Virus record (IMG/VR): IMGVR_UViG_3300048502_000077
Location: 2,665 to 66,664 of that record
Origin: a virus
Taxonomy: Duplodnaviria; Caudoviricetes
Reading direction: 5' to 3' (one strand)
Length of the DNA stretch: 64,000 nt
Shown: one piece after another, positions 1-64,000 of the stretch
Position numbering within the stretch: the stretch's first letter is position 1
Layout: each line of letters begins with the position of its first letter
Made by a program: the position numbers and the translations under genes
Notes under the pieces: model-generated
The model's database searches: none
What the model saw: only the letters and a program-made list of their open reading frames with translations
Told to the model about the DNA's origin: nothing

Positions 1-1
1 A

Positions 2-577
2 CGCATACCGCCGGCCATGCTCACGCAACTGCTCGACACGCCCGGCCAGATCGATGTCAATCAGGCGGTCAACTCCAACTCGATACCGCTGTGGCTGCAG
101 TTGCGCTCGTATAAGACACCGTTTCCTGACTTCTTTGCGAACTCGATACCGCTTTACCCGGCAGACCTGGTGTCACCCAATCTCGTGCCGCCATATGGTG
201 CGATCGACGTATTGAAGACGGAGTCCTTGCAGCCCATCGGCGTGCTGACCGCAGACCGCAGCGATATCCAGCTCGCCTCCGATCAAGTCGATATCACGCT
301 GTACGGCATGCAGAACAATGCGGCTCGAGACTTTCTCCGTTGTGTCATTCAGTACACGGAACTGACCGGAAATATGGGCCTCATGAATGGCCCGATCGTC
401 AGCGACGGACCGCGCCGCAAGAGCGAGGAATTGCAGGCGATTGCGATGAAGAAGGTTATTTCATTCACAATTTCGTACTACCAGTTGCGCGTGGCTCAAG
501 TGGCGCGCGGTCTCATCGAGCACGCGCAAATGCAGATTCGCGCAGGCACATTCACCGGCGAGATCAGCGCGCCTTAG
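2..577 (+). CDS. Tail terminator/neck protein of Bcep781-like myoviruses (5' partial)
   Basis: Frame is open to the window edge. The motif DITLYGMQN..A.DFL..V.QY...GNMGLMN.PIV.D...SEL..IAMKKVISF.ISYYQ.RV..VAR.LI matches my recollection of this family. Confidence 0.6.
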   Translation, partial: RIPPAMLTQLLDTPGQIDVNQAVNSNSIPLWLQLRSYKTPFPDFFANSIPLYPADLVSPNLVPPYGAIDVLKTESLQPIGVLTADRSDIQLASDQVDITLYGMQNNAARDFLRCVIQYTELTGNMGLMNGPIVSDGPRRKSEELQAIAMKKVISFTISYYQLRVAQVARGLIEHAQMQIRAGTFTGEISAP

Positions 578-685
578 ATATGTCATTCAATCAATGATGT
601 CATTCAAGTTGGTCGCGTCTTAGCTCACAAATTGCTAAAGTCCACGCGTGTCTCGCGCCCATCACCGCACCATAGGATCGTCCAT

Positions 686-1252
686 ATGAGTCAGAACATC
701 GGCACCATCAATACCGCACCCGGCGGCACGCAGAATGATTTTGATATCACTGCCGCCGCAGTCGTCAAGGCCGCACCGGGTACGATCATGCGTGTCAATA
801 CGCTCGTGGTTGGCACCGGCGGTAATTTGGTGGTCAACGACACGAATTCGTTGGTGACGGCGCAGACCATCACCGGCATCAGCGTTGCAGCCCAAGCGGT
901 CATTACGCTCTCGACCGGAGGCAGCGCCAACCCCTTCGCCGTCGGCGAATCGGTGATCGTCACGAGTGCGACCGGCATGACGCAGATCAATGGATTGGTC
1001 GGCACCGTAACTGCCGTTGGTGGTGCCTCCGGCGCTTGGACGGTCACCACGAACATCAACTCGACCGCATTCACCGCGTGGGCATCGGGCGGCACTGCGG
1101 CCTCGTACGCGGTTCAGAACGAGGTCGCATCCATCCCTTACGGCGATTTGGCGGCCACAGCTCCATACGAACTGTCGTTCCCGTGCCGTGCCGGCATTAC
1201 GATCTCGGCTGTGCCAACCGGCGGATGGGTCGGCTCGGTGTCCTTCATCTGA
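686..1252 (+). CDS. Virion structural protein, small beta domain with an inserted FCCH-like (E1 FCCH-type) domain
   Basis: ATG at 686 after AGGA. The internal segment AVITL...NPFAVGESVIVTSATGMTQING..GTVT.....WTVTTNINSTAFTAWASGG is FCCH-like. The flanks are paralogous to the next ORF. Confidence 0.55.
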   Translation: MSQNIGTINTAPGGTQNDFDITAAAVVKAAPGTIMRVNTLVVGTGGNLVVNDTNSLVTAQTITGISVAAQAVITLSTGGSANPFAVGESVIVTSATGMTQINGLVGTVTAVGGASGAWTVTTNINSTAFTAWASGGTAASYAVQNEVASIPYGDLAATAPYELSFPCRAGITISAVPTGGWVGSVSFI

Positions 1253-1253
1253 C

Positions 1254-1574
1254 ATGGCCGCCACCATCGCCACAGCCGCAGGAGTATCGCCGGGACTGCC
1301 GGGCGGACAAAGTTCGGCGCTCAATCTGACGGCCGCACAAGTCATCAAGCCTGCGCCTGGCGTGCTGGTCACGATCGTTTGCGTGACGCCTGGCACCGGC
1401 AGTCTGACGTTCAATGACGTGTTGACGGTGGGCGCGGCTGCGGCGGCGAATGAGATCATCACGCTGGCGGCTCCGGCTGCTGGCGCGGTCATTGCACTGA
1501 ACTGGCCCTGTGCGGTGGGCATTGTGGCAAGTTCGGTCCCGACCGGCGGACAGTATTCAGTGGCGTTCTCCTGA
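1254..1574 (+). CDS. Small virion structural protein, paralog of 686-1252 without the insert
   Basis: Shares (N/D)(L/I)TAA.V(I/V)K.APG...(T/N)D...A.NE(I/V)....(W/F)PC..GI..S.VPTGG..SV.F with 686-1252. Translationally coupled. Confidence 0.6.
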   Translation: MAATIATAAGVSPGLPGGQSSALNLTAAQVIKPAPGVLVTIVCVTPGTGSLTFNDVLTVGAAAAANEIITLAAPAAGAVIALNWPCAVGIVASSVPTGGQYSVAFS

Positions 1575-2041
1575 TGGGCCAATCAGCATTTCCGTGGAAC
1601 AGAGGATCCGCCGCGCCAAGCAGCGTTCCTAGCACACTGAGCAATCAACGTCAGTGGGTATTGGTCGGCAATGGAATTCTGTTCTCGGCCTTCTCTGCCG
1701 CCGCGCTCACTGACTCAATCGTCATCTTCACGCTGCCCGCCTCGGCCATCATCAGCGGCGTCAAGATCGAACATACGACGGCTTTTTCGGGGCCAGCCAT
1801 CACGGGCGCGACGATTTCGGTCGGCAACGCCAGCAACGCCGTTGAGTATGCCGGCGCCTTCAACGTGTTTCAGGCAGTAGGTCCGTATCAGCTCAACGTG
1901 TTTCAGGCAGCGAGCCTGGGCGGCGAATCTCTGTCTGCCGGCACCTCGATTTACGCCACGCTGACCGTCGTCGGCGCAGATACCAACGTGCTCACTGCGG
2001 GTGTCGTCGATATCTGGGCTGAACTGTCGATCGCGAGGTAA
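1574..2041 (+). CDS. Beta-sandwich structural/decoration protein
   Basis: TGATG coupling. Paralogous to the C-terminal half of 2650-3471 (FTL.A..II..(V/I)KI.H...F.G..I...T.SVG.......YAGAF.VFQA...AG.VD.WA.LS). Confidence 0.55.
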   Translation: MGQSAFPWNRGSAAPSSVPSTLSNQRQWVLVGNGILFSAFSAAALTDSIVIFTLPASAIISGVKIEHTTAFSGPAITGATISVGNASNAVEYAGAFNVFQAVGPYQLNVFQAASLGGESLSAGTSIYATLTVVGADTNVLTAGVVDIWAELSIAR

Positions 2042-2048
2042 GCGCACG

Positions 2049-2276
2049 ATGTCAGCCGCGAGGATCTTGCTGGCTGCAATGACCGCATTGCTATGCGGAC
2101 TGGCATCAGCGCAGACACCGGAAACGCGCACAGGTGCCGTTGTCGTCGGCCGGCCGACCGGTGACAATAAGGGTGCCGGCAGCATCAATGCGCAGAGCAT
2201 TTACATCAATGGCGCGGCGGTTGATCCCGTGTATTGCAACTACAATGGTACGTCCTACGGCTGGGTGTATCACTGA
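2049..2276 (+). CDS. Small signal-peptide protein carrying a fibre-type motif (G.PTGDNKG.GSINA)
   Basis: MSAARILLAAMTALLCGLASA/QTPETR. The mature part nearly duplicates the N-terminus of the 25973-28447 tailspike. Confidence 0.6.
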   Translation: MSAARILLAAMTALLCGLASAQTPETRTGAVVVGRPTGDNKGAGSINAQSIYINGAAVDPVYCNYNGTSYGWVYH

Positions 2277-2653
2277 TGACACCGCTAAGCCTCTCCAAAT
2301 ACGTCGGCGAAACTCTCTTCCTGCCATCGGGCGGCTGGGACTTCTCCAGTTACCTGAATCCTGGCGAGGTCATCACGGGCCTGCCGGTCATCACGGTCAT
2401 GACGTATTCCGGAGCAGACGCATCTCCACAGGCAATTTTGAGCGGCGCCCCGCAGGTATTTGGCATGACGGTGCGGCAACTAGTCACCGCTGGCATTGCA
2501 GGCGTTACCTACGCCATAACGTGCAAGGTGGTGACCAATCTCGGACAGACGCTTGAGATCGTTGGGCTACTGGCGGTGACCTCCGAGACTTCTCCAACTG
2601 CCGACTCGTCAGGCGTGACGGCCGACAATGGCCAAGTGACGGCGGACTCATGA
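2276..2653 (+). CDS. Fibre-tail adaptor-like protein with a C-terminal TAD-repeat peptide
   Basis: K..GE.....WDFSSYL.PGE.IT......V..L.T.GIAG.TY.ITC.V.TN.GQTL pattern. Ends in [18 protein letters not shown]. Confidence 0.55.
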   Translation: MTPLSLSKYVGETLFLPSGGWDFSSYLNPGEVITGLPVITVMTYSGADASPQAILSGAPQVFGMTVRQLVTAGIAGVTYAITCKVVTNLGQTLEIVGLLAVTSETSPTADSSGVTADNGQVTADS

Positions 2654-3471
2654 GAACCATCCTCGCACTATTGTTCATGCTCGCGACGAGTGCTGCGTTC
2701 GCTCAGCAGCAGGGCATTGATTGTTCACCGGCCGTGCTCTGTACGACCGGTGGTCCTGAGGACACGCACACGGGAGATCCATTATTTCTCGCGTACGGAA
2801 AAATCAACGCCAATGAGAGTCAGCTCTACTCGATGTTCGGCCCGAACTCCAATCTGAAGTTCAGTGGTACGGCATCATCGACCGACATCGCCAATTTGTT
2901 CACCAGCGGATCGCGCGATACGCTGCACTGCCTAGGCGCGACCGGCGTACTGATTGCCTGCGGTGGATCTATTGCGTCCATCATGGGCACAAATGGTCTA
3001 TCTGGCACAGGCATGTCTGGCGATGTCACAGTGCAGCTCGCAACAAGTCCATCGCCTACTCTATTTTCAAACCTGCCGATTGAGCCGGTATGGCAGCACG
3101 TCGGCGTCGCAATATCAGACACTGCCTTCGCTACGGCTGGCACGACCAACTCAATAGCCTTGTTCACGCTTGCGGCGGGCGTCATCATCCACGCCATCAA
3201 GATCAAGCATTCCGCATCCTTCGCGGGCGGCTCCATCTCAGCGTACACGCTGTCCGTAGGTGTCTCCGGATGGCTGACGAAATACGCTGGTGCATTCGAT
3301 GTGTTTCAGGCACCGGGCGGTACGGCTTTTCAGATGACGCAAGATTTCGATGAAGAAAACAACTCCGGCACGACCTCAGTTGTAATCACGGCCACATCCA
3401 CTGGCGCGAACCTCAATGCGGCGACAGCCGGCAGCGTTGATGTTTGGGCGCTACTCAGTTCGTCTTTGTGA
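2650..3471 (+). CDS. Signal-peptide fibre/adaptor protein with a T4 gp9/gp10-like N-terminal motif
   Basis: [22 protein letters not shown], then [24 protein letters not shown] (compare T4 gp9 TGDILFDGGNKINSDFNAIYNAFG, recalled from memory). Confidence 0.6.
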
Positions 3472-3479
3472 GGCTCGAC

Positions 3480-4928
3480 ATGTTCAAGAAACTCTCTAGT
3501 GTCCTATGCCTGCTCGTGCTGGCCGCCATCGCGCGCCCCGCGCATTCGCAGCAACAGGGCATCGACTGTCAGCCCTCAGTGCTGTGCACGACATCGGGAC
3601 CGGAGGACACTCATACCGGAGATCCGCTGTTCTTGGCCTACGGCAAGATCAACGACAATGAGGCGCAACTGTACGGCATGTTTGGCAGCGGCTCGACATT
3701 GCAGACGACCGGCCACGCATCCGCCACCGATATCGTCGGGCTCTTCACCGGCACGGCGGACTCCGCGCACTGTCTGGGCGGCAATGGCGCGCTCCTGATC
3801 TGTGCGGGCGGTGCAACGCCTGGCGGTTCGTCCGGGCAGACCCAGTGGAATAATTCCGGCGCGCTGGCCGGCTATACAATGTCCGGTGACTGCACGATTA
3901 CGACCTCGACCGGCATCATCATCTGCACCAAGACGAACGGAGCCGCGTTCGCAGCATCAGCGACGACTGACACGTCAAATGCGAACAACATCACTAGCGG
4001 CACGCTGGGCGCGGGACGCCTGCCGGCCATTGCGCTCGGATCCTCTGGCGCTGGCGGCGTCACCGGCAATCTGCCCGTCACGAATCTGGACTCCGGTACG
4101 AACGCATCATCGACCACTTTCTGGCGCGGTGATGGCGTGTGGGGTACGCCGTCAGGCGGCGGCAACGTGTCCGGCAGCGGCACGAGCGGGCAGATTGCCC
4201 AGTGGAGCGGCACCAATAGCGTCACCGGGCTGGGCGCCAGCGGCACCGGCAATGTGGTGCTCCAGATTGGCGCCAGTCTCACCAGCCCCAGCCTCGGCGC
4301 CGCAACCGCCGTCACAATCAACGGCGATACTCTCACGACGGGCAGTTACACGCTGACAGGCAGCGCCGGCAAGACGCTGAACTTCACGAACTCGCTGACT
4401 TTGTCAGGCACGGACGGAACGACGGTCACATTCCCGTCTACTGGCGGCAATGCCGTGGTGCAGGGCGGCGCACTCGGGACGCCATCAAGCGGTGTCGCCA
4501 CGAATCTGACCGGCACGGCAGCCGGCATGAGCATCGGCGGCAATGCTGGCACTGCGACCGGTCCGCAGGGCACACCGTCAACCTGTTCTTCAGGTCCGGC
4601 GATTGGCGTCGGTTCCGGATTCAATGCGGTGTGCACAACGCCGTCCGCCATCCTTCAAACCACCGTCACGCTCGGCAACGCCACAATCCCAGCCTTTAGC
4701 TGCTACGGATACGGCGGCACGACCGGTGGCATTACCGTTATTTCTTTGGCAGGCGTCACAACCTCGTATGGCGTCCAAGCTACACCGTCCGTCACTGACG
4801 CTGGCGCGCAGTTCTTCGTGAAGATTTGGCCGAACTCCAACAACACGATCTTCGCGTGTCTGTACAACGCCAGCGCGACAACTGCGACAGCGCCGAGCAC
4901 TGTCTACAACGTCATCGCGACGCCGTAA
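3480..4928 (+). CDS. Signal-peptide, G/S/T-rich fibre-like protein with a gp9/gp10-like motif
   Basis: [27 protein letters not shown]. The first ~90 mature residues are paralogous to 2650-3471. Fibre-type segments include [20 protein letters not shown] and [16 protein letters not shown]. Confidence 0.65.
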
Positions 4929-4930
4929 TC

Positions 4931-7588
4931 ATGCTTAAGAAATTGCTTCTCTCGTTGACGCTGTGTCTTGCGGCCGGGACCGCTGGTGCTCAGCAGACCA
5001 GCCAGAATCTGACGATTGGCGGTGAGCCGGTCACATTCGGCACATCCTTGGTCGTGTTGATATCGCCCAACGGGGTGACGCAGCCGCCGACCTTCTCGCC
5101 GTCTCCTGGCACATATTCGAGCGCTCAAACCGTCGCGCTAGCAAGCACTACCTCTGGCGCAGTGATCTATTACACGACGGATGGCAGTACGCCCAGCACT
5201 AGCAGCGCAGTATATTCAACGCCGCTGACCGTGAGTTTCACGCAGACCATCAACGCGATTGCACAGGCCTCAGGCGACACGCAAAGCACGGTCTCAAGCG
5301 GCGTCTATACGATCACGGCCGGAGCTGCAGCGACCCCGACATTCTCTCCTTCTGCCGGCACGTACATGGGCACGCAGACCGTATCGCTTGCGGCCGCGAC
5401 CTCTGGTAGCACGATCTACTACACGACCGATGGCTCGACGCCGACGACCTCAAGTGCCGTGTATTCGTCTGCGCTCACGATCTCATCGACCACGACGGTT
5501 AAAGCTATTGCCGCCGCAGTCGGCTACAGCAACAGCGCCACGGGCTCCGCTACGTACACCATCGTTTCCGCACAGGCCGCAACGCCAACCTTTTCGCCAG
5601 GATCAGGCACGTACGGCAGCGCACAGTCTGTGACGATGGCATGCGCTACCGGCAGCAGCACCATCTACTACACGACGAACGGCACGACACCTACCACCTC
5701 CAGTAGCGTCTACAGTTCAGCAATCTCAGTCGCCACGACGACGACCGTTCAGGCGCTGTGCACGGCATCTGGCTACACAAATAGCAATATCGGCTCAGCC
5801 GCATACACAATTGGCGGCACTGGTGAGACGCCCGTGTTCTCCTGCCTCTCTTCTGGATTCGCATCGTCCGGTTCGTGCTCTGGCGTGTTCGGGTATTCCG
5901 GTCAGCATCAGATTCAAGGTACTGCGCTTTATCTCGCCTACACGACTTCTGGCCATGCTGCGTCGAACTGGTGGTCCCCTTCGCAGGCAAATATATCGTC
6001 GGGCTTCGACGCCACATTCACGTTCTACCAAAACGGCAATATGACGGGCGCTGGTGGCACCTTTGGTGCCGTGGCATCTCCGTCGAATCCAGCCATCGCC
6101 GCAATGTCGTTTATTTTCCAAAACAACAATGCCTCCTCGATCCCGAACTCGTGTACGGCAACCGGGTTTAACATCTACGGTCAAAATTCTAGCGCGGATG
6201 CGAATATGGCCGCCTTTGGCGCCTACGGTTCTGGTGGAGACGGCAGCTCTGGGCAGTGCCCAATCGGTAATGCAATCGGCATCAAGTTTGACTGGGGCGG
6301 TGTCAACGGTTCCTCGACGGTGCGCACATACCCCACTAGTTCCTCCGCGATGGCGCAAACCGGGCTCTACTACAATTGGGGCCCTTGGGACGCCCTGGTC
6401 CCAACGCAGGACATGGCCGGATCCTACGGACTGAACCTCTATTCTCAGGATCTGTTCAAGGTGCACGTTTGGTACGACAACTCGGCCGGGTTGTTGACCA
6501 TGACGTTGTTGGACACGACCACAAATCAGCAATATCGCGCCTCGTGGCCGATCAACATCACGACGGTTATTGGGAGCAATTCGGGGTGGTTCGGGTTTGG
6601 CGTCGGGGCTGGCCCGAGTGTCATCCCCAATATCTTGATTACCGGTATTAATTTCAGCACCGGGCTTTACACGAGACTTGCGACGCCGACGCTCTCACTT
6701 GCATCAGGAGCGTATAGCGGCACGCAAACGGAAACTATCACTGGTCCGTCAGGATCAACGTGCTACTACACGACTAACGGATTGCAACCCACTACAAGCT
6801 CGACGACGTACTCCGGTTCGTTCTCGGTTTCCAGTTCAGAAGTGGTGCAAGCGGTGTGCGTCGAAGGAGGCTATACGGATAGCTACGTCGCGCAGGGTAA
6901 CTACCTGATCCAGTCCTCGGGCGCCTACCCGATCAATATCGCCACCTTCACCGCGAACAACATGCAGTACAACGGCTCGGCGGTGGTGACGGGCGGCTAT
7001 GCGAAACTGACAGACACGGGGAGCGCCGGCAACCAATCAGGCACCGTGTTCTATCCTTACCCGGTAGCGACTGGCACATTCACCGCGCATTTCACAATTA
7101 AGAATGTTCCAGGCGGGGGCGCCAACGGCGGCTATGCTGACTGCTCATCCTTCATCCTTGAAGGATCTCCCTCTCCAACACGCGTAAACAACGGGTACGT
7201 GTCGGCGGGGCCGAATATGGTTGGGTATGGGTCCCAAGGCTGCGGCGCCCTTGGCGACGGCACGCCTTACCCGATCACTCCGGCGGTCGTCGTCAATTTC
7301 GACGAGTACACCGGCCAGATTGGTGTGTATCAGAACGGTTCAGGCTCGGCGGTTTCCGTCACCGGGATTTCACTGACCAACACGACACCCGTCGCGTACA
7401 CGCTGGTCAGTAACGGTTCGACAATCGCGCTCAGCGCAACGCAATCCGGTGTTGGGTCGTTCTCGCACACCTACACCGTCAACGTACCCTCGGTGGTGAG
7501 TTCGTCGGCCTATGTCGGGTTCGGCGCCGGCAACGGAGGCGGTCAAGCCGAACACGACGTGACCGAGTTCGACTACACGAGCCCGTAA
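4931..7588 (+). CDS. Secreted-type adhesin: chitobiase/beta-hexosaminidase C-terminal (Fn3-associated) repeats plus two legume-lectin-like domains
   Basis: Signal peptide MLKKLLLSLTLCLAAGTAGA/QQ. Four repeats of PTFSP..GTY...QTV.L......IYYTTDG.TP..SS.VY...L. Lectin-like segments such as MQYNGSAVVTGGYAKLTD...NQSG.VFY..PV....F..HF and SAYVGFGAGNGG. Confidence 0.75.
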   Translation: MLKKLLLSLTLCLAAGTAGAQQTSQNLTIGGEPVTFGTSLVVLISPNGVTQPPTFSPSPGTYSSAQTVALASTTSGAVIYYTTDGSTPSTSSAVYSTPLTVSFTQTINAIAQASGDTQSTVSSGVYTITAGAAATPTFSPSAGTYMGTQTVSLAAATSGSTIYYTTDGSTPTTSSAVYSSALTISSTTTVKAIAAAVGYSNSATGSATYTIVSAQAATPTFSPGSGTYGSAQSVTMACATGSSTIYYTTNGTTPTTSSSVYSSAISVATTTTVQALCTASGYTNSNIGSAAYTIGGTGETPVFSCLSSGFASSGSCSGVFGYSGQHQIQGTALYLAYTTSGHAASNWWSPSQANISSGFDATFTFYQNGNMTGAGGTFGAVASPSNPAIAAMSFIFQNNNASSIPNSCTATGFNIYGQNSSADANMAAFGAYGSGGDGSSGQCPIGNAIGIKFDWGGVNGSSTVRTYPTSSSAMAQTGLYYNWGPWDALVPTQDMAGSYGLNLYSQDLFKVHVWYDNSAGLLTMTLLDTTTNQQYRASWPINITTVIGSNSGWFGFGVGAGPSVIPNILITGINFSTGLYTRLATPTLSLASGAYSGTQTETITGPSGSTCYYTTNGLQPTTSSTTYSGSFSVSSSEVVQAVCVEGGYTDSYVAQGNYLIQSSGAYPINIATFTANNMQYNGSAVVTGGYAKLTDTGSAGNQSGTVFYPYPVATGTFTAHFTIKNVPGGGANGGYADCSSFILEGSPSPTRVNNGYVSAGPNMVGYGSQGCGALGDGTPYPITPAVVVNFDEYTGQIGVYQNGSGSAVSVTGISLTNTTPVAYTLVSNGSTIALSATQSGVGSFSHTYTVNVPSVVSSSAYVGFGAGNGGGQAEHDVTEFDYTSP

Positions 7589-7597
7589 AGGATCCCC

Positions 7598-7759
7598 ATG
7601 CCTGGTAGCGCAGTAGCACTTCAGCTCTTTGGCGGTTCGACGCTCGACAGGCCATTACAGCGTGGACGACTGCGACCTGGCGCGATCCATGGGATGCGCT
7701 TCAAGGCCGTAAACGACGATGAATTCCATCGTCTGCTGACCGGCACGAGCATGTATTGA
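7598..7759 (+). CDS. Small hypothetical protein (53 aa)
   Basis: AAGGA RBS, ATG at 7598, MPGSAVALQLFGG...TGTSMY*. Below the ORF-track length cut-off. Confidence 0.4.
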   Translation: MPGSAVALQLFGGSTLDRPLQRGRLRPGAIHGMRFKAVNDDEFHRLLTGTSMY

Positions 7760-7830
7760 TGGCTCGCAAATCACTTCTCGTTATGCCAATTCGCGCATGT
7801 ACACTACGGTTTCACAAGGTGCCCTGAGCC

Positions 7831-9285
7831 ATGCCTACATCAGATAGCAGCACAATCACTGCCGACACCAGTCTGGTCACGGCCGACGCCGGGTCGGGCG
7901 GTGGACTGCCTTATATCGTCCAGTTGAACGTGTCGGAGACGCTGGCGCCGACGCCGAGTCGTCTACAGCAAACGGGCGCGATCCCCTCGCAGGGCGCCAC
8001 CACGGTGACGCCGGGCGGCACGGCACTTATCACTCAGGTCGCCGACCTATCGTCGATCCTCGCAGCTCCGCTGGCCCTGACCTCCCTGGCTTGGAGCGGC
8101 GGCACAGTGGTCGCGACCACCTCTGCGGCCATCCCCGGCCGCACCACGGGCGACAAGTTCTCGACCACCATCGCCGGGGCGACGCCGTCAGGCTACAACG
8201 GCCTCGTCACGGCAACCGTCACGGGTGCCAATACGTTTACTTACGCGGTGGCCAACAATCCGGGCACCGAGTCCGTCGCTGGCACCTATACGCCGCCCGG
8301 TCAGGGCGAACTCGTCGCGCAGATCACAACCTTTTTCAGCCAGGGCAGCTCGCAGGCTGTCTACGTGCTCGAGTTGGGCGCGGGAGACGCCATTGGCGGC
8401 CCCGCGGGCCTTCAGTCGTGGATTCAGAGCAACCCCGGAGTGTTCTACTCCTACCTCACTCCGAAGGGCTGGGACGCTTCTGCGGGCCTTCTGGCGCTCA
8501 TCGCGACCCTGGAAGCTCTGACCGCCAAGACCTACCTTTTCGTCACCACCACAACCGCCACGTACTCCACTTACACGACCGTGATGAAGTGCGTGCTGAC
8601 GATGATCCAGGCGCCCGGCACGCCGATCACCGAATTCAGCTGGGCGGCAGGCTTCCAACGTTCGCTGACGTACAACCCGTCCAGTGCGAACATGATGACG
8701 CAGTTCTGTTTCTCGTTCCTGTTCGGGGTCACGCCCTGGACGGCGGCGGGCAACTCGGCGCTGCTCGCAACGCTCAAGGCCGCGAACGTCAACTATGTGG
8801 GCACCGGCGCCGAGGGCGGCATCAGCAACCTCGTGCTGTTCTGGGGCCGCACCATGGACGGCCAGGACTTCTCCTGGTGGTACGCCGCAGACTGGTATCA
8901 GATCCAGTCGCAGCAGGCGTTGGCCAACACCGTCATCAATGGCAGCAACAATTCGATCAACCCGCTTTGGTACAACCAGCAGGGCATCAATCGGCTGCAG
9001 GATTCGGTGGTTAATGTCGCGCAGAATGGCGTCACGTACGGGCTGCTCAATGGCAGCGTTGCGCGTGCGGCGCTTGATGGTCCTGCGTTTGCGACCGCCA
9101 TCGATAACGGCGTGTACGACGACGTGAACGTGATCAACGCAATTCCGTTTACGCTGTATACGCAGGAGAATCCGAGCGCGTATGCGCAACGCACTTATGG
9201 TGGGCTCTCGGCACAAATAATTCCCAACAATGGGTTTAATTTAGTAATTTTCAACGTGAACGTGACCAATCTTCTCGTGAACTGA
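7831..9285 (+). CDS. Tail sheath protein (DUF3383-like, Bcep781 type) with an N-terminal TAD peptide and an FCCH-like insertion
   Basis: IVQLNVS.T.APTPS.LQQTGAI.SQG.T; FFSQG....VYVLELG; NV.YVGTGAEGGISN...FWG.TMDG.DFSWWY..DW.QI; NPLWYNQ.GINRLQ. Confidence 0.85.
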   Translation: MPTSDSSTITADTSLVTADAGSGGGLPYIVQLNVSETLAPTPSRLQQTGAIPSQGATTVTPGGTALITQVADLSSILAAPLALTSLAWSGGTVVATTSAAIPGRTTGDKFSTTIAGATPSGYNGLVTATVTGANTFTYAVANNPGTESVAGTYTPPGQGELVAQITTFFSQGSSQAVYVLELGAGDAIGGPAGLQSWIQSNPGVFYSYLTPKGWDASAGLLALIATLEALTAKTYLFVTTTTATYSTYTTVMKCVLTMIQAPGTPITEFSWAAGFQRSLTYNPSSANMMTQFCFSFLFGVTPWTAAGNSALLATLKAANVNYVGTGAEGGISNLVLFWGRTMDGQDFSWWYAADWYQIQSQQALANTVINGSNNSINPLWYNQQGINRLQDSVVNVAQNGVTYGLLNGSVARAALDGPAFATAIDNGVYDDVNVINAIPFTLYTQENPSAYAQRTYGGLSAQIIPNNGFNLVIFNVNVTNLLVN

Positions 9286-10025
9286 TGAATGTCCAAGAGA
9301 ACAAGTTTTACGTCTATGTTGTACGCCGCGCTGGCGGCATTCCTTGCTATGTCGGTAAAGGATCAAGAAATCGTCTGAATGATCATTTCAGCAAAACCCA
9401 GTGTCACAATCGGCACCTTTCAAGAATCATAAATCTCGAAAAAGATCAGATAACCGTCGAGAAAATCGCCCAGACGTTGACAGAAAGCGAGGCTTTCGAA
9501 CTTGAGCAATTTCTGATTCAAGAGATAGGGCGATATGATATTGGACGCGGCCCGCTGGCTAATAAGACGGATGGTGGCGAAGGCGAAAGCGGGCGAATCA
9601 GATCAGAAGAATCTCGTGAGAAAAATCGCATAGCCGCTCTTCGCCAATGGCAGGATCCTGAAACCCGTGCGAGGACATTGGCGGCCATTACTGATCCGGA
9701 AATTCTGGCGCGTCGCGGAGCAACGGCAAGCGAGACGAACAAGAGGCCAGAAGTTAAAGAAAAGCGGTCTTCGTGGCAGCGCGGACGCAAAATGTCCGCA
9801 AAATCACGCGAAGCGATGAGCATTGCGGCCAAGGCGCGCAGCAATACTCCAGAAGCATTGGACCGCGCATCCTCAAGAATGTCGGCAATGTGGGAAAATC
9901 CAGAGTTCGCACAAGCGATAAGCGCAGCGTGCAAGGGTAAAAAATCGCCCGCAGAAACTCGCGCGAAACAAAGCGCAGCGCACAAAGCTCGATGGGCGAA
10001 ACTTAAAGGTATAGTCAAGGAATAG
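9285..10025 (+). mobile_element. Free-standing GIY-YIG (LEM-3-like) homing endonuclease with NUMOD3-like tail
   Basis: FYVYVVRRAGGIPCYVGKGSRNRL..H; EAFELEQFLIQEIGR; LANKTDGGEG; basic repeats such as KMSAKSREAMS and KSPAETRAKQS. Inserted between sheath and tube. Confidence 0.8.
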
Positions 10026-10027
10026 TC

Positions 10028-10465
10028 ATGGCCGGCAATCCCCTCCCCAATTTCGGCAGCCTGAACCGCGTCCTTCAGTCGGTCAATTGGACCAATTTTC
10101 AGGCTCTGAATGTCACGGCCGAATTCGTCGGCGAGGAAGGCATTCGGCTCGGGCTTGAGGGCGAGGCGACCGATCAGCTGCCCGTCAACGTCGGCACCGT
10201 TACGTCGCCCGCTGTGTATCAGCCGTGCACGCTGATGATCCCGCTCGTCAAGACACTGCCCATCGTCGCCGTCTACAAGACGCAGTACGAACTCGATGGG
10301 CGCTCGGTCCCTGCAGTCGCGCGGACGGACTCCACTGCACTGCCGCCGTACGACCTTTTCAACATGACGATGAGCGGCATTCATGAGATGTCATTCAACG
10401 GCAAGGACCCGAATTGGGTGGTGGTCTTGCGTGGATATTATCGTCGTAAATTCCGCATTGTTTGA
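10028..10465 (+). CDS. Tail tube protein
   Basis: NP.PNFG.LNRV..SV.......LNVTA.F.GEEGI.L..EG......LP...G.VTSP..YQ; FNG.DP.W.V.LRGYY. The last codons are probably shifted by a 1-nt insertion (the other frame gives VVNSALFD*). Confidence 0.75.
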   Translation: MAGNPLPNFGSLNRVLQSVNWTNFQALNVTAEFVGEEGIRLGLEGEATDQLPVNVGTVTSPAVYQPCTLMIPLVKTLPIVAVYKTQYELDGRSVPAVARTDSTALPPYDLFNMTMSGIHEMSFNGKDPNWVVVLRGYYRRKFRIV

Positions 10466-10523
10466 TTGATTTATAGCGAGTACGCCTGACGCTGTGTCGC
10501 GCGGCTCGCGGTGGGAGCGAGCC

Positions 10524-11117
10524 ATGCCGCGTATCGACAAAAAACTGAATCTCGTCATACCGATCTACACGGATGACGACACGCCGAAGATCAAGGCGTA
10601 TACCCATTCACAGCCGATCTCCGCTGAGATTTTCGAGATCTATCAGGAGCCTTTGGCGCTTGCATACTCAATGATCTTCGGTGGTGGCTATGCCGCCCTA
10701 TCCGGGCAGCGCATTGCCGCCACATTGCTGCGCAAGGCCGCCAAGCGCCTTGGCGTTCTGGACGGCGAAGATGGTGTCGAGAAGGGATTTTTCCGCGAAC
10801 TGCGCAGATTGACGAATGTGATCGTGGCGGGCGACAACGGCTGGCAATCCATGATGCTGTTCGATGCGGAAAAAGCCGGTGCGCTCGACAAGGAAGAATT
10901 GCAGGAGGTGGAAGCGGCCATCGTTTTTTTTATTGTCGTCTCGGCCATCATGCCGAAGTCAGAAAGGCGGGAGGCAGTGACCTATGCTGCTGGTCTGTGG
11001 GGTGCGCAAGTCACGTTATTGACCACTACGGAATTTTTGAATTCCTGCAAGACATCGACCGTGACCGACAGTTCTGGCGAGAGTCCGACATCGGAGGCGT
11101 CTTTGCCGAAGTCCTAG
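10524..11117 (+). CDS. Tail assembly chaperone
   Basis: Sits between tube and tape measure. Begins MPRIDKKLNLVIP and contains a VFF encoded by a T8 run (10924-10931). Confidence 0.7.
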   Translation: MPRIDKKLNLVIPIYTDDDTPKIKAYTHSQPISAEIFEIYQEPLALAYSMIFGGGYAALSGQRIAATLLRKAAKRLGVLDGEDGVEKGFFRELRRLTNVIVAGDNGWQSMMLFDAEKAGALDKEELQEVEAAIVFFIVVSAIMPKSERREAVTYAAGLWGAQVTLLTTTEFLNSCKTSTVTDSSGESPTSEASLPKS

Positions 11118-11242
11118 AATGGGCTTCGGGCGAAGGGTTCGCGCCAGTGATGCAACGATCAAAGGACTTCAAATGGCGTTCAGCGTTGGATTATCGGCAG
11201 CGGTATATGACGCAGGCGTTGACACTCAGAGGAGCGACATAA
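10924..11242 (+). CDS. -1 frameshift extension of the tail assembly chaperone (G-T-like product)
   Basis: The -1 frame is open from the T8 run at 10924 to TAA at 11240-11242 and contains VLEWASGEGF. Confidence 0.5.
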
Positions 11243-12977
11243 AATTCCGCTCAAGGCTGTATACGACATTGCCGTCAATGACGCTGCGTTTCAGCGCTTT
11301 GCGGCGTATTTCGACAAATACCAGAAGAAACTGAAAGAGACGCCTGCCGTATGGGCGAAGCTCTCAAAGATCAACGCGGAAACTGCCGAGATGATGGACC
11401 GCATGACAGCGGCATTGCTCGCGCAGAATCAACTCAAGAACGATGAGAATGACGCGCAGGAACGCAACAACAAGACATTGGCGAAGTCCGATTCGCTATG
11501 GCAATCAATCAAGCGCAGTTCCACATCGACACTGAGCAATGTCGCGGCGGTCACGAAGTCGATATTGAAGTGGGGAACGCTGGTTGGAACGGCTGCCGCA
11601 TTGGGCTCTGCCTTCGGCATTGACCGGCTGGCTCGAGGTACGTCAGACGTGCGCCGCGAGAGCATGGGGCTGGGCATGTCAACCGGCGCCATGCAATCCT
11701 TCAACACGAACTTCGGGCGCGTGATCGATACCAGTTCATTCCTGAACTGGGTCAACTCGATGGAAACCGACATCACGAAGCAAGCGCCTGCACAGGCGTT
11801 GTTGCATCGTGGTCTCACGGGCGACACGGGCGGAGATGCGGTTGCATTGTTGAAGCAGATCCGCGGCATGTCGAAATCGATGCCTGTGAATCAGTTGAGC
11901 ACGATGTTGAGTCAGGCGTATGGCGTCAACATGGCGCCCGATGAACTGCGACGCATTCAAAGCATGAGCGGAGGTGAGTTCAACGGCCTGATGCAAAGCT
12001 ATCAGCGCGACAAATCCGGGATGAATATTGACGACGCCACGGGGCGCAAGTGGCAGGATTTCTCAACGCAGATCGATAGGGCCAAGACCGAGATATTCAA
12101 GGTATTCGTGCAGGGTCTGGCGCCGCTAACCTCGCCGCTGACACGACTATCTCAGTCAATCGTACATCTGCTGCAGCACGTGCAGGCGAATGGCACGATG
12201 GAAAAGGCCATCGATAAAGTATCGGCATGGATCGACAATCTCGGCAAGGCGATCGACAAGCCAGACTTCATGACGAAAATTGATACCTTCATCGACGCGA
12301 TCAATACGCTTGCCGATGATGTCGTGATAGTCGCAGGCAAGGTGCATTCCGGATTGCAGACGATTGGCTGGGTTGCTAAAAATCCAGCGACCGCAGCCCA
12401 TGACGCATTTCTAGCAGCAACGGCGCCTGGCAATGGCGCTCTGGCGGCGCAGTGGGCGCTATCCAAGGGGATGCAACTCGGGAATTTCTTCACAAATTCC
12501 GTGGTCAAGCCAGCCGTACTGCAGCAGATGGCGGGGCTTCTGGATAAGTCAGGAGGGCTGCCGGCGGGGCTCTTGGAGTATCAGAAGCAGCGAGAGTCCG
12601 GTAGCGCGTGGTATGGCGTACCGAACAGCAGCGCAGGCGCTGTCGGCCCCATGCAGATGATGCCGGACACGTCATCGGCGCTGGGTATCAACCCCAATGA
12701 TCCAGCGCAGGCGCTTAAGGGCGCGCAGATGCTCGACATGCACGCGCTGGAGCGATTTCATGGGGATGTCAAAGCCGTGCTCGCCTCATACAATATTCGC
12801 GGCGGCGAAGGCGCGGTCGATGCGCTGATCAAGAAATATGGCAAGAAGGATTACTTTAGCCATCTGCCGAAGGAGACGCAGAGTTATGTGTCGGGCTGGA
12901 AAGGTCCAGTGCAGATCAACATAGTCAACGCCACCGGCGGTAACGCCGTAGCGTCCGTGTCAGGACTTGCGCACTGA
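11239..12977 (+). CDS. Tape measure protein with a C-terminal lytic transglycosylase (SLT) domain
   Basis: In-frame KIPLKAVYDIAVNDAAF.RF..YF.KY from 11241 after a GGAG RBS; the start codon was probably lost by a 1-nt deletion. SLT motifs: QRESG, SSAGAVGPMQMMPDT, ASYN.....G, LPKETQSYV. Confidence 0.85.
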
Positions 12978-13720
12978 TGCCCACCTCCGGCTACATTCAG
13001 TGGAAGTTTCAGAACCAGATATCGCCAATCATTCTGACGGGCGGCATTGCCGAGAGTCAGGGCGGCGCGCTGCCTATTGTGACGCTGATTCAAGGATCGA
13101 CGGATTCTCCCAACACCGATTCACTGAATGCAGACGGAACTACCAATGAGGGCGGCGATCCAGCCATCGACGGATATTTCGCCAATTTCACCGTGGCTCC
13201 GGGCGGCAAACTCTTAAGCTATCTCGCTGGCCAGTACACGTTTGCGAATCAGCAGGTAGCGGCTAACGCCGTGATTCAGCAGCCCACGAATGTGTCGTTC
13301 ATCATGAAGGTCCCGGCGACCGCTGATTACGGATATTCGTACAAACAATCCACTCTGATCGCGCTCGCATCATCGTTGCAGCAGCATATCAATCTCGGCG
13401 GTACGTTTACGGCCATCACGCCCATGAACATTTTCACGTACGGGTTGCTGCTCGATTTGTACGATGTGGGTAGCAGCGAGACCAATCCTCAGAATGAACT
13501 CCGCTGGGACTTCTACTTCCCGCTAATCTCAGTCGCCGCCGCAAACACTGCCATGAATGGCCTGATGCAGAAACTGTCCAACGGTTCGACGATATCAGGC
13601 ACGCCTACGTGGACGCCGCCAGGACTGCCAGTCAATAACCCGAATTCATTGCTCGGCACCAGCGTGACGCCGCAGACTCAGTTGGGTGGCTCGGGCGTTC
13701 CGTCGCAGGATCTGCAATGA
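12977..13720 (+). CDS. Baseplate/tail-tube initiator-type protein (Bcep781-like)
   Basis: QISPIILTGGIA...GG.LPIV; YFANF...PGG.L......Y.FANQ.VAANA.I.QP. Confidence 0.6.
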   Translation: MPTSGYIQWKFQNQISPIILTGGIAESQGGALPIVTLIQGSTDSPNTDSLNADGTTNEGGDPAIDGYFANFTVAPGGKLLSYLAGQYTFANQQVAANAVIQQPTNVSFIMKVPATADYGYSYKQSTLIALASSLQQHINLGGTFTAITPMNIFTYGLLLDLYDVGSSETNPQNELRWDFYFPLISVAAANTAMNGLMQKLSNGSTISGTPTWTPPGLPVNNPNSLLGTSVTPQTQLGGSGVPSQDLQ

Positions 13721-14214
13721 CGATTCAGTCCGTCAACTTCATCCCCTCAACGATATCGTCGTTTCAGTTTCAACCGACGATTGGTGGCGTGCAGTACAAC
13801 GCCAATGTGACGTGGAATGTATTCGGGCAGCGGTACTACATCACGATCACGGACTTGCAGAATAATCTGATCATCTGCCGATCAGTGGTGTCGAGCGGTC
13901 CTCAGTTGCTGGCAAACTTTGAATGGCTTGATAACGTCGCGTATGTGAGTACTCAGGTACCGCACAACATTCCGGTGGGATCGCTGGCCAATGTCGTCAT
14001 GACCGGAACCGATAGCGGATTTGACGGACCAGTGCAGGTGCTGTCCACTGGCGCGAGTACAGTCACTTATCCGCTGACGACCAATCCGCAGCAGACGGAC
14101 AATGTTGCAGGAGCAATGAGTTTTGTGGTCAATTTGGTGGAGGGAACCGGTCTAGGGTGGCTCACCTATTGGTGGAGTTTGCAGCAGTTCCAGTTTGAGG
14201 TGCCTTCGACGTGA
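13717..14214 (+). CDS. Baseplate plug-type protein with an FCCH-like insertion
   Basis: FQFQPTIGG.QY...V.WN.FGQRYY.I. The central insert is STQVPHNIPVG...V.MTG...GFDG..QV..TG.ST.TYPL. Confidence 0.55.
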   Translation: MTIQSVNFIPSTISSFQFQPTIGGVQYNANVTWNVFGQRYYITITDLQNNLIICRSVVSSGPQLLANFEWLDNVAYVSTQVPHNIPVGSLANVVMTGTDSGFDGPVQVLSTGASTVTYPLTTNPQQTDNVAGAMSFVVNLVEGTGLGWLTYWWSLQQFQFEVPST

Positions 14215-14418
14215 GGATAACAGTATGCGTGGTATGAATTTCGAGAGATCTATGATTATGTTCTGGCCTGGACATCGACCGCATTTATGGAAGCGCAGCG
14301 GCAGATGGTTATGCGGATTAAGAGATAGATCTCACACGAATGTATCTGGCGAAACACCGAGACGAGCATATTTATCTTGGTGTCATCGATACAAAGTACC
14401 GCTGCCTTAAGTCGAGAT

Positions 14419-14613
14419 TCAGACTAATGAATTCGATACCCGAGTCGATCTATAGGCTTCATAAATTAGGCGCCAGGCAGTCATGCCTATTGCGGAGAAT
14501 ACCCATCCAATCGCGAATGCTCCGTCTAAATCCGGACGGGTATACCCAAAAATCAAACGTCCAGCAGCAAACGAAGCACCAAGGGATGCCAATTGGAGCA
14601 ACAATCTGTTCAT
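14419..14613 (-). CDS. Small two-TM membrane protein in an AT-richer insert, antisense to the tail operon
   Basis: MNRLLLQLASLGASFAAGRLIFG...AFAIGWVFSAIGMTAWRLIY. The coding frame in 14215-14750 is ambiguous. Confidence 0.35.
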   Translation of the reverse strand: MNRLLLQLASLGASFAAGRLIFGYTRPDLDGAFAIGWVFSAIGMTAWRLIYEAYRSTRVSNSLV

Positions 14614-14749
14614 TTACTATTCCTGTGGCTGGGCAAGATTTGATCGTAAGAATATATCCTCAATGGCATATTCGGATAGGCGACAAAGTACCATTTATTG
14701 TGCCCCAGTTTGTCCCCTATGCAATGAACGCTATTTATGGTAATGCGCA

Positions 14750-15785
14750 ATGCGCCGCTATTCATTAGTAATTTCAACGCCGGCCGGTCAGGTGTTCAAA
14801 CCGACCACCAGCGGCACGCTTGTGCCTAATGGCACGACCGGCGACACCTTCGGCAGCCAGATCAATGGCGTGAATAATCCGGGTGCTCTAGACATTGAAA
14901 TCGACATGCCGATTTATCAGTATCACACGCCACAAGGCGGCTCTGTAATCACGGTTTGGGGCGTTGGATTGCCAATGATCGGTCAGGCGACGGATCTCAA
15001 CGGCATGCAGTTTCAGCTTTCTGCCGGCATGGCGAAAGGTCTACCTCTAGCGAATCCGTTGCAATATGGTCTCATCGCGCAAGGAACAATCTATCAAGCA
15101 TTCGGAAATTGGGAGGATACGAATCAGACTCTGAACTTGATCGTAAATCCCACTATTGATCTTGAGAACGATGGCGGCATGGCATTTGACTGGGAACCTG
15201 GCTCGTCGCTATCGGCGGCACTCGCAACATCATTCCGTGGTGCATTTCCTACCTATACTACGAACATAAATATTTCATCTTCGCTTCAAGCCCCAAATGG
15301 GGCGCCACAGGGCGGCGGCTATACATCACTATCAGCTTTTGCCCAGCATTTGAATGAGATTACCCAGACTGCCGGCCAATCGGCGTTAGGAGATGACTAC
15401 CCAGGAGTATCCATAGCTATAGTAGGAAAGACGATCAACGTATTTTCGATGGTACGGTCGCATCAACGAAAGCCCATCACGCAATTAGCGTTCTCAGATC
15501 TCATCGGGCAGCCGACGTGGATAGGGGCTGCGCAGATCACTGTAAAGTGTGTCATGCGATACGATTTGCAAGTTGGAGATCAATTCAAGTTTCCGACCGG
15601 AGTCGCGACGCCTTACGCGCTGACCACTACGCAGACGCTGCATACCCTAATGCGTACCCGCGCGCAGCAAAACGATCTTTCAAGGCGCATTCCAGATCAC
15701 TGAAGCGCACTTCTATGGAAGATTCCGTCAATCCGACGGTCAGTCGTGGAACACGACATATGTTGCGATACCGCTGGGTAACTGA
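14750..15785 (+). CDS. Baseplate hub (gp44/gpD-like), apparent sequencing frameshift near 15630-15670
   Basis: MRRYSLVI; NPGALDIE.D.P......P; WG..L.....A..L.G......AGM.KGLPLANP.Q.G.I..G.I.QAFGNW. The C-terminus SKTIFQGAFQITEAHFYGRFRQSDGQSWNT is in a shifted frame ending at TGA 15783-15785. Confidence 0.7.
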
Positions 15786-16455
15786 TGTCAATCGCGCAAA
15801 AAACCCCTATCGCGCGTACGCTGCCGCAGTTCGTCGAACGGCAGGATCAACTCTGCGCTGGATAAATTGGGTACTGGACTGCCAGGGCGAGTGGTGTCAG
15901 TAGGCAATTCACTAGTCACCATCGCGTTCAATATTAAGGGGCTTAATCTGCCACAGGTGCGGATGCCGTGGGCATCATCTGAGTACACGCGACTGCCTAT
16001 ACAGTCCGGCGATCTCGGCATCGCCGTGCCAGTGAGTAAATACTACATTGGCGGCGTATCTGGGCTTGGCACCGGCACCGGAGGCGACCACGCAGCAGGG
16101 CAATCTGTCATCACTGGTGTGGAAACCGACGACTAATAAAAACTGGTCTGGTGTAGACGCCAACGCGCTGACGCTCTACGGACCGAATGGCGTCGTCCTT
16201 CGCGATAGCGCGAGCAAGAGCGTGGACACCATCACGCCGACCAATCGCACCACCAATGTCACGGATGGCAATTGGACGGTTGACGTATCAGACGGAAATA
16301 TGTCGATCACCGCAAGCGGTACGTTGACGCTGCAAGTCGGCAGTCATGCGATCATCATCAACAGCAGCGGCATTTCTATAGATGGCGTGCCGTTCTTGCC
16401 GCATACGCACACGGGCGGCACGATCTCGGGCGACACCGGACCGGTGATACCGTAA
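15785..16455 (+). CDS. Baseplate central spike (gp45/gpV-like), apparent frameshift near 15843
   Basis: MSIAQKTPIARTLPQF.. shifts into INSALDKLGTGLPGRVVSV; YTRLPIQ.GD.G; tip motif PFLPHTHTGG (HxH). Confidence 0.75.
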
Positions 16456-16874
16456 TGCGAACGTATGCTCGTATACCCACGACGATCAGTCCAGGAGTTA
16501 AAAAGCTCGTCTGGTATACGATCACGACTGACGCCAATGGTTTTAATGATGGAGTTTATTTTGCGACCCTTTGTCAGAATCTTCTGCTAAATCTGCTTGA
16601 GTCACCTTTCTACGGTCAAAATGGCATCCCCGCTCAACAGTCAGTCATCCAACAAGTCGCTCCCGATCTCTATGTGCAGCTGATCCAAAAACAGTTCGCT
16701 CCCTACTTCGTATCGCTGACGATCACCAAGGTTCAGAACACGTTCAACCCAACGTACAACGTCCGCGTCGTCACACACACCGGCGCCGTCATCGGTGCCA
16801 CGGTGCAGAAAGTCATCGCCACTCAGATGGGTGAGATTGTCTATACTCAGGGCGGTCAGCCCATAGCGGTGTAG
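16455..16874 (+). CDS. Baseplate wedge subunit (gp25/gpW-like, Bcep781 type) with a C-terminal TQxG peptide
   Basis: MRTYARI; W..ITTD.NG.ND.VY..TL.Q.L.LNL.ESPFY...GIPAQQSVI.Q..PD.YV. Ends IATQMGEIVYTQGGQPIAV. Confidence 0.7.
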   Translation: MRTYARIPTTISPGVKKLVWYTITTDANGFNDGVYFATLCQNLLLNLLESPFYGQNGIPAQQSVIQQVAPDLYVQLIQKQFAPYFVSLTITKVQNTFNPTYNVRVVTHTGAVIGATVQKVIATQMGEIVYTQGGQPIAV

Positions 16875-16882
16875 TTGTGTCA

Positions 16883-17593
16883 ATGCTCAGATATGTCATA
16901 GCTTTGGTGGCGATGCTGCCCGCTTGGGCATCGGCGCAGTCCGCCTTGCAGCCGGTCACCATTCCTTCGCTGACGGCCGCCAACCCGCTTGTGGGCTCCG
17001 AGCTCATGCTGGGGGTGCAGCGCTGCTCGCCCGGCCCCTGGTGCTCGGTGAGCATTTCAGCGCAGCAGTTGACGACCTATGCGCTTGGCAACATCGCTGG
17101 CACCGGCAACGTGGTCATCACACCGACTGTCGATGGCATCAGCATTTCCACCACGTCCGGCGGCGGCAACGTCAGCGCGGTCGGGACGCCGACCTATGGG
17201 CAGTTGGCGCAGTGGACGGGGCCGACTTCAATTGAAGGCGTGAATTTCGAGACCACTGGAACCGGAACGTTAACTTATACGTCCGGCTGCGCATCAGGAT
17301 CAATTGCCCCAACCTTCAAGTATGTGATTGATGGCCAGACAGCGACGATCACAATGACATCGGCAGCGACGTGTGTGTTGACAGGCGTGAGTTTCGTACT
17401 AGGCGGGCTGCCTAGCGCGTTGCAGCCTGTGACAACGCGATACGTCTCCATGATAGGACAAGAAAACTCTGCGATATTCCCGGGATTTTGCTCTGTGACG
17501 AATTCCGCCGTGGTCACGTGCGGTTTCTTTGGCATGTCTAGCGCAGCATCCGGTTTTTTGATCGGTTCCACTCTTAGCTATACGGTCAATTAA
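16883..17593 (+). CDS. Signal-peptide fibre-like protein
   Basis: MLRYVIALVAMLPAWASA/QS; fibre N-terminal motif VTIPSLTAANPLVGSELMLGVQ; VSAVGTPTYGQLAQWTGPTSIEG. Confidence 0.6.
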   Translation: MLRYVIALVAMLPAWASAQSALQPVTIPSLTAANPLVGSELMLGVQRCSPGPWCSVSISAQQLTTYALGNIAGTGNVVITPTVDGISISTTSGGGNVSAVGTPTYGQLAQWTGPTSIEGVNFETTGTGTLTYTSGCASGSIAPTFKYVIDGQTATITMTSAATCVLTGVSFVLGGLPSALQPVTTRYVSMIGQENSAIFPGFCSVTNSAVVTCGFFGMSSAASGFLIGSTLSYTVN

Positions 17594-17595
17594 AT

Positions 17596-19395
17596 ATGGT
17601 GACTGTCGCTCAATTTGTTCAGCAGCCGGCGACTCAGGACTTTTACCCGGTTGCAAACAATACCTACAATCTTGGAAACGCCAGCGAGGCATGGGCGCAG
17701 TTATATCTTGGAGTGAACAAGGCGCTGGCCTTGGACCCTTCTGGTGGAAATATTGCCAACTACGTTCGCTCTGCAATAGAAACTGCGGCCAGTGCGACCA
17801 TTGCCCAACAGTCCACTCCAAGCAGCATTGCTATTGGCGACATCATCGTCGATCGATATCTTATCAATGTGACGCCTGGCACAACGGACATGACGGCGGG
17901 AATCACTGCCGCCATAGCAGTGGCAGCCGAAGCTGGCGGCGGCGTCGTGCGATTCTTGGCGAGCACTTACAAGTTTTCCGGCCAGATCAATGTACCGTCG
18001 AACGTGATCCTGCGTGGCATGGGCATGTATCAGACCGTGCTCAATTGGGTTGCATCGAACACGAATGCAATATATGCCGGCGCCGTTAGCGGATTTGGCA
18101 TTGAGGATCTGACTCTTAATGGACCGGGGATACTGTCTTCGACCTATTGCAACGGTATCTACATGGATACCGGATCATCCAATGGATCTGTTACCCGATG
18201 TTTTATCACGGGCTTCCCGCAGATGCCTCCGTTCACTCCATCAACCCGTGGCTACGGCGTCACGCTGGAAGGGACGAACCTGACTTTGTCGCATAGTCGC
18301 ATTGAGGATTCCACCTATTGCGTAGTTCTGGGCGGCTATGGCAACAACGTCATCTACAACTACATCAACCAGCACTACAGCACCAAGGGTGTGATCCCGT
18401 GGGGCACCGGATCAACTAGTCAGTTCTGGGGTGGCATCGATGTCGGCGCCTTCTATTTCCTAATTCATGGCAACTACATTACGGATTGCGGAGCGGGAAA
18501 TATTTATGTCGGCGGCAACGGCGGTATAAGCCAGAATGGGAGAATTACCTGCAACTTCTCTAGTTATTCATGGGATCGGTGTCTCGATAATGGAGTAGTG
18601 GGAACTGTCAGTTCTGGTGATAACGTCATCGGCATCACCATTGCTAACAATGTTCTATACAACGGCAGAAATAATAATCTCTGGCTCGCCGGTACATCTG
18701 ATTCTGCAGCCACCGGAAATATCTGTATTTATGATGCGGCATACGACACTTGGGCAGGGGGTGCGTTCGTTACGTACCCCGGCACGCGGATAAGCATCGG
18801 GCTATATGATGGCGGCGCTGGTGCTCCTCTCAAGAACTTGGCTCTGGTTGGTAATACCAGTATCGATACGGTAAATCCCGGAATCAGCTTCTCGTACGGC
18901 ACCAATCCACCTACCAATTGTGTCATTTCTGGAAATGTCACTCAGAGCGGGTACTACATCTATCCAGGCGCGCATATCGCCAATTCTATTGATGCCGAAG
19001 TAGTCGTTCCGCTGACCGGGGGTCTCGCTCCTGTAGCAACCGGCTGGACTGGGCAAAGTATCGCGTCACAGACATCAAGCGTCACTTTTGTGGGGCGATC
19101 CGCCTACTGGTCGATTGCATTGACATTGGGCACTGCGTCATCTCCGAGCGGAGACTTTTTGTTGACGCTGCCCTATATCGCATCAATGAATCTAGTCTAT
19201 GAAAGTTTCAATGTGAATATTATCAGTGGATGGAATACGACACTGGCGTCCGATTATCTCACTGCGTATGTCAGCAACCCTTCTGCTGGTGAGGTTGTAG
19301 TCGGTCGAATTCACCAAGGGACACTGGTAGCAGATGCGGTTGGGTTCACTGCTACCGGTAGCACCATCACCATAAAAGGGCAGACAAACTTCTGA
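17596..19395 (+). CDS. Tailspike with a right-handed beta-helix (pectate-lyase-3-like) depolymerase domain
   Basis: PGTTDMTAGITAAIAVA...GGGVVRF.A.TYKF...I.VPSNV.LRG.G; many Asn-ladder repeats (ITIANNVLYNG, ISGNVT). No signal peptide. Confidence 0.75.
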   Translation: MVTVAQFVQQPATQDFYPVANNTYNLGNASEAWAQLYLGVNKALALDPSGGNIANYVRSAIETAASATIAQQSTPSSIAIGDIIVDRYLINVTPGTTDMTAGITAAIAVAAEAGGGVVRFLASTYKFSGQINVPSNVILRGMGMYQTVLNWVASNTNAIYAGAVSGFGIEDLTLNGPGILSSTYCNGIYMDTGSSNGSVTRCFITGFPQMPPFTPSTRGYGVTLEGTNLTLSHSRIEDSTYCVVLGGYGNNVIYNYINQHYSTKGVIPWGTGSTSQFWGGIDVGAFYFLIHGNYITDCGAGNIYVGGNGGISQNGRITCNFSSYSWDRCLDNGVVGTVSSGDNVIGITIANNVLYNGRNNNLWLAGTSDSAATGNICIYDAAYDTWAGGAFVTYPGTRISIGLYDGGAGAPLKNLALVGNTSIDTVNPGISFSYGTNPPTNCVISGNVTQSGYYIYPGAHIANSIDAEVVVPLTGGLAPVATGWTGQSIASQTSSVTFVGRSAYWSIALTLGTASSPSGDFLLTLPYIASMNLVYESFNVNIISGWNTTLASDYLTAYVSNPSAGEVVVGRIHQGTLVADAVGFTATGSTITIKGQTNF

Positions 19396-20624
19396 TGTCA
19401 GTCGGCTCCTTCAACTTCCCCATCGTCATCACGGCATCGGGCCTGCAGCCGCAGTCGCCTGCGTCCATCCAATCGCAGTTGATAGCGAACGTCGCTGCCA
19501 CCAATCCCGGCTACACCGCGAATCTGCCGGCCTCGATGATCGAGGATATTTCGAGTACCGATGTCGCGGCCATTGCGATGGTCGATCAGTCGAAGGTCGA
19601 GGCAGTTAACTGCCTGACGCCGTATGGCTGCAACGTATTCGTACTCGGTCAACAGGGCCAGATTTATATCGGCCAGTCGCAGCCAGGATTGCCGACGAAT
19701 ACATCAGTCACTGTCGTGTTCTCCGGCACAGTCGGCTACGTCATTGCGAACGGCTTTCTCGTCGGCGACGGCACGAACACCTATCAGTGTCAGAGCGGCG
19801 GCGTCATCGGCACGGATGGCAGTTCTCTGCCGATCTTGGCGCTCGCGATCCAGCCGGGCGCATTCGGCGTTGGCGCGACCACGGTGACAGTGCTGGTCAC
19901 CTCCGTGCCAGGCAGCATCACACTGACGGTCACCAATCCGGCGCCTGGCACGCCCGCCCTCGCAGCCGAACAACCCTACGCCTACCGCGCCCGAATCCTT
20001 CAGGCTGGCCTCGCATCTTCGGTGGGCACACCGCGGTACATCAAGACACAGCTCGCCGCGTTACAACCCAACGCGGGCAACCTTGTATCGGTCCAGCAGG
20101 CAAGCGGCGGCGGCACGCGCGTGGTAGTCGGGCTCGGCGCAGATCCGTATCAGATTGCCTACGCGATCTCAATATCGGTGGCAGATGTATCGGATCTGGT
20201 CGGCACGGCCGGCGGTGGCGCTGGCGGCACGAGCGTCACGGTGGGACTGTACGACTATCCCGACAATTACTCGGTGGTGTATGTGCAGGCTGCCGTACAA
20301 ACAGTCACGATGGCGATTGTCTGGAATACGACTTTGTCAGGGTTCGGTGGCGGCGGCGCATTTCAAGGACTCGTGCAGGAGCCGCTCGCTGCCTATATCA
20401 ATAGCCTCGCGGTCGGTCAGGTCATCAATGTCCTTGAGATGAACGAGATATTTCAAGAGGCTGTTGCCGGCGTGCTCGATCCGTCGTTGTTGACGCGACT
20501 GGTTTTCACGGTGGAAATCAACAGTAGCGTTGTCGCGCCAGGGTCGGGCACATATGCGATCACGGGCGACACCGAAGGTTACTTCACATGCGTGGCCACC
20601 GGCATCACAGTGACGCAGGGCTGA
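19395..20624 (+). CDS. Baseplate J-like protein
   Basis: G.QPQSP..I..QLIA.VAATNPGYTANLP.SMIEDISSTD; FSGTVGYVI..GF.VGDG...Y; YR.RILQAG. Confidence 0.85.
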   Translation: MSVGSFNFPIVITASGLQPQSPASIQSQLIANVAATNPGYTANLPASMIEDISSTDVAAIAMVDQSKVEAVNCLTPYGCNVFVLGQQGQIYIGQSQPGLPTNTSVTVVFSGTVGYVIANGFLVGDGTNTYQCQSGGVIGTDGSSLPILALAIQPGAFGVGATTVTVLVTSVPGSITLTVTNPAPGTPALAAEQPYAYRARILQAGLASSVGTPRYIKTQLAALQPNAGNLVSVQQASGGGTRVVVGLGADPYQIAYAISISVADVSDLVGTAGGGAGGTSVTVGLYDYPDNYSVVYVQAAVQTVTMAIVWNTTLSGFGGGGAFQGLVQEPLAAYINSLAVGQVINVLEMNEIFQEAVAGVLDPSLLTRLVFTVEINSSVVAPGSGTYAITGDTEGYFTCVATGITVTQG

Positions 20625-20625
20625 C

Positions 20626-21291
20626 ATGCTCGACACCACCATACCTTCATATCTCTATCAGCAGTACGCCGACGACGCCGACTGCCAAGCGTTCGTTGAT
20701 CAGTACAACGCGGCGACACAGAACTACGTCGATTGGTTCTACAACACAGGCGTGTCGCTGGCGTACTATCCGGCTCTCTCCGGAGACTTGCTCGATTGGT
20801 GCGCGTGGGGACTGTACGGCATGCAGCGCACGTCGCTGGAGACGGTGCCGCCGTCCGCATTGGGGCCGCTCAATACGCAGCCTCTGAATACGGTTCCGCT
20901 GAACTCGTACACGCCATTCACCGGGACATATTACAGTCTCACCGATGATCAGTTCCAACGCATCATCACGTGGAATTTCTTCAAGGGCGACGGCAAACGG
21001 TTCTGCATGCGCTGGCTCAAGCGCCGGATCATGCGTTTCCTCGTCGGGACCAATGGCCTTGATCCGGAGCCATGGAATTCCGGATTCGTCGTTGGCGCGG
21101 AGAACACTTCGGCCATCAGCGTTGTGGTGACCGGCTCCGGCGTCAAGACTCTGACCGTGGCCATCAACCAAGCTCAGTTGTCATCGGTGGTCGCAGTGGC
21201 GCCAGGAATCTTAACGATATTCCAGCTCGCATTCTTGAACGGAGTTCTTGATTTGCCAGTGCAATATCAGTACGCGTGTGTGATCGATTAA
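20626..21291 (+). CDS. Baseplate wedge protein (gpI/DUF2612-like)
   Basis: IPSYLYQQYADD.D.QAF.D.YN; GDLLDW...GLYG; DD.F.RI.TWNFFKGDGK.F...WLKRRI.RFL. Confidence 0.8.
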   Translation: MLDTTIPSYLYQQYADDADCQAFVDQYNAATQNYVDWFYNTGVSLAYYPALSGDLLDWCAWGLYGMQRTSLETVPPSALGPLNTQPLNTVPLNSYTPFTGTYYSLTDDQFQRIITWNFFKGDGKRFCMRWLKRRIMRFLVGTNGLDPEPWNSGFVVGAENTSAISVVVTGSGVKTLTVAINQAQLSSVVAVAPGILTIFQLAFLNGVLDLPVQYQYACVID

Positions 21292-21301
21292 GGGTTTATA
21301 A

Positions 21302-22384
21302 ATGAGCGTCAAACAATTTTCCAATAACGCGACTGCTTTGCTGGCGGGTGCGATCAGCAATTCTGCGACGACGTTATCAGTCAATTCAGGGCAGGGAGCA
21401 TTATTCCCCGCGCTTGCTGCGAATCAGAATTTCACCGCGACGATCATGCATATCGTATCTGGCGTGGTGACGGCGTTGGAGATTGTGCTAGCGACGGTTC
21501 ATAGCACCGATACGTTCACGATCACACGCGCTCAGGAAGGCACTACTACCGCCGCGTGGGCGGCCGGCGACACTTTCGCGTTGCTACCGACAGCCGGTGA
21601 TATGGCCAGTTTCGCACAGTTCGATGACTTGCAGGCGCAGCGTGGCAACTACGCGATTGATTCTGGATCAGCGAATGCCTATGCGGTAAATCTTTCTCCG
21701 CCCCTAACGGCTCTCGTCATTGGTATGCCGGTGCGCTTCATTGCGCTGCATGCCAATACTTCGACTACGTGCACGCTGAATGTGAACAGCTTGGGTGCTG
21801 AACCTTTAGTGCTCGGTAATAGTCTTGCGACCCCTGCACTTCCGGTCGGTGCAATTCAGGCAGGTTCCATATACGAGGCGTATTGGACAGGATCTCAGTT
21901 CCTGATTCCAGGAGCAGCCGTCAATCTATTGCCGCGCGGCATATACAAAGACGCCAATACGGTCATCACTAATTCGTCCACGCTTGCCACGGATCCGGAT
22001 CTACAACTTCAGATTGATCCGGGTACCTATCAGGTAGAGGCGTCGCTGTTTTTCCAGCAATCAGCATCCGGATCGGCTGGTATCAAGATTGGCAGCATCT
22101 ACACCGGTACGGCGACGGCAGGGTTGGCGAACGTATCAGGCGCCATCAATGGCGCCGCATTCACTGCCGCTGCCGCTCTGATTTCTTACAACAACCAGTT
22201 CATCGGGCTCTCGCCAGTCTCAGTTGCGGGAAATATAGATTGGGTGGTTATCAAGGGAGCTGTTGTTGTATCCACAGGCGGCACGTACGCAATCCAGTGG
22301 GCTCAGGAGAATGCGAATGCGGCAATCAGTACGACGCTATTGGCCGGCAGCAGTCTGACGCTGACGCCGATCAATCAAGCGTAA
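21302..22384 (+). CDS. Tail fibre protein
   Basis: FSNNA...LAGAI.N..T.L.V.SG.GA.FP; EIV..T....DT.TI.RAQEGT.A.AW.AGD; NYA.D.G.ANAY.V.L.P; AN....TLNVN.LGA. Confidence 0.8.
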   Translation: MSVKQFSNNATALLAGAISNSATTLSVNSGQGALFPALAANQNFTATIMHIVSGVVTALEIVLATVHSTDTFTITRAQEGTTTAAWAAGDTFALLPTAGDMASFAQFDDLQAQRGNYAIDSGSANAYAVNLSPPLTALVIGMPVRFIALHANTSTTCTLNVNSLGAEPLVLGNSLATPALPVGAIQAGSIYEAYWTGSQFLIPGAAVNLLPRGIYKDANTVITNSSTLATDPDLQLQIDPGTYQVEASLFFQQSASGSAGIKIGSIYTGTATAGLANVSGAINGAAFTAAAALISYNNQFIGLSPVSVAGNIDWVVIKGAVVVSTGGTYAIQWAQENANAAISTTLLAGSSLTLTPINQA

Positions 22385-22638
22385 TGAATCCAACCGTCAT
22401 CATCGCCCTTTGCGCTCTCGCCAGCATGCTTGGCAGCGGTATCGCTGCATTTGTCGTTATGAAAGTAGGTGTCGCAAAACTGGAGACGTGGAAGGACTTT
22501 GCAGACGGCAATATCAACCGCACGATTGCGACCGTGGGGCGGCACGGAGATGACATTTTGATCCATGACGTGGAACTTGGGAATCTGCATCAGAGTCTCG
22601 GCATGGAACGCGTGCGGCGCCAAATGGTGCGGGATTGA
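22384..22638 (+). CDS. Putative holin/antiholin-like membrane protein (one TM plus coiled tail)
   Basis: Hydrophobic N-terminus IIALCALASMLGSGIAAFVVM. Directly precedes the endolysin candidate. Confidence 0.45.
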   Translation: MNPTVIIALCALASMLGSGIAAFVVMKVGVAKLETWKDFADGNINRTIATVGRHGDDILIHDVELGNLHQSLGMERVRRQMVRD

Positions 22639-23087
22639 TCGTCACCCTAAAACGCGACCCATCGCTTTCAGACCGCACACTCGGCGGTCTATTCGTGAGT
22701 ACGCTCGCGCTGCACACGCTTGAACTGCCGTGGGTGCCCTGCGAGGGCGCGCTGTGCGGTCATCCGGATCAGTCCTGCGTGCCAATAGGCACCTATTCTT
22801 TGGAACTCCATGACTCACCCACGCATCCCCAGACTTGGGCGCTCGTCAACCACGCATTAGGGGTCTACCACAGCCCAGTGGAAATACCGACCGGTACGAT
22901 TGGCCGCAGCGAGGTGCTGCTGCACGCGGGAAATTACCCGGCCGATAGCCTCGGTTGCATCCTCGTCGGGCGCTCGCGGATGGTGCTGGACGGCGAATGG
23001 ATCATCACCGGATCACGGCTCGCGATCGATGACCTTCACGCGGTTATGCCATGGGGCGTCACGGGGAATTCACTGGTCATCAGCTGA
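22635..23087 (+). CDS. DUF5675-family protein, putative endolysin
   Basis: TL.R......T.G.L......TLELPW; SC(V/I)P.G.Y; GRS..L.H.GN...D..GCILVG motif set. Confidence 0.75.
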   Translation: MIVTLKRDPSLSDRTLGGLFVSTLALHTLELPWVPCEGALCGHPDQSCVPIGTYSLELHDSPTHPQTWALVNHALGVYHSPVEIPTGTIGRSEVLLHAGNYPADSLGCILVGRSRMVLDGEWIITGSRLAIDDLHAVMPWGVTGNSLVIS

Positions 23088-23133
23088 CGCTGGTGTCAGA
23101 ATTGCGGCCACTTGTCCATAGGACGTTGTGTCA

Positions 23134-23466
23134 ATGACGCCGCCTTCACCGCCCGATGTCGAGCCTGCCGCACCGAGCCCGGCATACGCGCCATGGTATC
23201 GATCAGCCGTCATGCAGGCGGCCCTCACGATCCTGTGCACGATCGCGCTCAAGGGACTGGCGATGTGGCTCAAAAAGCATGACATAGACCTTGATCTATC
23301 GGCACTTGGATTGACGCCGGATACTCTGGCGGACTACATCGTCGTGACGGTGATTCCGGCTGCACTCGGATACGCCGTTCATGGCCGAACGTCAAAGCCA
23401 TTGCCGACGCTGACGCTGACCAAGGCGGCAGCGGACACCGCAAATTCATCCGTTCCACCAAAGTAG
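23134..23466 (+). CDS. Putative holin (two hydrophobic segments)
   Basis: PWYRSAVMQAALTILCTIAL... and ADYIVVTVIPAALGYAVHGR. Follows the endolysin. Confidence 0.5.
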   Translation: MTPPSPPDVEPAAPSPAYAPWYRSAVMQAALTILCTIALKGLAMWLKKHDIDLDLSALGLTPDTLADYIVVTVIPAALGYAVHGRTSKPLPTLTLTKAAADTANSSVPPK

Positions 23467-23476
23467 GAGATCCACG

Positions 23477-23908
23477 ATGCCCCTTCAGTTCAATGTCCCG
23501 CCCGCTCAGTTCGCAGCTGAAATCACGACGCTAATCGCGTTGCGTGTGAAATCGACTGGGAGCGCCGATGTTCAGGCGCGTGCTGCTCGCGCCATGCAGT
23601 TTGCTGCGGCCTTCACGGCCATCAGCACCGGCGACGCCACGACGGCTGTAGCGGACTTCCAGCAGGCAGTTCTGACGCCGTCGTCGGATCCAGGGATCGC
23701 ATTGCTCGAGGCGCAGTTCGCCCAACTGGGCGCGAGCGTCCTGCAGGTCGAACTCAATGTGATCAATGCGGAACCGGTGATCAATGAAGAGGTCAAGGGC
23801 TACGCAGCCGAGGCCGCCGCCGGCATCACGGCGATTGCCTCAGCGTATCTGCCTGCGCCCGCTCCGACCCCGGCGGCGAAAGATCACGTCATCACTCCGC
23901 CGGCCTGA
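23477..23908 (+). CDS. Hypothetical Ala-rich helical protein
   Basis: AGGAG RBS; 143-aa ORF in the lysis cassette. Confidence 0.55.
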   Translation: MPLQFNVPPAQFAAEITTLIALRVKSTGSADVQARAARAMQFAAAFTAISTGDATTAVADFQQAVLTPSSDPGIALLEAQFAQLGASVLQVELNVINAEPVINEEVKGYAAEAAAGITAIASAYLPAPAPTPAAKDHVITPPA

Positions 23909-23977
23909 CCGTCTCCCCCTCGCCGCGCACCGGAGACACACAAGCCCGGTGACGCGGCATTTTTTGGAGCGTGTGAA

Positions 23978-24757
23978 ATGAAATTCGGAAGGCTGCCGCG
24001 CAAATTCGATCCTCGCGTACCACATTGGTCGGCGCTACGATATGCGGCCACGCCATTGCCACAGGCTCCGGCATCCGAGAGTTACACCGCAACCATCCCC
24101 GATATCCAGATGTTGGGCAACGACGTATATGGAGATTGCGCTTGCGCTGGCGCATACCATCTGTTGCAACTATGGCAATGGAACGCGAGCCGAACGATGC
24201 CAGCCGCCGGCACGGAGCAGGCACTGCAGTTGTACTCCGAAGTCACCGGATTCAACATCAATGCAGGGCCGCCGGATAAAAACCCGACAGACCAAGGCAC
24301 TGCGTTACAGGATCTTCTCGCGTACTGGCTCAATACCGGAATTCCGCTGGCGGACGGATCACGGCACAAGATCCTCGCCTATTTCGAGATCGATCCGCTC
24401 AACGTCGCAGACTTGAATCTAGCGACTGCTGAAAGCGCTGGGCTCTACACTGGATGGAACGTGCCAGCCTACGTTCAGCAGCAAATGTCGCCGGGCGCGG
24501 TGTGGAACACCGGAGCAGATTCAACGACGGTCGGCGGACATTGCACCGTGAGCGGCGGATACTCGGTCAACGGCGACCGCGAAGCGGAGTCATGGGGCTC
24601 GACCCATTACACGATGACGGAATTGTTCTGGCAGAAACAGGTAGAGGAAGTCTACGTCCTTATCAGCCCTGAATTCATGCAGACGAGCGGCAATACGCCA
24701 TTCGGTATCTCACTTGAGGACTGGCAAACTCAGATGTTGGCGCTTCAGTCTGAATAG
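23978..24757 (+). CDS. Papain-like cysteine peptidase
   Basis: MLGND.YGDCACAG (catalytic Cys) and VGGHCT (His), followed by SWG. Also contains D.GT.L.D.L.YW...G. Confidence 0.7.
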   Translation: MKFGRLPRKFDPRVPHWSALRYAATPLPQAPASESYTATIPDIQMLGNDVYGDCACAGAYHLLQLWQWNASRTMPAAGTEQALQLYSEVTGFNINAGPPDKNPTDQGTALQDLLAYWLNTGIPLADGSRHKILAYFEIDPLNVADLNLATAESAGLYTGWNVPAYVQQQMSPGAVWNTGADSTTVGGHCTVSGGYSVNGDREAESWGSTHYTMTELFWQKQVEEVYVLISPEFMQTSGNTPFGISLEDWQTQMLALQSE

Positions 24758-24760
24758 CTT

Positions 24761-25642
24761 GTGAGCGCTCCAGACCTCAAAGCTGACGCGGCCCTCGGCG
24801 CGCTCGCTGGCATCGCCTTCGACATGTTTACGCAGGGCGTATTGGCACCTGCGCCTGATCCTCGCCTATCTCCAGAATGGCTCATTCGCGGCTATATCAC
24901 CGCCCTTGATGCCATCCTTCCGCGGTTCGGGCCGCTGCAACTCGGTGAAAAAGCCTACTACGGATTCTTGGCTGAATCTGTCGGCACTCCTGGCCGGTTC
25001 GTTGCGACGATCCGCGGGACGGCGGACCTCACGGAGTGGGGAATAGATGCGATGTTCACGCTGACGCCACATCACACGGGCGGAAGAGTGGAACTGGGCT
25101 TCAGCGGACTGTATCAGACGATGCGCTACCGCCCTGTCACGCCAGGAGCGCCGGATAGCCCTATGGCGCCGGGCTTGGCGGCAGCCGTTGGGCAGGGCAG
25201 CCTGACGGTGATCGGCCATAGTCTGGGCTCAGCGTTGGCTACGTTGGCGACATTGGACATGGTGCTCATCCATGGCATGGAAGATCGGGTGCGCGGCAGA
25301 TTCTTCTGTTCGCCGAAGGTTGGCGATGCGGCCTTTGTCGATACGTTCGCTTTCTACGTCAAGGATGCGGCCGGGTATATCCTGCCGGGCGACATAGTAC
25401 CAATGGTCCCGAAGGGACTTGGATATACGCAACTTCGCTGCACTATTACGGTCGGACCGGACATCGCACAGTCCGTGATCAAAGACAGCCGCCTATGCTT
25501 TCATCACATCTACAGCATCCTGAGCGCGATGGATTTTGACCTGATGAACTGGGCATCTGTGCCGGCAGTGGATCGGGATCTGACGGCCTGTATTTTGGGC
25601 CCTAAGTCTCCGGGGCCTCTCGGCGCGGCCCCATCCGTTTGA
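24761..25642 (+). CDS. Class-3 lipase (alpha/beta hydrolase)
   Basis: V..IRGT....EW..D; V..GF..LY; LTVIGHSLGSALATL (GxSxG); F.SPKVGD..F; D.VP.VP; terminal HH. Confidence 0.85.
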   Translation: MSAPDLKADAALGALAGIAFDMFTQGVLAPAPDPRLSPEWLIRGYITALDAILPRFGPLQLGEKAYYGFLAESVGTPGRFVATIRGTADLTEWGIDAMFTLTPHHTGGRVELGFSGLYQTMRYRPVTPGAPDSPMAPGLAAAVGQGSLTVIGHSLGSALATLATLDMVLIHGMEDRVRGRFFCSPKVGDAAFVDTFAFYVKDAAGYILPGDIVPMVPKGLGYTQLRCTITVGPDIAQSVIKDSRLCFHHIYSILSAMDFDLMNWASVPAVDRDLTACILGPKSPGPLGAAPSV

Positions 25643-25972
25643 TTGAAGAAAAGCGCCTGTCGCCGACATAGACCCCTGCGGACATCGCTCGCCGAAGCGA
25701 GCGGGAGGTTAGGCATCGGGTTTGAATCCACATCCACGACCGCCGTAGTCACCGGGTTAGGGTGCATCGCTCATCACGCACGGCGCAGACCTAAGATTCA
25801 GTGACTCAATCCTCCGCAGTACATCGCACAGGCATTCGCGGTTGGCTTTCCCGAGCTGTGGCGACTCACGACCTGAGCCACAGTCGAGAGTATGTCGGAC
25901 GCCGCCTCAATCGTCATTGTGTCAATCGGCTCGCATATACTCCCCCTTGACAATCTTGATCGGTGTTATGCC

Positions 25973-28447
25973 ATGAGAAAACTGCTGTTGTGGGTGCTCG
26001 CGCTGACTTGCGCAAGTGCGATTGCTCAAACTCAACCTGAGACCCGATCGGGATCGATCGTCGTGGGGCAGCCCACTCAGGACAATAAAGGCCCTGGGTC
26101 CATCAATGCGCAGTCGATCTATGTCAACGGCGTTGCAGTGGGCACCGGCGGCGGTACGGTCACGACTTCCGGCACGCCGGCATCGGGCAATATCGCCGCG
26201 TTCTCGAGCCCGAACGCTATCACGCCCGCGACGGCGGCTCAGGTCGCAGGTCTGTGGACGGGAACTGGATCCGGATCGAATTGTCTCGGTGGCAACGGGG
26301 CTTTGATCGCGTGCGGCGGTACAGTCGGCAGCGGCACCGCCGGCCAAGTGGCCGTTTACTCCAGCACCGGGACAGTAGTGGCGGGCAGTTCGACCCTAGA
26401 CCCCAATACCACGTCCGCGACCTCCATTACGGAGATCATCGCTCTCAACACTGCCGCCACGCCTATTTACGTCCCTGCTGGCGTCTATACGGTGCCCGGC
26501 AGTTACACCACCGGGGCTCCCCTCACCATCTCAGTGCCGATACAGTTCGCTCCTGGCGCCCAAATCGTGTGCAGCGGGACGAACCTTCATTTTACCAATA
26601 CGGTCACAGCCGGGCGTTATATGACGTTTCAGAGCGGATGCACTCCGCTTTTCAATATGAGCCAGCACCCAGGAGGTCAAGCACCAGTGGAGTGGTGGGG
26701 GGCGGTTGCTGACTACGCCAACGGAGGAACTGGCACTGGAACGGACAACGGGCCGGCCATAGCGGCCGCTTTGGCAAGTCTGGCTAACGGCAATGCAAAT
26801 CTTAGCTTTTGCGGCAACTATCGGTACGCAACCGGGATTTCCAGCGCGTCCGGCCAGATCCGGCTGGCTGGGTGTGGCGGCAATAGTTCGCTGTTATGGT
26901 TCGATGATCCTGCTGGCACAAATGATGCGATCTATGACAATGGAGGCGCTAAGTGGGTCATTGACAGCCTCACGGTTCAGGCGATTCAGGCCCATACCGC
27001 AGGAGCGTGCATACACGCTCGCAATGCTTCGTATTTTCAGATCCGTAATTCTTTCGTAGGGAATAATTGCTGGCAGTCCGTCTGGTGGGAAGCTACAGCT
27101 AGCTCCGGTCAAATGGTACAGCCAGCAATCCTTAATACCAATCTCCAAAGCGCCATCAATGACAATCTCTATATCTCAGCAGCTTCAGGCGGTTCCATTG
27201 TTGACTATGTGATCGACAAGCCAAGCTACATCTTGAATGCCGGGAACGCAGGCATAGAGGCGACTGGTGCTACGTTTGGATATATTGATGCGCGTGCCAT
27301 CTACAACAACAATCATGGCATTCTGACTGACACCTCCGGGTCCGGATTCTTCATGACCGGAACCAGTGTCGATACCAATACGGGCGGCAATAGTTTCACG
27401 GGCCTCTCTAATTCAAAATTTACGGGAGTGCATTTCGGTAATAGCGGCACCACCACGTGCACATTGTGCGTGAACATCACAGAGACAGGATCCGATTACA
27501 CAGGGAACGGCACGACCAATCTAACCCAGCTCCAATTACTTGGAGTCACGCAGTACAATCAAGTCGGCGCGGTATATGGCGGCAACGGCACTGCGCCAGT
27601 TACCATCAGCCCCAGTGGCTCGACTGGCTCTACGATAGTTAGCATCACCACTGCGACGACGAACAACGGGTCTGGCAATCTGGTCACCTTTTCTGGCAGC
27701 CCAACTGCGGACCATGTGACGTTGGAGGCCCAGCTTTCAACCGGGGGCGGCGCACTCTATACCGGCAGTCCGACGAATTTGACGGTGATTGGCCCTGCGA
27801 TGCAGGTGGCAGGCATGGTCACCTCGGGGGCTGGCGCTCCGACTCTAGGAGCGGGCCAGATATCGTATGGCGCGACATCTGCTCCAACTCTTACCGGAGC
27901 TAACGGTACGGGCGAGGTTCGAGTCAGTTCCGCAAATGGGCTCATTCTGGGCGGCAACGGCAGCGCCGAGGACGTGACGATTGTGGATCACAACGGCACT
28001 GTAGTGTGGCAGATCTCCACTGGAGGGCTCACCGCCCAAATGCCCAATATTCCATCCGATGCTACCCACACTACTGCTACGGTCTGCAAGGACACCACGA
28101 CCAACAGTTTCCTATTTGGATCCGGCACTGCGGGAATATGCCTTGGCACCTCCAGCGCTCGTTACAAGCACGATAGAGAGCCTTTGGAATATGGCCTCAA
28201 CGCCGTCATGGCGCTTGATCCTATCAGCTATGAGTTGAATGCCGATCACGGCGATCCTAACAAGGTGCTTTTTGGATTTACTGCCGAACAGATGCAACCG
28301 GTTATCCCAGAGCTTGTGGGATTGGATGCTGAGGGCAAACCGAACACGGCCGACTACCTCGGGCTCGTGCCGGTCTTGGTGAAAGCCGTGCAGGAACAGC
28401 AGAAGGAGATCGAACTGCTGAAGCGGAAGCTCAGGACGCTCCATTGA
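25973..28447 (+). CDS. Signal-peptide tailspike: beta-helix plus C-terminal intramolecular chaperone (peptidase S74)
   Basis: MRKLLLWVLALTCASAIA/QTQ; VEWWGAVAD.....GTDN.PAI.AA; ends SSARYKHD..PL..GL..V..L.P..Y.........GF.AE.....PELV......YLGLVPVLVKAVQEQQKEIE.LK. Confidence 0.85.
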   Translation: MRKLLLWVLALTCASAIAQTQPETRSGSIVVGQPTQDNKGPGSINAQSIYVNGVAVGTGGGTVTTSGTPASGNIAAFSSPNAITPATAAQVAGLWTGTGSGSNCLGGNGALIACGGTVGSGTAGQVAVYSSTGTVVAGSSTLDPNTTSATSITEIIALNTAATPIYVPAGVYTVPGSYTTGAPLTISVPIQFAPGAQIVCSGTNLHFTNTVTAGRYMTFQSGCTPLFNMSQHPGGQAPVEWWGAVADYANGGTGTGTDNGPAIAAALASLANGNANLSFCGNYRYATGISSASGQIRLAGCGGNSSLLWFDDPAGTNDAIYDNGGAKWVIDSLTVQAIQAHTAGACIHARNASYFQIRNSFVGNNCWQSVWWEATASSGQMVQPAILNTNLQSAINDNLYISAASGGSIVDYVIDKPSYILNAGNAGIEATGATFGYIDARAIYNNNHGILTDTSGSGFFMTGTSVDTNTGGNSFTGLSNSKFTGVHFGNSGTTTCTLCVNITETGSDYTGNGTTNLTQLQLLGVTQYNQVGAVYGGNGTAPVTISPSGSTGSTIVSITTATTNNGSGNLVTFSGSPTADHVTLEAQLSTGGGALYTGSPTNLTVIGPAMQVAGMVTSGAGAPTLGAGQISYGATSAPTLTGANGTGEVRVSSANGLILGGNGSAEDVTIVDHNGTVVWQISTGGLTAQMPNIPSDATHTTATVCKDTTTNSFLFGSGTAGICLGTSSARYKHDREPLEYGLNAVMALDPISYELNADHGDPNKVLFGFTAEQMQPVIPELVGLDAEGKPNTADYLGLVPVLVKAVQEQQKEIELLKRKLRTLH

Positions 28448-28625
28448 CAGCCACCCCACACCCAGCCGCGCCCACGATCCCCGCAGGGGTCGCGACTTCG
28501 ACGCCCCGCATCTGGCAAGGGCACAAGGGCTGGCCATTCTGAGGGCCGATGCAATTGCACATTTGCGTCAAAGGCACATCGCCCAGGCTCTTGGTCAGCC
28601 CTGTCCACTTAGCCAAATCGTTCAC
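28431..28625 (-). CDS. Small Cys-rich phage hypothetical protein
   Basis: CNCIGPQNGQPLCPCQMR motif. Last gene of the leftward early cluster. Confidence 0.55.
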   Translation of the reverse strand: MNDLAKWTGLTKSLGDVPLTQMCNCIGPQNGQPLCPCQMRGVEVATPAGIVGAAGCGVAVNGAS

Positions 28626-28852
28626 GAATTCTCTCCTGTAGGCGCTGGTAATGTAACGGCCGTCCCGGCGCCCATGTTGAGGACGATCTGCGTCTTGATG
28701 ACCAGATCACCGTTATCGAGCAATTGCCAAGAACAGTGCTTCGGCAGAATCTCCGCATGCAGCTCTCCGCGACTGTCTTGGTGAAGCCACCAAGTTGTAC
28801 CAGTGCTGTGCTCGTAGCTCATGACCTCACGCGGCTTCTTTTCGTCATTCAC
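28622..28852 (-). CDS. Hypothetical protein
   Basis: Overlapping start/stop coupling with neighbours; GGAG RBS. Confidence 0.5.
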   Translation of the reverse strand: MNDEKKPREVMSYEHSTGTTWWLHQDSRGELHAEILPKHCSWQLLDNGDLVIKTQIVLNMGAGTAVTLPAPTGENS

Positions 28853-29707
28853 GGCTTTTCACCTGTAGGCAAAGACGAGGCGACGCGCGTATTGACCTTG
28901 CGTCGTGGCATGTGCTGCACCAGCAACCGACATACGGTATGCCTGGATCTTTTGCCCAGTGTCTGGCAAGGCACATTGGGTCTGCAGCCTCTTTCTCAGT
29001 GACTATAAATTGCGCGTTTGCCTTGGTCATTTTGTATTACGGCTGTGGGTTTAGCGAACGATTGCCTGTGGGTCGGTCTCAGGCTCATAGCGGAGACAGT
29101 GCACGCTTCCATCAGTGGTAACTGGGTCAATCTCAATGCAGCGCTGCGACGGCTGCTCTATCCGATAATGCACGCACGCGCCGTGGCCAGATTTCTCAAG
29201 GAACGCGACACACGCGGCTTTGTCGGCAAACGCAGATTACCGGAGGATTGGCAGGCTCCGTTCCGTTAGGATGAGTGAACTGCGTCATCATCAATAGCCA
29301 TATTTCAATCACGGGTCGTTCCCTTTTGTAGGCACAGCCAACTGACGCTCTTCACACACGTACGTCTGTGGAGGCGAGCTGGTTAGCGTCAGATGCGGAT
29401 TGTTGTCCTCGCACACTTCGTGCGACAAGAAAACCTCAACCCGAGTAGCGTTCTGTATGTTCGTCGATACCGGGACATACGTGCATTCGTGATGCGGTAC
29501 ACAGGTCATCAGCATTAGTACCCAGACATTCATATTGGTTCCTACGTGGGGAGGTTGACTTGGACAACAATATACGGGTATTCGACTTCGCCCCAATTGC
29601 TCACCGACGGTTTTCCAACCATTCACAAAATGGGCGCATGACATAGTGCAGGAACATCGCGAACCATAGCGGAATTCCCGCACCGATCAGATTGAGCATG
29701 AAATGCT

Positions 29708-29941
29708 TCACGGCTTTGGGTTTGTAGGCTCTGGAAATGGATGAGCGCGTCGCTGGCGCTCCAGTTCTATGTAATCGCGGCAGGAATAAAACACCTGCCC
29801 GCTGGCTGTAACTGGCGGCGCGACCGAATACATACGAGTCACGTCAATCTCCCGCCTGCGCCGACGGGCTATCCGCAGGACCAGGGATAGTGTGGATGCG
29901 AGGGCGGTCCAGCAGAGGAGAGCGAGTGTCAGCTTATTCAT
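29708..29941 (-). CDS. Small membrane protein
   Basis: N-terminal TM followed by RRRRR; coupled to neighbours. Confidence 0.5.
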   Translation of the reverse strand: MNKLTLALLCWTALASTLSLVLRIARRRRREIDVTRMYSVAPPVTASGQVFYSCRDYIELERQRRAHPFPEPTNPKP

Positions 29942-30141
29942 TTCTTCGGCTCCTGACGGCGTTCACACCACGCAAACTGCGGCATACGGTTATCAACATA
30001 CTTGGTCAGCGCACGCTCGCAAGCTATCTGCGTAGGTGTCGCGGCCACATAATTGGTTAAGATATAGCCGCTAGGCATCATCACGAAAATCCATCCGGCC
30101 CACCAGATCATGGCTTCTCTCCCGTTTGAGAAGTGCTGCAC
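29938..30141 (-). CDS. Small membrane protein
   Basis: MIWWAGWIFVMMPSG; coupled ORF. Confidence 0.45.
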   Translation of the reverse strand: MQHFSNGREAMIWWAGWIFVMMPSGYILTNYVAATPTQIACERALTKYVDNRMPQFAWCERRQEPKK

Positions 30142-30367
30142 TTCGGACTATGAACTGGGCAGTCATCGTTTAGCGCCCCATTGATGCACTGGCATATCAC
30201 CGGCGGTTTCGGCATAGGCGTCTTTCGCATCCGTTCCTCGCTCATCCTGTCAGCCATAGTCGCCAAGTTTTCGGCGCTACGCGCCAGCATGTTGGCGCGG
30301 TCCCGCATGTCCTCCGCGACCGCGTAGTAGGCATCAATCAGATCCAGGACGTTCTCCCACGGTTAGA

Positions 30368-30580
30368 CTAAGGCCAAGGCCAAACGTGGCGCAGCATCAG
30401 ATAGTGCCCACACCAGCCAAAGGCCCAAAACAGCCCGATTGTTCCGAATACCATCACGGTATACGCCGCCGCATCTTTGAAGTCGTCCGCCCCAAATATC
30501 GCGCCGATGACCATCAGCAGCACGAAGCCACCGCCGCAAATGGTGATTGCCCAAAACAGCAGACTAGCGATTAGCAACAT
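30368..30580 (-). CDS. Two-TM membrane protein
   Basis: Strongly hydrophobic 70-aa ORF with ATG at 30580. Confidence 0.55.
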   Translation of the reverse strand: MLLIASLLFWAITICGGGFVLLMVIGAIFGADDFKDAAAYTVMVFGTIGLFWAFGWCGHYLMLRHVWPWP

Positions 30581-30783
30581 CACTTCTGTTCTGCGCTGGG
30601 AACGGGTCGCCAGAGCGTTGGCGTGTAGTAGACGTACATGGAATTTTCGCCGGGAGTGAACCACAGCCGACCTCGCCTACGAAGTGTTGCCTCGTTTCTG
30701 CACCCATCGCGGTTGTCGATTTTGGTCTCGACCAGTTCGCCATCAGGGGGCAAGTCGAATAGTGTTTCTTTCCATTCGCTCAT
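30580..30783 (-). CDS. Conserved phage hypothetical protein
   Basis: LPP.GE.VETKID...G.RNE..L.R.GRLWF......YVYYTPT.WR. Confidence 0.65.
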   Translation of the reverse strand: MSEWKETLFDLPPDGELVETKIDNRDGCRNEATLRRRGRLWFTPGENSMYVYYTPTLWRPVPSAEQK

Positions 30784-31109
30784 GACTGACCTTCTTGATT
30801 GTAAGCGGGTCGCCCGAACTCTCCGGGCGCAGGGCGCGTTCCTTGCCCGTCGCCAATGCAGTATTCCCATGTGCCGCTTTCCTCTGCGTCCACAGACGCT
30901 AGGCATTCTGGATGCATCTTGTTGGTGGTGGCCCCATCCATGTCCATTGATGCCCACCGCTCGTAGGTCTCGCCAGGTAGGATCTTCTCGCAGCACCACG
31001 TGCAGACGTGCTCTTTGCGAGCGATCAGTTTTTGCGGCGGAGAGTTATACATTGGACCTTCGGCCTGTCGTTTGATTGCGATCCGGGCAACATTCCTGAT
31101 GGTGGTCAA
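30780..31109 (-). CDS. Zn-finger-like phage hypothetical protein
   Basis: ARKEH.C.WC.E.I.PGE.Y.RW.........MH.EC. Confidence 0.65.
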   Translation of the reverse strand: MTTIRNVARIAIKRQAEGPMYNSPPQKLIARKEHVCTWCCEKILPGETYERWASMDMDGATTNKMHPECLASVDAEESGTWEYCIGDGQGTRPAPGEFGRPAYNQEGQS

Positions 31110-31647
31110 AAACCTCCACCGTAATGAAGCTCTTTCCGCATTCGCACTTGTGCTTAGCCATCACTGGAGAGACTTCTGTCTCGAGACAGCCTCGTGCCAA
31201 TGCACTGTAGATGCCATTGCTGACGGTCACGGCGCGCTGAATGAAAGGCGGCACATGATCGCCCCTGGCCCCAAGGTACGGCTCTACGAACTCGCGCAGG
31301 CCGGCCCCCGCATCTTCCAGCGCCGCCCGCAGCCGCCCGACCTCCGCATCATGCGCCTCGATCAGCGTGCGGTAGTCGTGCGTCTCACAGGCTTTAAGCG
31401 CCGCGCGCAGCCGCTCATTTTCGCTCAGAGCGTTCCCGTGAAGCTCGCGAACGTGGAATAGCTCGGCGCACCTATCGGTGTCGGCGTGCTTCCATTCATC
31501 CCTGTCCTTTGTGAGCCGCTCGATCTCGTCGGCGGCCTGACTCATTAGCGAGGAGGCGTACTGCCACCCCTTCGGCATTTCCACCGGGTTATCGCCTGCA
31601 TACGCGCGCAGCCTGCTTACAATCTTTGAGGTAAGTCCGTCTGTCAT
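31045..31647 (-). CDS. Coiled-coil phage hypothetical protein with a C-terminal C2H-type finger
   Basis: IV.RLR; AADEIERL; EV.RLRAAL; KCECGKSF.....HHQECCP. Confidence 0.55.
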   Translation of the reverse strand: MTDGLTSKIVSRLRAYAGDNPVEMPKGWQYASSLMSQAADEIERLTKDRDEWKHADTDRCAELFHVRELHGNALSENERLRAALKACETHDYRTLIEAHDAEVGRLRAALEDAGAGLREFVEPYLGARGDHVPPFIQRAVTVSNGIYSALARGCLETEVSPVMAKHKCECGKSFITVEVFDHHQECCPDRNQTTGRRSNV

Positions 31648-31931
31648 GGCGGGACTCCTATGCTCCAGTCGTATGTCGCAGGCCCGTCTTCTCCAGAGCG
31701 CGCCTCGCGGACCCACTTAAGATATTCAGGGCTCGCCCCCTGCACCGTATACTCGTATTGCTGGCCGCGCGAATCCACTCCGAAAGAAATCACGTTCGGG
31801 CATTCTGTCAGGGCTCGCACCATCTGGTCGATCACCCAGTCTTTATGATGGGAACCGTCGATTCCGCCATATCGAAGGGCGAAGTCCAAGGCCTTGGCGA
31901 CCTTATCCCCTTGGGGGATAGAGTCAGTCAT
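31644..31931 (-). CDS. Conserved phage hypothetical protein
   Basis: A.RYGGIDG.HHK.WVIDQMVR.L ... Y.W..G..P. Confidence 0.7.
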   Translation of the reverse strand: MTDSIPQGDKVAKALDFALRYGGIDGSHHKDWVIDQMVRALTECPNVISFGVDSRGQQYEYTVQGASPEYLKWVREARSGEDGPATYDWSIGVPP

Positions 31932-32115
31932 GTGATCTCCTTGCCGCCCATGCCGGTCATCTGCTTCTGACGACGCAGTTGCAACAGGATCTCGCCAAGT
32001 CGGTTGAGCGTCTTGGCCTTCTCCTCGGCCCATCTGTTGTCGCCGCGACTCAGCAGGTACTTTTCCTCCTCGGCGAGGAACGTCCGCAGGCGATCGATTT
32101 CGTTGATGTCAATAA

Positions 32116-32643
32116 TCATGCGTTTCGCCACCCTTCAATGACCTTGCGACCAACTCGGCGAATTTCGCAGTACGCCTCAGCCCGGCCAGAGATCTGGTCG
32201 TAGTCACTGATCTGGAAATCCATAAAGCGCTGGAGCGCCTCCCGCAGTTGCTGGATCTGCTCTTGGCTGCGTTCGAACTGCCGGGCCACCACACACTGGT
32301 CGCCGTCAGGGTCGGCGTATGGCTCCTCAAGCCAGCGGCTCGCAATAGCGATAGCCTCTAACCGCTCGCTCGCGCCCGGTGCCGGCCGTGGAGACGGCGT
32401 CCCTTCAGCGGGGTCGCTCCCGGCCGGGCTTTGGCGCTGACGCTCCAGTGAATCCTGGCTGGACAACAATGCTTCCGCATGTGTCCGAAGATTGCGTAAG
32501 TCGTCGTATTCCATTTCGCCCTGGCAGAAATGAACGACATGGCTTGCGAGGCATGTCCTGGCTTCGGAATATGGATCCAGTCCAAGCCGAATATTCTCGG
32601 CCATCTGCATCAGGGTTACGCCGCCTGTTCCTGCGTTGCTCAT
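32116..32643 (-). CDS. Hypothetical protein
   Basis: ATG at 32643; coupled to neighbours. Confidence 0.5.
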   Translation of the reverse strand: MSNAGTGGVTLMQMAENIRLGLDPYSEARTCLASHVVHFCQGEMEYDDLRNLRTHAEALLSSQDSLERQRQSPAGSDPAEGTPSPRPAPGASERLEAIAIASRWLEEPYADPDGDQCVVARQFERSQEQIQQLREALQRFMDFQISDYDQISGRAEAYCEIRRVGRKVIEGWRNA

Positions 32644-33050
32644 TGCGCCACCTCTTCGCTCCACGACGCGCCGCAGTCTTTGCACCGACGGTCATCGAAT
32701 TCTTGGCCCAGATGGAAGTCTGAGCTGCCGCCTGTACCGACGACATTGGTATGCGCCCATTGACCAGGCGCGCCCTTGGGCATCGGGTGTTCAGGCGCGC
32801 AGAGCAGCCGGCCATTGGCCGCGTCGCGCGGCCACACGGCGAAATTCACGTTCTCCTGTGCAGTCACTTCATTCCCCTTCGTACTCGCCACACACGCGAC
32901 ATACGCCGTTGTCGTCAAGGTCCGGGTCATGGCCAGCAGGCTCTCGAACCAGCCGCAGCAGTCATCCTCCGACTCTTCCTCGTAGTCATCGTCGAAGTCC
33001 TCCGGCTCTTCCGGGTGTGTGCAGCTCACTTCGATTCCTCCCGAGGACAA
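32640..33050 (-). CDS. Hypothetical protein with an acidic tract and Cys motifs
   Basis: CTHPEEPEDFDDDYEEE; C..EHPMP......W.H; RCKDCG. Confidence 0.45.
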   Translation of the reverse strand: MSSGGIEVSCTHPEEPEDFDDDYEEESEDDCCGWFESLLAMTRTLTTTAYVACVASTKGNEVTAQENVNFAVWPRDAANGRLLCAPEHPMPKGAPGQWAHTNVVGTGGSSDFHLGQEFDDRRCKDCGASWSEEVAQ

Positions 33051-33201
33051 TATCTATCAGCCAGACGCAGTACCCAATAACCATCCGGCCGCTGCAACCA
33101 CTCACCGACATTGATACTGGCGCCTGCGCTATTCTCAACTTCCACGAAGCGGCCTGATTCGTGGGCTGGCGGTCCGTCAAACACAATGTCGATGTAGTCC
33201 A

Positions 33202-33573
33202 CTACTGCGCCCCAAGGTCCCGCAGACGCTTCTGGCGCTCCGCAATTTCAGCGTTCAGGGTGGCAATGTCTGCCTGTCGTCTTTCCTCGGCCTGCCTCGC
33301 AATGCGTTCTTCGCGTTGCGTCTCGGTCTCGCTCGGCACGGCGGTAAAGAATCGATTGCCTTGGCCGGCGATTGGCTGGACCGTCATGTGGTCAAAGCCC
33401 ATCTCCTTGCCCAAACGCTCCCAGGCAGCATTGGCGTTCTCCTGAGGCGATCCGCCCATCGGGGTGCCCCCAGACAGGAACATGACCGGCGTCGGTTTGC
33501 AGGCGTCCAGAATCGCGTCCAGTTGAGCCTGCGTCATTTCGTAGTTAGTTCGCGGGTACACAATGTGCTCCAT
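33202..33573 (-). CDS. Conserved phage hypothetical protein
   Basis: MT..QL..I..AC.P.P.M..SGG......QENAN.AW..LG.EMGF..MTV.P.....RFF.A. Confidence 0.7.
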   Translation of the reverse strand: MEHIVYPRTNYEMTQAQLDAILDACKPTPVMFLSGGTPMGGSPQENANAAWERLGKEMGFDHMTVQPIAGQGNRFFTAVPSETETQREERIARQAEERRQADIATLNAEIAERQKRLRDLGAQ

Positions 33574-33602
33574 TACAAAGTGAGGTTGTGAGTTCTAGGA
33601 AG

Positions 33603-33950
33603 TCAGTCGTTACCGTCAGCGCGCTTGCCGGTGTTCGGGATGACCTGGACGGCTCTGTCGTCCCAAAGCTCGATCATCCCGAAATCCTTTTCACAAACGA
33701 CATCCAGTCGCTGCCCGAAATGTTTTTCGGTCCAGTCCTGAATACCGCTCCGAATCGCGTCCACAGTCGCCACAGCGCGCCCCTGGTTGGACGACACGCG
33801 AGCCGTGAAGATCTTGACCGTGTGATCGTTTGCGAGCCACTGGCGGACTCTCTTGGCCATCAGCGGCACCGGGGCGCCGATATGGTGCTCATCGACCCAG
33901 CCACTGTATTCGGCCAACGTCCCATCTAGATCAACTCCAATCCAAGCCAT
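33603..33950 (-). CDS. HAD-superfamily phosphatase-like protein
   Basis: WIGVDLDGTLAEY (DxD motif I); KIFTARV; KDF.M..LWDDRA. Confidence 0.75.
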   Translation of the reverse strand: MAWIGVDLDGTLAEYSGWVDEHHIGAPVPLMAKRVRQWLANDHTVKIFTARVSSNQGRAVATVDAIRSGIQDWTEKHFGQRLDVVCEKDFGMIELWDDRAVQVIPNTGKRADGND

Positions 33951-33980
33951 GTTTCTCTCCGTCTCCAGGACTAAAGCAGG

Positions 33981-34463
33981 TTATCGGTTCACCCAAATTT
34001 GAATTTTTGCAACCCGGTCATCATCACCGTCGATTGCAACCTTGCACTCCGCTGATTGCCCTGGCTGCATAGGCGACGCGCATGTTGCGTTGTTCTCAAA
34101 GCCTGACGCCAAGACCGTTCCATCAGGGGATACCGTCTGCCAGTGCCATGCCAGATATCCGATAGCGTCATGACCGACATTTTTGGAATACATGAGCAAC
34201 GCGGAACCGTCGAAGTCGGCTCTGGTGATAGTTACCGAATCAATCGGATAAATGGCCTCAATGGCATAGGGCGCCTTCGGCGTATGATCCGCCCCCACAT
34301 AATGCGCCATTCGCGCTTCCTGCTCGATTTGCCGGTGAATCGTGTGCGCAGTGATATAGGCAGTCAGGAGCGCCGTACCACCAATTCCGAGTGCCCAAGG
34401 AATCAACGCGTAAAAGAAGGCACCTACGCCTCCAGTTGCCTTCACTTCTAATTGTTCAACCAT
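33981..34463 (-). CDS. Membrane-anchored protein with an extracytoplasmic Ig-like domain
   Basis: N-terminal TM, followed by C..P(M/L)QPGQSAEC. Confidence 0.5.
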   Translation of the reverse strand: MVEQLEVKATGGVGAFFYALIPWALGIGGTALLTAYITAHTIHRQIEQEARMAHYVGADHTPKAPYAIEAIYPIDSVTITRADFDGSALLMYSKNVGHDAIGYLAWHWQTVSPDGTVLASGFENNATCASPMQPGQSAECKVAIDGDDDRVAKIQIWVNR

Positions 34464-34638
34464 GTTTCTCTCCCTCGTTTTGTCGTCCGCTAGGACTATC
34501 TCGCTTTTTGGCTTTCGCCTTCTTCCGCTTCATAGCCGCTAACCGCTCGTAGTGGGCATTGGGGCGGCGCTTGCTCGCCCCCTTGGCCTTGCCGCCCTTG
34601 CTGCCGATCTTGGCTAGGTAGTCCTTAACGGAGGTCAC
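34456..34638 (-). CDS. Small basic protein with a KGG-type motif
   Basis: YLAKIGSKGGKAKGASKRR. Confidence 0.6.
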   Translation of the reverse strand: MTSVKDYLAKIGSKGGKAKGASKRRPNAHYERLAAMKRKKAKAKKRDSPSGRQNEGEKHG

Positions 34639-34875
34639 AGCCCAAGCTCTCGCAGCAGTTCATCGTCCGTCATTTCCGGAAGTACACTTTCCATTCCCAA
34701 GTGCGCCATCTCGCGAGCAATCTCTTTCTCGACTTGGGCAATCCAGACCTTGCGAATCTCGGAGCCGTCTGTGGCAAAACGAACCTTCTCGTGGGAAAGG
34801 CGCGTCTGAAGTGCTATCAGGTGTGTGGTGTTCATGGATGAGATTAGATCACAAGCCGCTTGCGATGTAAAGCCT

Positions 34876-35214
34876 TCAAATCTCGACCCCATCGCGCAAC
34901 TGGGAGCCGATAAGACCCTTTCGGCGTAGGTATTTAATACCCTGTGCCCGCAGGCCCGGTTCGGCTTTGACCAGCGCGCGCCGTAGCAGAATTACCAGAT
35001 CGTCGCGTTCAGTCCGTAGCGCTACAAGCTGCGCCTGATAATCCAGTTGCCTCTCAAGGTTGGTTTCGTTCGTCTTGCGGTTATCCTCGGCAACGCGCTT
35101 GTTCGCGTACAGCTGGTCGATGACGACTTGTACGGCCTGAACGTCCTCGGCAGTCATCGGTGGCAGCCCCTCCCGCATCTGCAGGTCGGTGAAATATGGC
35201 GTCAGGTCACTCAT
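34876..35214 (-). CDS. Coiled-coil hypothetical protein
   Basis: Coupled ORF in the early cluster. Confidence 0.5.
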   Translation of the reverse strand: MSDLTPYFTDLQMREGLPPMTAEDVQAVQVVIDQLYANKRVAEDNRKTNETNLERQLDYQAQLVALRTERDDLVILLRRALVKAEPGLRAQGIKYLRRKGLIGSQLRDGVEI

Positions 35215-35890
35215 GCTTCAGTCCTGATTGGGAAGGTGAATCCGGCGTCGGCGGTATGTGCCTCTCGTACTCATCGAGCCATGTGATTAATTCAAGCACC
35301 GACTCCCTAATCTGTTTCGCCTCACTGAACTTCATGGCTCGCACAGTCTGGCGATCCGTTTCTTCTGCAATTCTCTTGAAATTTGCAAGAGCGGTCTTCA
35401 TACGCACAAAGTGAACGTGCCCGTAGTCCGGAACGCGCGCTGCCGCCCCCGGATTGAAATTTCCGCCAGTGGGCGAGAAACGATGAAGTGACACGGCGTA
35501 AGCACTTGGAGTAGGTGCGGGAGACTGCTCGATATTTGCTTCAAAGATTTCCTTTGGCACTCGCGCTATACGCGTCGCCTGATAGATTTTCCCTTTTGTC
35601 ATCCCCTCGATGCGGGCTGTATCGCGAGCTTTGTAGTCGTCCTCACAAAGTTCGCCCAGACGCCGGAGCGCGCGAAGTTGTACGCGGTTTGCCATGTCCA
35701 ATAGAGTGGTATCCATGGCCTGCCGCGCATACGTGGCAATTGCGGCGGCTCTGTCGTGAATCTCCTTCGCCTCATCGATGCGAACACACTCAGCCAGCGC
35801 CTTCTTCGCTGCTTCATAATTGATCGGCAATGGCGCGGACGGAATCGCTCTCTTGATGGCGGCCGGCAAGCGTCGTAAGTCTATGCTCAA
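35207..35890 (-). CDS. Phage protein with the helical N-terminal domain often fused to MT-A70 methylases (no methylase domain here)
   Basis: LP.NYEAA.KALAEC..IDEAK...D.A.A...YA.QA.D..L...A......A.RRLGEL. Confidence 0.6.
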   Translation of the reverse strand: MSIDLRRLPAAIKRAIPSAPLPINYEAAKKALAECVRIDEAKEIHDRAAAIATYARQAMDTTLLDMANRVQLRALRRLGELCEDDYKARDTARIEGMTKGKIYQATRIARVPKEIFEANIEQSPAPTPSAYAVSLHRFSPTGGNFNPGAAARVPDYGHVHFVRMKTALANFKRIAEETDRQTVRAMKFSEAKQIRESVLELITWLDEYERHIPPTPDSPSQSGLKHE

Positions 35891-36312
35891 GGATTCTCTC
35901 CTGTTTTCAGATCAAATCTTCGCGGGTCGCTTCCCGCACCAATGAGCCCTCGGCCTTGAGTTCCTTGGTCCGAATCGAGTGACTGCTGCCGCTCAATACG
36001 GGCGCTCCCAATGTAGGCCAGCAGCACCAATGGGCTCATGAGCACGACGATTGCGATAAAAGCGGTAATCATGATTGCCCGTCCTTCGTTAGGATTGAGT
36101 CGCGGTTCTTCAAACCCGAACTCGATGAATTCCTCACTGCGCCCGTCAGCGACTATCTTGCGAAACTTCGCCACAGAGGCAGACGAGGCGATCCAGGCGC
36201 CGTCCTTTGTCTGCGTTGCCTTCACGTCGTGTAAGCCGTTGCGCTGAGCGGAGGCGATTTCACGCGCGTCGGTGATCGGCGTCATGCGGTGCTTTGGCTG
36301 GATCGTCTTCAC
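35887..36312 (-). CDS. Membrane-associated hypothetical protein
   Basis: Central TM IMITAFIAIVVLMSPLVLLAYIG. Confidence 0.5.
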   Translation of the reverse strand: MKTIQPKHRMTPITDAREIASAQRNGLHDVKATQTKDGAWIASSASVAKFRKIVADGRSEEFIEFGFEEPRLNPNEGRAIMITAFIAIVVLMSPLVLLAYIGSARIERQQSLDSDQGTQGRGLIGAGSDPRRFDLKTGENP

Positions 36313-36505
36313 CGCAACTGACTCCCATCAATCGCCGCCCGCACGAGCTCGTACAGTTTCTCATCCCCATGATCCACCAGCAGATACAGCGACGGTGCCA
36401 TGTTCTCGGTGATCTTGTTCTTGGTCGCCCACCACTTATCGGCCTCGCGACCGAGCAATTTGGCAACCTTGAGTTCCATCAGGGTGATTTGGGAGGCGGT
36501 GATTC

Positions 36506-36775
36506 TCACGCCCAATGCTCCAAAAGAAACGCCTTGCGCGTGCCGTGACGGATAATCATGTTGCGCTTGACGTTGGCGTTGTATCTCGCGGTAAGCAGTT
36601 GATCGCGCCGCTCGTTGAGATTCCATGCAGCGGCGCCGAGCTGTCTCGAGTTACGGCGGTCGCGAGTGACGCCGATGACAGCGAAGTCAGACACGGGCCG
36701 ACGCAGGTAGCTCAGGGCGATGAACAGCAGCCCGATAATGGCGACGGCGATGCAGACAGGAAGATGAAAAATCAT
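36506..36775 (-). CDS. Membrane-anchored hypothetical protein
   Basis: ATG at 36775 after GGAG; N-terminal TM. Confidence 0.5.
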   Translation of the reverse strand: MIFHLPVCIAVAIIGLLFIALSYLRRPVSDFAVIGVTRDRRNSRQLGAAAWNLNERRDQLLTARYNANVKRNMIIRHGTRKAFLLEHWA

Positions 36776-36951
36776 GGATGTCTCCGCATTTCGGTGTGAA
36801 TGACGCCGATGACGTAGCCGAAAATGAGCGCGAGCACCACCCAAAACAGCAGCCCTGCACTTCTATTATGGAACGGATGGCAACTGCCGTCGCCACCGAG
36901 GTAATCGGCCGGTGGGCAGGTGGCGAATAGGGCGGCGGGGGCGCTCGGCAT
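36772..36951 (-). CDS. Small membrane protein, first gene after promoter P(37005)
   Basis: GGAG RBS and ATG at 36951. The track's TTG start at 37005 is actually the -35 box. Confidence 0.5.
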   Translation of the reverse strand: MPSAPAALFATCPPADYLGGDGSCHPFHNRSAGLLFWVVLALIFGYVIGVIHTEMRRHP

Positions 36952-36976
36952 GGTCAACTCCGTGGTCAATGTCGCG

Positions 36977-37005
36977 ACTGTACGCGCGACGCGAACATTC
37001 GTCAA
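36977..37005 (-). promoter_or_regulatory. Sigma70 promoter with an embedded 17-bp operator
   Basis: TTGACG-aatGTTCGCGtcgCGCG-TACAGT, 17-nt spacer; operator at 36980-36996. Confidence 0.8.
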
Positions 37006-37218
37006 CTACTTCACGACCTCTACCGTCAAAACCCCGTCCAGCACCGATAAATGCCTGATTGTCAGCAGTTTTCCCGCCTTGTTGACGATTCGTACGTCCT
37101 TGTAGATCGTCGGATTGCGCATCAGAAATAAGGCCGGCTTCGCGGGCGTCACGCCCTGGCGGCGTAGCACACTGGCCTTGCGCTTTATCTGTTCGGCGAG
37201 TTTCTTTGTGCGTGCCAT
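37006..37218 (-). CDS. Small basic hypothetical protein
   Basis: AAGGAA RBS, MARTKK. Confidence 0.5.
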   Translation of the reverse strand: MARTKKLAEQIKRKASVLRRQGVTPAKPALFLMRNPTIYKDVRIVNKAGKLLTIRHLSVLDGVLTVEVVK

Positions 37219-37402
37219 TTAACTATTTCCTTGGCGTGACGGATGACGGCGGGGAATTCGGACTCGCAGGCGTGGCACCATGACCGAGGCGATAAGCGCT
37301 TGGCTGGGCCTGTGCGCAGGCAGGCTTCGCACGGAATGAAGTCACAGCCGAGTATGCGGGCGCGGCGCTCAGGGCTGCGGCGGCGAAGGGGGACGACGTT
37401 GG

Positions 37403-37894
37403 TCATAGCCACGGCTGCGGCCTCAATTCGCCCGGCAGGTACAGCGGATGCCCTGGACTGCCATCTTTGTTCAGCCGCAAATGGTAGACCGTACCGCGAT
37501 TCTCCAACAGCCCGCGGACATGCAACGCGCGCTCCGGATCAGGGCCAGGTTTGCCCCATGCGCAGACGATCAAACCGGCATATTCAGCAAGCCGTCCGAT
37601 ATGGTCATCGTTCTCAGGTCCAACCGGATCCTCTACATTCCATAGTGTGTTTGGGATCGTGGCCCGATAAGCATACAGGTTCACCACGTCCATTCGCCCG
37701 CGCTTCCACGCCCGCGTGAAGGCGATACAGCGCTTGATGGTTGGATCGTTAATCGTGGCATCGGCGGTGCTTGGGTTCAGCATGACCCATAGGACCCTAC
37801 CGCCCCAATCGCCTTCGGCCGGATCGCCTTCGATATCCACATGACGCGTCAGTGAGTATCGATAAAGGCCGCAGGGGCTGATTACGGCGCTCAC
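37403..37894 (-). CDS. DUF1643-family protein
   Basis: A.IS.CG.YRY.L.R; (L/V)W(V/I)MLNPSTAD...DPTI.RC..F..W; NL(Y/F)A.RAT.P; CAWG; G.P.HPLY. Confidence 0.85.
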   Translation of the reverse strand: MSAVISPCGLYRYSLTRHVDIEGDPAEGDWGGRVLWVMLNPSTADATINDPTIKRCIAFTRAWKRGRMDVVNLYAYRATIPNTLWNVEDPVGPENDDHIGRLAEYAGLIVCAWGKPGPDPERALHVRGLLENRGTVYHLRLNKDGSPGHPLYLPGELRPQPWL

Positions 37895-38310
37895 TTGATC
37901 GTCTTCTTTTTCGGCTCGACGCAATGAGCAGAATCTGGATAGGGTACCAAGGTCCGCGCCATCATCGATTCCGGCACGTATGTCTGGAACGTGCATTGCA
38001 CGCCGAGGGGGATAATAGGACGGATGCCATAGTCCATGCGCTCAGTCTGCGCGTAGTCGGCGAAGTAGATCGTGGCGCAATACGATTCCATATGCGCATC
38101 GATTTTCTTGCCGTCCAGGATCAGATCACCGCCGAACATTTTCTTGAACTCGTCGACTTCCGCCTGACAGTCAGCCAAACTGCTGTAGAGCAATAGGCCG
38201 CTTTGGCGTTGATATTCTGCTGGAATCTTGTCGCAGTCTTTCCCTTGGCACGGGCCGCTCAGGAGTGCGTATAGGGCAAGTTGTGCGCTCACGGTGCCAT
38301 CACCGAACAC
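37891..38310 (-). CDS. Cys-containing hypothetical protein, possibly exported
   Basis: Paired Cys (C.GKDC, DC, YC, QC, HC). Confidence 0.45.
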   Translation of the reverse strand: MFGDGTVSAQLALYALLSGPCQGKDCDKIPAEYQRQSGLLLYSSLADCQAEVDEFKKMFGGDLILDGKKIDAHMESYCATIYFADYAQTERMDYGIRPIIPLGVQCTFQTYVPESMMARTLVPYPDSAHCVEPKKKTIK

Positions 38311-38699
38311 AGATACTTCCCCGTCTTCATATCGACAGATACGACTTCACCGGAAACGCAGTTCGGATATTCACGTTGCGGCTTGCCTGCGAGAATATTG
38401 GCCGCGTCCTTCAGATGTTGTTGGTCGGCTGCAGCTTTATACCTTGCTTCGGACTCGCGCGCCGCTTTGCGCGCTTCGTCGTCTTTGGCTGCGACGGCTA
38501 TAATCTGCGGCACTAGCGTCTCGCATGCCTTGAAATCGGCCTCGAAGTGACGATCTTCGCCGTACTGCTCTTGAAGCGACCTCGGTCGCGCGACATCCCC
38601 ATAGGTGCCGCTCGGATTGATTGACGCCACAGCGACATCGTAATGGATGTACGCGTGCGCATGGCATCTCGCGAGAACGGCGAGAATAATGGGATTCAT
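38289..38699 (-). CDS. Hypothetical protein, possible N-terminal export signal
   Basis: MNPIILAVLARCHAHA; GGAG RBS. Confidence 0.45.
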   Translation of the reverse strand: MNPIILAVLARCHAHAYIHYDVAVASINPSGTYGDVARPRSLQEQYGEDRHFEADFKACETLVPQIIAVAAKDDEARKAARESEARYKAAADQQHLKDAANILAGKPQREYPNCVSGEVVSVDMKTGKYLCSVMAP

Positions 38700-39070
38700 T
38701 TGTTTCTCCACTCCTTAACAATCTGAGCCAATAGAATTATTGCAATGACCACGACAATGATGCCCAACGATGCCAAGTCGTGCTTCGTCGCCATATCCGT
38801 CAGCGAGGAGCATTCCCACCCATCGTCAACCGTAGCGCGCAGCACTTGACCGACCGGACAATGGACGGCGAACTGAGCCATACCGATACCGCTAATATTT
38901 GCATCGCTGGACGCGCTGCTTAGCGATGAGTCGTCAGTCAGATTGGACAGCGACAGGCATTCGCCATTCACTAGCGTTTGTACGGTGCCAATCGGACAGG
39001 TTTTCGGAACGATTGTTGAATGCGGCGCATCACCGGGGATATCACGGATCCAATGGGTTGAGGTGGTCAT
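38696..39070 (-). CDS. Membrane protein with Cys pairs and a C-terminal TM
   Basis: CPIG.....NGECL; CPVG........WEC; terminal hydrophobic helix. Confidence 0.5.
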   Translation of the reverse strand: MTTSTHWIRDIPGDAPHSTIVPKTCPIGTVQTLVNGECLSLSNLTDDSSLSSASSDANISGIGMAQFAVHCPVGQVLRATVDDGWECSSLTDMATKHDLASLGIIVVVIAIILLAQIVKEWRNK

Positions 39071-39273
39071 TTGTACGCCACCGTATCATTGACCAGTGAC
39101 TGCGCAGATCGGACAATTTCTGCAAGGCGCACGCAATGGTGGCATTTCGGATCGCCGCAATAGTCCATATTGAGCGACAGCATATCTTCGAGACTCTGAC
39201 GCAACCGATGAATGATGTAATCCTCTGGCGTCTCGGTCGGACGTTTTGATCGTATTGCCATCATCACTCCCAT
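39067..39273 (-). CDS. Hypothetical protein, first gene after promoter P(39436)
   Basis: Contains C.DP.CHHC. Confidence 0.5.
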   Translation of the reverse strand: MGVMMAIRSKRPTETPEDYIIHRLRQSLEDMLSLNMDYCGDPKCHHCVRLAEIVRSAQSLVNDTVAYK

Positions 39274-39407
39274 TAAAGACCCATTGAGGGGGGAACTAGA
39301 TTCGTCTGACCACCAGCTCCCAAATTCACAAGATCAGCAGATGTCAGCACCACCGATAATGTGCCCGGCGTCAATCCGCCGGCCCCTCTCAATAGACCCT
39401 GAATTTA

Positions 39408-39436
39408 TTTGTACGCGCCCCGCGAACGTATGTCAA
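39408..39436 (-). promoter_or_regulatory. Sigma70 promoter with an embedded 17-bp operator
   Basis: TTGACA-tacGTTCGCGgggCGCG-TACAAA, 17-nt spacer; operator at 39411-39427. Confidence 0.8.
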
Positions 39437-39834
39437 TACCGCCGCAATGGCCAGGTGCCATCCAGTTCGATGATCTTTTTTGCAGAGTCCGCGTCGGTCG
39501 CGACGCCGGATATCCCGCCGAAGTGGCGGACCATGGTGAGAAACGATTCTTGATCGGGCTCCGGCTTCTCGCCCACGCGTTTGACTTCCAATACACAGGC
39601 AATCGCGGCTCTTTTCCCAACATCGGCAGCGGTAATGACCCGCGTCGTAAATCCGCAGATGTCGCTCGTGCCAGGGGGCGCGAGTCGTACCCGGTGAAAT
39701 GGCGACAGCGTAATTGACTTCGGCGTGCGATTGACTATCGGACCTGCCCACGCATACCCGCTATTCACCCTCATGAGTCTGTGCGGTCCCTTCGACAGCA
39801 GCAGAATCCGTCCGTATTGCTCCGTCTCGCCCAT
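39433..39834 (-). CDS. Hypothetical protein
   Basis: GGAG RBS; 133-aa ORF. Confidence 0.5.
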   Translation of the reverse strand: MGETEQYGRILLLSKGPHRLMRVNSGYAWAGPIVNRTPKSITLSPFHRVRLAPPGTSDICGFTTRVITAADVGKRAAIACVLEVKRVGEKPEPDQESFLTMVRHFGGISGVATDADSAKKIIELDGTWPLRRY

Positions 39835-40204
39835 CGTTACTCTCCCGTGGTTTCATAGTCTTAAACCGCATCCACGCCCATTGCGCTTTGTGGCCGCGTT
39901 TCTTGGCCAACGCATGCCAGTCGTCCAGCGTCGAATCATCGACAGTCTTGGGCGCGAAGGTGCGAAATGGAGACAAATACCCCATCGCAATGAGTTCTCC
40001 GATACTCAAGCCCATGACCATTTTATCGAAGAACGCACCCAGTCCTCGTCCATCCATTCGGCATGGCGTCGCACTAAGGCCGATCAGATATTTATAGCCG
40101 CACTTCTGCAGCACCTCGGTCCAGCTTTTCGCGGCTAAATGATGGCACTCGTCTAAAATAACGGTGTGAGGTTTCGGGAGTTTGTCGATCAAAACGGCAG
40201 CCAT
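39761..40204 (-). pseudogene. Remnant of a superfamily-2 (DEAD/DEAH-like) phage helicase
   Basis: Keeps ILDECHH (motif II), IGLSATP.R.DG.GL (motif III) and GYLS.F..FAP. It then jumps to the C-terminal L..LAK.RG.K..WA. Walker A and RecA2 are absent. Confidence 0.6.
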
Positions 40205-40550
40205 AGCCGGCCGCAATCATCCAAAGCATGTGCGCTTCTCGCTGCAGCACCCGCGTACGCTCATGAAACCTCGGATACCGATTTGCCCGCGCCAGTCGGC
40301 CAGGATATTCCAGCGAGAAACCACGCGCGGATCGACACTGGCAGCAGCGCTTGCCCATGATCGGCCAGATAATGTGCCGCCGGACAGGATCGAAGGCGGC
40401 ATCGACGTAATAATTTACGCCACGTTCAATGAACGGACCTTCGTACAGATCCGCGTTACATCGCGCGCATGCGGGATAGGTCGCGGCGACGGCACAGCCG
40501 AAGAGGTGACAGTGGAGGCGCATGTCACATTGCGCCGTCAGCGGTCTCGG

Positions 40551-41375
40551 CATGAATGGCGTGAAACACGTCTCGCCGCGATTGCTGAATAATTGTACGC
40601 AGCGGTCAATGACATCCAATTGCAGAGGATGGACATGTTTTTCGTCTTCGCTTTCGCGCGCCTCGCGGTACGGCAGTACACGTTGCATGCGGATGTCGTC
40701 CCACATGCAATCGGCATACTGTCTCCATATCCAGTGAGAGAAACGGTTCTCTGTTTGCTTTCCGGTCCAGCCGCGGTAGGACAATACGTCAGCCGGCGGC
40801 AAGCGCTCACCAGCATAGTCAAGCATTCCGATCGGATGGGCGACGGGCACGGGATTCTTGCCATGACGACGGAAGGTCAACAGCTGATCGCCGGCTGCAA
40901 CACCGCAGTCAAGCGAGTCCGCAACGAGCGATGCATGCGCGAGGTTTTTCTGCATCGTGCGCAGACGCACGGCCAGCGGCTCTTTCCAGATCATGCGCCG
41001 TCCAGTGAAGTGCCAGCCGCACCGTTCATGCAGACGGATGATATCTCCAGGGAAATCAATATATGAATCGGTGCCACTGTTGCTGCGCGGGATGTCCATG
41101 CAGTGAACACACGTCATTCGACCTGGCATCGTCACGCGCGCCAATTCTGCGACCTGAAATCCGTACTGCTTGAAAAACTCGTCGTAACTGTCGCAATTCG
41201 ACAGATCGCGAGGATCGCTGGAATACACGTACAGGCCACCGACTCCTGCAGATGCAAATGGCGGACTATAAATGGACAAATGCACAGACGCCTCGGGCAT
41301 CGCGCGCAAAACATCCATGCAGTCGCCGTTATATAATGCAAACTTGTTAGTAACCGATTGCTCTACGACATCCAT
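40551..41375 (-). CDS. DNA N4/N6 methyltransferase (beta-class order), truncated at the SAM-binding motif
   Basis: YNGDC; SIYSPPF (catalytic motif IV); EKH.HPLQLDVI.RC..L.SN.GE...TPFM. The expected G.GS does not follow; unrelated Cys-rich sequence runs on in frame to 40092. Confidence 0.7.
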
Positions 41376-42736
41376 GACGGCAACTCCATATTCTTGATTT
41401 CGCCGCGAAACCGACCGATAGTCTGAGCATTGTGCATTTGCTCAATGAGCCGATCGAACATTGCATCGGCTTGAGCGGCCTTGCGCTGCATATTCTTGAG
41501 AATGCCGCGCTGTCCTTCGGTTGTGACAGTATCGACACGTACCGGACGTTTCTGACCAAATCGATAACAGCGACGGATTCCTTGATACCGCTGCTCGAAA
41601 CTGTGTGACGGAAAATCCACGATATGCGCACAGTGCTGGAAATTGAGCCCCCACGCCCCTATCTTTTTCTTCGTCACCAAAACACGCGCTTTGCCGTCCG
41701 CGAATGCGAGCAACCGTTCCTCTTTCGCATCCTCACTGTCAGAACCAGAGACTTGCACGGCATCCGGAATCATCCGCTCGAGCGTATCGCCTTCCTCGTT
41801 CAGATCGCACCACACAAGGGCCGGCTGCCCAGTATGATTGACCAGTTCGGCAGCCTTGGCGCAGCGTTCCTCGACGGTGCGTTTGCGTTCTTCGCGCTGT
41901 TCCTTAAGTCCAATGGCCGGTAGTGCAAATAGCATTCCATTCGCCAGCGTGCGGGCTTCGATAAGGTGTTCGACTTCTTCAAGCGGTGGCAAAATGAAGT
42001 CGCCATCTGGAAATCCCATATCCGAAGGCCTTCGCGCGGCGTGCATCCATGAGCAAACCCAACGCCAGAAGGGGATTTCTGCATGGCCCTTCAGTCGCCA
42101 CTTAATGACCTCGCCGCGCATGCGGCCTTGCGCACTATTGTTGAGATCATTCTTGAAGAATCGATTGAGCATGTCCATATGCCCGATATATCCCAAGGCC
42201 TCGGAGGACGTGCCAAGTTCAATGTAATCGTTTGGCGCAGCCGTCGCGGTCTGCAGTAATCGATATTCGACCTTGCGCATGAACTGCGTGATCTGTCCTC
42301 GGCGCGTGCCGGCGAAAGACTTCAGGATGCTAGACTCATCACATACGACGCCGCCGAAGTGATCCGGATTGAAGTAATGCAGACGCTCATAGTTCGTGAC
42401 GATAATATGGCCCGTGCGAAACTGACCGGCCTTGCAAAGTTCCGCCTCAATGCCAAACTTCTGCGCTTCGCGGATAGTCTGCGCCCCCACCGCAACTGGC
42501 GTGAGGTACAGCACCGGCTTGCTCGTCTTGCGCGATACGTTTGATGCCCATACGAGTCCCATCGGGGTTTTGCCGAGACCGCAATCCTTGACATTGGCCG
42601 AGCGGCCTTTGCGAATCGTCCACTCAGTGGCGACAACTTGCGGCGGAAACAGAAAGTCCGGCATCCATAGAGGCGCGAACCCATCGTCTGCGCCGCCCTG
42701 GCTCTTGGCAAGAATGAACTGCTCGTAACTATCCAC
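41363..42736 (-). CDS. SNF2-like/SF2 helicase (helicase-methylase pair)
   Basis: KDCGLGKT (Walker A), VCDESSILK, TATAAPND..ELG..EALG, G.GLN.QHC, Q..RRC.RFGQ..PV. GTG start at 42736. Confidence 0.85.
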   Translation of the reverse strand: MDSYEQFILAKSQGGADDGFAPLWMPDFLFPPQVVATEWTIRKGRSANVKDCGLGKTPMGLVWASNVSRKTSKPVLYLTPVAVGAQTIREAQKFGIEAELCKAGQFRTGHIIVTNYERLHYFNPDHFGGVVCDESSILKSFAGTRRGQITQFMRKVEYRLLQTATAAPNDYIELGTSSEALGYIGHMDMLNRFFKNDLNNSAQGRMRGEVIKWRLKGHAEIPFWRWVCSWMHAARRPSDMGFPDGDFILPPLEEVEHLIEARTLANGMLFALPAIGLKEQREERKRTVEERCAKAAELVNHTGQPALVWCDLNEEGDTLERMIPDAVQVSGSDSEDAKEERLLAFADGKARVLVTKKKIGAWGLNFQHCAHIVDFPSHSFEQRYQGIRRCYRFGQKRPVRVDTVTTEGQRGILKNMQRKAAQADAMFDRLIEQMHNAQTIGRFRGEIKNMELPSWMS

Positions 42737-42935
42737 GTCTCTTACGCCTCGGCACAATCGTAGTCTCGACCTCATACCCGAGATGCTTCAACAAATCCTC
42801 CCCAATCGGCCGCCGCCCCTTCAACGCATCGCATAGCCTCGATGGCGACACGCCCCACTGCCGCGCCAGTGCCCGCAGGGAAACCGCAGCGTTTATGCGA
42901 CGCTGCAGCTCCACTTTTGCATCGAAGGCCACCAT
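42729..42935 (-). CDS. Small Cro/XRE-like helix-turn-helix protein
   Basis: SLRALARQWGVSPSRLCDALKGRRP. Confidence 0.7.
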   Translation of the reverse strand: MVAFDAKVELQRRINAAVSLRALARQWGVSPSRLCDALKGRRPIGEDLLKHLGYEVETTIVPRRKRRG

Positions 42936-43319
42936 TTACTGAAGGAGGGCGACCTGGGCGGTGATGTCTTGGGCGAAGTTCAGTGCTGCGACGGGCGAGA
43001 ACGCGAACTCAATACCAGCGAGACGGATGACGACGGCCTTAACTGCGGCATCATGACCAATACCCATGACCGTATCAGCGACCCGCATGCCGCAGCCACG
43101 CGAGGCGGGGAGGGCGGGAGCGGGTGCAGGAGCGGCTGATTTGGCGGGTTCCGAATATCCGAGCACTGCGGGCTCAGAGCCCGGATCCGGCAGCAGTGGC
43201 GCACCGAAGACGCTGGGCTCGGGTACTTTTAGCGCCGACACATCAATGCGCACAATCTCCTTGCCGGCCCGCTTCGGCGGTTTGCGCGTGTATTTTCTCT
43301 TGGCTTTGGCTTTCGCCAT
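42936..43319 (-). CDS. Hypothetical protein (basic N-terminus, Pro/Ala linker)
   Basis: GGGAG RBS, ATG at 43319; first gene of the leftward unit. Confidence 0.55.
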   Translation of the reverse strand: MAKAKAKRKYTRKPPKRAGKEIVRIDVSALKVPEPSVFGAPLLPDPGSEPAVLGYSEPAKSAAPAPAPALPASRGCGMRVADTVMGIGHDAAVKAVVIRLAGIEFAFSPVAALNFAQDITAQVALLQ

Positions 43320-43347
43320 GGTCTGTCTCCCTAAGTGAATGAAGAAT

Positions 43348-43419
43348 GTTCGCGCGCAGCGTACGACAAATATTACGGACACGTCAACTGTTGACTCCTG
43401 TTCGCGTAGCGCGTACGGT
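43348..43419. promoter_or_regulatory. Divergent sigma70 promoter pair with two 17-bp operators
   Basis: Rightward: TTGACT(43391)-cctGTTCGCGtagCGCG-TACGGT. Leftward: TTGACG(43387)-18 nt-TACGCT, overlapping operator GTTCGCGcgcAGCGTAC (43348-43364). Confidence 0.8.
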
Positions 43420-43445
43420 ACGGCAATCACTCACGGAGGCAGGCC

Positions 43446-43766
43446 ATGACCGATAAACCAAACCTCGGATTGCCGTGGCAACTCGCGCCATCCAGCGACG
43501 TTCTTGTCATCGACTCGGACAATCGAGAGGTCGCGGATTGCGAACTGCACGACTATGGTAAGAACTTCGCGGAGTACGAAGCCAAGGCCGCGTTCATCGT
43601 GAAGACTGCGAACTGCCATGACGAATTGGTCGCTGCACTAAATGCCATGCTCACGCACTACCGCTCCGAAGGATGCGCGGATCCGACGTGCGGGGTATGT
43701 CAGCGCAGCAAGGCGGCGGAAGACTTGGCGAACAAGGCGATTGCGAGGGCGGGGGGGCGGTTGTGA
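43446..43766 (+). CDS. Phage hypothetical protein
   Basis: GGAGG RBS; PW......V; A.A.FIV...N.HDELV.AL..ML. Confidence 0.65.
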   Translation: MTDKPNLGLPWQLAPSSDVLVIDSDNREVADCELHDYGKNFAEYEAKAAFIVKTANCHDELVAALNAMLTHYRSEGCADPTCGVCQRSKAAEDLANKAIARAGGRL

Positions 43767-44171
43767 AATGCACCGATCCGCGTGGCCATAGCTACCAAAC
43801 CAAGCGCGAGCGTTATGGCGATGATGCGGACGGCAATCGCGGTATTTGGCAAACATACCAAGAGTGCCGCTTTTGTCACGAAGAACCCGACGCAGAGGAC
43901 GAAGAATGAAACTCTCCGAAGAACTCCTGGACGCCATCGACGGTGGCGAGGAATGCGCAGGCCGCGACAGCCGACTGACCGAGTGGGCGCGCCAAGCTGA
44001 GCATCTGGAATTATGCCGCGAATCTTTGCTTACAACGCTTGCCGAGATTTCCAAGGGCGCAGGCGAAGTGGCGATTGCGGTGAGTGGTGGCAGCGTCTCC
44101 AGTGAGGCGGTCCAGCGTTACGCGGCATCTGTCAAGTCGTTTGCCGATGCGGCGATCAAGGTGGGACGGCG

Positions 44172-44705
44172 ATGAAGCCAATGTCTCCAACGCAGGAGAA
44201 AATGCTCAGGCAGCTGACCATGCGGCACGCTCATGCTGGAACTGCGGAATTGATGTTGCAGACGGGACTGACCAGCGCCATGGCGGTCGATTGGGTGCTC
44301 AACGCCCTGCATCGGCGCGGGCTCATTACCTTCGGAGACGAAGGTACTCCAGTCATCACCGATGCCGGCAATGCAGCCCTCGGCATAAATACGTTGACCG
44401 CTGTGCGCGACGTGCGTACAGTGACACCTTGCGTCAATACCGACGCTTCGCTAAACAAATCGGGAGTTACGAAAATGGCAAAAGCCAAGATCCTTCGCAC
44501 GTACATCATTCGCGACACAAAGACCAAGGCCCCGAAGGCGCTGGTCGAATCCACTTCAGGCCCCGCCGCACTGCGGTTCTACATCAAGGGCGAGTTCACT
44601 GTCGGCTATGCCGAGCAGGCGGATCTGCGCGAGGCGATGAAGGCGGATGTGCCGGAGCTCAAGGACGACGGCAGCGAGGATGCGACCGACGAAGCGGCGG
44701 TATAG
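44172..44705 (+). CDS. Winged-helix protein, probably fused in this sequence to a separate small ORF starting near 44475 (MAKAKIL)
   Basis: SPTQ.KML..L...; V...L.AL..RGLI......T..G..AL; internal GGGAG RBS before MAKAK. Confidence 0.5.
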   Translation: MKPMSPTQEKMLRQLTMRHAHAGTAELMLQTGLTSAMAVDWVLNALHRRGLITFGDEGTPVITDAGNAALGINTLTAVRDVRTVTPCVNTDASLNKSGVTKMAKAKILRTYIIRDTKTKAPKALVESTSGPAALRFYIKGEFTVGYAEQADLREAMKADVPELKDDGSEDATDEAAV

Positions 44706-44707
44706 TC

Positions 44708-45565
44708 ATGCCCTTCGCTCGCCTTCTGGACTGCTCGAAAGAGCAGTATCATGCCGATCCGACTGAAGTGCCATCTCTCAGTTATTCGGTCGCGAAAATA
44801 CTGCTTACCGAGTCGCCGATGCATGCGTATTACTACCACCCGCGTCTGGGTGGTCACGTACGCGAGCAAACCAAAGCGATGGGGAAGGGACAGGTGATTC
44901 ATAAGCTCTTGCTCGGCATTGGTGCGGATATCGTTGTTGTCCGTGCGGACAATTTCCGAACGAAAGCCGCGCAAGAGCTTCGGGATGCGGCCATTGCGGC
45001 AGGCAAGACGCCGATTATCGCGCATGAATACGATGGAATTGTCGCGGCAGCGGAAACCATTCGCGAGCGGCTGGCTGAGTATGATATTGATCTGATGGCG
45101 CTCCATGCGCTGCGAGAACAGGCCTTCGAATGGGATGAGGAAACCGAGAACGGCCCGGTCCGCTGCCGCGGAATGGCGGATTACTTAGACCTGACCAATG
45201 GCGTGCTACTGGATCCTAAGTCGGCCGCCTGTGCGCATCCGCTCAAAGTCAAACGGATCATCACGGATATGGCCTATGACATTCAGGCGGCGGCCTACTC
45301 AAGTGCGGTGGAAAAACTGAATCCGGAACTGTTGGGACGCGTGGACTTTGGCTGGCCGTTTGTTGAACTGGAGGCACCTTACGCTGTGTTGCCGGCACGG
45401 CCGACTGAATCAATGAAGGAAATGGGCCGCATGCGGTGGCGTCGAGCTGTGTTGTTGTGGCAGAAGTGCCTGAGTACCGGAAAGTGGCCCGGGTATTCGG
45501 ATGGCTGGGTGAACATGGCGCCTACCGACTGGGCGATGTCGCAGGAGCTGGAGGCGCAGGAGTGA
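44708..45565 (+). CDS. PD-(D/E)XK exonuclease, exonuclease VIII/RecE-like (DUF3799)
   Basis: YHAD....PSLS.S.AK.LL..SP.HA; AM..G..(I/L)H..LLG; RCRG..D.L......D.K; Y..QAA.Y; LE.PYA. Confidence 0.8.
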   Translation: MPFARLLDCSKEQYHADPTEVPSLSYSVAKILLTESPMHAYYYHPRLGGHVREQTKAMGKGQVIHKLLLGIGADIVVVRADNFRTKAAQELRDAAIAAGKTPIIAHEYDGIVAAAETIRERLAEYDIDLMALHALREQAFEWDEETENGPVRCRGMADYLDLTNGVLLDPKSAACAHPLKVKRIITDMAYDIQAAAYSSAVEKLNPELLGRVDFGWPFVELEAPYAVLPARPTESMKEMGRMRWRRAVLLWQKCLSTGKWPGYSDGWVNMAPTDWAMSQELEAQE

Positions 45566-45855
45566 GCAATCGAATCTTGGCCCCCCTTACGCTACTGGCG
45601 CTGCCAGGCTGCGCCGTCGCCCCCAACACGCTGCACATGGGCGTGGAGCACATCTCCAGCATTGAACAGCACTTGGTGAGCGACCCTACCAATGTAGGCG
45701 TGGAGGTCGCGACGGTGTCGGCGATCTGGCGTCCGACCCGCCACACATACATCGAGGTCCAGGACGGCTATATCTTCAATGGCGCCTATTTCGCCGGGCG
45801 TGATCGGGAGATTTTCGAGGCGCGCGCTGGCGTGGCACTTGAGCTGAAGCCATGA
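45562..45855 (+). CDS. Small lipoprotein with a beta-rich domain
   Basis: MSNRILAPLTLLALPG/C lipobox; alternating beta strands; ends EIFEARAGVALELKP. Confidence 0.6.
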   Translation: MSNRILAPLTLLALPGCAVAPNTLHMGVEHISSIEQHLVSDPTNVGVEVATVSAIWRPTRHTYIEVQDGYIFNGAYFAGRDREIFEARAGVALELKP

Positions 45856-45903
45856 GCCGCGAATTCCAACGTCAGCTTATTTTTAGAGGACAGGTGTGAA
45901 CCC

Positions 45904-47346
45904 ATGAAAATCAATTCCCTGCGTATCACGGGTTTCAAGCGCGTGATTGAAGTTCACATCGTTCCTGGTAGTCGCATAGTCAGGATCACCGGACCCAATG
46001 AGGCCGGCAAGAGCAGCATCTTGGATGCTATTTGGGTGGCAATCCGCGGTGCAGCAGTGCGCCGTCGAAGCCATTAACACCAGAGGCCAACGAGGCCATC
46101 ATTGAGGTTGGATCTCGGCGAGATCATTGTCCGTCGCGAATTCCACAAAACAGAGTCCGCCGACGAAACAACGCTGCTGCGTGTCGAGTCGCGCAAGGGC
46201 GCACGCTTTCCGTCTCCGCAAAAGATGCTGGACAAACTGTTCAGCAAACTGACCTTCGATCCGCTCGAATTCGCCCGCATGGAACCGGCAAAGCAATTCA
46301 CAGAATTGCAGAAATTCGTGCCGGGCTTTGACTTCGCGGACAACGCCGGCCGACGCCTGGCGCTGTTTGAAAAGCGCACCGAGTGGAACCGGATGGAGAA
46401 ACAGGAGCGCGGTGCTGCGGCCGTCATTGACTTGCATCCGGATACACCGGCCGCGCCCGTGGACGAAGAATCGCTGATCGAAGAACTGAACAATGCCGGT
46501 AAGTCCAATGCCACATTGGCGACGCGGCGAGAGCGGCGTACTGTCGCAGAAGAGTCCCTGAAACGATTGACCGCTGAAGCCGAGGTCCTTCGCGGCGGAA
46601 TTGATCAGCAAGTCGCAGCCGCCAGTCATCGCCTGGATAGGCGCGCCGATGATCTGCGCATGCGTATCAAGGAATTCGAGGACGCGTTGGCGCAGGCAAA
46701 GATAGAACTGGCACAACACCAGGAAAGCGCAGCCACAGAATTGCAGGCCGTGCGCAGCCAACTGGAACAACACGTCAAGACTAGAGAGGCGGACCGTGAC
46801 GAACTGAAGTCCAAGATCGACAGCGCCGAACCGCTGCCTGCCGAAATCGATGTGGACGAATTGGCGGCCAAACTGGATCGCGCGCGTACCGCCAATGATC
46901 TGTATCGCCGCAAGGAACGGCGTGATACGCATATCAAGCATGCTGAGGCCGCCAAGTCCGAAGCCGATGCGCTGACTGCTGCAATAGAACTGGTTGACAA
47001 GGAAAAGCGCGAGGCCATTACCGCAGCCGCCATGCCGGTCAAGGGACTGGGCTTCGGGGCCAATGAGATCCTCTACAATGACCTACCGTTCGCCCAAGCG
47101 AGCGATGCTGTGCGACTGCGCGTGTCGGTAGCCATTGCCGCATCACAAGATCCGGAATTGAGGATATTGCGAATCAAGGAAGGGTCGCTGCTCGATAAGA
47201 ACGGCGTCAAGTTACTCGATGAGATTTGCGAGGAACACGATATGCAGGCATGGCTGGAAGTGGTCATGCAAGGCGAAGATGACCCCATGGCATGGGTGAT
47301 CGAGGCCGGGACGGTTAAGCATGGGCCGGCTGGGGGCGTGCAGTAA
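45904..47346 (+). CDS. SMC/SbcC-like ATPase with a coiled coil; two apparent sequencing frameshifts near 46050-46100
   Basis: MKI..L.I.GFKR.....I.P......ITGPNEAGKSSILDAI (Walker A); long coiled coil; signature-like LPF.QAS...LR.SVAIA; IKEGSLLD. Confidence 0.75.
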
Positions 47347-48287
47347 TGCCAATCGAATTCAAACCCGCCGTCCGCGGTAATGAACATCTGATCATCGGTC
47401 TGATTGGGGGAACCGGATCCGGCAAGACCTTTACAGGATTGGAACTGGCGGCAGGACTAACGCCGACCGGCAAGAAGTTCGCCATGATCGACACGGAAGC
47501 CGGGCGTGGGCTGCACTACGCAGACTATCAGCAGTTTGCTAACCGATATGATCATGCGGACTTGCGGGCACCGTTCCGGCCGGATACGTACCGCGAGGCG
47601 ATCTTTGCGGCAGAGGATGCGGGCTATCCGGTGATCATGGTCGATAGCTGCTCCCACGAGTGGGCTGGTGCCGGCGGCGTGATCGATTGGCAGGAGGAAG
47701 AACTTGACCGGATGGCCGGTGACGATTGGAAGAAACGCGAGTCGTGCAAAATGGCCGCATGGATTAAACCGAAGATGGCGCATAAGCAGATGGTACAGAA
47801 ACTGCTGCAGTTACGCGCGCATCTGATCCTGTGTTTCCGCGCGGAGGAAAAGGTCGACATCGTTAAAGAGGACGGTAAAACCAAGATCGTGCCAGCACAA
47901 CGACGCACGGGTCTAAATGGCTGGGTGCCGATCTGCGAGAAGCATCTGCCGTTCGAACTGACGTGCAGTTTCCTCTTTACCGAGGAAGCTCCTGGCTTTC
48001 CCAAGCCGATCAAACTGGAAGGCCAGCATAGGAAGTTTTTTCCGCTGGATCAGCCGGTAGATCGCGAGTCCGGACGGCTACTGGCAGAATGGGCCGCGAA
48101 CGCGCCAAAAATCAACGCGCCATCGCAGGACCAAGTCGCCTCCCTAATCAAACTCTATGAAACCTGCGATGCATCAGGCTTCGCCAAACTCGAGACCGAC
48201 CGCAAAGCCTGGTGGTCGATGATCAAGCCGCAGCAGGCGGTGCTTAAAACGGTGTCGGATCAGGCGAGAGCCCGACTCGGACTATAA
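47346..48287 (+). CDS. AAA_24/Sak4-like ATPase (recombination)
   Basis: IGLIGGTGSGKTFT.L; IDTE.GR...YAD; PF.P..Y..AI..AE..G..VI.VDS.SHEW.G.GG. Confidence 0.8.
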   Translation: MPIEFKPAVRGNEHLIIGLIGGTGSGKTFTGLELAAGLTPTGKKFAMIDTEAGRGLHYADYQQFANRYDHADLRAPFRPDTYREAIFAAEDAGYPVIMVDSCSHEWAGAGGVIDWQEEELDRMAGDDWKKRESCKMAAWIKPKMAHKQMVQKLLQLRAHLILCFRAEEKVDIVKEDGKTKIVPAQRRTGLNGWVPICEKHLPFELTCSFLFTEEAPGFPKPIKLEGQHRKFFPLDQPVDRESGRLLAEWAANAPKINAPSQDQVASLIKLYETCDASGFAKLETDRKAWWSMIKPQQAVLKTVSDQARARLGL

Positions 48288-48305
48288 TTTCAACGGGAGA
48301 TTTTC

Positions 48306-48968
48306 ATGCGAACCTATCAAGTAATAATTACCGGCAAAACACCGCTGCTAATGCATCACGACAATATTGACTGGGCAGACTTCATGGACGCATGGAAATC
48401 TGATCCAGCCAATAAACAGGGAAGCAAAGCCGGTGATGATAGGGCGCCAGCATGGAGATGGCTGGGATGTGTGTACCACGATGACAAGATAGTTTCGATA
48501 CCGCAGACCAATGTTATGAAATCGCTTATGGAGGGCGGGGCGATGGTTCCGGTTCCTGGAGGTAAAAACGGTAAGACTTTCAAATCACAGACACAATCCG
48601 GAATGATGAGTGTGGAACCGTTCTGGAGTCTGCGGGTTAACGGCGCAACCATTAAATGGTCGGACATTGAGAGCCTTAAGGATTTGAAAGAATTTTCTAA
48701 GCATAAGGATGCGGCAAGAGCGCTCGGATTTGAACTGCTCGTGAAGCGGGCCGCCGTGGGATCCGCGAAGCACATTCGCGTGCGCCCTCAGTTCGCTGCC
48801 GGCTGGCAAGCAATTGGGTCTATTGCGGTGTGGGACGAACAAATAACTGACAGAGCCCTTGCTGATATTTTTGCGTATGCAGGACAGTACAAAGGGATCG
48901 GTGATTGGCGTCCGGGCGCGCCGAAGAAGCCCGGCCCGTATGGGACGTTTGAAGCGAAGATCGTGTGA
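48306..48968 (+). CDS. Stand-alone RAMP/Cas7(Csm3)-like protein, candidate guide-RNA-binding effector (Vipr-like)
   Basis: GGGAG RBS. RRM beta1 motif YQVIITGKTPLLMH, alpha1 motif VSIPQTNVMKSLMEG, and C-terminal G-rich loop GQYKGIGDWRPGAPKKPGPYGTFE parallel Csm3 TPLHIG / IPGSSLKG / LGG..SRGYG. Judged by eye. Confidence 0.7.
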   Translation: MRTYQVIITGKTPLLMHHDNIDWADFMDAWKSDPANKQGSKAGDDRAPAWRWLGCVYHDDKIVSIPQTNVMKSLMEGGAMVPVPGGKNGKTFKSQTQSGMMSVEPFWSLRVNGATIKWSDIESLKDLKEFSKHKDAARALGFELLVKRAAVGSAKHIRVRPQFAAGWQAIGSIAVWDEQITDRALADIFAYAGQYKGIGDWRPGAPKKPGPYGTFEAKIV

Positions 48969-48975
48969 TCAGATG

Positions 48976-49055
48976 GGCCGGGCTGGGCACGGAGAGGCAC
49001 GGCCGGGCATGGCGAGGCATGGCAGGGCGCGGCCGGGCATGGTGTGGCAAGGGGT
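48976..49055 (+). repeat. Tandem pentamer array GG(Y)NN x15 (plus a terminal GGGGT), putative guide ncRNA
   Basis: GGCCG GGCTG GGCAC GGAGA GGCAC GGCCG GGCAT GGCGA GGCAT GGCAG GGCGC GGCCG GGCAT GGTGT GGCAA GGGGT. Starts 7 nt after the stop of 48306-48968. Confidence 0.9.
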
Positions 49056-49076
49056 CTATGACCAAAGGATGTTAAG

Positions 49077-49580
49077 ATGACTGAAACAAAACATTTCCCG
49101 TGGGATGAAGGCATTCCGACGAAACCAGATGTGGATGCGCTGTTGAAGCAATGGCCGCCGGAAACAATCAAGGCAGGCGAATGGAAGATTACCGATGAGC
49201 AGGCCAAGCCATTGATCGGAAATCCAAATCGAATTCGTTATAGGACCGTGTACGCCGCGTGGATTGCGCGTTTAAAGGCAGATCATTCCATTGTTTTGTA
49301 TCGGTCCAAACAGTTGGGATTTTACTGCCCGACGCCGGAGGAGATCTTCTCTCGCACGCATCCAACACTACAGAGCGCTGGCAGAAAGATTGGCGCCCAG
49401 CTCAAAAACGTAGGTCTGGCGAAGCCAGAGACAGAAATCGGCAAGCAGACGCAGGATCATCATGGCAGATTGCTGCACGCGCAAAAACGAGAACTGAAAA
49501 AGGCGAGAATGAATTTATTGCCGCCAACTTCAGTTGCCGAGACTCCTCGTATATCGCCACCATCTAAGGCGAATCGGTGA
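49077..49580 (+). CDS. Accessory protein of the RAMP-array locus (winged-helix-like plus helical tail)
   Basis: GIPTKPDVD.L...W.....G...I.......IG.....RY.TV..AW..RL......V......GF. The true start could be ATG 49058 if there is a 1-nt error. Confidence 0.6.
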   Translation: MTETKHFPWDEGIPTKPDVDALLKQWPPETIKAGEWKITDEQAKPLIGNPNRIRYRTVYAAWIARLKADHSIVLYRSKQLGFYCPTPEEIFSRTHPTLQSAGRKIGAQLKNVGLAKPETEIGKQTQDHHGRLLHAQKRELKKARMNLLPPTSVAETPRISPPSKANR

Positions 49581-49801
49581 GTGAGGCTGTGACACTATTC
49601 ACCGACGCAGATGAGCGTCACGTTGTGACTATCGCAGTCGCCGCGATATCTCTGCACGCACTTCTGACGCGCCCGGAATTGGACGCTGTCATGCCAACCG
49701 GGATGCCGTATTTCGCGCTCGACGGGCCACAGATGGTTGCCCACGCCTTCGATATTGCCGAACTGTTCATCGCCGAGGCCGAGAAACGATATGGTGGATG
49801 A
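49577..49801 (+). CDS. Hypothetical protein
   Basis: Coupled GTGA start; A..AF.IA..F..E pattern. Confidence 0.55.
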   Translation: MSEAVTLFTDADERHVVTIAVAAISLHALLTRPELDAVMPTGMPYFALDGPQMVAHAFDIAELFIAEAEKRYGG

Positions 49802-50327
49802 AGCGCCATGGATAGCTCTAACTTGACATATCGGCCGGTTTCTGTAGGCTTTGTCGTCCATGTCCTACACGGCGGCCAAGCGGCCCCAGGAATTGCGACA
49901 TGGCAGCACGTCCAGGGGCTCGCCCCAAAGCCCAGAATCTCACCGATGATCAGGTCACGCAGTCCAGATCAGGCCTTCACTCGGACTCGCACCTCGCGCG
50001 ATTATGGAAGCGACCGCGCCAGATCGTCCGCCTCGCCCGTATTGGGCTCACCTTCCCTCACAACCCCACACCGCCCGATACGCGCCCCAGACGGCGCGGG
50101 CGCGGCTCCAAGGATGGGGCGGTGTGCGTGGTACCGATCCCGGTTGCGTCGCAGCCAGCCGCTACTGCGGGGTGAGGCGTGAGCGTCGAACGGTGTGATC
50201 ACGGCATGTACGAGCCGTGGTGCGACGCTTGCACGGATAAGCGCGAACGCAGTGCGCTGACCAATAGCGAGCCGCAACGGTCGCTGATGCAATGGCCATG
50301 CGATGACATGGGGCGCGAGGTGCCGGA

Positions 50328-50756
50328 GTGAGGACGCCAGACTTCATCATTGGTTCTGCCGACAGTCCTTACATTCATCGCTGGTATCTCATTCCGCGCA
50401 ATAGATTTTTCAATATCTATCTGCACAAGATCATGCGCGATGATGACGACAGAGCGCTACACGATCACCCTTGGTGGAACCTGTCCATCATCCTCAAAGG
50501 CTGCTACGACGAAGTGACGGAGCGCGGTACATTTCGGCGTCGCCGATGGTCATTGGTCATTCGGCGCCCGACTGCCGCGCATCGATTAGTTCTTCCTACT
50601 ATCAATGGCGGCATCAGTTTTTGCTGGACGCTGTTTATCACGGGTCCGCGGATTCGCGAGTGGGGATTTTACTGCCCGAAAGGCTGGAAGCATTGGAAGG
50701 ATTTTGTGAATATGAATAATACTGGCGAAGTTGGTCCGGGCTGCGGTGATGAATAA
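50328..50756 (+). CDS. Conserved phage cupin-like protein
   Basis: R.PDF.IG......RW..IPRN..FNIYLH...R.DDDRALHDHPW; HRL.L; WTLF.TGP..REWGF.CP.GW. Confidence 0.75.
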   Translation: MRTPDFIIGSADSPYIHRWYLIPRNRFFNIYLHKIMRDDDDRALHDHPWWNLSIILKGCYDEVTERGTFRRRRWSLVIRRPTAAHRLVLPTINGGISFCWTLFITGPRIREWGFYCPKGWKHWKDFVNMNNTGEVGPGCGDE

Positions 50757-51357
50757 AATCCCCCTCCACCAAGTCATTGTCGCAGAGATCCGCCGCGAAC
50801 CTCGCCGCCCCTTCGTATTCCCCACTCTGCCCGCGTTTATCTCGATTGAGACACGCCTGCCCGACTGGCCTGGCGCTCGCGCGTGGATAACCCCGCATAT
50901 CCCTGATCGACTGCGTTTCCGGCGTCGCAATGACACACTGGAACTCGACTACGGACATCTTGCAGACATCTTGCACGAGACGACAACCGGCCAGTATCAG
51001 ATTCTCATGATCTTGCTGCATGCGGTCGAAAAGTGGATACCGAGGTGCATCAATCGTTCACGCATCGAGGATCTATTCCCAGCCGTCGCTGACGAGGCCA
51101 CAGTAGAGCGTTTCTCTCAAATGCTGCGCACCCAAGAACTCGACAATGAGGCAGCCAACCATCCGACCTACAAACAGATCATCAGCCATATCATGGGGAT
51201 TGAACCATGTCAGCCAGATCCGGAATTCGTCGCCTATATCGAATGGTGCAGGAAGGCCTTGACAATGTACCCCACGCGTCCGTTGTCGTTTGAGCAATGG
51301 CGCGATCCGAAATTACGCGGGCCGATTGATGCGGCGATGGATGGGGTGTTTTTGTGA
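50749..51357 (+). CDS. Hypothetical protein
   Basis: ATGA overlap with the previous stop; 200-aa ORF. Confidence 0.55.
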   Translation: MNKIPLHQVIVAEIRREPRRPFVFPTLPAFISIETRLPDWPGARAWITPHIPDRLRFRRRNDTLELDYGHLADILHETTTGQYQILMILLHAVEKWIPRCINRSRIEDLFPAVADEATVERFSQMLRTQELDNEAANHPTYKQIISHIMGIEPCQPDPEFVAYIEWCRKALTMYPTRPLSFEQWRDPKLRGPIDAAMDGVFL

Positions 51358-51767
51358 AGCCACATTTATCGAAAACAGGTCCAGAAGGATGGTGGGTGCT
51401 GGCCGAGAGCCGCTACTTGGGTGCAATGAAAGTAGTCGCGGGACGAACACTCAAAGAAGCATTGGAGTTTACTCTTACCTTTCAAGCGGGCTTCCATGAT
51501 GGACTGCGTGCAAAATACGGATGGCAATTGCCAAATGTTTAGTGACCGCCACCACCACCTTCACCCCCTCTCCCACGCCTGGCTACGCGGCCTAGTCATC
51601 CAAGTCATGGCCGGCGAGATCAGCCACTTCAACGCGCAGCAGCTCGCGGCCTATTACGTGTATCAGCGGCGGTGGCTCGCGGAGTCACCAGGCGATCGGC
51701 TGTCGGACTGGCTTGATGCTGCTCACTTGCTCAATCACGCGGCCAGCAATGCTGATTTGGATGACAC

Positions 51768-52262
51768 GTGGTGAGTACCCGCGAACAGATCCGCGAGCGG
51801 CGCCGGCATCTAATGGCCGATATCTATACGGCGCATTATTTCGATGCAATGATGATGGACACCGGCGATGTCCTCATTCGTGCATTTCGGTACAAGGAAA
51901 GCAATGGATGCACGAATACTTATCGACCTGATTACACCGTCTCCGAAGCACAGTACGTTGCTGATTGGCTGAATGAGCGGCTGACATGGTCTGACATGAT
52001 TAGGTTTGAGACAATGCTCGCGCTCCACCGGGCAGCTATATCTGCGCTAGTTCAGGCAGCGAATGATATTGAGCGCTGCATGATGTCTGCTGACCCTGCC
52101 AAGGCAGCCGCACAGGCCAATTCAATCATTCAGCCGGCGCTAGACGCCATTCCACTTCCTGATGGTTACCGCGCTCAAGCCGATTTTGCAAAAGGTCATT
52201 TCGTTGGTTCCTTCTATGGCGTCGATGCGGCGGATCTGTTTGTTGTGACGCGGTCTTGCTGA
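51768..52262 (+). CDS. Hypothetical protein
   Basis: 164-aa ORF in the rightward cluster. Confidence 0.5.
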   Translation: MVSTREQIRERRRHLMADIYTAHYFDAMMMDTGDVLIRAFRYKESNGCTNTYRPDYTVSEAQYVADWLNERLTWSDMIRFETMLALHRAAISALVQAANDIERCMMSADPAKAAAQANSIIQPALDAIPLPDGYRAQADFAKGHFVGSFYGVDAADLFVVTRSC

Positions 52263-52419
52263 AAAACACAGGCCGCACCGGCCGGCCGCCTACCAAGACT
52301 GTTGAATTCAGGCGCACCGAAATCAGGCGCCGGATGAAACTCTATCGCGATAATTTGCCCAAGCGTATTGCGGCGGACCTGGGCGTCACGCCGCATACGG
52401 TGTGGCGACTGAACTCTGA

Positions 52420-52728
52420 TTAAGGCGTCGGTGCTGGCGTCGGGTTCAGCGCGGTCAATTCGGCCTGTACGGCAGCCGTCGCTGCGGTGATCTGCGTATC
52501 CAGCGCGCCCAGCTGATCCGGGGTCGCGCCGCCTTGCGCCTGAAGCGCCTGGAGTTCTGCGGAGACATTCTGCGTCGCGGTGATGAGACTGCTAACGGCA
52601 GTCGTGAGCGAACTGACATCGGCAGCGACTTGAGCTTCTGTTGCGGACATTTTATCTATACTCCTGAATAGTAGATCGAGTTTTGCCTCGATCCGATTGA
52701 GTTGGGTGAACATGGCGCCAGCGAGCAT
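52420..52728 (-). CDS. Small amphipathic coiled-coil protein, isolated on the minus strand
   Basis: L.RIE.KLD.L....MS......L.A.V..L.T.V.S.....V.AEL..L....ATP.QL..L..QI......V; ends NPTPAPTP. Confidence 0.6.
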   Translation of the reverse strand: MLAGAMFTQLNRIEAKLDLLFRSIDKMSATEAQVAADVSSLTTAVSSLITATQNVSAELQALQAQGGATPDQLGALDTQITAATAAVQAELTALNPTPAPTP

Positions 52729-52798
52729 AGCGCAATTGTCAAGCCCACACCGTCACAGTTTTTTGAAAAATAGGATTTGTCTGACGGGCGAAATCGTG

Positions 52799-52972
52799 TT
52801 GCGCCGCTGGCAGCGTAGCAGTAGGCTTAGATAGCGGCCTTGAAACGGCCGTGCTGATTTGTCGATCAGCGTTGTCTATCATCAGCAAGCCCTAAGAAGT
52901 GGTCCGGCCGTGCTGACGGTGTCGACAACGCGCATTTTGCGATGCGCGGGACTGCTTCTTAGGGCTTTTTTT
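52799..52972 (+). ncRNA. Promoter plus structured leader: two hairpins, a complementary downstream target and a long terminator-like stem with a U tract
   Basis: TTGCGC-17-TAGGCT. Hairpins GCGGCC/TTGAAAC/GGCCGT and GCTGAT/TTGTCG/ATCAGC. 19-bp stem 52887-52905 pairs with 52949-52967, followed by T5. Confidence 0.6.
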
Positions 52973-52983
52973 GGGCGTGAATA

Positions 52984-53184
52984 ATGAATATGGCAGCACC
53001 TCCGTGCACATGCCTTCGCAGTTCCCCGGAACTCCGATATTGTCGAGGCAACAACGCAGTAGGCTGGCGATGCACGAACTGCGACAAGGTTCTCTCTAAG
53101 TGGATTCCACATAGGGATTTGGGTGATATCGACATCAGATCTCTCCCTCCTTGGAATAGGGAATCTCAAGGCTCTCTTTTGTGA
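52984..53184 (+). CDS. Small Zn-ribbon protein
   Basis: CTC..........WRCTNC.....WIPH. Confidence 0.55.
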   Translation: MNMAAPPCTCLRSSPELRYCRGNNAVGWRCTNCDKVLSKWIPHRDLGDIDIRSLPPWNRESQGSLL

Positions 53185-55580
53185 GTGCTATCGTCGCGTC
53201 GATCGCCCCGGTCGAGGCGATAGTCCGGCTGGCTAGAACATACCCGGTATTTCCGTGTCGAGTTCGCGCCGAGACGATCTACATTAGGGGCAAACCGAAA
53301 CTCCGCAAGCCTAAATCGCCGCATACTTTTCGCGGACTGGACGATGCCAGCCAGGACCCTGACCAGATCCGCGCCTGGTGGCAGGAATGGCCTGACGCTC
53401 TTGTGGGCGTCCCCACGGGCAGCGGCACGCGGCTGGCAGTAGTGGACTATGATCTTCCGAAAGCCGACCAGGCGGCTCGAGACTGGCTGGAATTACATGC
53501 AGCGGAACTGTCCGGTACACGCAATCACGGGACACTCTCAGGCGGCAAACACTACCTCTTCCGCACCCCGGAGGGCCGTGAATACCGTAATGGCGTTTGT
53601 CTCAAACTGGATAACATCGAACGCAAAGGGCTGGATTGTCGTGCTCAGCGCGGATACATCATCTGGTGGCCTATGCATGGAGGCAGAGTAGACGGCGATG
53701 AGATCGCGCCGCTACCCGCTGGGCTTATAGACGAACAGTTTATTGATGTCCGAAATCTAAAACCCCTTCCGACCGCGACCCCTGAAACATGGGCTAAAGA
53801 TAAAAACACACTGATTCTGACACTGCCTTACATCGATCCGACTTCCTATCAAATATGGATCGATACGGGGCAAATTATTCACCTTGCGAGCGGCGCAGCC
53901 GATGACGGTTTCTTGCTCTGGAATGCATGGAGCGCCGGAGAAATAACCGGTGAGTGTCCCGCAGAATATTCAGGGATCAATGACTGTCGCGAAAAATGGG
54001 CGACCTTCAATCCAACGGCGAAGGCACGAAAACATACGAAGACAGTCGGGTCAGTTGTCCACGCGGCCAAAACCATGGGTTTCGCATGGCCATCGCCAAC
54101 ACCTAAGCCGCAGATTGACACCGCATCTGATTCTGGAGATGTCTTTGCAGAACAATTAGAAAACCCTCCTGCAATCGAAACCCCACCGATAGACAGTTAC
54201 CTCGATGCGGATGAGGTCGGATTTACAGACACTGATATTGCGAATTCTCGACGTTTCGCGTTTCAGTATGGCGATAAAGTCCGCTATACGGTGGAGCGCG
54301 GATGGTTCACGTGGGACTTGCAGCGTTGGCGCGTCGATGAGAAAGGCATTCAGGTCCAGGAATTCGGCAAACGTACTGCAATAAGTATCTTCGATGAAAT
54401 CCGCAATGCTATAGACAGAAAAGAGGTGATCAAGCATGCGAAGAATTCACAGTCAAAACGCGCTGTCGAGGCCATGGTCTCATTAGCAAGGTCGGAACGC
54501 GGAATTCCAGCAAGATTAGCCGATTTTGACCAAGATCCGTGGCTGTTCAATGTCGCCAATGGCACAATAGATTTGCGTTCCGGAGAGCTGCGCGATCATT
54601 CAAAAATCGACCTCATCAGCAGCATTTCAGAGGCGCATTTTGACGACAATGCAAAGTGCCCTCTATGGAATGAATTTCTAGACACAATTACGGCCAGTAA
54701 TATAGAACTTCGATCATATCTGCAGCGCCTCGTGGGATATTTGCTAGTTGGCGATACCTCAGATCAATCCCTGCATTTCTTGTATGGATCCGGTGCGAAT
54801 GGCAAGTCTGTCTTTTGCGAGGTCGTACAACGATTACTCGGCGAGTACGCGATCACTATCAGTCCAGATGTGATCATGCTGCGGCGTCATGCGGGCATTC
54901 CTAACGATATCGCAAGACTTCGTGGCGTCCGGGCCGCAATGATGAATGAGACCACGCAGGGAAGTAAATTTGATGAAGCTAAACTGAAAGACCTTACAGG
55001 CGGAGATACGCTCACAGCTCGATTTCTCAATCACGAGTTTTTCGATTTTCGGCCGACTCATCGCATTATCGTTCGCGGCAATCACAAGCCTTCAATCAAT
55101 GGAACTGATGATGGCATATGGCGTCGATTGAGACTCGTTCCGTTTACTGTGTCTATTCCCGCTGAACAACAAGATTCTGGGCTCATTGGCAAATTATGCG
55201 GTGAATTGAGTGGCATTTTGAATTGGGCCTTAGACGGATGCGAGGCGTGGCGCGAAGACGGAGCGCTCAAGCCGCCCGCTATCATCACTGATGCCGTCAA
55301 ACAATATCGCAGCGAGTCTGACACCTTGGGTATTTTTGTCGAAGAAAATTGCACGGTGCGTGCGAATAGCCAGGTCAAATCCTCGATTTTTTATTCCCGA
55401 TATCGTGAATTCACTGAAGCCTCAAATGAGCGCGCGATCCCGCAAAAAGAGATGCGCACCGAGATGGAGAAGCGCGGTTATGTCTATAGGCGCGGCTCAG
55501 GCGGAAATCCGATCTATGAAGGGCTGTCCCTCAACACCAGTAAATCCGATGAGGACGACGATCGAAGGTACGGCAATTGA
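53181..55580 (+). CDS. Primase-helicase: Prim-Pol (bifunctional primase/polymerase), PriCT-2, D5_N and P4-type SF3 ATPase
   Basis: YPVFPC; A..D..QI.AWW..WP.A.VG.PTG; VVD.D; T.SGG.H..F; TD..N..RF; D.D.WL.N..NG..DLR.G; LYGSGANGKS; K.LTGGD.L.ARF. Confidence 0.9.
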   Translation: MSAIVASIAPVEAIVRLARTYPVFPCRVRAETIYIRGKPKLRKPKSPHTFRGLDDASQDPDQIRAWWQEWPDALVGVPTGSGTRLAVVDYDLPKADQAARDWLELHAAELSGTRNHGTLSGGKHYLFRTPEGREYRNGVCLKLDNIERKGLDCRAQRGYIIWWPMHGGRVDGDEIAPLPAGLIDEQFIDVRNLKPLPTATPETWAKDKNTLILTLPYIDPTSYQIWIDTGQIIHLASGAADDGFLLWNAWSAGEITGECPAEYSGINDCREKWATFNPTAKARKHTKTVGSVVHAAKTMGFAWPSPTPKPQIDTASDSGDVFAEQLENPPAIETPPIDSYLDADEVGFTDTDIANSRRFAFQYGDKVRYTVERGWFTWDLQRWRVDEKGIQVQEFGKRTAISIFDEIRNAIDRKEVIKHAKNSQSKRAVEAMVSLARSERGIPARLADFDQDPWLFNVANGTIDLRSGELRDHSKIDLISSISEAHFDDNAKCPLWNEFLDTITASNIELRSYLQRLVGYLLVGDTSDQSLHFLYGSGANGKSVFCEVVQRLLGEYAITISPDVIMLRRHAGIPNDIARLRGVRAAMMNETTQGSKFDEAKLKDLTGGDTLTARFLNHEFFDFRPTHRIIVRGNHKPSINGTDDGIWRRLRLVPFTVSIPAEQQDSGLIGKLCGELSGILNWALDGCEAWREDGALKPPAIITDAVKQYRSESDTLGIFVEENCTVRANSQVKSSIFYSRYREFTEASNERAIPQKEMRTEMEKRGYVYRRGSGGNPIYEGLSLNTSKSDEDDDRRYGN

Positions 55581-55604
55581 ACATAAATTAGTTGCCACGG
55601 CAGC

Positions 55605-55695
55605 TAGTGAAGTCAGATGAAGTCTGTGCCGGTAGTTTCTCATACGCGCGCGCGGATAGGGTAGGGGCTGGCAGACACTTCACTAGACTTCACTG
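55605..55695. repeat. Inverted pair of tandem TGAAGTC/GACTTCA repeats, candidate replication origin
   Basis: TAGTGAAGTC AGATGAAGTCTG ... CAGACACTTCACTA GACTTCACTG, immediately after the primase stop. Confidence 0.55.
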
Positions 55696-55852
55696 ATTGC
55701 TTAGGCAATCAATTAGAGGTGACAATTTGTGTCACTTATTCGGGTTACGGGCCGGCAGAGGATACTGGGACGGTGCTGGCATTTGCTATGCTCGCCTTGC
55801 GCCTAACCAGAGTCATCCAGAGTAATTTCCAGAATCATAGAGTTACCGGAAA

Positions 55853-56290
55853 ATGCCATATCCCACCATCAATCCGATGCGCCTGTACGAAGTCCGAACG
55901 CAGATCAAAGCGACGCAACTGATCAACCGATTGCAAGATCACGTGCTGCTGGATGTCGAGATGTCGAGCTCACAAATCCGTGCCGCAACCACGCTGTTGA
56001 ACAAATGCATACCCGATCTGGTGCGCACTGAGTTTGTGATGCCTGGCGATGGCGATAACAGCGATTTGGATTCACTCAGCGATGCGCAGCTCGCAGCGAT
56101 TGCCAGACGCGAGGCTCCAATGCGGCCCAGCCGTATGGCGGTAACTGATGCAGAACAGGTGACTGATGGACGAACAAGTCGAAGTGATGTTGAGCGAACT
56201 GCAGAGGGCAACGAAGAAGCGCACAATCACGCCGCAGATGGCGGCTCAAGCGTTATTGAATCGCAGGAGAGCACGATCCAGTCCGATTGA
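55853..56290 (+). CDS. terS: Terminase small subunit
   Basis: EVR..IKA.QLINRLQ.H.....EMS.SQIRAA..LLNK..PDL; directly upstream of TerL. The 3' end overlaps TerL and is uncertain. Confidence 0.7.
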   Translation: MPYPTINPMRLYEVRTQIKATQLINRLQDHVLLDVEMSSSQIRAATTLLNKCIPDLVRTEFVMPGDGDNSDLDSLSDAQLAAIARREAPMRPSRMAVTDAEQVTDGRTSRSDVERTAEGNEEAHNHAADGGSSVIESQESTIQSD

Positions 56291-57806
56291 GTTTGCAGGC
56301 TACATCGATGTTCCCGGACGGCCGCTGAGCAAAGATCCAGACTCAGAATTGTTTGAGCCCGTTGAGACCAATCTAGCTCCGCATCACAAGATCATCCTTG
56401 AAGCGATGAATAGAACATCGCGAAAGGACTACGGCAGATTGCTGATGATGCTGCCGCCAGGATCCGCGAAAACGACCTACGCGTCCATCGTATTCCCAAG
56501 CTGGTACATGGGGAAGAATCCAAATACTCGGCTCGCGCTCGGCATGTACGGCAATGACATCGCAATGTCTGTTGGGCGTAAGACGCGATCTGTCATCACG
56601 CAGCCTAGATATAAACAAATATTTGACGTGGAGTTATCGAAGGATTCAAAGGCAGGAGATAAATTCGCTTTGACCAATGGCAGCAACTACATGGCAGACT
56701 CAATCGGCGGTCAGTTCCCCGGCAACAGATTCGAATGCGGAATAGTTGACGATCCCATCAAAGGCTATAGCGAAGCCAATTCCCCGGTTGAGCGGGAAAA
56801 GACGTGGAATTTGTTTCTGAGCAATATTACCTCGCGTATTGTTCCTGGCGGATGGCTGGTAGTCATCATGACGCACTGGGACGAGGAAGATCCGGCGGGG
56901 CGCATATTGCCTGAGGATTTTTCTGGAGACTCTGGCACGATCATTGGAAGGCACGACGGGTTGGAATGGGAAGTGCTATGCCTTCAGGCGCGATGCGAGA
57001 ACTCAACCGATCCGGCAGGACGGCAGTTGGGGGAATATCTGTGGCCCGAGTGGTTCGGTCCTAAACATTGGCAGCAGTTTGAGCCGGATCGCCGTGCATG
57101 GACTTCACTGTTCCAGCAGCTTCCACGAGCGATTGAGGGTGCATTTTTCAGTCAAGAGATGCTGCTAGTCGGTGGCGTGCCTGCAAGTGACGGAATCGCC
57201 GCGGTGCCCGCACATCCAGTGCAGGGATGGCCAATACATGTAGACTACGTGTGCGCGTTTGTGGATTCAGCGTCAAAGACTGGAAACGAGCATGACGGCA
57301 CAGCCGTAGCGTACTTCGCGCGTACACGGTACAAGGACATCGCTGCGCCGCTTATATTACTGGACTACGATTATCTTCAGATTCAAGTCTCAACGTCTGT
57401 TACGTTGGCGCCGAATATCCTCAAGCGTCTCGAAGAGTTGTCAACTCTTTGCAAGGCGCGCGAAGGAGTACGCGGCGTATGGGTTGAGGACAAGGGTAGT
57501 GGTATCGGCTGGATCCAGCAGTCGCAGGAAAAGGGACTTAACATCCATCCGATAGAAAGCAAACTGTCTTCGCTTGGCAAAAAGGAACGAGCGCAAGCAG
57601 CGGCGCCTTACGTCGCGGCTGGAATGGTGAAAGTCGTTGACTACGCATTCCGCAAGGTTGTGACATTTAAGGGGTCGACGAAAAATCATATGATGGCGCA
57701 GATCCTGAGATTCTCGATGGAGTCAGGAGACCGCGATGCGGATGACTGTCTGGATGCGTTCTGCTATGGGGTAGTGCTAGCGCTAGGAAATCGCAAGGGC
57801 TATTGA
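56166..57806 (+). CDS. terL: Terminase large subunit
   Basis: L.M.LPPGSAKTTYAS..FP.W (Walker A), IVDDPIKG (Walker B), T.W.EED..GR, nuclease VDSA.KTG.EHD.TA, DD..DAFCY. Confidence 0.92.
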   Translation: MDEQVEVMLSELQRATKKRTITPQMAAQALLNRRRARSSPIEFAGYIDVPGRPLSKDPDSELFEPVETNLAPHHKIILEAMNRTSRKDYGRLLMMLPPGSAKTTYASIVFPSWYMGKNPNTRLALGMYGNDIAMSVGRKTRSVITQPRYKQIFDVELSKDSKAGDKFALTNGSNYMADSIGGQFPGNRFECGIVDDPIKGYSEANSPVEREKTWNLFLSNITSRIVPGGWLVVIMTHWDEEDPAGRILPEDFSGDSGTIIGRHDGLEWEVLCLQARCENSTDPAGRQLGEYLWPEWFGPKHWQQFEPDRRAWTSLFQQLPRAIEGAFFSQEMLLVGGVPASDGIAAVPAHPVQGWPIHVDYVCAFVDSASKTGNEHDGTAVAYFARTRYKDIAAPLILLDYDYLQIQVSTSVTLAPNILKRLEELSTLCKAREGVRGVWVEDKGSGIGWIQQSQEKGLNIHPIESKLSSLGKKERAQAAAPYVAAGMVKVVDYAFRKVVTFKGSTKNHMMAQILRFSMESGDRDADDCLDAFCYGVVLALGNRKGY

Positions 57807-57867
57807 CACAATGCCGCCGCGCCCGAGGTCTGGTATCTTCGGGCCACTACCACACAGGGGAGCCGCC

Positions 57868-58020
57868 ATGTCATTGCACCTCATCCTCGTCGTTTTGTTG
57901 ATCGTGCTGTTACTCGGCGCGTTGCCGACCTGGCCATACTCAACTGGCTGGGGTTACCGACCTGTCGGCGGCGTCGGTTTGCTGCTCATCGTGTTGCTGG
58001 TCCTGTTTTTCCTGAGGTGA
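57868..58020 (+). CDS. DUF3309-family small membrane protein
   Basis: IL.V.LI.LL.GALPTWPYS.GWGY.P.GG.GL.LI.LL.L, the characteristic signature; GGGGAG RBS. Confidence 0.85.
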   Translation: MSLHLILVVLLIVLLLGALPTWPYSTGWGYRPVGGVGLLLIVLLVLFFLR

Positions 58021-58023
58021 GTC

Positions 58024-58293
58024 ATGACCGAATCAGTCGCTCCCTCCGGCTACGCCATCAACGGCAAACCCGTCAAGGACATGGATGACGGCGAGCTCGC
58101 CAAGGCCGCTGAGTTCACCGGCGCGCAAACGCAGGCCATCTTCCAGCAGCTTCAAACCTGCGTGGCGAGATTGCAGATGTTCAGTTCGATGCAGAACATC
58201 GTGCAGTACGAAATCGAGCGGCGAAAGGTATCGCTGACGGTCGTGGGTGCGGATGTGTTGCGCCCCTTGGCGCGACTCAACGGAGCGCGGTAA
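58024..58293 (+). CDS. Hypothetical coiled-coil protein
   Basis: GAGGT RBS; 89-aa ORF. Confidence 0.5.
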   Translation: MTESVAPSGYAINGKPVKDMDDGELAKAAEFTGAQTQAIFQQLQTCVARLQMFSSMQNIVQYEIERRKVSLTVVGADVLRPLARLNGAR

Positions 58294-58985
58294 TGGCCAA
58301 CGTCGCCTACTCCACCCAAGTCGCCTACCTGCAGCTTTTGCTGACTGGCCAGCTGTGGCCCGGCATCGCGCAAGTCCCGGACATCGGCCCGACGACCGAT
58401 TTTTATCTGAGCCTGTACAACGCATGGCCCGGTCAAGGCGGCAACCAGACCACCAACGAGACCGCCTACTCCAACTACACGCGCATGCTCGTGCCGCGCA
58501 GTATCGACGGGTTCAGTGTCGATGCCACACCGCCGGTCACCGGCCTTCTGGCCGAAGAGATCACATTCCCGCAGTGTGGCGTCAGCGGCGATACGCTGCT
58601 GTTCTGGGGGCTCGGGCTGTCAGCCAGTGGCTATGGCCAGTTGCTCATGGCGGGGCCATTGGGCGGCGGCCCAAGCCTTTTTACGGCCACCGAGGCGAGT
58701 CCAGGCGTCCTCACCTCGCCGAACGTGAGCCCGAGCGTGAACGCGCAGGTGGCATGTTTCAGTACCGGATTCTCGACGCTGCCAGGTGGCGTGACTGAGG
58801 GCGTGCCGTATTACGTCGGCACTGTGTCTGGGGCGCAAATCACGCTGTCCACGACGCCCAATAACGAAAATCCAGTGACCACATCCTCGATCGGCGCTGG
58901 ATTTCTGATGCAGCTTGCGCCACTGGTGGTTTCAAACGGCGTGACGCCGCAGTTTGCGCCGAATTCGCTGGTGATTCTGCCGTGA
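58293..58985 (+). CDS. Virion structural (fibre/collar-type) protein with an FCCH-like insert
   Basis: YLSL..A.PG..G.QTTNE..Y..Y.R..V.R...GF.V; I.FP.C..SG.T....G.G...SG.G.LL..G; V..GVTP.F. The insert is T.ASP.V.T...LP.G..EG..YYV......TLS.T. Confidence 0.65.
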   Translation: MANVAYSTQVAYLQLLLTGQLWPGIAQVPDIGPTTDFYLSLYNAWPGQGGNQTTNETAYSNYTRMLVPRSIDGFSVDATPPVTGLLAEEITFPQCGVSGDTLLFWGLGLSASGYGQLLMAGPLGGGPSLFTATEASPGVLTSPNVSPSVNAQVACFSTGFSTLPGGVTEGVPYYVGTVSGAQITLSTTPNNENPVTTSSIGAGFLMQLAPLVVSNGVTPQFAPNSLVILP

Positions 58986-59001
58986 GCACCGGGCCAGAAT
59001 A

Positions 59002-59517
59002 GTGGGAAACCTCACCGCTCACGGCGCAGGAATCGGCGCGTGCTACGCCACGGCCGCCTCGCTGTCGCCCACATTCGGCTATGCGACCGTCATCGCCCTG
59101 AGTCAGTCTGGCGCGCAGGCGGCTGAGTCCTCCTACGTCGCAGGCAGCGCCGTACAGGTACAAGCCTCGTACTTCGATCAGTACGGCAATCCGCTGATCC
59201 CGGCATCGGTCAAGTGGACGCTGATGCAGATGAGCGATGCGGTCGTTGACTGCTGCAATGAGCTGACGCCATGGGTATCGATTACCCCTGCGGCCGTGAA
59301 CCTGATCTCGGTGCCGGCCGCTAAAAATACGATGGTCTCGTACTCGCGCCAGTCGGAGCGTCACGCCGTGCTGGTGCAGATCATCGACGCAGCTGGCAAC
59401 GTCAATTACGCGCGCGGTGTATTCACGGTGACGCGAGTGTGCGGGGCGCCGTTGACGCTTCAGGCGCGGGGCGAGACAGCGAGCGTTGGCGCTGAATACG
59501 CGAGAGTGGGGCACTGA
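59002..59517 (+). CDS. Virion structural protein
   Basis: Y..GS....A.(Y/F).D..G..L.P.SV.W.L; I.PA....I.(V/I)P...N.M......E.H.V.V. Confidence 0.55.
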   Translation: MGNLTAHGAGIGACYATAASLSPTFGYATVIALSQSGAQAAESSYVAGSAVQVQASYFDQYGNPLIPASVKWTLMQMSDAVVDCCNELTPWVSITPAAVNLISVPAAKNTMVSYSRQSERHAVLVQIIDAAGNVNYARGVFTVTRVCGAPLTLQARGETASVGAEYARVGH

Positions 59518-61151
59518 TGGGTGTCTACACCGGCATATCAATCGATGGTGGACTTGGCAACGGATTGCCAGGAGGTCAGACGCCATTGGGCCAAGTACTC
59601 ATGGCAGATTCAATCGAGCCAGGGTCAGAACCGTCATATCAACTTTGCAAACTGATCTATCTGTACCATCCCCTCGGCGCCAAGATGGCCGAAGCCCCCA
59701 TCAACATGGCGCAGCGCCAGCAGCGCGTCATCGCCATTCAGGAGGCGCCCTCCGAGGTTGCTGAGGCCTACACCAAGCAATGGGCTGCTGATGCGTACGA
59801 TACATCGATCCATAACGCAGCACGCATTCCGCGCATCTACGGCATTGGCGCATTGACACTGGGCGCGGAGAATCCAGACGGCACGGCGATGCCTACAAAT
59901 GTGCCGATTGAGATGACGGAGATTTGGCAGAAGCGCATTTTCTTCAACGTCATGGATCCGTTGAATACGTCCGGCTCTCTTGTGCTGAATCAGATTCCGA
60001 ATGCGCCGGACTTCAACAAGCCTAAAGGCGTCACGGTACAGGGGCAGTCGTACCATCCTTCGCGATTCGTCGTAATGCTGAACGAGGAACCGATCTACAT
60101 CAGTTACACCTCATCGGCATTTGGATTCGTCGGGAGATCCGTCTATCAGCGCGCGCTGTTCCCGCTCAAGACTTTCATTCGATTCATGATCGCGGATGAC
60201 ATGATCGCGACGAAGCTTGCGCTGCTGGTGGCGAAGCGCAAATCGCCAGGTTCTGTCGTAGATCAGGTCATGCAGAATGTCGGCGCAGCGGTGCGCTGGC
60301 TGCTGAAGATGGCACAGAGCGGCAACGTGCTGCAGATCGACATCGATGAGGAAATTGAAACCCTCAACATGCAGAACGTGGACGGTGCAGGGACGTATGC
60401 CCGCACGAACTGCATCAAGAACGTCGCGACTGCCGGAGACATGCCTGCAGTACTTCTGGAAAACGAGACCCTGGTGTCGGGCTTCGGCGAAGGCACGGAG
60501 GATGCGAAGAATATTGCAGGGTACGTGGACCGCATTCGCATTTGGATGGCGCCGCTCTACGCATTTTGCGACAACGTGTGTCAATACCGCGCATGGAATC
60601 CCAAGTTCTACGAGACGATCCAGGCGAAGTATCCGGATCAGTATGGCGCGGTTTCGTATGACGAGGCATTTTTGAAGTGGCGAGCGGCATTCAGTGCAAC
60701 ATGGCCGGAGGTCATGAAGGAGCCGGAATCGGAGCTTGCGGCCGTCGATAAAATTAAGTTTGAAGCCGTCATCGCCGCTGCCGAAGTGCTACTGCCGTTG
60801 CTCGATCCGAAGAATCAGGCCACCGTCATGGAGTGGATCACCGATTGCCTCGCCGACAACAAGCGCCTCTTCCCGCACTCATTGGAACTCGACTTTGAAG
60901 AATTGCAGTCCCATCTCGAGGAACAGAAACAACAAGCAGACGAGATGGCTCAGTCCGCCATGCAGGCGCCGGAAGGCGAGGAAGGCGGCGCGCAAGAACC
61001 GGACGGCCTATCCAAGAAATTCGGCAAATTCGATTCAGTGACGCCGCTGCGTCGTTTGACACGCTTCCGCTCTGCCGTCGATGACTATCAGGCAACCGCA
61101 CGGCGCAGGCAGGAACGGCAGGCCGCGCGCACGCGCGAGGCAATAGTGTGA
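59517..61151 (+). CDS. Portal protein (DUF1073-like, Bcep781 type)
   Basis: L.A..I.PG..PSYQLCK.IY.YHPLG.K(M/L).E.PI..A; LDPLNT.GSLVLNQ.PN.PDF.K; Y.SSAFG..GRSVYQRAL.PLK.F. Sits between TerL and MuF. Confidence 0.88.
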   Translation: MGVYTGISIDGGLGNGLPGGQTPLGQVLMADSIEPGSEPSYQLCKLIYLYHPLGAKMAEAPINMAQRQQRVIAIQEAPSEVAEAYTKQWAADAYDTSIHNAARIPRIYGIGALTLGAENPDGTAMPTNVPIEMTEIWQKRIFFNVMDPLNTSGSLVLNQIPNAPDFNKPKGVTVQGQSYHPSRFVVMLNEEPIYISYTSSAFGFVGRSVYQRALFPLKTFIRFMIADDMIATKLALLVAKRKSPGSVVDQVMQNVGAAVRWLLKMAQSGNVLQIDIDEEIETLNMQNVDGAGTYARTNCIKNVATAGDMPAVLLENETLVSGFGEGTEDAKNIAGYVDRIRIWMAPLYAFCDNVCQYRAWNPKFYETIQAKYPDQYGAVSYDEAFLKWRAAFSATWPEVMKEPESELAAVDKIKFEAVIAAAEVLLPLLDPKNQATVMEWITDCLADNKRLFPHSLELDFEELQSHLEEQKQQADEMAQSAMQAPEGEEGGAQEPDGLSKKFGKFDSVTPLRRLTRFRSAVDDYQATARRRQERQAARTREAIV

Positions 61152-62008
61152 GAGTCACGAGCCCCCGCCAACAGTTCTACGCCGTCGTCAATTCGGCCAT
61201 GGACGATTTCAACGAGCATGGCTTTGACAGCCAGGCGCGGTTGGATAAGTGGCTGGACGCAATCCGCGTCGCCGCTCGCGCAGCCTTGATACCCGAGGCG
61301 CAACTCAATCAATTGGTGCGCGCATCGTTGATGAAGTCGTTTACGCGCTCGCTGTCGAAGACTCGGTTGCAGCGCGCGCATCCGGGATTGAGTCAGTTCA
61401 CGATTGAGAGCATCAAGCCGAAACTGCGCGGCGAGTTGGATCGGCGCATCATGGCGTCGGCAAATTTGATCAAGTTGAATCGAACGGCGTCGATTGAGAA
61501 GACGTTGCAGCGGTTTAGCGGCTGGGCGACATCAATACCCATCGGCGGCAGCAACGTCAGCGATATCGATGAGACGCGCCGCATTCGCAAAGGCATCGCC
61601 GGCCTCAGTTTCGAGGATCGTCGCGTTTCCATTGATCAGGGCCATAAACTCAACGCCGCCATCAACGACATTATCGCCACAGACGGCGGTGCGATTGCCT
61701 ATCGCTGGAAGCACGTCAACGAGGCGAACTATGACGCGCGTCCTGAGCACGAGGCGCGCGACGATGAGATATTCGTCATCCGCGGTAACTGGGCTATCAC
61801 GGCGGGATTGATGAAACTCGCGGGTCGCAAATATTCTGATCAGATCGATGCGCCGGCACAAAAGCCGTTCTGCCGCTGCACGGCCGTCTACGTGTATTCA
61901 GTCGGAGATCTGCCACGCGACATGCTCACCGAAAAAGGCGCGGAGTCGCTGCGCATCGCCCGCGCCGCGATCACGCGCGCGAATCACAGGTTTGTCGCAT
62001 ATGGCTAA
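61148..62008 (+). CDS. Minor head protein (Mu gpF/SPP1 gp7-like)
   Basis: L..ELDRRI.ASA.LIKLNR..SI..TL.RF.GW.TSIP.GG; DQ.HKL...I..I.A..GGAI...W; Y..R..H..RD; PA..PFCRC...Y. Confidence 0.85.
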   Translation: MRVTSPRQQFYAVVNSAMDDFNEHGFDSQARLDKWLDAIRVAARAALIPEAQLNQLVRASLMKSFTRSLSKTRLQRAHPGLSQFTIESIKPKLRGELDRRIMASANLIKLNRTASIEKTLQRFSGWATSIPIGGSNVSDIDETRRIRKGIAGLSFEDRRVSIDQGHKLNAAINDIIATDGGAIAYRWKHVNEANYDARPEHEARDDEIFVIRGNWAITAGLMKLAGRKYSDQIDAPAQKPFCRCTAVYVYSVGDLPRDMLTEKGAESLRIARAAITRANHRFVAYG

Positions 62009-62165
62009 GCCCCTTCCCGAGCGCAATGACCGCGCTGCGCAGTTGTTTGCGAAAGGCATCACGTATTCGCAGATCGGCGAACGGCTGGGCATAAGCCGTC
62101 TGGCTGCGCGCGCGGCCGTACGGCAGGTACGCAGAAAGAAAAAGCTGTCCATACCATGCCCTTAG
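62001..62165 (+). CDS. Small HTH protein (sigma region 4-like)
   Basis: RN..A..L...G.TY.QIG.RLGISR..AR.AV. Confidence 0.55.
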   Translation: MAKPLPERNDRAAQLFAKGITYSQIGERLGISRLAARAAVRQVRRKKKLSIPCP

Positions 62166-64000
62166 CCGCCGGCTCAAGCCGCAAGACAGTTGAATCGAAT
62201 ATTCACGAGATGGTCGCCGCAGGGCACCCCGTGAAGCAAGCCGTCGCTGCGGCGCTGAGCAATGCGGATTCGCAAGATCCACGCAAAGCCGCCGGCATCA
62301 TGTTTGAAGATCCCGCTGGCCGTGTGTTGCTGATGAAGCGCGCGGGTGGCGATCACAATGGCGAGTGGGCTTTTCCATTTGGAGGTATCGAAGATGACGA
62401 CGAATCCGCCGAATCCGCCGCAAGGCGAGAGTGCCGAGAAGAAACAGGCCATAACCATGCCGGCCCACTCACAGAGTGGACACGTCGCATCCGAGATGGT
62501 GTCGATGCGCGGTGTTTTAAGGCCTCGCCGGATGAAGCGTTCACGCCGACGCTGAACGATGAGCACAGCGAATGGCAGTGGGTTGATCGCAAGCAAGCGC
62601 TCGATTCACTGCCGCTGCATCCAGGCGTACGGATCTCGCTGCTACGCGCGGACATGGATGAACTGGCGGTCGCCAAAGCCATCCGCGATGGCGAGCTCGC
62701 CGGCCCCATCCAATATGTCAATGTCATGCTGGTGGCGATACGCCTCACCGGCACCGGTGCTGCCTATCGCACCGAGACCGAAGAATTCGTTTGGCGCGAT
62801 CCGTCGATTTACCTCAACGACAACTTCGTGCAGCGGTGCAATGGATTGCCGGTAATTCTCGATCATCCGGTGACGCCCGATGGCGAGCCGATGCAGTTCC
62901 TGAACTCAGAAGAATTCCGCAAACGCATCGTCGGCACGGTATTTCTCCCGTACCTCGCGGGCGATGAGGTGTGGGCAATTGCGAAAATCTTTGACACAAC
63001 CGCGCAGGAAATCATTTGTGTCAAACAAATTTCCACCTCACCGTGTGTAGTATTTCGCCGCGTTGAGGTAGGATCGCGCTACGAACTTGAAGGCGGCGAG
63101 CAAATTCTCGTTGAAGGCAAACCGCTTTTACTGGATCACGTCGCGCTGTGTGGTCTTGGAGTCTGGGACAAGTTGGGGCCGCCCACCGGTGTTCTGGTCG
63201 ACAACACAGACGACATTGAAACGCACGCTGACTCAACGAAGGAAGTCGCACAGATGGATGAACCTGTTACTGCAATGCCGGATGCCGGCGCGAGTGTCGA
63301 AGGCACACAGCATGGCGAAAAGCTCGATGCCATCCTCAAGGGCATGGGCGATCTGAAGGCCAGCCATGACTCCTTCCGCACCGAGATGAGCGCGAAACAT
63401 GACGCGCTGTGCGGTCGCATGGATGCTTTCGAGAAGGGCAAGGAAGGCGCAGTTGCAGCCACTCCGGCCGAGCCCGCAGAGCCGGTTGCGGCAGTGGGCA
63501 CTACCGCGGATTCTGGCGCGGCGCTTGAGCCGACCGTGACCGACAAGGGCGCGCTCAAGGAAGAGCGCGAAGAGAACCATCTCGCGATGAACGATGCCAT
63601 CAAGACCGCACTGGCACCGCACATCGCCGACAACGCCAAATTGCGCCAGCAGATCGCAGCGCTCGCCGCTCGCGTGCCGGCCGATCTGCCGCCGGTTGAA
63701 CGTGCCAAGTACAGCCGTCACCAGATGGACGCCGAGCGCGTCTATCAGGCCTTCGGCGATGGCGCGGCTCCCGGCCCGCTCGCAGGGGAGTCGCTGTTCA
63801 ACTATCGCAGTCGCCTCATGGCGCCATACCTCAAGCACAGTCCGAAGTTCAAGTCAGTTGACTTGGGCAAACAGACTCCCGAGTCGCTGGACGTATTGGA
63901 AGTCGCGGTATATTCGGACGCGATGGTGGCTGCGTGCAGCCCCACGGTCGGCGACACCATCGGACGGCTGCGCATAGTACTCTGCGTTGATACCACTGCT
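62156..64000 (+). CDS. Head maturation protease/scaffold (DUF2213-like) with an N-terminal Nudix hydrolase domain; 3' partial
   Basis: A single frame from ATG 62156 to the window end, so it is absent from the ORF track. MPL..GSS...I..NI.EM..AGHP..QAVAAAL; Nudix box G-IEDDD-E-SAESAAR-RE-C-R-EE-T-G; RITGTG.AYR-like, RCNGLPVI..HP, STSP.V, LLDH.A.C..GVWDK.G.P.GV; scaffold-like coiled tail. Confidence 0.8.
   Translation, partial: MPLAAGSSRKTVESNIHEMVAAGHPVKQAVAAALSNADSQDPRKAAGIMFEDPAGRVLLMKRAGGDHNGEWAFPFGGIEDDDESAESAARRECREETGHNHAGPLTEWTRRIRDGVDARCFKASPDEAFTPTLNDEHSEWQWVDRKQALDSLPLHPGVRISLLRADMDELAVAKAIRDGELAGPIQYVNVMLVAIRLTGTGAAYRTETEEFVWRDPSIYLNDNFVQRCNGLPVILDHPVTPDGEPMQFLNSEEFRKRIVGTVFLPYLAGDEVWAIAKIFDTTAQEIICVKQISTSPCVVFRRVEVGSRYELEGGEQILVEGKPLLLDHVALCGLGVWDKLGPPTGVLVDNTDDIETHADSTKEVAQMDEPVTAMPDAGASVEGTQHGEKLDAILKGMGDLKASHDSFRTEMSAKHDALCGRMDAFEKGKEGAVAATPAEPAEPVAAVGTTADSGAALEPTVTDKGALKEEREENHLAMNDAIKTALAPHIADNAKLRQQIAALAARVPADLPPVERAKYSRHQMDAERVYQAFGDGAAPGPLAGESLFNYRSRLMAPYLKHSPKFKSVDLGKQTPESLDVLEVAVYSDAMVAACSPTVGDTIGRLRIVLCVDTTA

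What the first reader, a model, noticed from the sequence alone, without database searches (positions are those of the whole stretch)
48306..49580. Compact phage RNA-guided system: solo RAMP/Cas7-like gene + GGYNN pentamer array + accessory ORF
Seen in sequence: a 220-aa ORF is followed 7 nt after its stop by 15 exact-phase 5-nt units with a constant GG(C/T) and a variable dinucleotide, then a coupled 167-aa ORF. There is no cas1/cas2, nuclease or classical repeat-spacer array anywhere in the window. Established: the three diagnostic RAMP motifs (beta1 TPL-h-h, alpha1 IP-x-S/N-x-K, C-terminal G-rich loop) define the Cas7/Csm3 backbone proteins that polymerise along crRNA at a fixed number of nucleotides per subunit. 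Inference: a 5-nt-periodic RNA next to a lone RAMP suggests a filament in which each subunit grips GGY and displays NN to a target. That would be a programmable, non-contiguous guide code, plausibly for silencing competing phages or host genes. From memory this matches the recently reported VIPR (viral interference programmable repeat) systems; I have not verified that.
Basis: partly seen in the sequence, partly recalled or inferred. Interest (0 to 1): 0.96.

Follow-up and report, generated by a model that had tools for sequence, protein, structure and literature searches.

The report
Phage VIPR locus: Vipr, vrRNA, vap
A phage from a peat metagenome carries a complete copy of the recently published VIPR system: a CRISPR-like RNA-binding protein, one guide RNA made of 15 GGY-NN pentamers, and a small accessory gene.

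Summary

- **Protein (48306-48968, 220 aa).** Its family profile matches the solved SUSP1 Vipr protein (PDB 36pp) at E 7.5e-17. A pLDDT-97.7 model has a Csm3/Cmr4-like RAMP fold (Z 10.4). The SUSP1 residues that grip the two guanines, and the G-loop arginine of the pyrimidine pocket, are conserved as H17, R160, D200, W201 and R202.
- **Array.** Seven bases after the stop codon lie 15 in-phase pentamers (14 GGY, one GGA). They are followed by GG and a 4-bp hairpin at 49053-49063.
- **Relatives.** In 79 of 80 related IMG/VR loci, same-strand GGYNN arrays flank the homologue: 302 arrays on the gene strand and none on the other. In 121 of 148 unique array ends the array finishes in a hairpin, against about 24 in shuffles, and there are 38 different stems.
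- **Accessory gene.** The 167-aa ORF (49077-49580) follows vipr in at least 45 of 80 loci, while the other neighbours do not. It is at best a distant relative of SUSP1 vap1 (hhalign probability 67%).
- **No CRISPR parts.** There is no cas1, cas2 or CRISPR array.
- **Untested or not found.** The mechanism is inferred from the published SUSP1 work. No natural target was found. Expression of the array could not be tested.
- **Differences from SUSP1.** This locus has a single vrRNA, placed between vipr and vap, and a hairpin tail instead of a pseudoknot.

The scan had already noted the array on this same window.

The parts
48306..48968 (+). vipr: a 220-aa stand-alone RAMP protein, homologous to SUSP1 Vipr
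   Evidence: The ORF is. PDB sequence search hits 36pp 'SUSP1 Vipr protein' at E 5.9e-5 with the single sequence, 5.1e-10 with profile A1 and 7.5e-17 with profile A2. Pairwise BLASTP against phiSUSP1 ALH47069 gives 22% identity over the full length, E 5e-11. The AF2 model has pLDDT 97.7. The top structural matches are Csm3, Cmr4 and type VII Cas7, with Z up to 10.4. H17, R160, D200, W201 and R202 correspond to SUSP1 H17, R138, D177, W178 and R179.
48976..49050 (+). vrRNA repeat tract: 15 GGY/NN pentamers. The NN series is CG TG AC GA AC CG AT GA AT AG GC CG AT GT AA. Unit 4 is GGA.
   Evidence: Read directly from the sequence and far above shuffles. Same-strand arrays flank the homologue in 79 of 80 related loci, with 302 arrays on the gene strand and 0 on the opposite strand.
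49051..49064 (+). vrRNA 3' tail: terminal GG, then the hairpin GGTC-TAT-GACC (49053-49063), then A
   Evidence: A hairpin sits at this place in 121 of 148 unique array ends in relatives, against 23.8 +/- 4.7 (maximum 40) in shuffled tails. There are 38 distinct stems, for example GGTC/GACC, GGCC/GGCC, GCTGC/GCAGC, GTGC/GCAC and GCGCC/GGCGC, which is covariation.
49077..49580 (+). vap-like accessory gene, 167 aa, preceded by AAGGA at 49065-49069
   Evidence: A homologue lies directly downstream of vipr and its arrays in 45 of 80 loci, whereas the other neighbours are not conserved. It has no Pfam, PHROG, PADLOC or NCBIfam family. The family profile against SUSP1 vap1 gives hhalign probability 67%, E 5.2e-5, over 31 columns. 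The Atlas model resembles winged-helix regulators only weakly, TM 0.42-0.49.
48267..49586 (.). Possible limits of the vipr-vrRNA-vap cassette (weak evidence)
   Evidence: One contig of the probable source peat sample joins 48266 to 49587 with 15 other letters between them. Its depth is 2 against 5.2, and the shorter side is only 30 nt (tables 5 and 5c).

Best explanation
This is a VIPR (Viral Interference Programmable Repeat) locus carried by a tailed phage from peat.

Shown here:
- The 220-aa protein is a homologue of the structurally solved SUSP1 Vipr and has a RAMP fold.
- The 15 GGY/NN pentamers plus hairpin have the anatomy of a vrRNA.
- The protein, the array and the 167-aa gene travel together across many phage backbones.

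Inferred from the published SUSP1 and P. fulva work:
- The array is transcribed with, or just behind, vipr.
- One Vipr protomer binds each pentamer. H17 and D200 read G1, R160 and W201 hold G2, and the next protomer pockets the pyrimidine.
- This forms a helical filament that displays the 15 NN dinucleotides.
- The dinucleotides pair with double-stranded DNA that reads NNxNNx..., with one base skipped per unit.
- Binding there blocks transcription, most likely of a competing phage, prophage or satellite in the same host.
- The vap product, probably a small DNA-binding protein, enhances the effect.

The predicted target reads CGnTGnACnGAnACnCGnATnGAnATnAGnGCnCGnATnGTnAA on either strand. The real target is unknown.
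For: - **Homology to solved Vipr.** Profile A2 hits the PDB chain 36pp_D 'SUSP1 Vipr protein' at E 7.5e-17, covering both halves. The single sequence gives 5.9e-5. Pairwise against phiSUSP1 gives E 5e-11.
- **Fold.** The AF2 model has pLDDT 97.7. Foldseek's best matches are chains of type III Csm and Cmr, type VII and type IV-A CRISPR effector complexes. In VIA-align the 24 best entries are CRISPR effector or RAMP structures, led by Csm3- and Cmr4-type chains, with Z 10.4 to 7.3.
- **Contact residues.** The residues that paper 720927 names as GGY contacts (H17, R138, D177, W178, R179) align with H17, R160, D200, W201 and R202. These are invariant or nearly so among 119 diverse homologues.
- **Array.** 15 in-phase units, unique in the window and far beyond shuffles. 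This is within the published range of 9-16 units.
- **Co-occurrence.** 79 of 80 loci carry arrays, all 302 on the gene strand.
- **Tail.** A hairpin with covariation follows the array ends.
- **vap.** It is conserved next to vipr in 45 of 80 loci, while the other neighbours are not.
- **Setting.** The window is part of a virus record, and it has large terminase, portal, tail fibre, baseplate hub and primase genes.
- **No CRISPR parts.** No cas1, cas2 or CRISPR array.
- **No self-target.** The best 1-nt-skip match in its own contig is 20 of 30 bases, which equals shuffled guides. The paper reports the same for its systems.
Against: - Nothing here shows that the array is transcribed or bound. 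The one metatranscriptome contig covers only 49510-49727.
- No natural target was found in IMG/VR, in GTDB genomes or in JGI metagenomes.
- Unit 4 has a purine (GGA) where the SUSP1 pocket excludes purines.
- The SUSP1 helix-1 residues of the pyrimidine pocket (E71, M72) align with N69 and V70 here, so that pocket differs.
- The tail is a 4-bp hairpin, not the pseudoknot of the SUSP1 clade.
- Identity to SUSP1 Vipr is only 22%.
- No promoter-like site precedes the array.
- The link of the 167-aa protein to vap1 is weak.
Confidence: 0.92

Rival explanations
1. It belongs to the VIPR family, but it is not an active silencer of a competitor's DNA. It could be a decaying copy. Its single guide could regulate the phage's own or the host's genes. 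Or it could act as a decoy or shield against other phages' VIPR systems.
For: Only one vrRNA is present, whereas relatives have a median of 4 arrays. Unit 4 is degenerate, GGA. No target was found in any collection. A variant of the phage without the cassette may coexist in the same sample. The best partial matches lie in bacterial genes such as a GGDEF cyclase family, at 9-11 of 15 units.
Against: Both ORFs are intact, and every tested contact residue is conserved. The array has 14 clean GGY units and an intact tail hairpin. Single-vrRNA systems are described as functional in the paper. There is no self-target in the phage. The bacterial partial matches are at chance level for a 596-Gb collection.
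Confidence: 0.05
2. It is a stripped-down CRISPR-Cas remnant: a solo Cas7/Csm3 gene left over from a type III or type IV system. The G-rich repeat would be unrelated to the protein.
For: The closest solved folds outside Vipr are Csm3, Cmr4, type VII Cas7 and type IV Csf2.
Against: No Pfam RAMP or Cas family matches even at E 1. Identity to those chains is 9-14%, while the profile hits Vipr at E 7.5e-17. There is no cas1, cas2 or CRISPR array. The repeat has a 5-nt period, and it accompanies the gene in 79 of 80 loci, always on the same strand.
Confidence: 0.02
3. The pentamer tract is not a guide RNA. It is a DNA or RNA structural element between two genes, such as a G-quadruplex former, an attenuator or a recombination hotspot. 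Alternatively it is part of the overlapping 73-aa ORF 48859-49080.
For: GG at every fifth base could form two-tetrad quadruplexes. An ORF does overlap the tract. The fold of the whole intergenic RNA is no better than that of shuffles, z -1.35.
Against: A 5-nt period cannot be a codon repeat. Across 80 loci GGY stays fixed while NN and the number of units vary freely, and the arrays end in a covarying hairpin. The adjacent protein is homologous to one solved in complex with exactly such an RNA.
Confidence: 0.01

Closest known systems
VIPR system of Escherichia phage SUSP1 (type II; Vipr structure PDB 36pp; bioRxiv 10.64898/2026.04.26.720920, 10.64898/2026.04.26.720927 and 10.64898/2026.10.15.759431)
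   Same: Both have a stand-alone RAMP protein with the same N-terminal beta-strand histidine, the same thumb arginine and the same G-loop GDWRP motif. Both have guide RNAs built of GGY/NN pentamers, 15 here against a published range of 9-16, that end in a structured tail. Both have a small accessory gene downstream of vipr. Both are phage-borne, lack cas genes and do not target their own genome.
   Different: - Protein identity is only 22%, and the lengths are 220 and 195 aa.
- This locus has one vrRNA, placed between vipr and vap. SUSP1 has vap1 2 bases after vipr, one vrRNA upstream and three downstream.
- The tail is a 4-bp hairpin here, not a pseudoknot.
- The units are GC-rich (GGC) here and mostly GGT in SUSP1.
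- The accessory protein is at best a distant relative of vap1.
- Here the locus lies inside a run of co-directional replication and recombination genes of an uncultured peat phage.
Cas7-family backbone subunits of class 1 CRISPR effectors (Csm3, Cmr4, type VII Cas7, type IV Csf2)
   Same: They share the RRM core, a thumb hairpin and a C-terminal glycine-rich loop. Structural matches reach Z 8-10.4 over about 150 residues. Both polymerise along a guide RNA with a fixed number of nucleotides per subunit. For Vipr this comes from the published structure.
   Different: The period is 5 nt with three bases sequestered, against 6 nt with one base flipped. There is no Pfam RAMP match. There are no partner Cas subunits, no CRISPR array and no adaptation genes. 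The guide information is non-contiguous.
Nuclease-free CRISPR interference by binding alone (type IV-A effectors, dCas9 CRISPRi)
   Same: The expected outcome is the same: RNA-guided binding of double-stranded DNA that blocks transcription without cutting. The paper draws this parallel.
   Different: The protein family, the guide architecture and the pairing rule all differ. No PAM is reported for VIPR. None of this was tested for the present locus.

Membership tests
VIPR (Vipr + vrRNA + vap) | The protein is homologous to an experimentally characterised Vipr | tested here: met
   The PDB chain 36pp_D 'SUSP1 Vipr protein' is the top hit at E 5.9e-5 (single sequence), 5.1e-10 (profile A1) and 7.5e-17 (profile A2, both halves aligned). 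BLASTP against phiSUSP1 ALH47069 gives E 5e-11 over the full length.
VIPR (Vipr + vrRNA + vap) | A minimal RAMP fold with an RRM core, a thumb and a G-loop | tested here: met
   The AF2 model has pLDDT 97.7. Its order of elements is beta1 2-10, helix 67-78, long hairpin 143-163, strand 168-175, helix 182-196, glycine-rich loop 197-213 and strand 215-219. Csm3 and Cmr4 match at Z 10.4-10.1, and the best Foldseek match has E 6e-6.
VIPR (Vipr + vrRNA + vap) | The residues that contact GGY in the SUSP1 structure are conserved (H17, R138, D177, W178, R179) | tested here: met
   They align with H17, R160, D200, W201 and R202 (the residues are named). All are invariant or at least 90% conserved in the 119-sequence alignment A2. 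The helix-1 pocket residues E71 and M72 are not conserved; they align with N69 and V70.
VIPR (Vipr + vrRNA + vap) | An adjacent same-strand tandem array of GGY/NN pentamers, 9-16 units per vrRNA | tested here: met
   15 units lie at 48976-49050, 14 GGY and 1 GGA. Shuffled windows reach at most 5 units. Homologues carry arrays in 79 of 80 loci, with 302 on the gene strand and 0 on the other.
VIPR (Vipr + vrRNA + vap) | A conserved structured 3' tail after the repeat tract | tested here: met
   The hairpin GGTC-TAT-GACC lies at 49053-49063. In relatives 121 of 148 unique array ends have a hairpin there, against 23.8 +/- 4.7 in shuffles, with 38 different stems. It is a simple hairpin, not the pseudoknot described for the SUSP1 clade.
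VIPR (Vipr + vrRNA + vap) | An accessory vap gene in the locus | tested here: inconclusive
   A conserved 167-aa gene follows vipr in 45 of 80 loci. Its identity with one of vap1-6 is not settled. BLASTP against SUSP1 vap1 gives E 0.2. hhalign gives probability 67%, E 5.2e-5, over 31 columns. The sequences of vap2-6 were not available.
VIPR (Vipr + vrRNA + vap) | A viral or mobile setting without cas genes or a CRISPR array | tested here: met
   It is an IMG/VR virus record of 66,664 b with large terminase, portal, tail and primase genes. There are no cas1 or cas2 matches and no repeat-spacer array.
VIPR (Vipr + vrRNA + vap) | The vrRNA is expressed and forms a ribonucleoprotein with Vipr | not testable with these tools
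   Only assembled contigs of public runs were available, and the single RNA-library contig covers 49510-49727, not the array.
VIPR (Vipr + vrRNA + vap) | The guide recognises DNA by the 1-nt-skip rule, with a natural target in a competing element | tested here: inconclusive
   No match better than chance was found. The best in its own contig is 20 of 30 bases. Seeded scans of IMG/VR, GTDB genomes and JGI metagenomes gave at most 25 of 30 bases, or 10-11 consecutive units. Only exact seeds could be searched.
CRISPR-Cas Cas7/Csm3 (RAMP, Pfam PF03787 and relatives) | A sequence match to a curated RAMP or Cas7 family | tested here: not met
   Pfam gives no family at E up to 1. PADLOC gives none. 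NCBIfam gives only a chance-level hit.
CRISPR-Cas Cas7/Csm3 (RAMP, Pfam PF03787 and relatives) | Encoded within a cas operon next to a CRISPR array | tested here: not met
   The neighbouring genes are phage replication and recombination genes.
CRISPR-Cas Cas7/Csm3 (RAMP, Pfam PF03787 and relatives) | RAMP fold | tested here: met
   This shows a shared superfamily fold, not membership of the family.

The most novel reading that the evidence does not exclude
This clade would be a distinct architectural variant of VIPR. It has a 220-aa Vipr, a single vrRNA placed between vipr and vap inside a polycistronic early operon, and a minimal 4-bp hairpin handle in place of a pseudoknot. The guide would therefore have to be cut out of an mRNA. 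The whole 1.3-kb module would behave as a gain-and-loss cassette, and its guide would differ between co-occurring strains of one peat phage.
Probability: 0.2. Interest if true: 0.5.

Novelty: new member of a known kind. Interest (0 to 1): 0.35.

Why it matters
VIPR was described only in 2026, as a viral, pre-CRISPR form of RNA-guided DNA recognition with a gapped code. This locus adds little to the concept. It is, however, a clean and compact natural example from an uncultured peat phage: about 1.3 kb, one guide and a hairpin handle.

The family survey made here adds some evidence beyond the NCBI-based survey of the paper. In 80 IMG/VR loci the protein, the arrays and the accessory gene are nearly inseparable. 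In this clade the 3' handle is a covarying hairpin. Such a minimal version could be a convenient test case for how a vrRNA is processed and capped.

Tried and rejected
1. **Single-sequence AF2 model.** pLDDT was 36, so it was useless. It was replaced by the model made with alignment A2.
2. **Relatives in GTDB genomes by peptide patterns.** None were confirmed.
3. **blastn of the locus against GenBank phages.** No match. tblastn found only a 28%-identical gene in Mycobacterium prophage prophiBWHA-1.
[quoted passage not shown] - The phage's own contig gave 20 of 30 bases at best, the same as shuffled guides.
   - Exact seeds of 8-14 units were scanned in IMG/VR, in GTDB genomes and in JGI metagenomes. 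After rescoring, every hit stayed at 19-25 of 30 bases. For collections of these sizes that is the chance level.
   - The two patterns that stood out are not significant: a run of 10 units in one abundant phage, and 9-11 units in a GGDEF gene family.
5. **Test of the skip rule on 139 guides of related loci against the 0.6 Mb of fetched DNA.** Skips of 0, 1, 2 and 3 bases did not differ. The database is far too small for this test.
6. **Expression.** The only RNA-library contig covers 49510-49727 and not the array. All runs were available as contigs only, so nothing can be said about transcription.
7. **Rfam.** No family matched the region, and there is no hammerhead ribozyme. The fold of the whole array RNA is not better than that of shuffles.
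8. **Promoter scan.** Nothing precedes the array.
9. **vap.** No Pfam, PHROG, PADLOC or NCBIfam family and no PDB sequence relative. SUSP1 vap1 has too few homologues to build a second profile.
10. **Paper supplements.** None are held, so the locus could not be assigned to one of the seven VIPR types.
Full report
**What is in the sequence.** The 220-aa ORF runs 48306-48968 on the + strand and ends with TGA. Seven bases later, at 48976, fifteen 5-nt units begin in perfect phase and run to 49050. Fourteen start with GGC or GGT and one, unit 4, starts with GGA. The two bases after each GGY vary: CG TG AC GA AC CG AT GA AT AG GC CG AT GT AA. A further GG (49051-52) leads into a small hairpin, GGTC-TAT-GACC (49053-49063). 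AAGGA and the ATG of a 167-aa ORF (49077-49580) follow. This is the only array of its kind on either strand of the window. Dinucleotide-preserving shuffles of the window never give more than 5 strict GGYNN units in a row, against 11 here, or 15 if the GGA unit is allowed. The only correction is that one unit is GGA.

**Setting.** The window is bases 2665-66664 of a 66,664-b IMG/VR virus record that CheckV rates 89% complete. It encodes a large terminase, a portal, a tail fibre, a baseplate hub, a primase-helicase and an exonuclease VIII-like protein. Public runs that hold the stretch are peat metagenomes. The locus sits in a run of co-directional genes. Upstream are an SMC-like protein (phrog_1499) and an AAA_24 ATPase. 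The record has no cas1 or cas2, and the window has no CRISPR array.

**The protein.** Pfam finds nothing, and PHROGs gives only a family of unknown function. Against the sequences of all PDB chains, the best hit is 36pp, 'SUSP1 Vipr protein'. The E-value is 5.9e-5 with the single sequence, 5.1e-10 with a 30-sequence profile, and 7.5e-17 with a 119-sequence profile that aligns both halves of the protein.

I located the gene in the phiSUSP1 record (KT454805, 28474-29061). The pairwise alignment covers the whole length at 22% identity, E 5e-11. The cryo-EM paper names H17 and D177 as the readers of the first guanine, R138 and W178 as the holders of the second, and R179 as part of the pyrimidine pocket. 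In the alignment these correspond to H17, R160, D200, W201 and R202, which are invariant or nearly so across the family. The helix-1 part of the pyrimidine pocket is not conserved.

With the deep alignment, AlphaFold gives a model at pLDDT 97.7. Foldseek's best matches are chains of type III Csm and Cmr, type VII and type IV-A CRISPR effector complexes. In the VIA-align search the 24 best entries are all CRISPR effector or RAMP structures, led by Csm3- and Cmr4-type chains, with Z from 10.4 down to 7.3. The glycine-rich loop sits between the last helix and the last strand, where RAMPs have it.

**The array and the gene travel together.** The family is large. There are 1,202 hits in the 90%-clustered collection and 562 clusters at 50% identity. 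I fetched 80 IMG/VR loci with identities from 82% down to 24% and scanned them with a simple phase-aware script.

- Seventy-nine loci have GGYNN arrays of at least 7 units just upstream or downstream of the gene.
- All 302 arrays lie on the gene's strand and none on the other.
- The median is 4 arrays per locus and 12 units per array.
- The array ends are followed at once by a short hairpin. This holds for 121 of 148 unique ends, against 23.8 +/- 4.7 after shuffling the tails.
- There are 38 different stem sequences, which is covariation and therefore evidence for a structured RNA handle.

The window's GGTC/GACC hairpin is the commonest form. Loci that resemble SUSP1 more closely (L071-L079) have tails that begin GGGTAG, like the SUSP1 tails. 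The hairpin handle therefore looks like a feature of this clade.

**The accessory gene.** A homologue of the 167-aa protein lies directly after vipr and its arrays in 45 of 80 loci. The other neighbours of the window's locus are almost never shared: the AAA_24 ATPase is found in 1 locus, and the phrog_1499 protein and the next two ORFs in none. Vipr, vrRNA and this gene are thus the conserved unit, carried by different phage backbones.

The protein has no curated family. Against SUSP1 vap1 (ALH47068), BLASTP gives a colinear but insignificant alignment, E 0.2. The family profile gives hhalign probability 67%, E 5.2e-5, over a 31-residue stretch. The Atlas model resembles winged-helix regulators only weakly. 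That is in line with the paper's statement that the vap genes of several types encode predicted DNA-binding proteins, but it is a lead and not a result.

**Mechanism.** The papers show the following for SUSP1 and P. fulva. vrRNAs co-purify with Vipr. One protomer binds each pentamer in a right-handed filament. GGY is sequestered, and the NN bases pair with double-stranded DNA while every third target base is skipped. Binding represses transcription, and natural targets lie in competing satellites and prophages. Given the homology, the conserved contact residues and the identical RNA anatomy, I take the same mechanism to apply here. This is inference.

[quoted passage not shown] The phage does not target itself: the best match is 20 of 30 bases, the same as shuffled guides. 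The paper reports the same for its systems.

Only exact patterns can be scanned in the public collections, so I used seeds of 8-14 units and rescored the hits. Nothing rose above chance. Two things stood out and were set aside.

- Ten consecutive units match a non-coding site about 45 nt upstream of a gene in 15 near-identical IMG/VR contigs.
- Nine to eleven units match one conserved site of a Tll0287-GGDEF cyclase family in Betaproteobacteria, with the skipped bases on wobble positions.

Each is a single independent event, and for databases of these sizes events like these are expected by chance.

**Population data.** Contigs of a second peat study carry the locus at 95-99% identity. There the array is broken into very short contigs, and one of them continues with different in-phase units. 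In the probable source sample one low-depth contig joins 48266 to 49587, skipping vipr, the array and vap. Both are weak hints, resting on contigs only and on a 30-nt flank. They suggest that the guide varies between strains and that the module is a gain-and-loss cassette.

**Verdict.** This is a genuine VIPR locus. It is a new member of a published kind, not a new kind. It differs from the SUSP1 prototype in having a single vrRNA between vipr and vap, a hairpin rather than a pseudoknot tail, a longer and very divergent Vipr, and an accessory protein that is at most distantly related to vap1. I could not assign it to one of the seven published types, because the type tables are not held.

Noticed in passing
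window 48266-49587: In the probable source peat sample one contig joins 48266 directly to 49587, with 15 other letters (CGGGGGAGGCTGGGA) between them. This skips the end of the AAA_24 gene, vipr, the array and vap. Depth is 2 against 5.2, and the flank is only 30 nt. It is a possible VIPR-less variant of the same phage.
   Followed up: partly
window 48976-49030: In a second peat study the flanks are 95-99% identical, but the array is split into contigs of 44 and 61 nt. One of them runs on after 49028 with TGGGCACGGCGAGGCACGGCCG, which is in phase but has other NN bases. The guide may differ between strains.
   Followed up: partly
L098-L112 (e.g. L103:8579-8622, - strand): Fifteen near-identical IMG/VR contigs of a lower-GC phage match units 4-13 of the guide under the 1-nt-skip rule. 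That is 10 consecutive units and 22 of 30 bases. The site is non-coding and lies about 45 nt upstream of a gene that begins MANTIDQAFIKQFETEV. It counts as one independent event and is not significant alone.
   Followed up: partly
L087, L090, L093, L094, L096, L097: Six of the 13 seed hits in GTDB genomes fall at the same site of a Tll0287-like + GGDEF diguanylate cyclase family in Betaproteobacteria, including Thiobacillus. The match is antisense, covers 9-11 of 15 units, and in L097 (the one locus checked) puts the skipped bases on codon wobble positions (peptide ...TIRALISIRVS...). It is at chance level for the size of the collection.
   Followed up: partly
L002, L005, L006, L009-L011, L013 (e.g. 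L002:4783-4830): In loci with several arrays in tandem, the short tail hairpin is followed by a second, longer hairpin (for example GGACAGCAGTAATGCTGTCC) before the next array. These may be terminators or processing sites. The window's single array lacks this.
   Followed up: no
L063:2409-2608; L001:1437-1561; L061:5520-5649: Some relatives have uninterrupted runs of 25-40 pentamers, well beyond the 9-16 units given for one vrRNA. These may be fused or staggered arrays.
   Followed up: no
OQ417975.1 19924-20496 (hit H1): Mycobacterium prophage prophiBWHA-1 gene 43, annotated as a hypothetical protein, is a 28%-identical homologue of the window's Vipr. It is the only one that tblastn found among 50,697 GenBank phage records. 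I did not look for arrays beside it.
   Followed up: no
window 44084-48287: Upstream of vipr lie an exonuclease VIII-like gene, an SMC or coiled-coil ATPase-like gene (phrog_1499, with weak JetC and LmuB similarity) and an AAA_24 ATPase (phrog_1366). This looks like a phage recombination and replication block. These genes are not conserved next to vipr in relatives.
   Followed up: partly

What the first reader, a model, noticed from the sequence alone, without database searches (positions are those of the whole stretch)
48976..49063. The pentamer array: constant GGY scaffold, variable NN that can be decoded into a predicted gapped target
Seen: the NN series is CG TG AC GA AC CG AT GA AT AG GC CG AT GT AA. 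Fourteen of 15 units start with GGY and one with GGA. A small hairpin, GGTC-TAT-GACC (49053-49063), closes the 3' end. Inference: if each NN pairs and one target base is skipped (the rule I recall for VIPR), the target is CGnTGnACnGAnACnCGnATnGAnATnAGnGCnCGnATnGTnAA or its reverse complement TTnACnATnCGnGCnCTnATnTCnATnCGnGTnTCnGTnCAnCG. A skipped third base would make recognition blind to codon wobble, so synonymous escape would fail. I saw no obvious self-match but could not search exhaustively. Caveat: alternate units are mostly GGCAY, a secondary 10-nt period that lowers the information content.
Basis: partly seen in the sequence, partly recalled or inferred. Interest (0 to 1): 0.85.

Follow-up and report, generated by a model that had tools for sequence, protein, structure and literature searches.

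The report
Phage VIPR guide RNA, target unknown
The pentamer array is a genuine guide-RNA gene of a VIPR system (a recently described phage-borne, CRISPR-like DNA-silencing system). It sits between its Vipr protein gene and a conserved accessory gene in an uncultivated peat phage, and I could not find the DNA it is aimed at.

Summary
Window 48976-49050 holds 15 in-phase GGYNN units (14 GGY, one GGA), followed by the hairpin GGTC-TAT-GACC at 49053-49063. It is the only such array in the window.

The ORF 7 nt upstream (48306-48968) is a Vipr protein. A family profile matches the solved SUSP1 Vipr (PDB 36pp) at E 1.2e-16, and the model has a Cas7-type RAMP fold. The 167-aa ORF downstream is syntenic in at least 56 of about 90 related loci, so it is a candidate vap.

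In 314 distinct arrays beside related vipr genes, all on the vipr strand, GG is 97-98% conserved, Y is 99.4% conserved and NN is near uniform. The 3' hairpin covaries.

A phage with 99.5% identical flanks carries an array with five substitutions (four in NN) and a 15-nt in-phase indel. Its array is two copies of a 9-unit block.

Two guides from this clade have real in-frame targets that skip the wobble base. One matches at least 120 viral contigs in AAA_24 ATPase genes. This supports the published 1-nt-skip rule for this clade.

The window's own target was not found, and hit counts did not exceed shuffled controls.

Verdict: a new member of a known kind (VIPR, preprints of 2026).

The parts
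48306..48968 (+). vipr gene: 220-aa Vipr protein (minimal RAMP, Cas7-like), P0001
   Evidence: phmmer against PDB sequences gives 36pp_D 'SUSP1 Vipr protein' at E 5.9e-5. A 48-sequence family profile gives E 1.2e-16 and covers both the N- and C-terminal parts. The AF2 model has pLDDT 94. The top Foldseek PDB hits are all Cas7-type RAMPs (type VII Cas7, Csm3, Cmr4) at E about 3e-5. The conserved C-terminal G-rich loop includes G193, G197, D200-W-R-P203, G210 and G213. It also matches phrog_4652, function unknown.
48976..49045 (+). vrRNA guide region: 14 GGYNN units. NN = CG TG AC GA AC CG AT GA AT AG GC CG AT GT. Unit 4 (48991-48995) is GGAGA, a non-canonical scaffold.
   Evidence: Read directly and called by script. 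The same architecture occurs on the vipr strand in nearly all of about 90 related loci and never on the opposite strand. Across 314 arrays the scaffold is G 98%, G 97%, Y 99.4%, and the NN positions are near uniform.
49046..49064 (+). vrRNA 3' handle: conserved last unit GGCAA, then GG, then hairpin GGTC (49053-49056) / loop TAT / GACC (49060-49063), then A
   Evidence: GGCAA is the last unit in 133 of 314 arrays, and the tail starts with GGG in 178 of 314. A hairpin of at least 4 bp starts within 5 nt of the array end in 190 of 294 distinct tails, against 91 in shuffles (maximum 109), with 81 distinct stem sequences. Covariation score is 0.314 against 0.184, exceeded by 0 of 500 shuffles, and all four pairs change on both sides.
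49077..49580 (+). candidate vap (vipr-accessory protein), 167 aa, P0002; RBS AAGGA at 49065-49069
   Evidence: tblastn homologs lie directly 3' of vipr and its arrays in at least 56 related loci. The other neighbours (AAA_24, phrog_1499, the 74-aa and 124-aa ORFs) are not syntenic. It has no Pfam, PHROG or PADLOC family. The AF2 model (pLDDT 89.6) shows an N-terminal winged-helix-like part and a C-terminal helical hairpin. Fold matches are weak: winged-helix regulators at E > 0.1 and generic helical hairpins, including PadR/AphA.
47346..48287 (+). Context: AAA_24 ATPase gene on the same strand, ending 18 nt before vipr (probable same operon)
   Evidence: Pfam PF13479 at E 8e-12 and phrog_1366. 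No promoter or terminator signal above shuffles separates it from vipr and the array. Genes of this Pfam family are the natural target of related guides.

Best explanation
Window 48976-49064 encodes a single VIPR guide RNA (vrRNA) of a complete, minimal VIPR locus, arranged as vipr - vrRNA - candidate vap. The locus sits in the replication/recombination module of a 66.7-kb uncultivated phage from peat.

Shown here:
- The upstream protein is a Vipr RAMP.
- The array has the defining GGY/NN architecture.
- The array, its strand, its position beside vipr, a short covarying 3' hairpin and the downstream 167-aa gene are conserved across a large viral clade.
- The NN bases turn over even between phages whose flanks are 99.5% identical.
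- Two other natural guides of this clade match conserved phage coding sequences in frame, with the skipped base on the wobble position.

Inferred from the published SUSP1 and P. fulva work:
- The array is transcribed with vipr, since no promoter of its own is visible.
- Vipr protomers polymerise along it, one per repeat. They clamp each GGY and expose each NN.
- The filament binds double-stranded DNA that reads NN-x-NN-x... and silences transcription there, probably in a competing phage, prophage or satellite.
- The hairpin acts as the 3' handle or cap.
- The accessory protein enhances the effect by binding DNA.

The predicted target is CGnTGnACnGAnACnCGnATnGAnAT, possibly continuing nAGnGCnCGnATnGT, on either strand. 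It has not been found.
For: - Vipr homology: (PDB 36pp SUSP1 Vipr, profile E 1.2e-16).
- RAMP fold.
- Array anatomy.
- Family-wide architecture: about 90 loci and 314 distinct arrays, all on the vipr strand, with the scaffold conserved and NN uniform.
- Handle hairpin covariation.
- Accessory gene synteny.
- Viral context (large terminase, portal, tail and primase genes; single 66,664-bp virus record).
- Strain-level divergence concentrated in the array: 5 substitutions plus a 15-nt in-phase indel in 75 nt, against 21 substitutions and no indel in 3864 flanking nt, P 7e-5. A second peat study holds the variant array.
- No self target: the best match in the phage's own genome is 20 of 30, reached by 21% of shuffles.
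- The rule works in this clade. The guide at L059:2764-2808 gives at least 120 IMG/VR contigs against 1-6 for equally specified control patterns. All 80 sites read lie on the peptide WLTHLQHT of AAA_24 genes, with the skip on the variable wobble base.
- An independent guide, L061:2190-2244, hits 18 of 20 positions on the peptide ITGTRWNGW at five sites.
- Only skip 1 gives guides at or above 0.9 identity with none among shuffles.
- Published definition and mechanism: 10.64898/2026.04.26.720920, 10.64898/2026.04.26.720927, 10.64898/2026.10.15.759431.
Against: - No target was found for this guide, and hit counts did not exceed controls.
- One unit has GGA instead of GGY. A occurs at that position in 0.4% of family units, and the published work says GGY perturbation abolishes silencing.
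- Units 10-15 look like a decayed duplicate of units 1-9, so part of the RNA may be non-functional.
- The 3' tail is a 4-bp hairpin, not the roughly 40-nt pseudoknot tail of the characterised SUSP1 clade.
- Homology of the accessory gene to the published vap1-6 could not be tested.
Confidence: 0.9

Rival explanations
1. The array is a neutral, slippage-prone minisatellite in an intergenic spacer, with no RNA function.
For: In-phase block duplications and deletions do occur. L100 has two copies of a 9-unit block and the window has lost three units. Internal repeats of at least 4 units occur in 9 arrays against 0.8 expected. Assemblies break inside the array. No target was found.
Against: A neutral repeat would not keep GG at 97-98% and Y at 99.4% while NN stays near uniform across 314 arrays, in loci whose Vipr proteins are only 45-80% identical. 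It would not always lie on the vipr strand beside vipr, nor always end in a covarying hairpin. About 89% of arrays have no internal repeat beyond chance. Related guides have real targets.
Confidence: 0.03
2. The array acts at the DNA or mRNA level as a cis element. It could be a binding-site array for the downstream winged-helix-like protein, or a G-rich 3'-UTR/leader structure tuning translation of the downstream gene, rather than a trans-acting guide.
For: It lies in a 108-nt gap inside an apparent operon, with the RBS of the next gene 1 nt after the hairpin. No promoter or terminator of its own was seen. The downstream protein has a weak winged-helix-like fold.
Against: Many relatives carry several arrays upstream of vipr or after the accessory gene, so there is no fixed relation to one RBS. 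Variable NN is not what a binding-site array for one protein would show. The free RNA is not more structured than shuffles, z -1.3. Published structures show Vipr itself clamping GGY in RNA (10.64898/2026.04.26.720927).
Confidence: 0.05
3. It is a true vrRNA by descent but currently a decaying or orphaned guide. The scaffold mutation and the degenerate second block would mean it no longer directs silencing of anything.
For: The GGA unit is at 48991-48995, where relative L100 has GGC. Units 10-15 are a mutated, shortened copy of units 1-9. No target was found in IMG/VR, JGI metagenomes or 807 genomes.
Against: The same sequence, including GGA, is found in three assemblies, although one of those samples may be the source of the window. 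Units 1-3 and 5-14 are canonical. The vipr and accessory genes are intact and conserved. Failure to find a target in incomplete databases with exact-match scans is weak evidence.
Confidence: 0.2

Closest known systems
Type II VIPR of Escherichia phage SUSP1 (vipr, vap1, four vrRNAs; PDB 36pp)
   Same: Both have a homologous Vipr protein (profile E 1.2e-16) and GGYNN repeats with variable NN, 9-16 units in SUSP1 and 15 here. Both are phage-borne two-gene loci. Neither targets itself. Wobble-skipping in-frame targets are seen in this clade's relatives.
   Different: Only about 30% identity over the C-terminal 60 residues, and tblastn against 50,697 GenBank phages does not reach SUSP1. There is a single vrRNA, placed between vipr and the accessory gene. 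The 3' tail is a 4-bp/3-nt-loop hairpin rather than a roughly 40-nt pseudoknot. The accessory protein has no detectable sequence family. Which of the seven published types this is could not be determined, because the supplementary tables are not held.
Solo (orphan) vrRNAs of F5 satellites and VIPR-null SUSP1-like phages
   Same: The same GGYNN-plus-tail RNA architecture.
   Different: This one is not solo. An intact vipr gene ends 7 nt upstream.
Class 1 CRISPR crRNA with a Cas7 backbone (types III and VII)
   Same: The protein fold matches: the top structural neighbours are Cas7, Csm3 and Cmr4. Both use a guide RNA bound by a helical RAMP filament with periodic unpaired positions and a structured handle.
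   Different: There is no repeat-spacer array, no cas1/cas2 and no other cas gene in the window. The guide is read 2 of every 5 RNA bases against 2 of every 3 DNA bases. PADLOC models do not hit it.

Membership tests
VIPR system | Vipr protein: a minimal RAMP (RRM core, glycine-rich loop, thumb) homologous to described Viprs | tested here: met
   PDB 36pp SUSP1 Vipr at E 5.9e-5 with the single sequence and 1.2e-16 with the family profile. Cas7-type RAMP fold. Conserved C-terminal G-rich loop.
VIPR system | vrRNA gene: at least 4 (typically 9-16) tandem GGYNN units beside vipr, with GGY conserved and NN hypervariable among relatives | tested here: met
   15 units, 14 of them GGY. In 314 related arrays G is 98%, G 97%, Y 99.4% and NN near uniform; all lie on the vipr strand.
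VIPR system | Invariable, structured 3' tail after the repeat tract | tested here: met
   A conserved GGCAA-GG(G)-hairpin with covarying stems. It is much shorter than the SUSP1 pseudoknot tail, so this is a variant form.
VIPR system | Accessory vap gene in the locus | tested here: inconclusive
   The 167-aa ORF is syntenic in at least 56 loci and has a weak winged-helix-like fold. Sequences of the published vap1-6 were not available for comparison.
VIPR system | Viral or proviral location | tested here: met
   A single 66,664-bp virus record with large terminase, portal, tail and primase genes. Relatives come mostly from IMG/VR.
VIPR system | 1-nt-skip recognition of a natural DNA target, without self-targeting | tested here: inconclusive
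   For this guide there is no self target and no target found elsewhere. For two related guides of the clade the feature is met.
VIPR system | vrRNA is expressed and co-purifies with Vipr | not testable with these tools
   Needs small-RNA sequencing of an expressed locus and a Vipr pull-down; see Tried and rejected and the decisive next steps.
CRISPR-Cas | Repeat-spacer array (period about 60-79 nt) with cas genes | tested here: not met
   No repeat of that period in the window. No Rfam match. No PADLOC hit for the RAMP protein.

The most novel reading that the evidence does not exclude
The window and its relative with 99.5% identical flanks may catch vrRNA guide evolution in the act. VIPR has no adaptation module. 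New guide content would arise by in-phase duplication of a block of GGYNN units (2 x 9 units in L100), followed by NN point changes and in-phase deletions in one copy (units 10-15 of the window). That would be a primitive, acquisition-free route to new specificities. Alternatively, the doubled guide may read a tandem 27-bp repeat in the target.
Probability: 0.3. Interest if true: 0.55.

Novelty: new member of a known kind. Interest (0 to 1): 0.4.

Why it matters
VIPR was described only in 2026 and has been characterised in two enterobacterial/Pseudomonas clades. This locus does four things.
- It extends VIPR to a large, uncultivated clade: 562 protein clusters at 50% identity, with essentially no representative among GenBank phages.
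- It shows a minimal vipr-vrRNA-accessory layout with a very short hairpin handle.
- It gives natural evidence that guides diverge faster than their flanks, by NN substitution and in-phase block slippage.
- Through related guides, it points to AAA_24 replication-module ATPase genes, which sit next to vipr in these phages, as a recurrent target in conflict between phages.

None of this overturns the published picture. It is a solid annotation with useful leads.

Tried and rejected
Target searches for the window's guide, all negative or at chance level:
- Own 66.7-kb genome, skips 0-3: best 20 of 30 at skip 1, reached by 21% of shuffles. The perfect skip-3 hit is the array itself.
- IMG/VR exact scans of units 1-8, 7-14 and 2-9: 1, 5 and 4 hits. 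None extends beyond the 8 units. Shuffled-order and reversed controls gave 6 and 4 hits.
- JGI metagenome scan of the 9-unit core (M/W degenerate ends): 28 scattered hits. Four lie on the motif RWTETRMEN of xanthine-dehydrogenase/CoxL-like genes and two in another family. The rest lie in short frames and none extends. I judged these chance plus family redundancy.
- Units 1-14 with up to 3 mismatches in 5 MAGs carrying related loci, 401 genomes of one phylum and 401 of one class: 0 hits. This means not found in those searched, not absent.
- About 100 related loci and 120 AAA_24-bearing phage loci: chance level.
- 314 related guides against this phage: none above shuffles.

Other dead ends:
- Genome contigs with the single protein found nothing, and alignment A1 was too diverse to search with.
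- No RNA holder is listed among sequencing runs, so expression is untested.
- No Rfam family matched.
- No promoter or terminator signal above shuffles.
- The accessory protein has no Pfam, PHROG, PADLOC or PDB sequence match. Its VIA matches are generic helical hairpins.
- Supplementary tables of the discovery paper are not held, so the VIPR type (I-VII) and vap class could not be assigned.
- A coding reading of the array was rejected. It lies between a stop codon and an RBS, and unit counts among relatives vary by steps of 5 nt, which do not keep a reading frame.
- I did not run complex prediction, because no binding claim is made.

Full report
**1. Observation**

Window 48976-49050 is a run of fifteen 5-nt units in perfect phase. 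Fourteen units begin with GGY and one (48991-48995) with GGA.

The run starts 7 nt after the stop codon of a 220-aa ORF (48306-48968). It is followed by GG, the hairpin GGTC-TAT-GACC (49053-49063), an AAGGA ribosome-binding site and the ATG of a 167-aa ORF (49077-49580).

A caller run on both strands of the whole window finds no other array; the runners-up have 4-5 conforming units.

**2. What VIPR is (from papers)**

Viral Interference Programmable Repeat systems were described in 2026 (10.64898/2026.04.26.720920; structures in 10.64898/2026.04.26.720927; biology in 10.64898/2026.10.15.759431). Their published features are:
- a small ancestral RAMP protein, Vipr;
- usually one accessory gene, vap;
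- vrRNAs made of 9-16 YNNGG/GGYNN repeats, followed by an invariable structured 3' tail.

Vipr protomers polymerise on the RNA, sequester each GGY and present each NN. The complex binds double-stranded DNA, reading two bases and skipping one, and silences transcription. The skipped base usually falls on codon wobble positions. Most systems are in phages and prophages, and some encode only one vrRNA.

**3. The flanking protein is a Vipr**

- P0001 (48306-48968) matches the solved SUSP1 Vipr protein (PDB 36pp) at E 5.9e-5 on its own.
- A profile of 48 family members matches it at E 1.2e-16, across both the N- and C-terminal parts.
- The AlphaFold model is confident, pLDDT 94.
- Its best structural neighbours in the PDB are all Cas7-type RAMP subunits: type VII Cas7, Csm3 and Cmr4.
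- The family is large. It has more than 1200 close homologs and 562 clusters at 50% identity.
- It is almost absent from cultivated phages. One distant hit appears among 50,697 GenBank records.

**4. Genomic context**

The genome held for the window is a single 66,664-bp virus record. It carries tail, baseplate, helicase, exonuclease VIII, primase, large terminase and portal genes.

The locus lies in the replication/recombination module, directly after an AAA_24 ATPase gene. No promoter or terminator signal of its own was seen.

The phage occurs in peat metagenomes from three studies.

**5. Relatives**

I fetched about 90 related loci from IMG/VR and from MAGs.
- Nearly all carry GGYNN arrays upstream and/or downstream of vipr, always on the vipr strand and never on the other strand.
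- Over 314 distinct arrays the five unit positions are G 98%, G 97%, C/T 85/14%, and then two near-uniform positions.
- There is no family-wide lag-2 periodicity, so the GGCAY alternation in the window is a property of this guide.
- The last unit is GGCAA in 133 of 314 arrays, and the tail begins with GGG in 178.
- A hairpin of at least 4 bp starts within 5 nt of the array end in 190 of 294 distinct tails. Shuffles give 91 on average (maximum 109). There are 81 different stem sequences.
- In the window's register all four pairs change on both sides. The covariation score is 0.314 against 0.184 for shuffles (0 of 500 reach it), and the slide control peaks at zero.
- This short hairpin takes the place of the roughly 40-nt pseudoknot tail of the SUSP1 clade.

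**6. The downstream gene**

Homologs of the 167-aa ORF follow vipr and its arrays in at least 56 loci, while the other neighbours are not syntenic. Its model (pLDDT 89.6) has a winged-helix-like N-terminal part and a long helical hairpin.

Fold matches are weak. Foldseek gives winged-helix regulators at E > 0.1, and VIA gives generic helical hairpins that include PadR/AphA. I treat it as a candidate vap. Published vaps of several types are predicted DNA binders, but I could not compare sequences.

**7. Close relatives and guide turnover**

Two other assemblies carry the identical array, though one of those samples may be the source of the window.

L100 comes from another peat sample. Its flanks differ by only 21 substitutions and no indel over 3864 nt. 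Within the array it differs by five substitutions (four at NN positions, one turning GGC into the window's GGA) and a 15-nt in-phase indel, P 7e-5.

L100's array is two copies of the 9-unit block AG TG AC GA AC CG AT GA AT/AA. The window keeps block 1 and a shortened, mutated block 2.

A run from a different study holds the L100-type array, and its contigs break inside the array.

Family-wide, internal repeats of at least 4 units occur in 9 arrays against 0.8 expected. About 89% of arrays show no internal repeat beyond chance.

So guides change by NN substitution and also by in-phase slippage. This is not the pattern of a neutral minisatellite.

**8. Targets**

The window's guide has no self target.

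Exact 8-unit scans of IMG/VR gave 1, 5 and 4 hits that do not extend beyond the 8 units. Shuffled and reversed controls gave 6 and 4.

A 9-unit scan of JGI metagenomes gave 28 scattered hits, consistent with chance. Scans allowing 3 mismatches in 807 genomes gave none. The target therefore remains unknown.

Testing all related guides against the loci in hand gave a better result. A guide shared by L059 and L027 matched an AAA_24 gene in another VIPR-bearing phage, L052.
Equally specified control patterns returned 1-6.
- All 80 sites I read lie in frame on the peptide WLTHLQHT. The skipped bases fall on wobble positions, which vary among sites.

An independent guide from L061 matches 18 of 20 positions on the peptide ITGTRWNGW at five sites, again in frame. 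Only the 1-nt-skip rule yields guides at or above 0.9 identity with none among shuffled guides.

This supports the published rule for the clade to which the window's Vipr belongs.

**9. Verdict**

The finding is a genuine vrRNA gene in a complete minimal VIPR locus, a new member of a known kind.

What is specific to this locus:
- a single vrRNA sits between vipr and the accessory gene;
- the handle is a very short hairpin;
- one scaffold unit is mutated (GGA);
- the guide shows a duplicated and then decaying block structure;
- the target is unidentified.

The mechanism is inferred from the characterised systems and from the natural targets of related guides. Expression and binding are untested.

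Noticed in passing
L059:2764-2808, L027:2885-2934; targets e.g. L052:1280-1305 and L145-L264: A vrRNA shared by two related phages matches at least 120 IMG/VR contigs. The matches lie in frame on the conserved peptide WLTHLQHT of AAA_24 ATPase genes, with the skip on the wobble base. The AAA_24 gene sits just upstream of vipr in these phages, so silencing it could also be polar on the rival's VIPR operon.
   Followed up: partly
L061:2190-2244; targets in L156, L169, L230, L233, L249: An independent 10-unit guide matches 18 of 20 positions on the conserved peptide AITGTRWNGWVFFGLK of a phage gene, in frame. The gene family was not identified.
   Followed up: partly
L084, L086-L093, L082, L058, L081: More distant members of the clade have very different array layouts. 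Some have up to 13 short arrays separated by only 7 nt (possibly the 'staggered' type). Others have single arrays of 37-40 units.
   Followed up: no
window 48991-48995: The only non-GGY unit (GGAGA) is GGCGA in the close relative L100. A at that position occurs in 0.4% of 314 family arrays. Whether it weakens the filament is unknown.
   Followed up: partly
window 47346-48287: The AAA_24 protein upstream of vipr has a weak PADLOC hit to mad8 (E 4.9e-4).
   Followed up: no
GenBank OQ417975.1 19924-20496 (Mycobacterium phage prophiBWHA-1, gene 43): This is the only hit of this Vipr clade among 50,697 GenBank phage records (28% identity, E 2e-6). It may be an unannotated VIPR in a Mycobacterium abscessus prophage.
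   Followed up: no
L108, L111, L128, L133 (metagenome contigs): The window's 9-unit core matches, in frame, the motif GRPVRWTETRMEN of xanthine-dehydrogenase/CoxL-like genes in 4 of 28 metagenome hits. I judged this chance, given the size of that family.
   Followed up: partly
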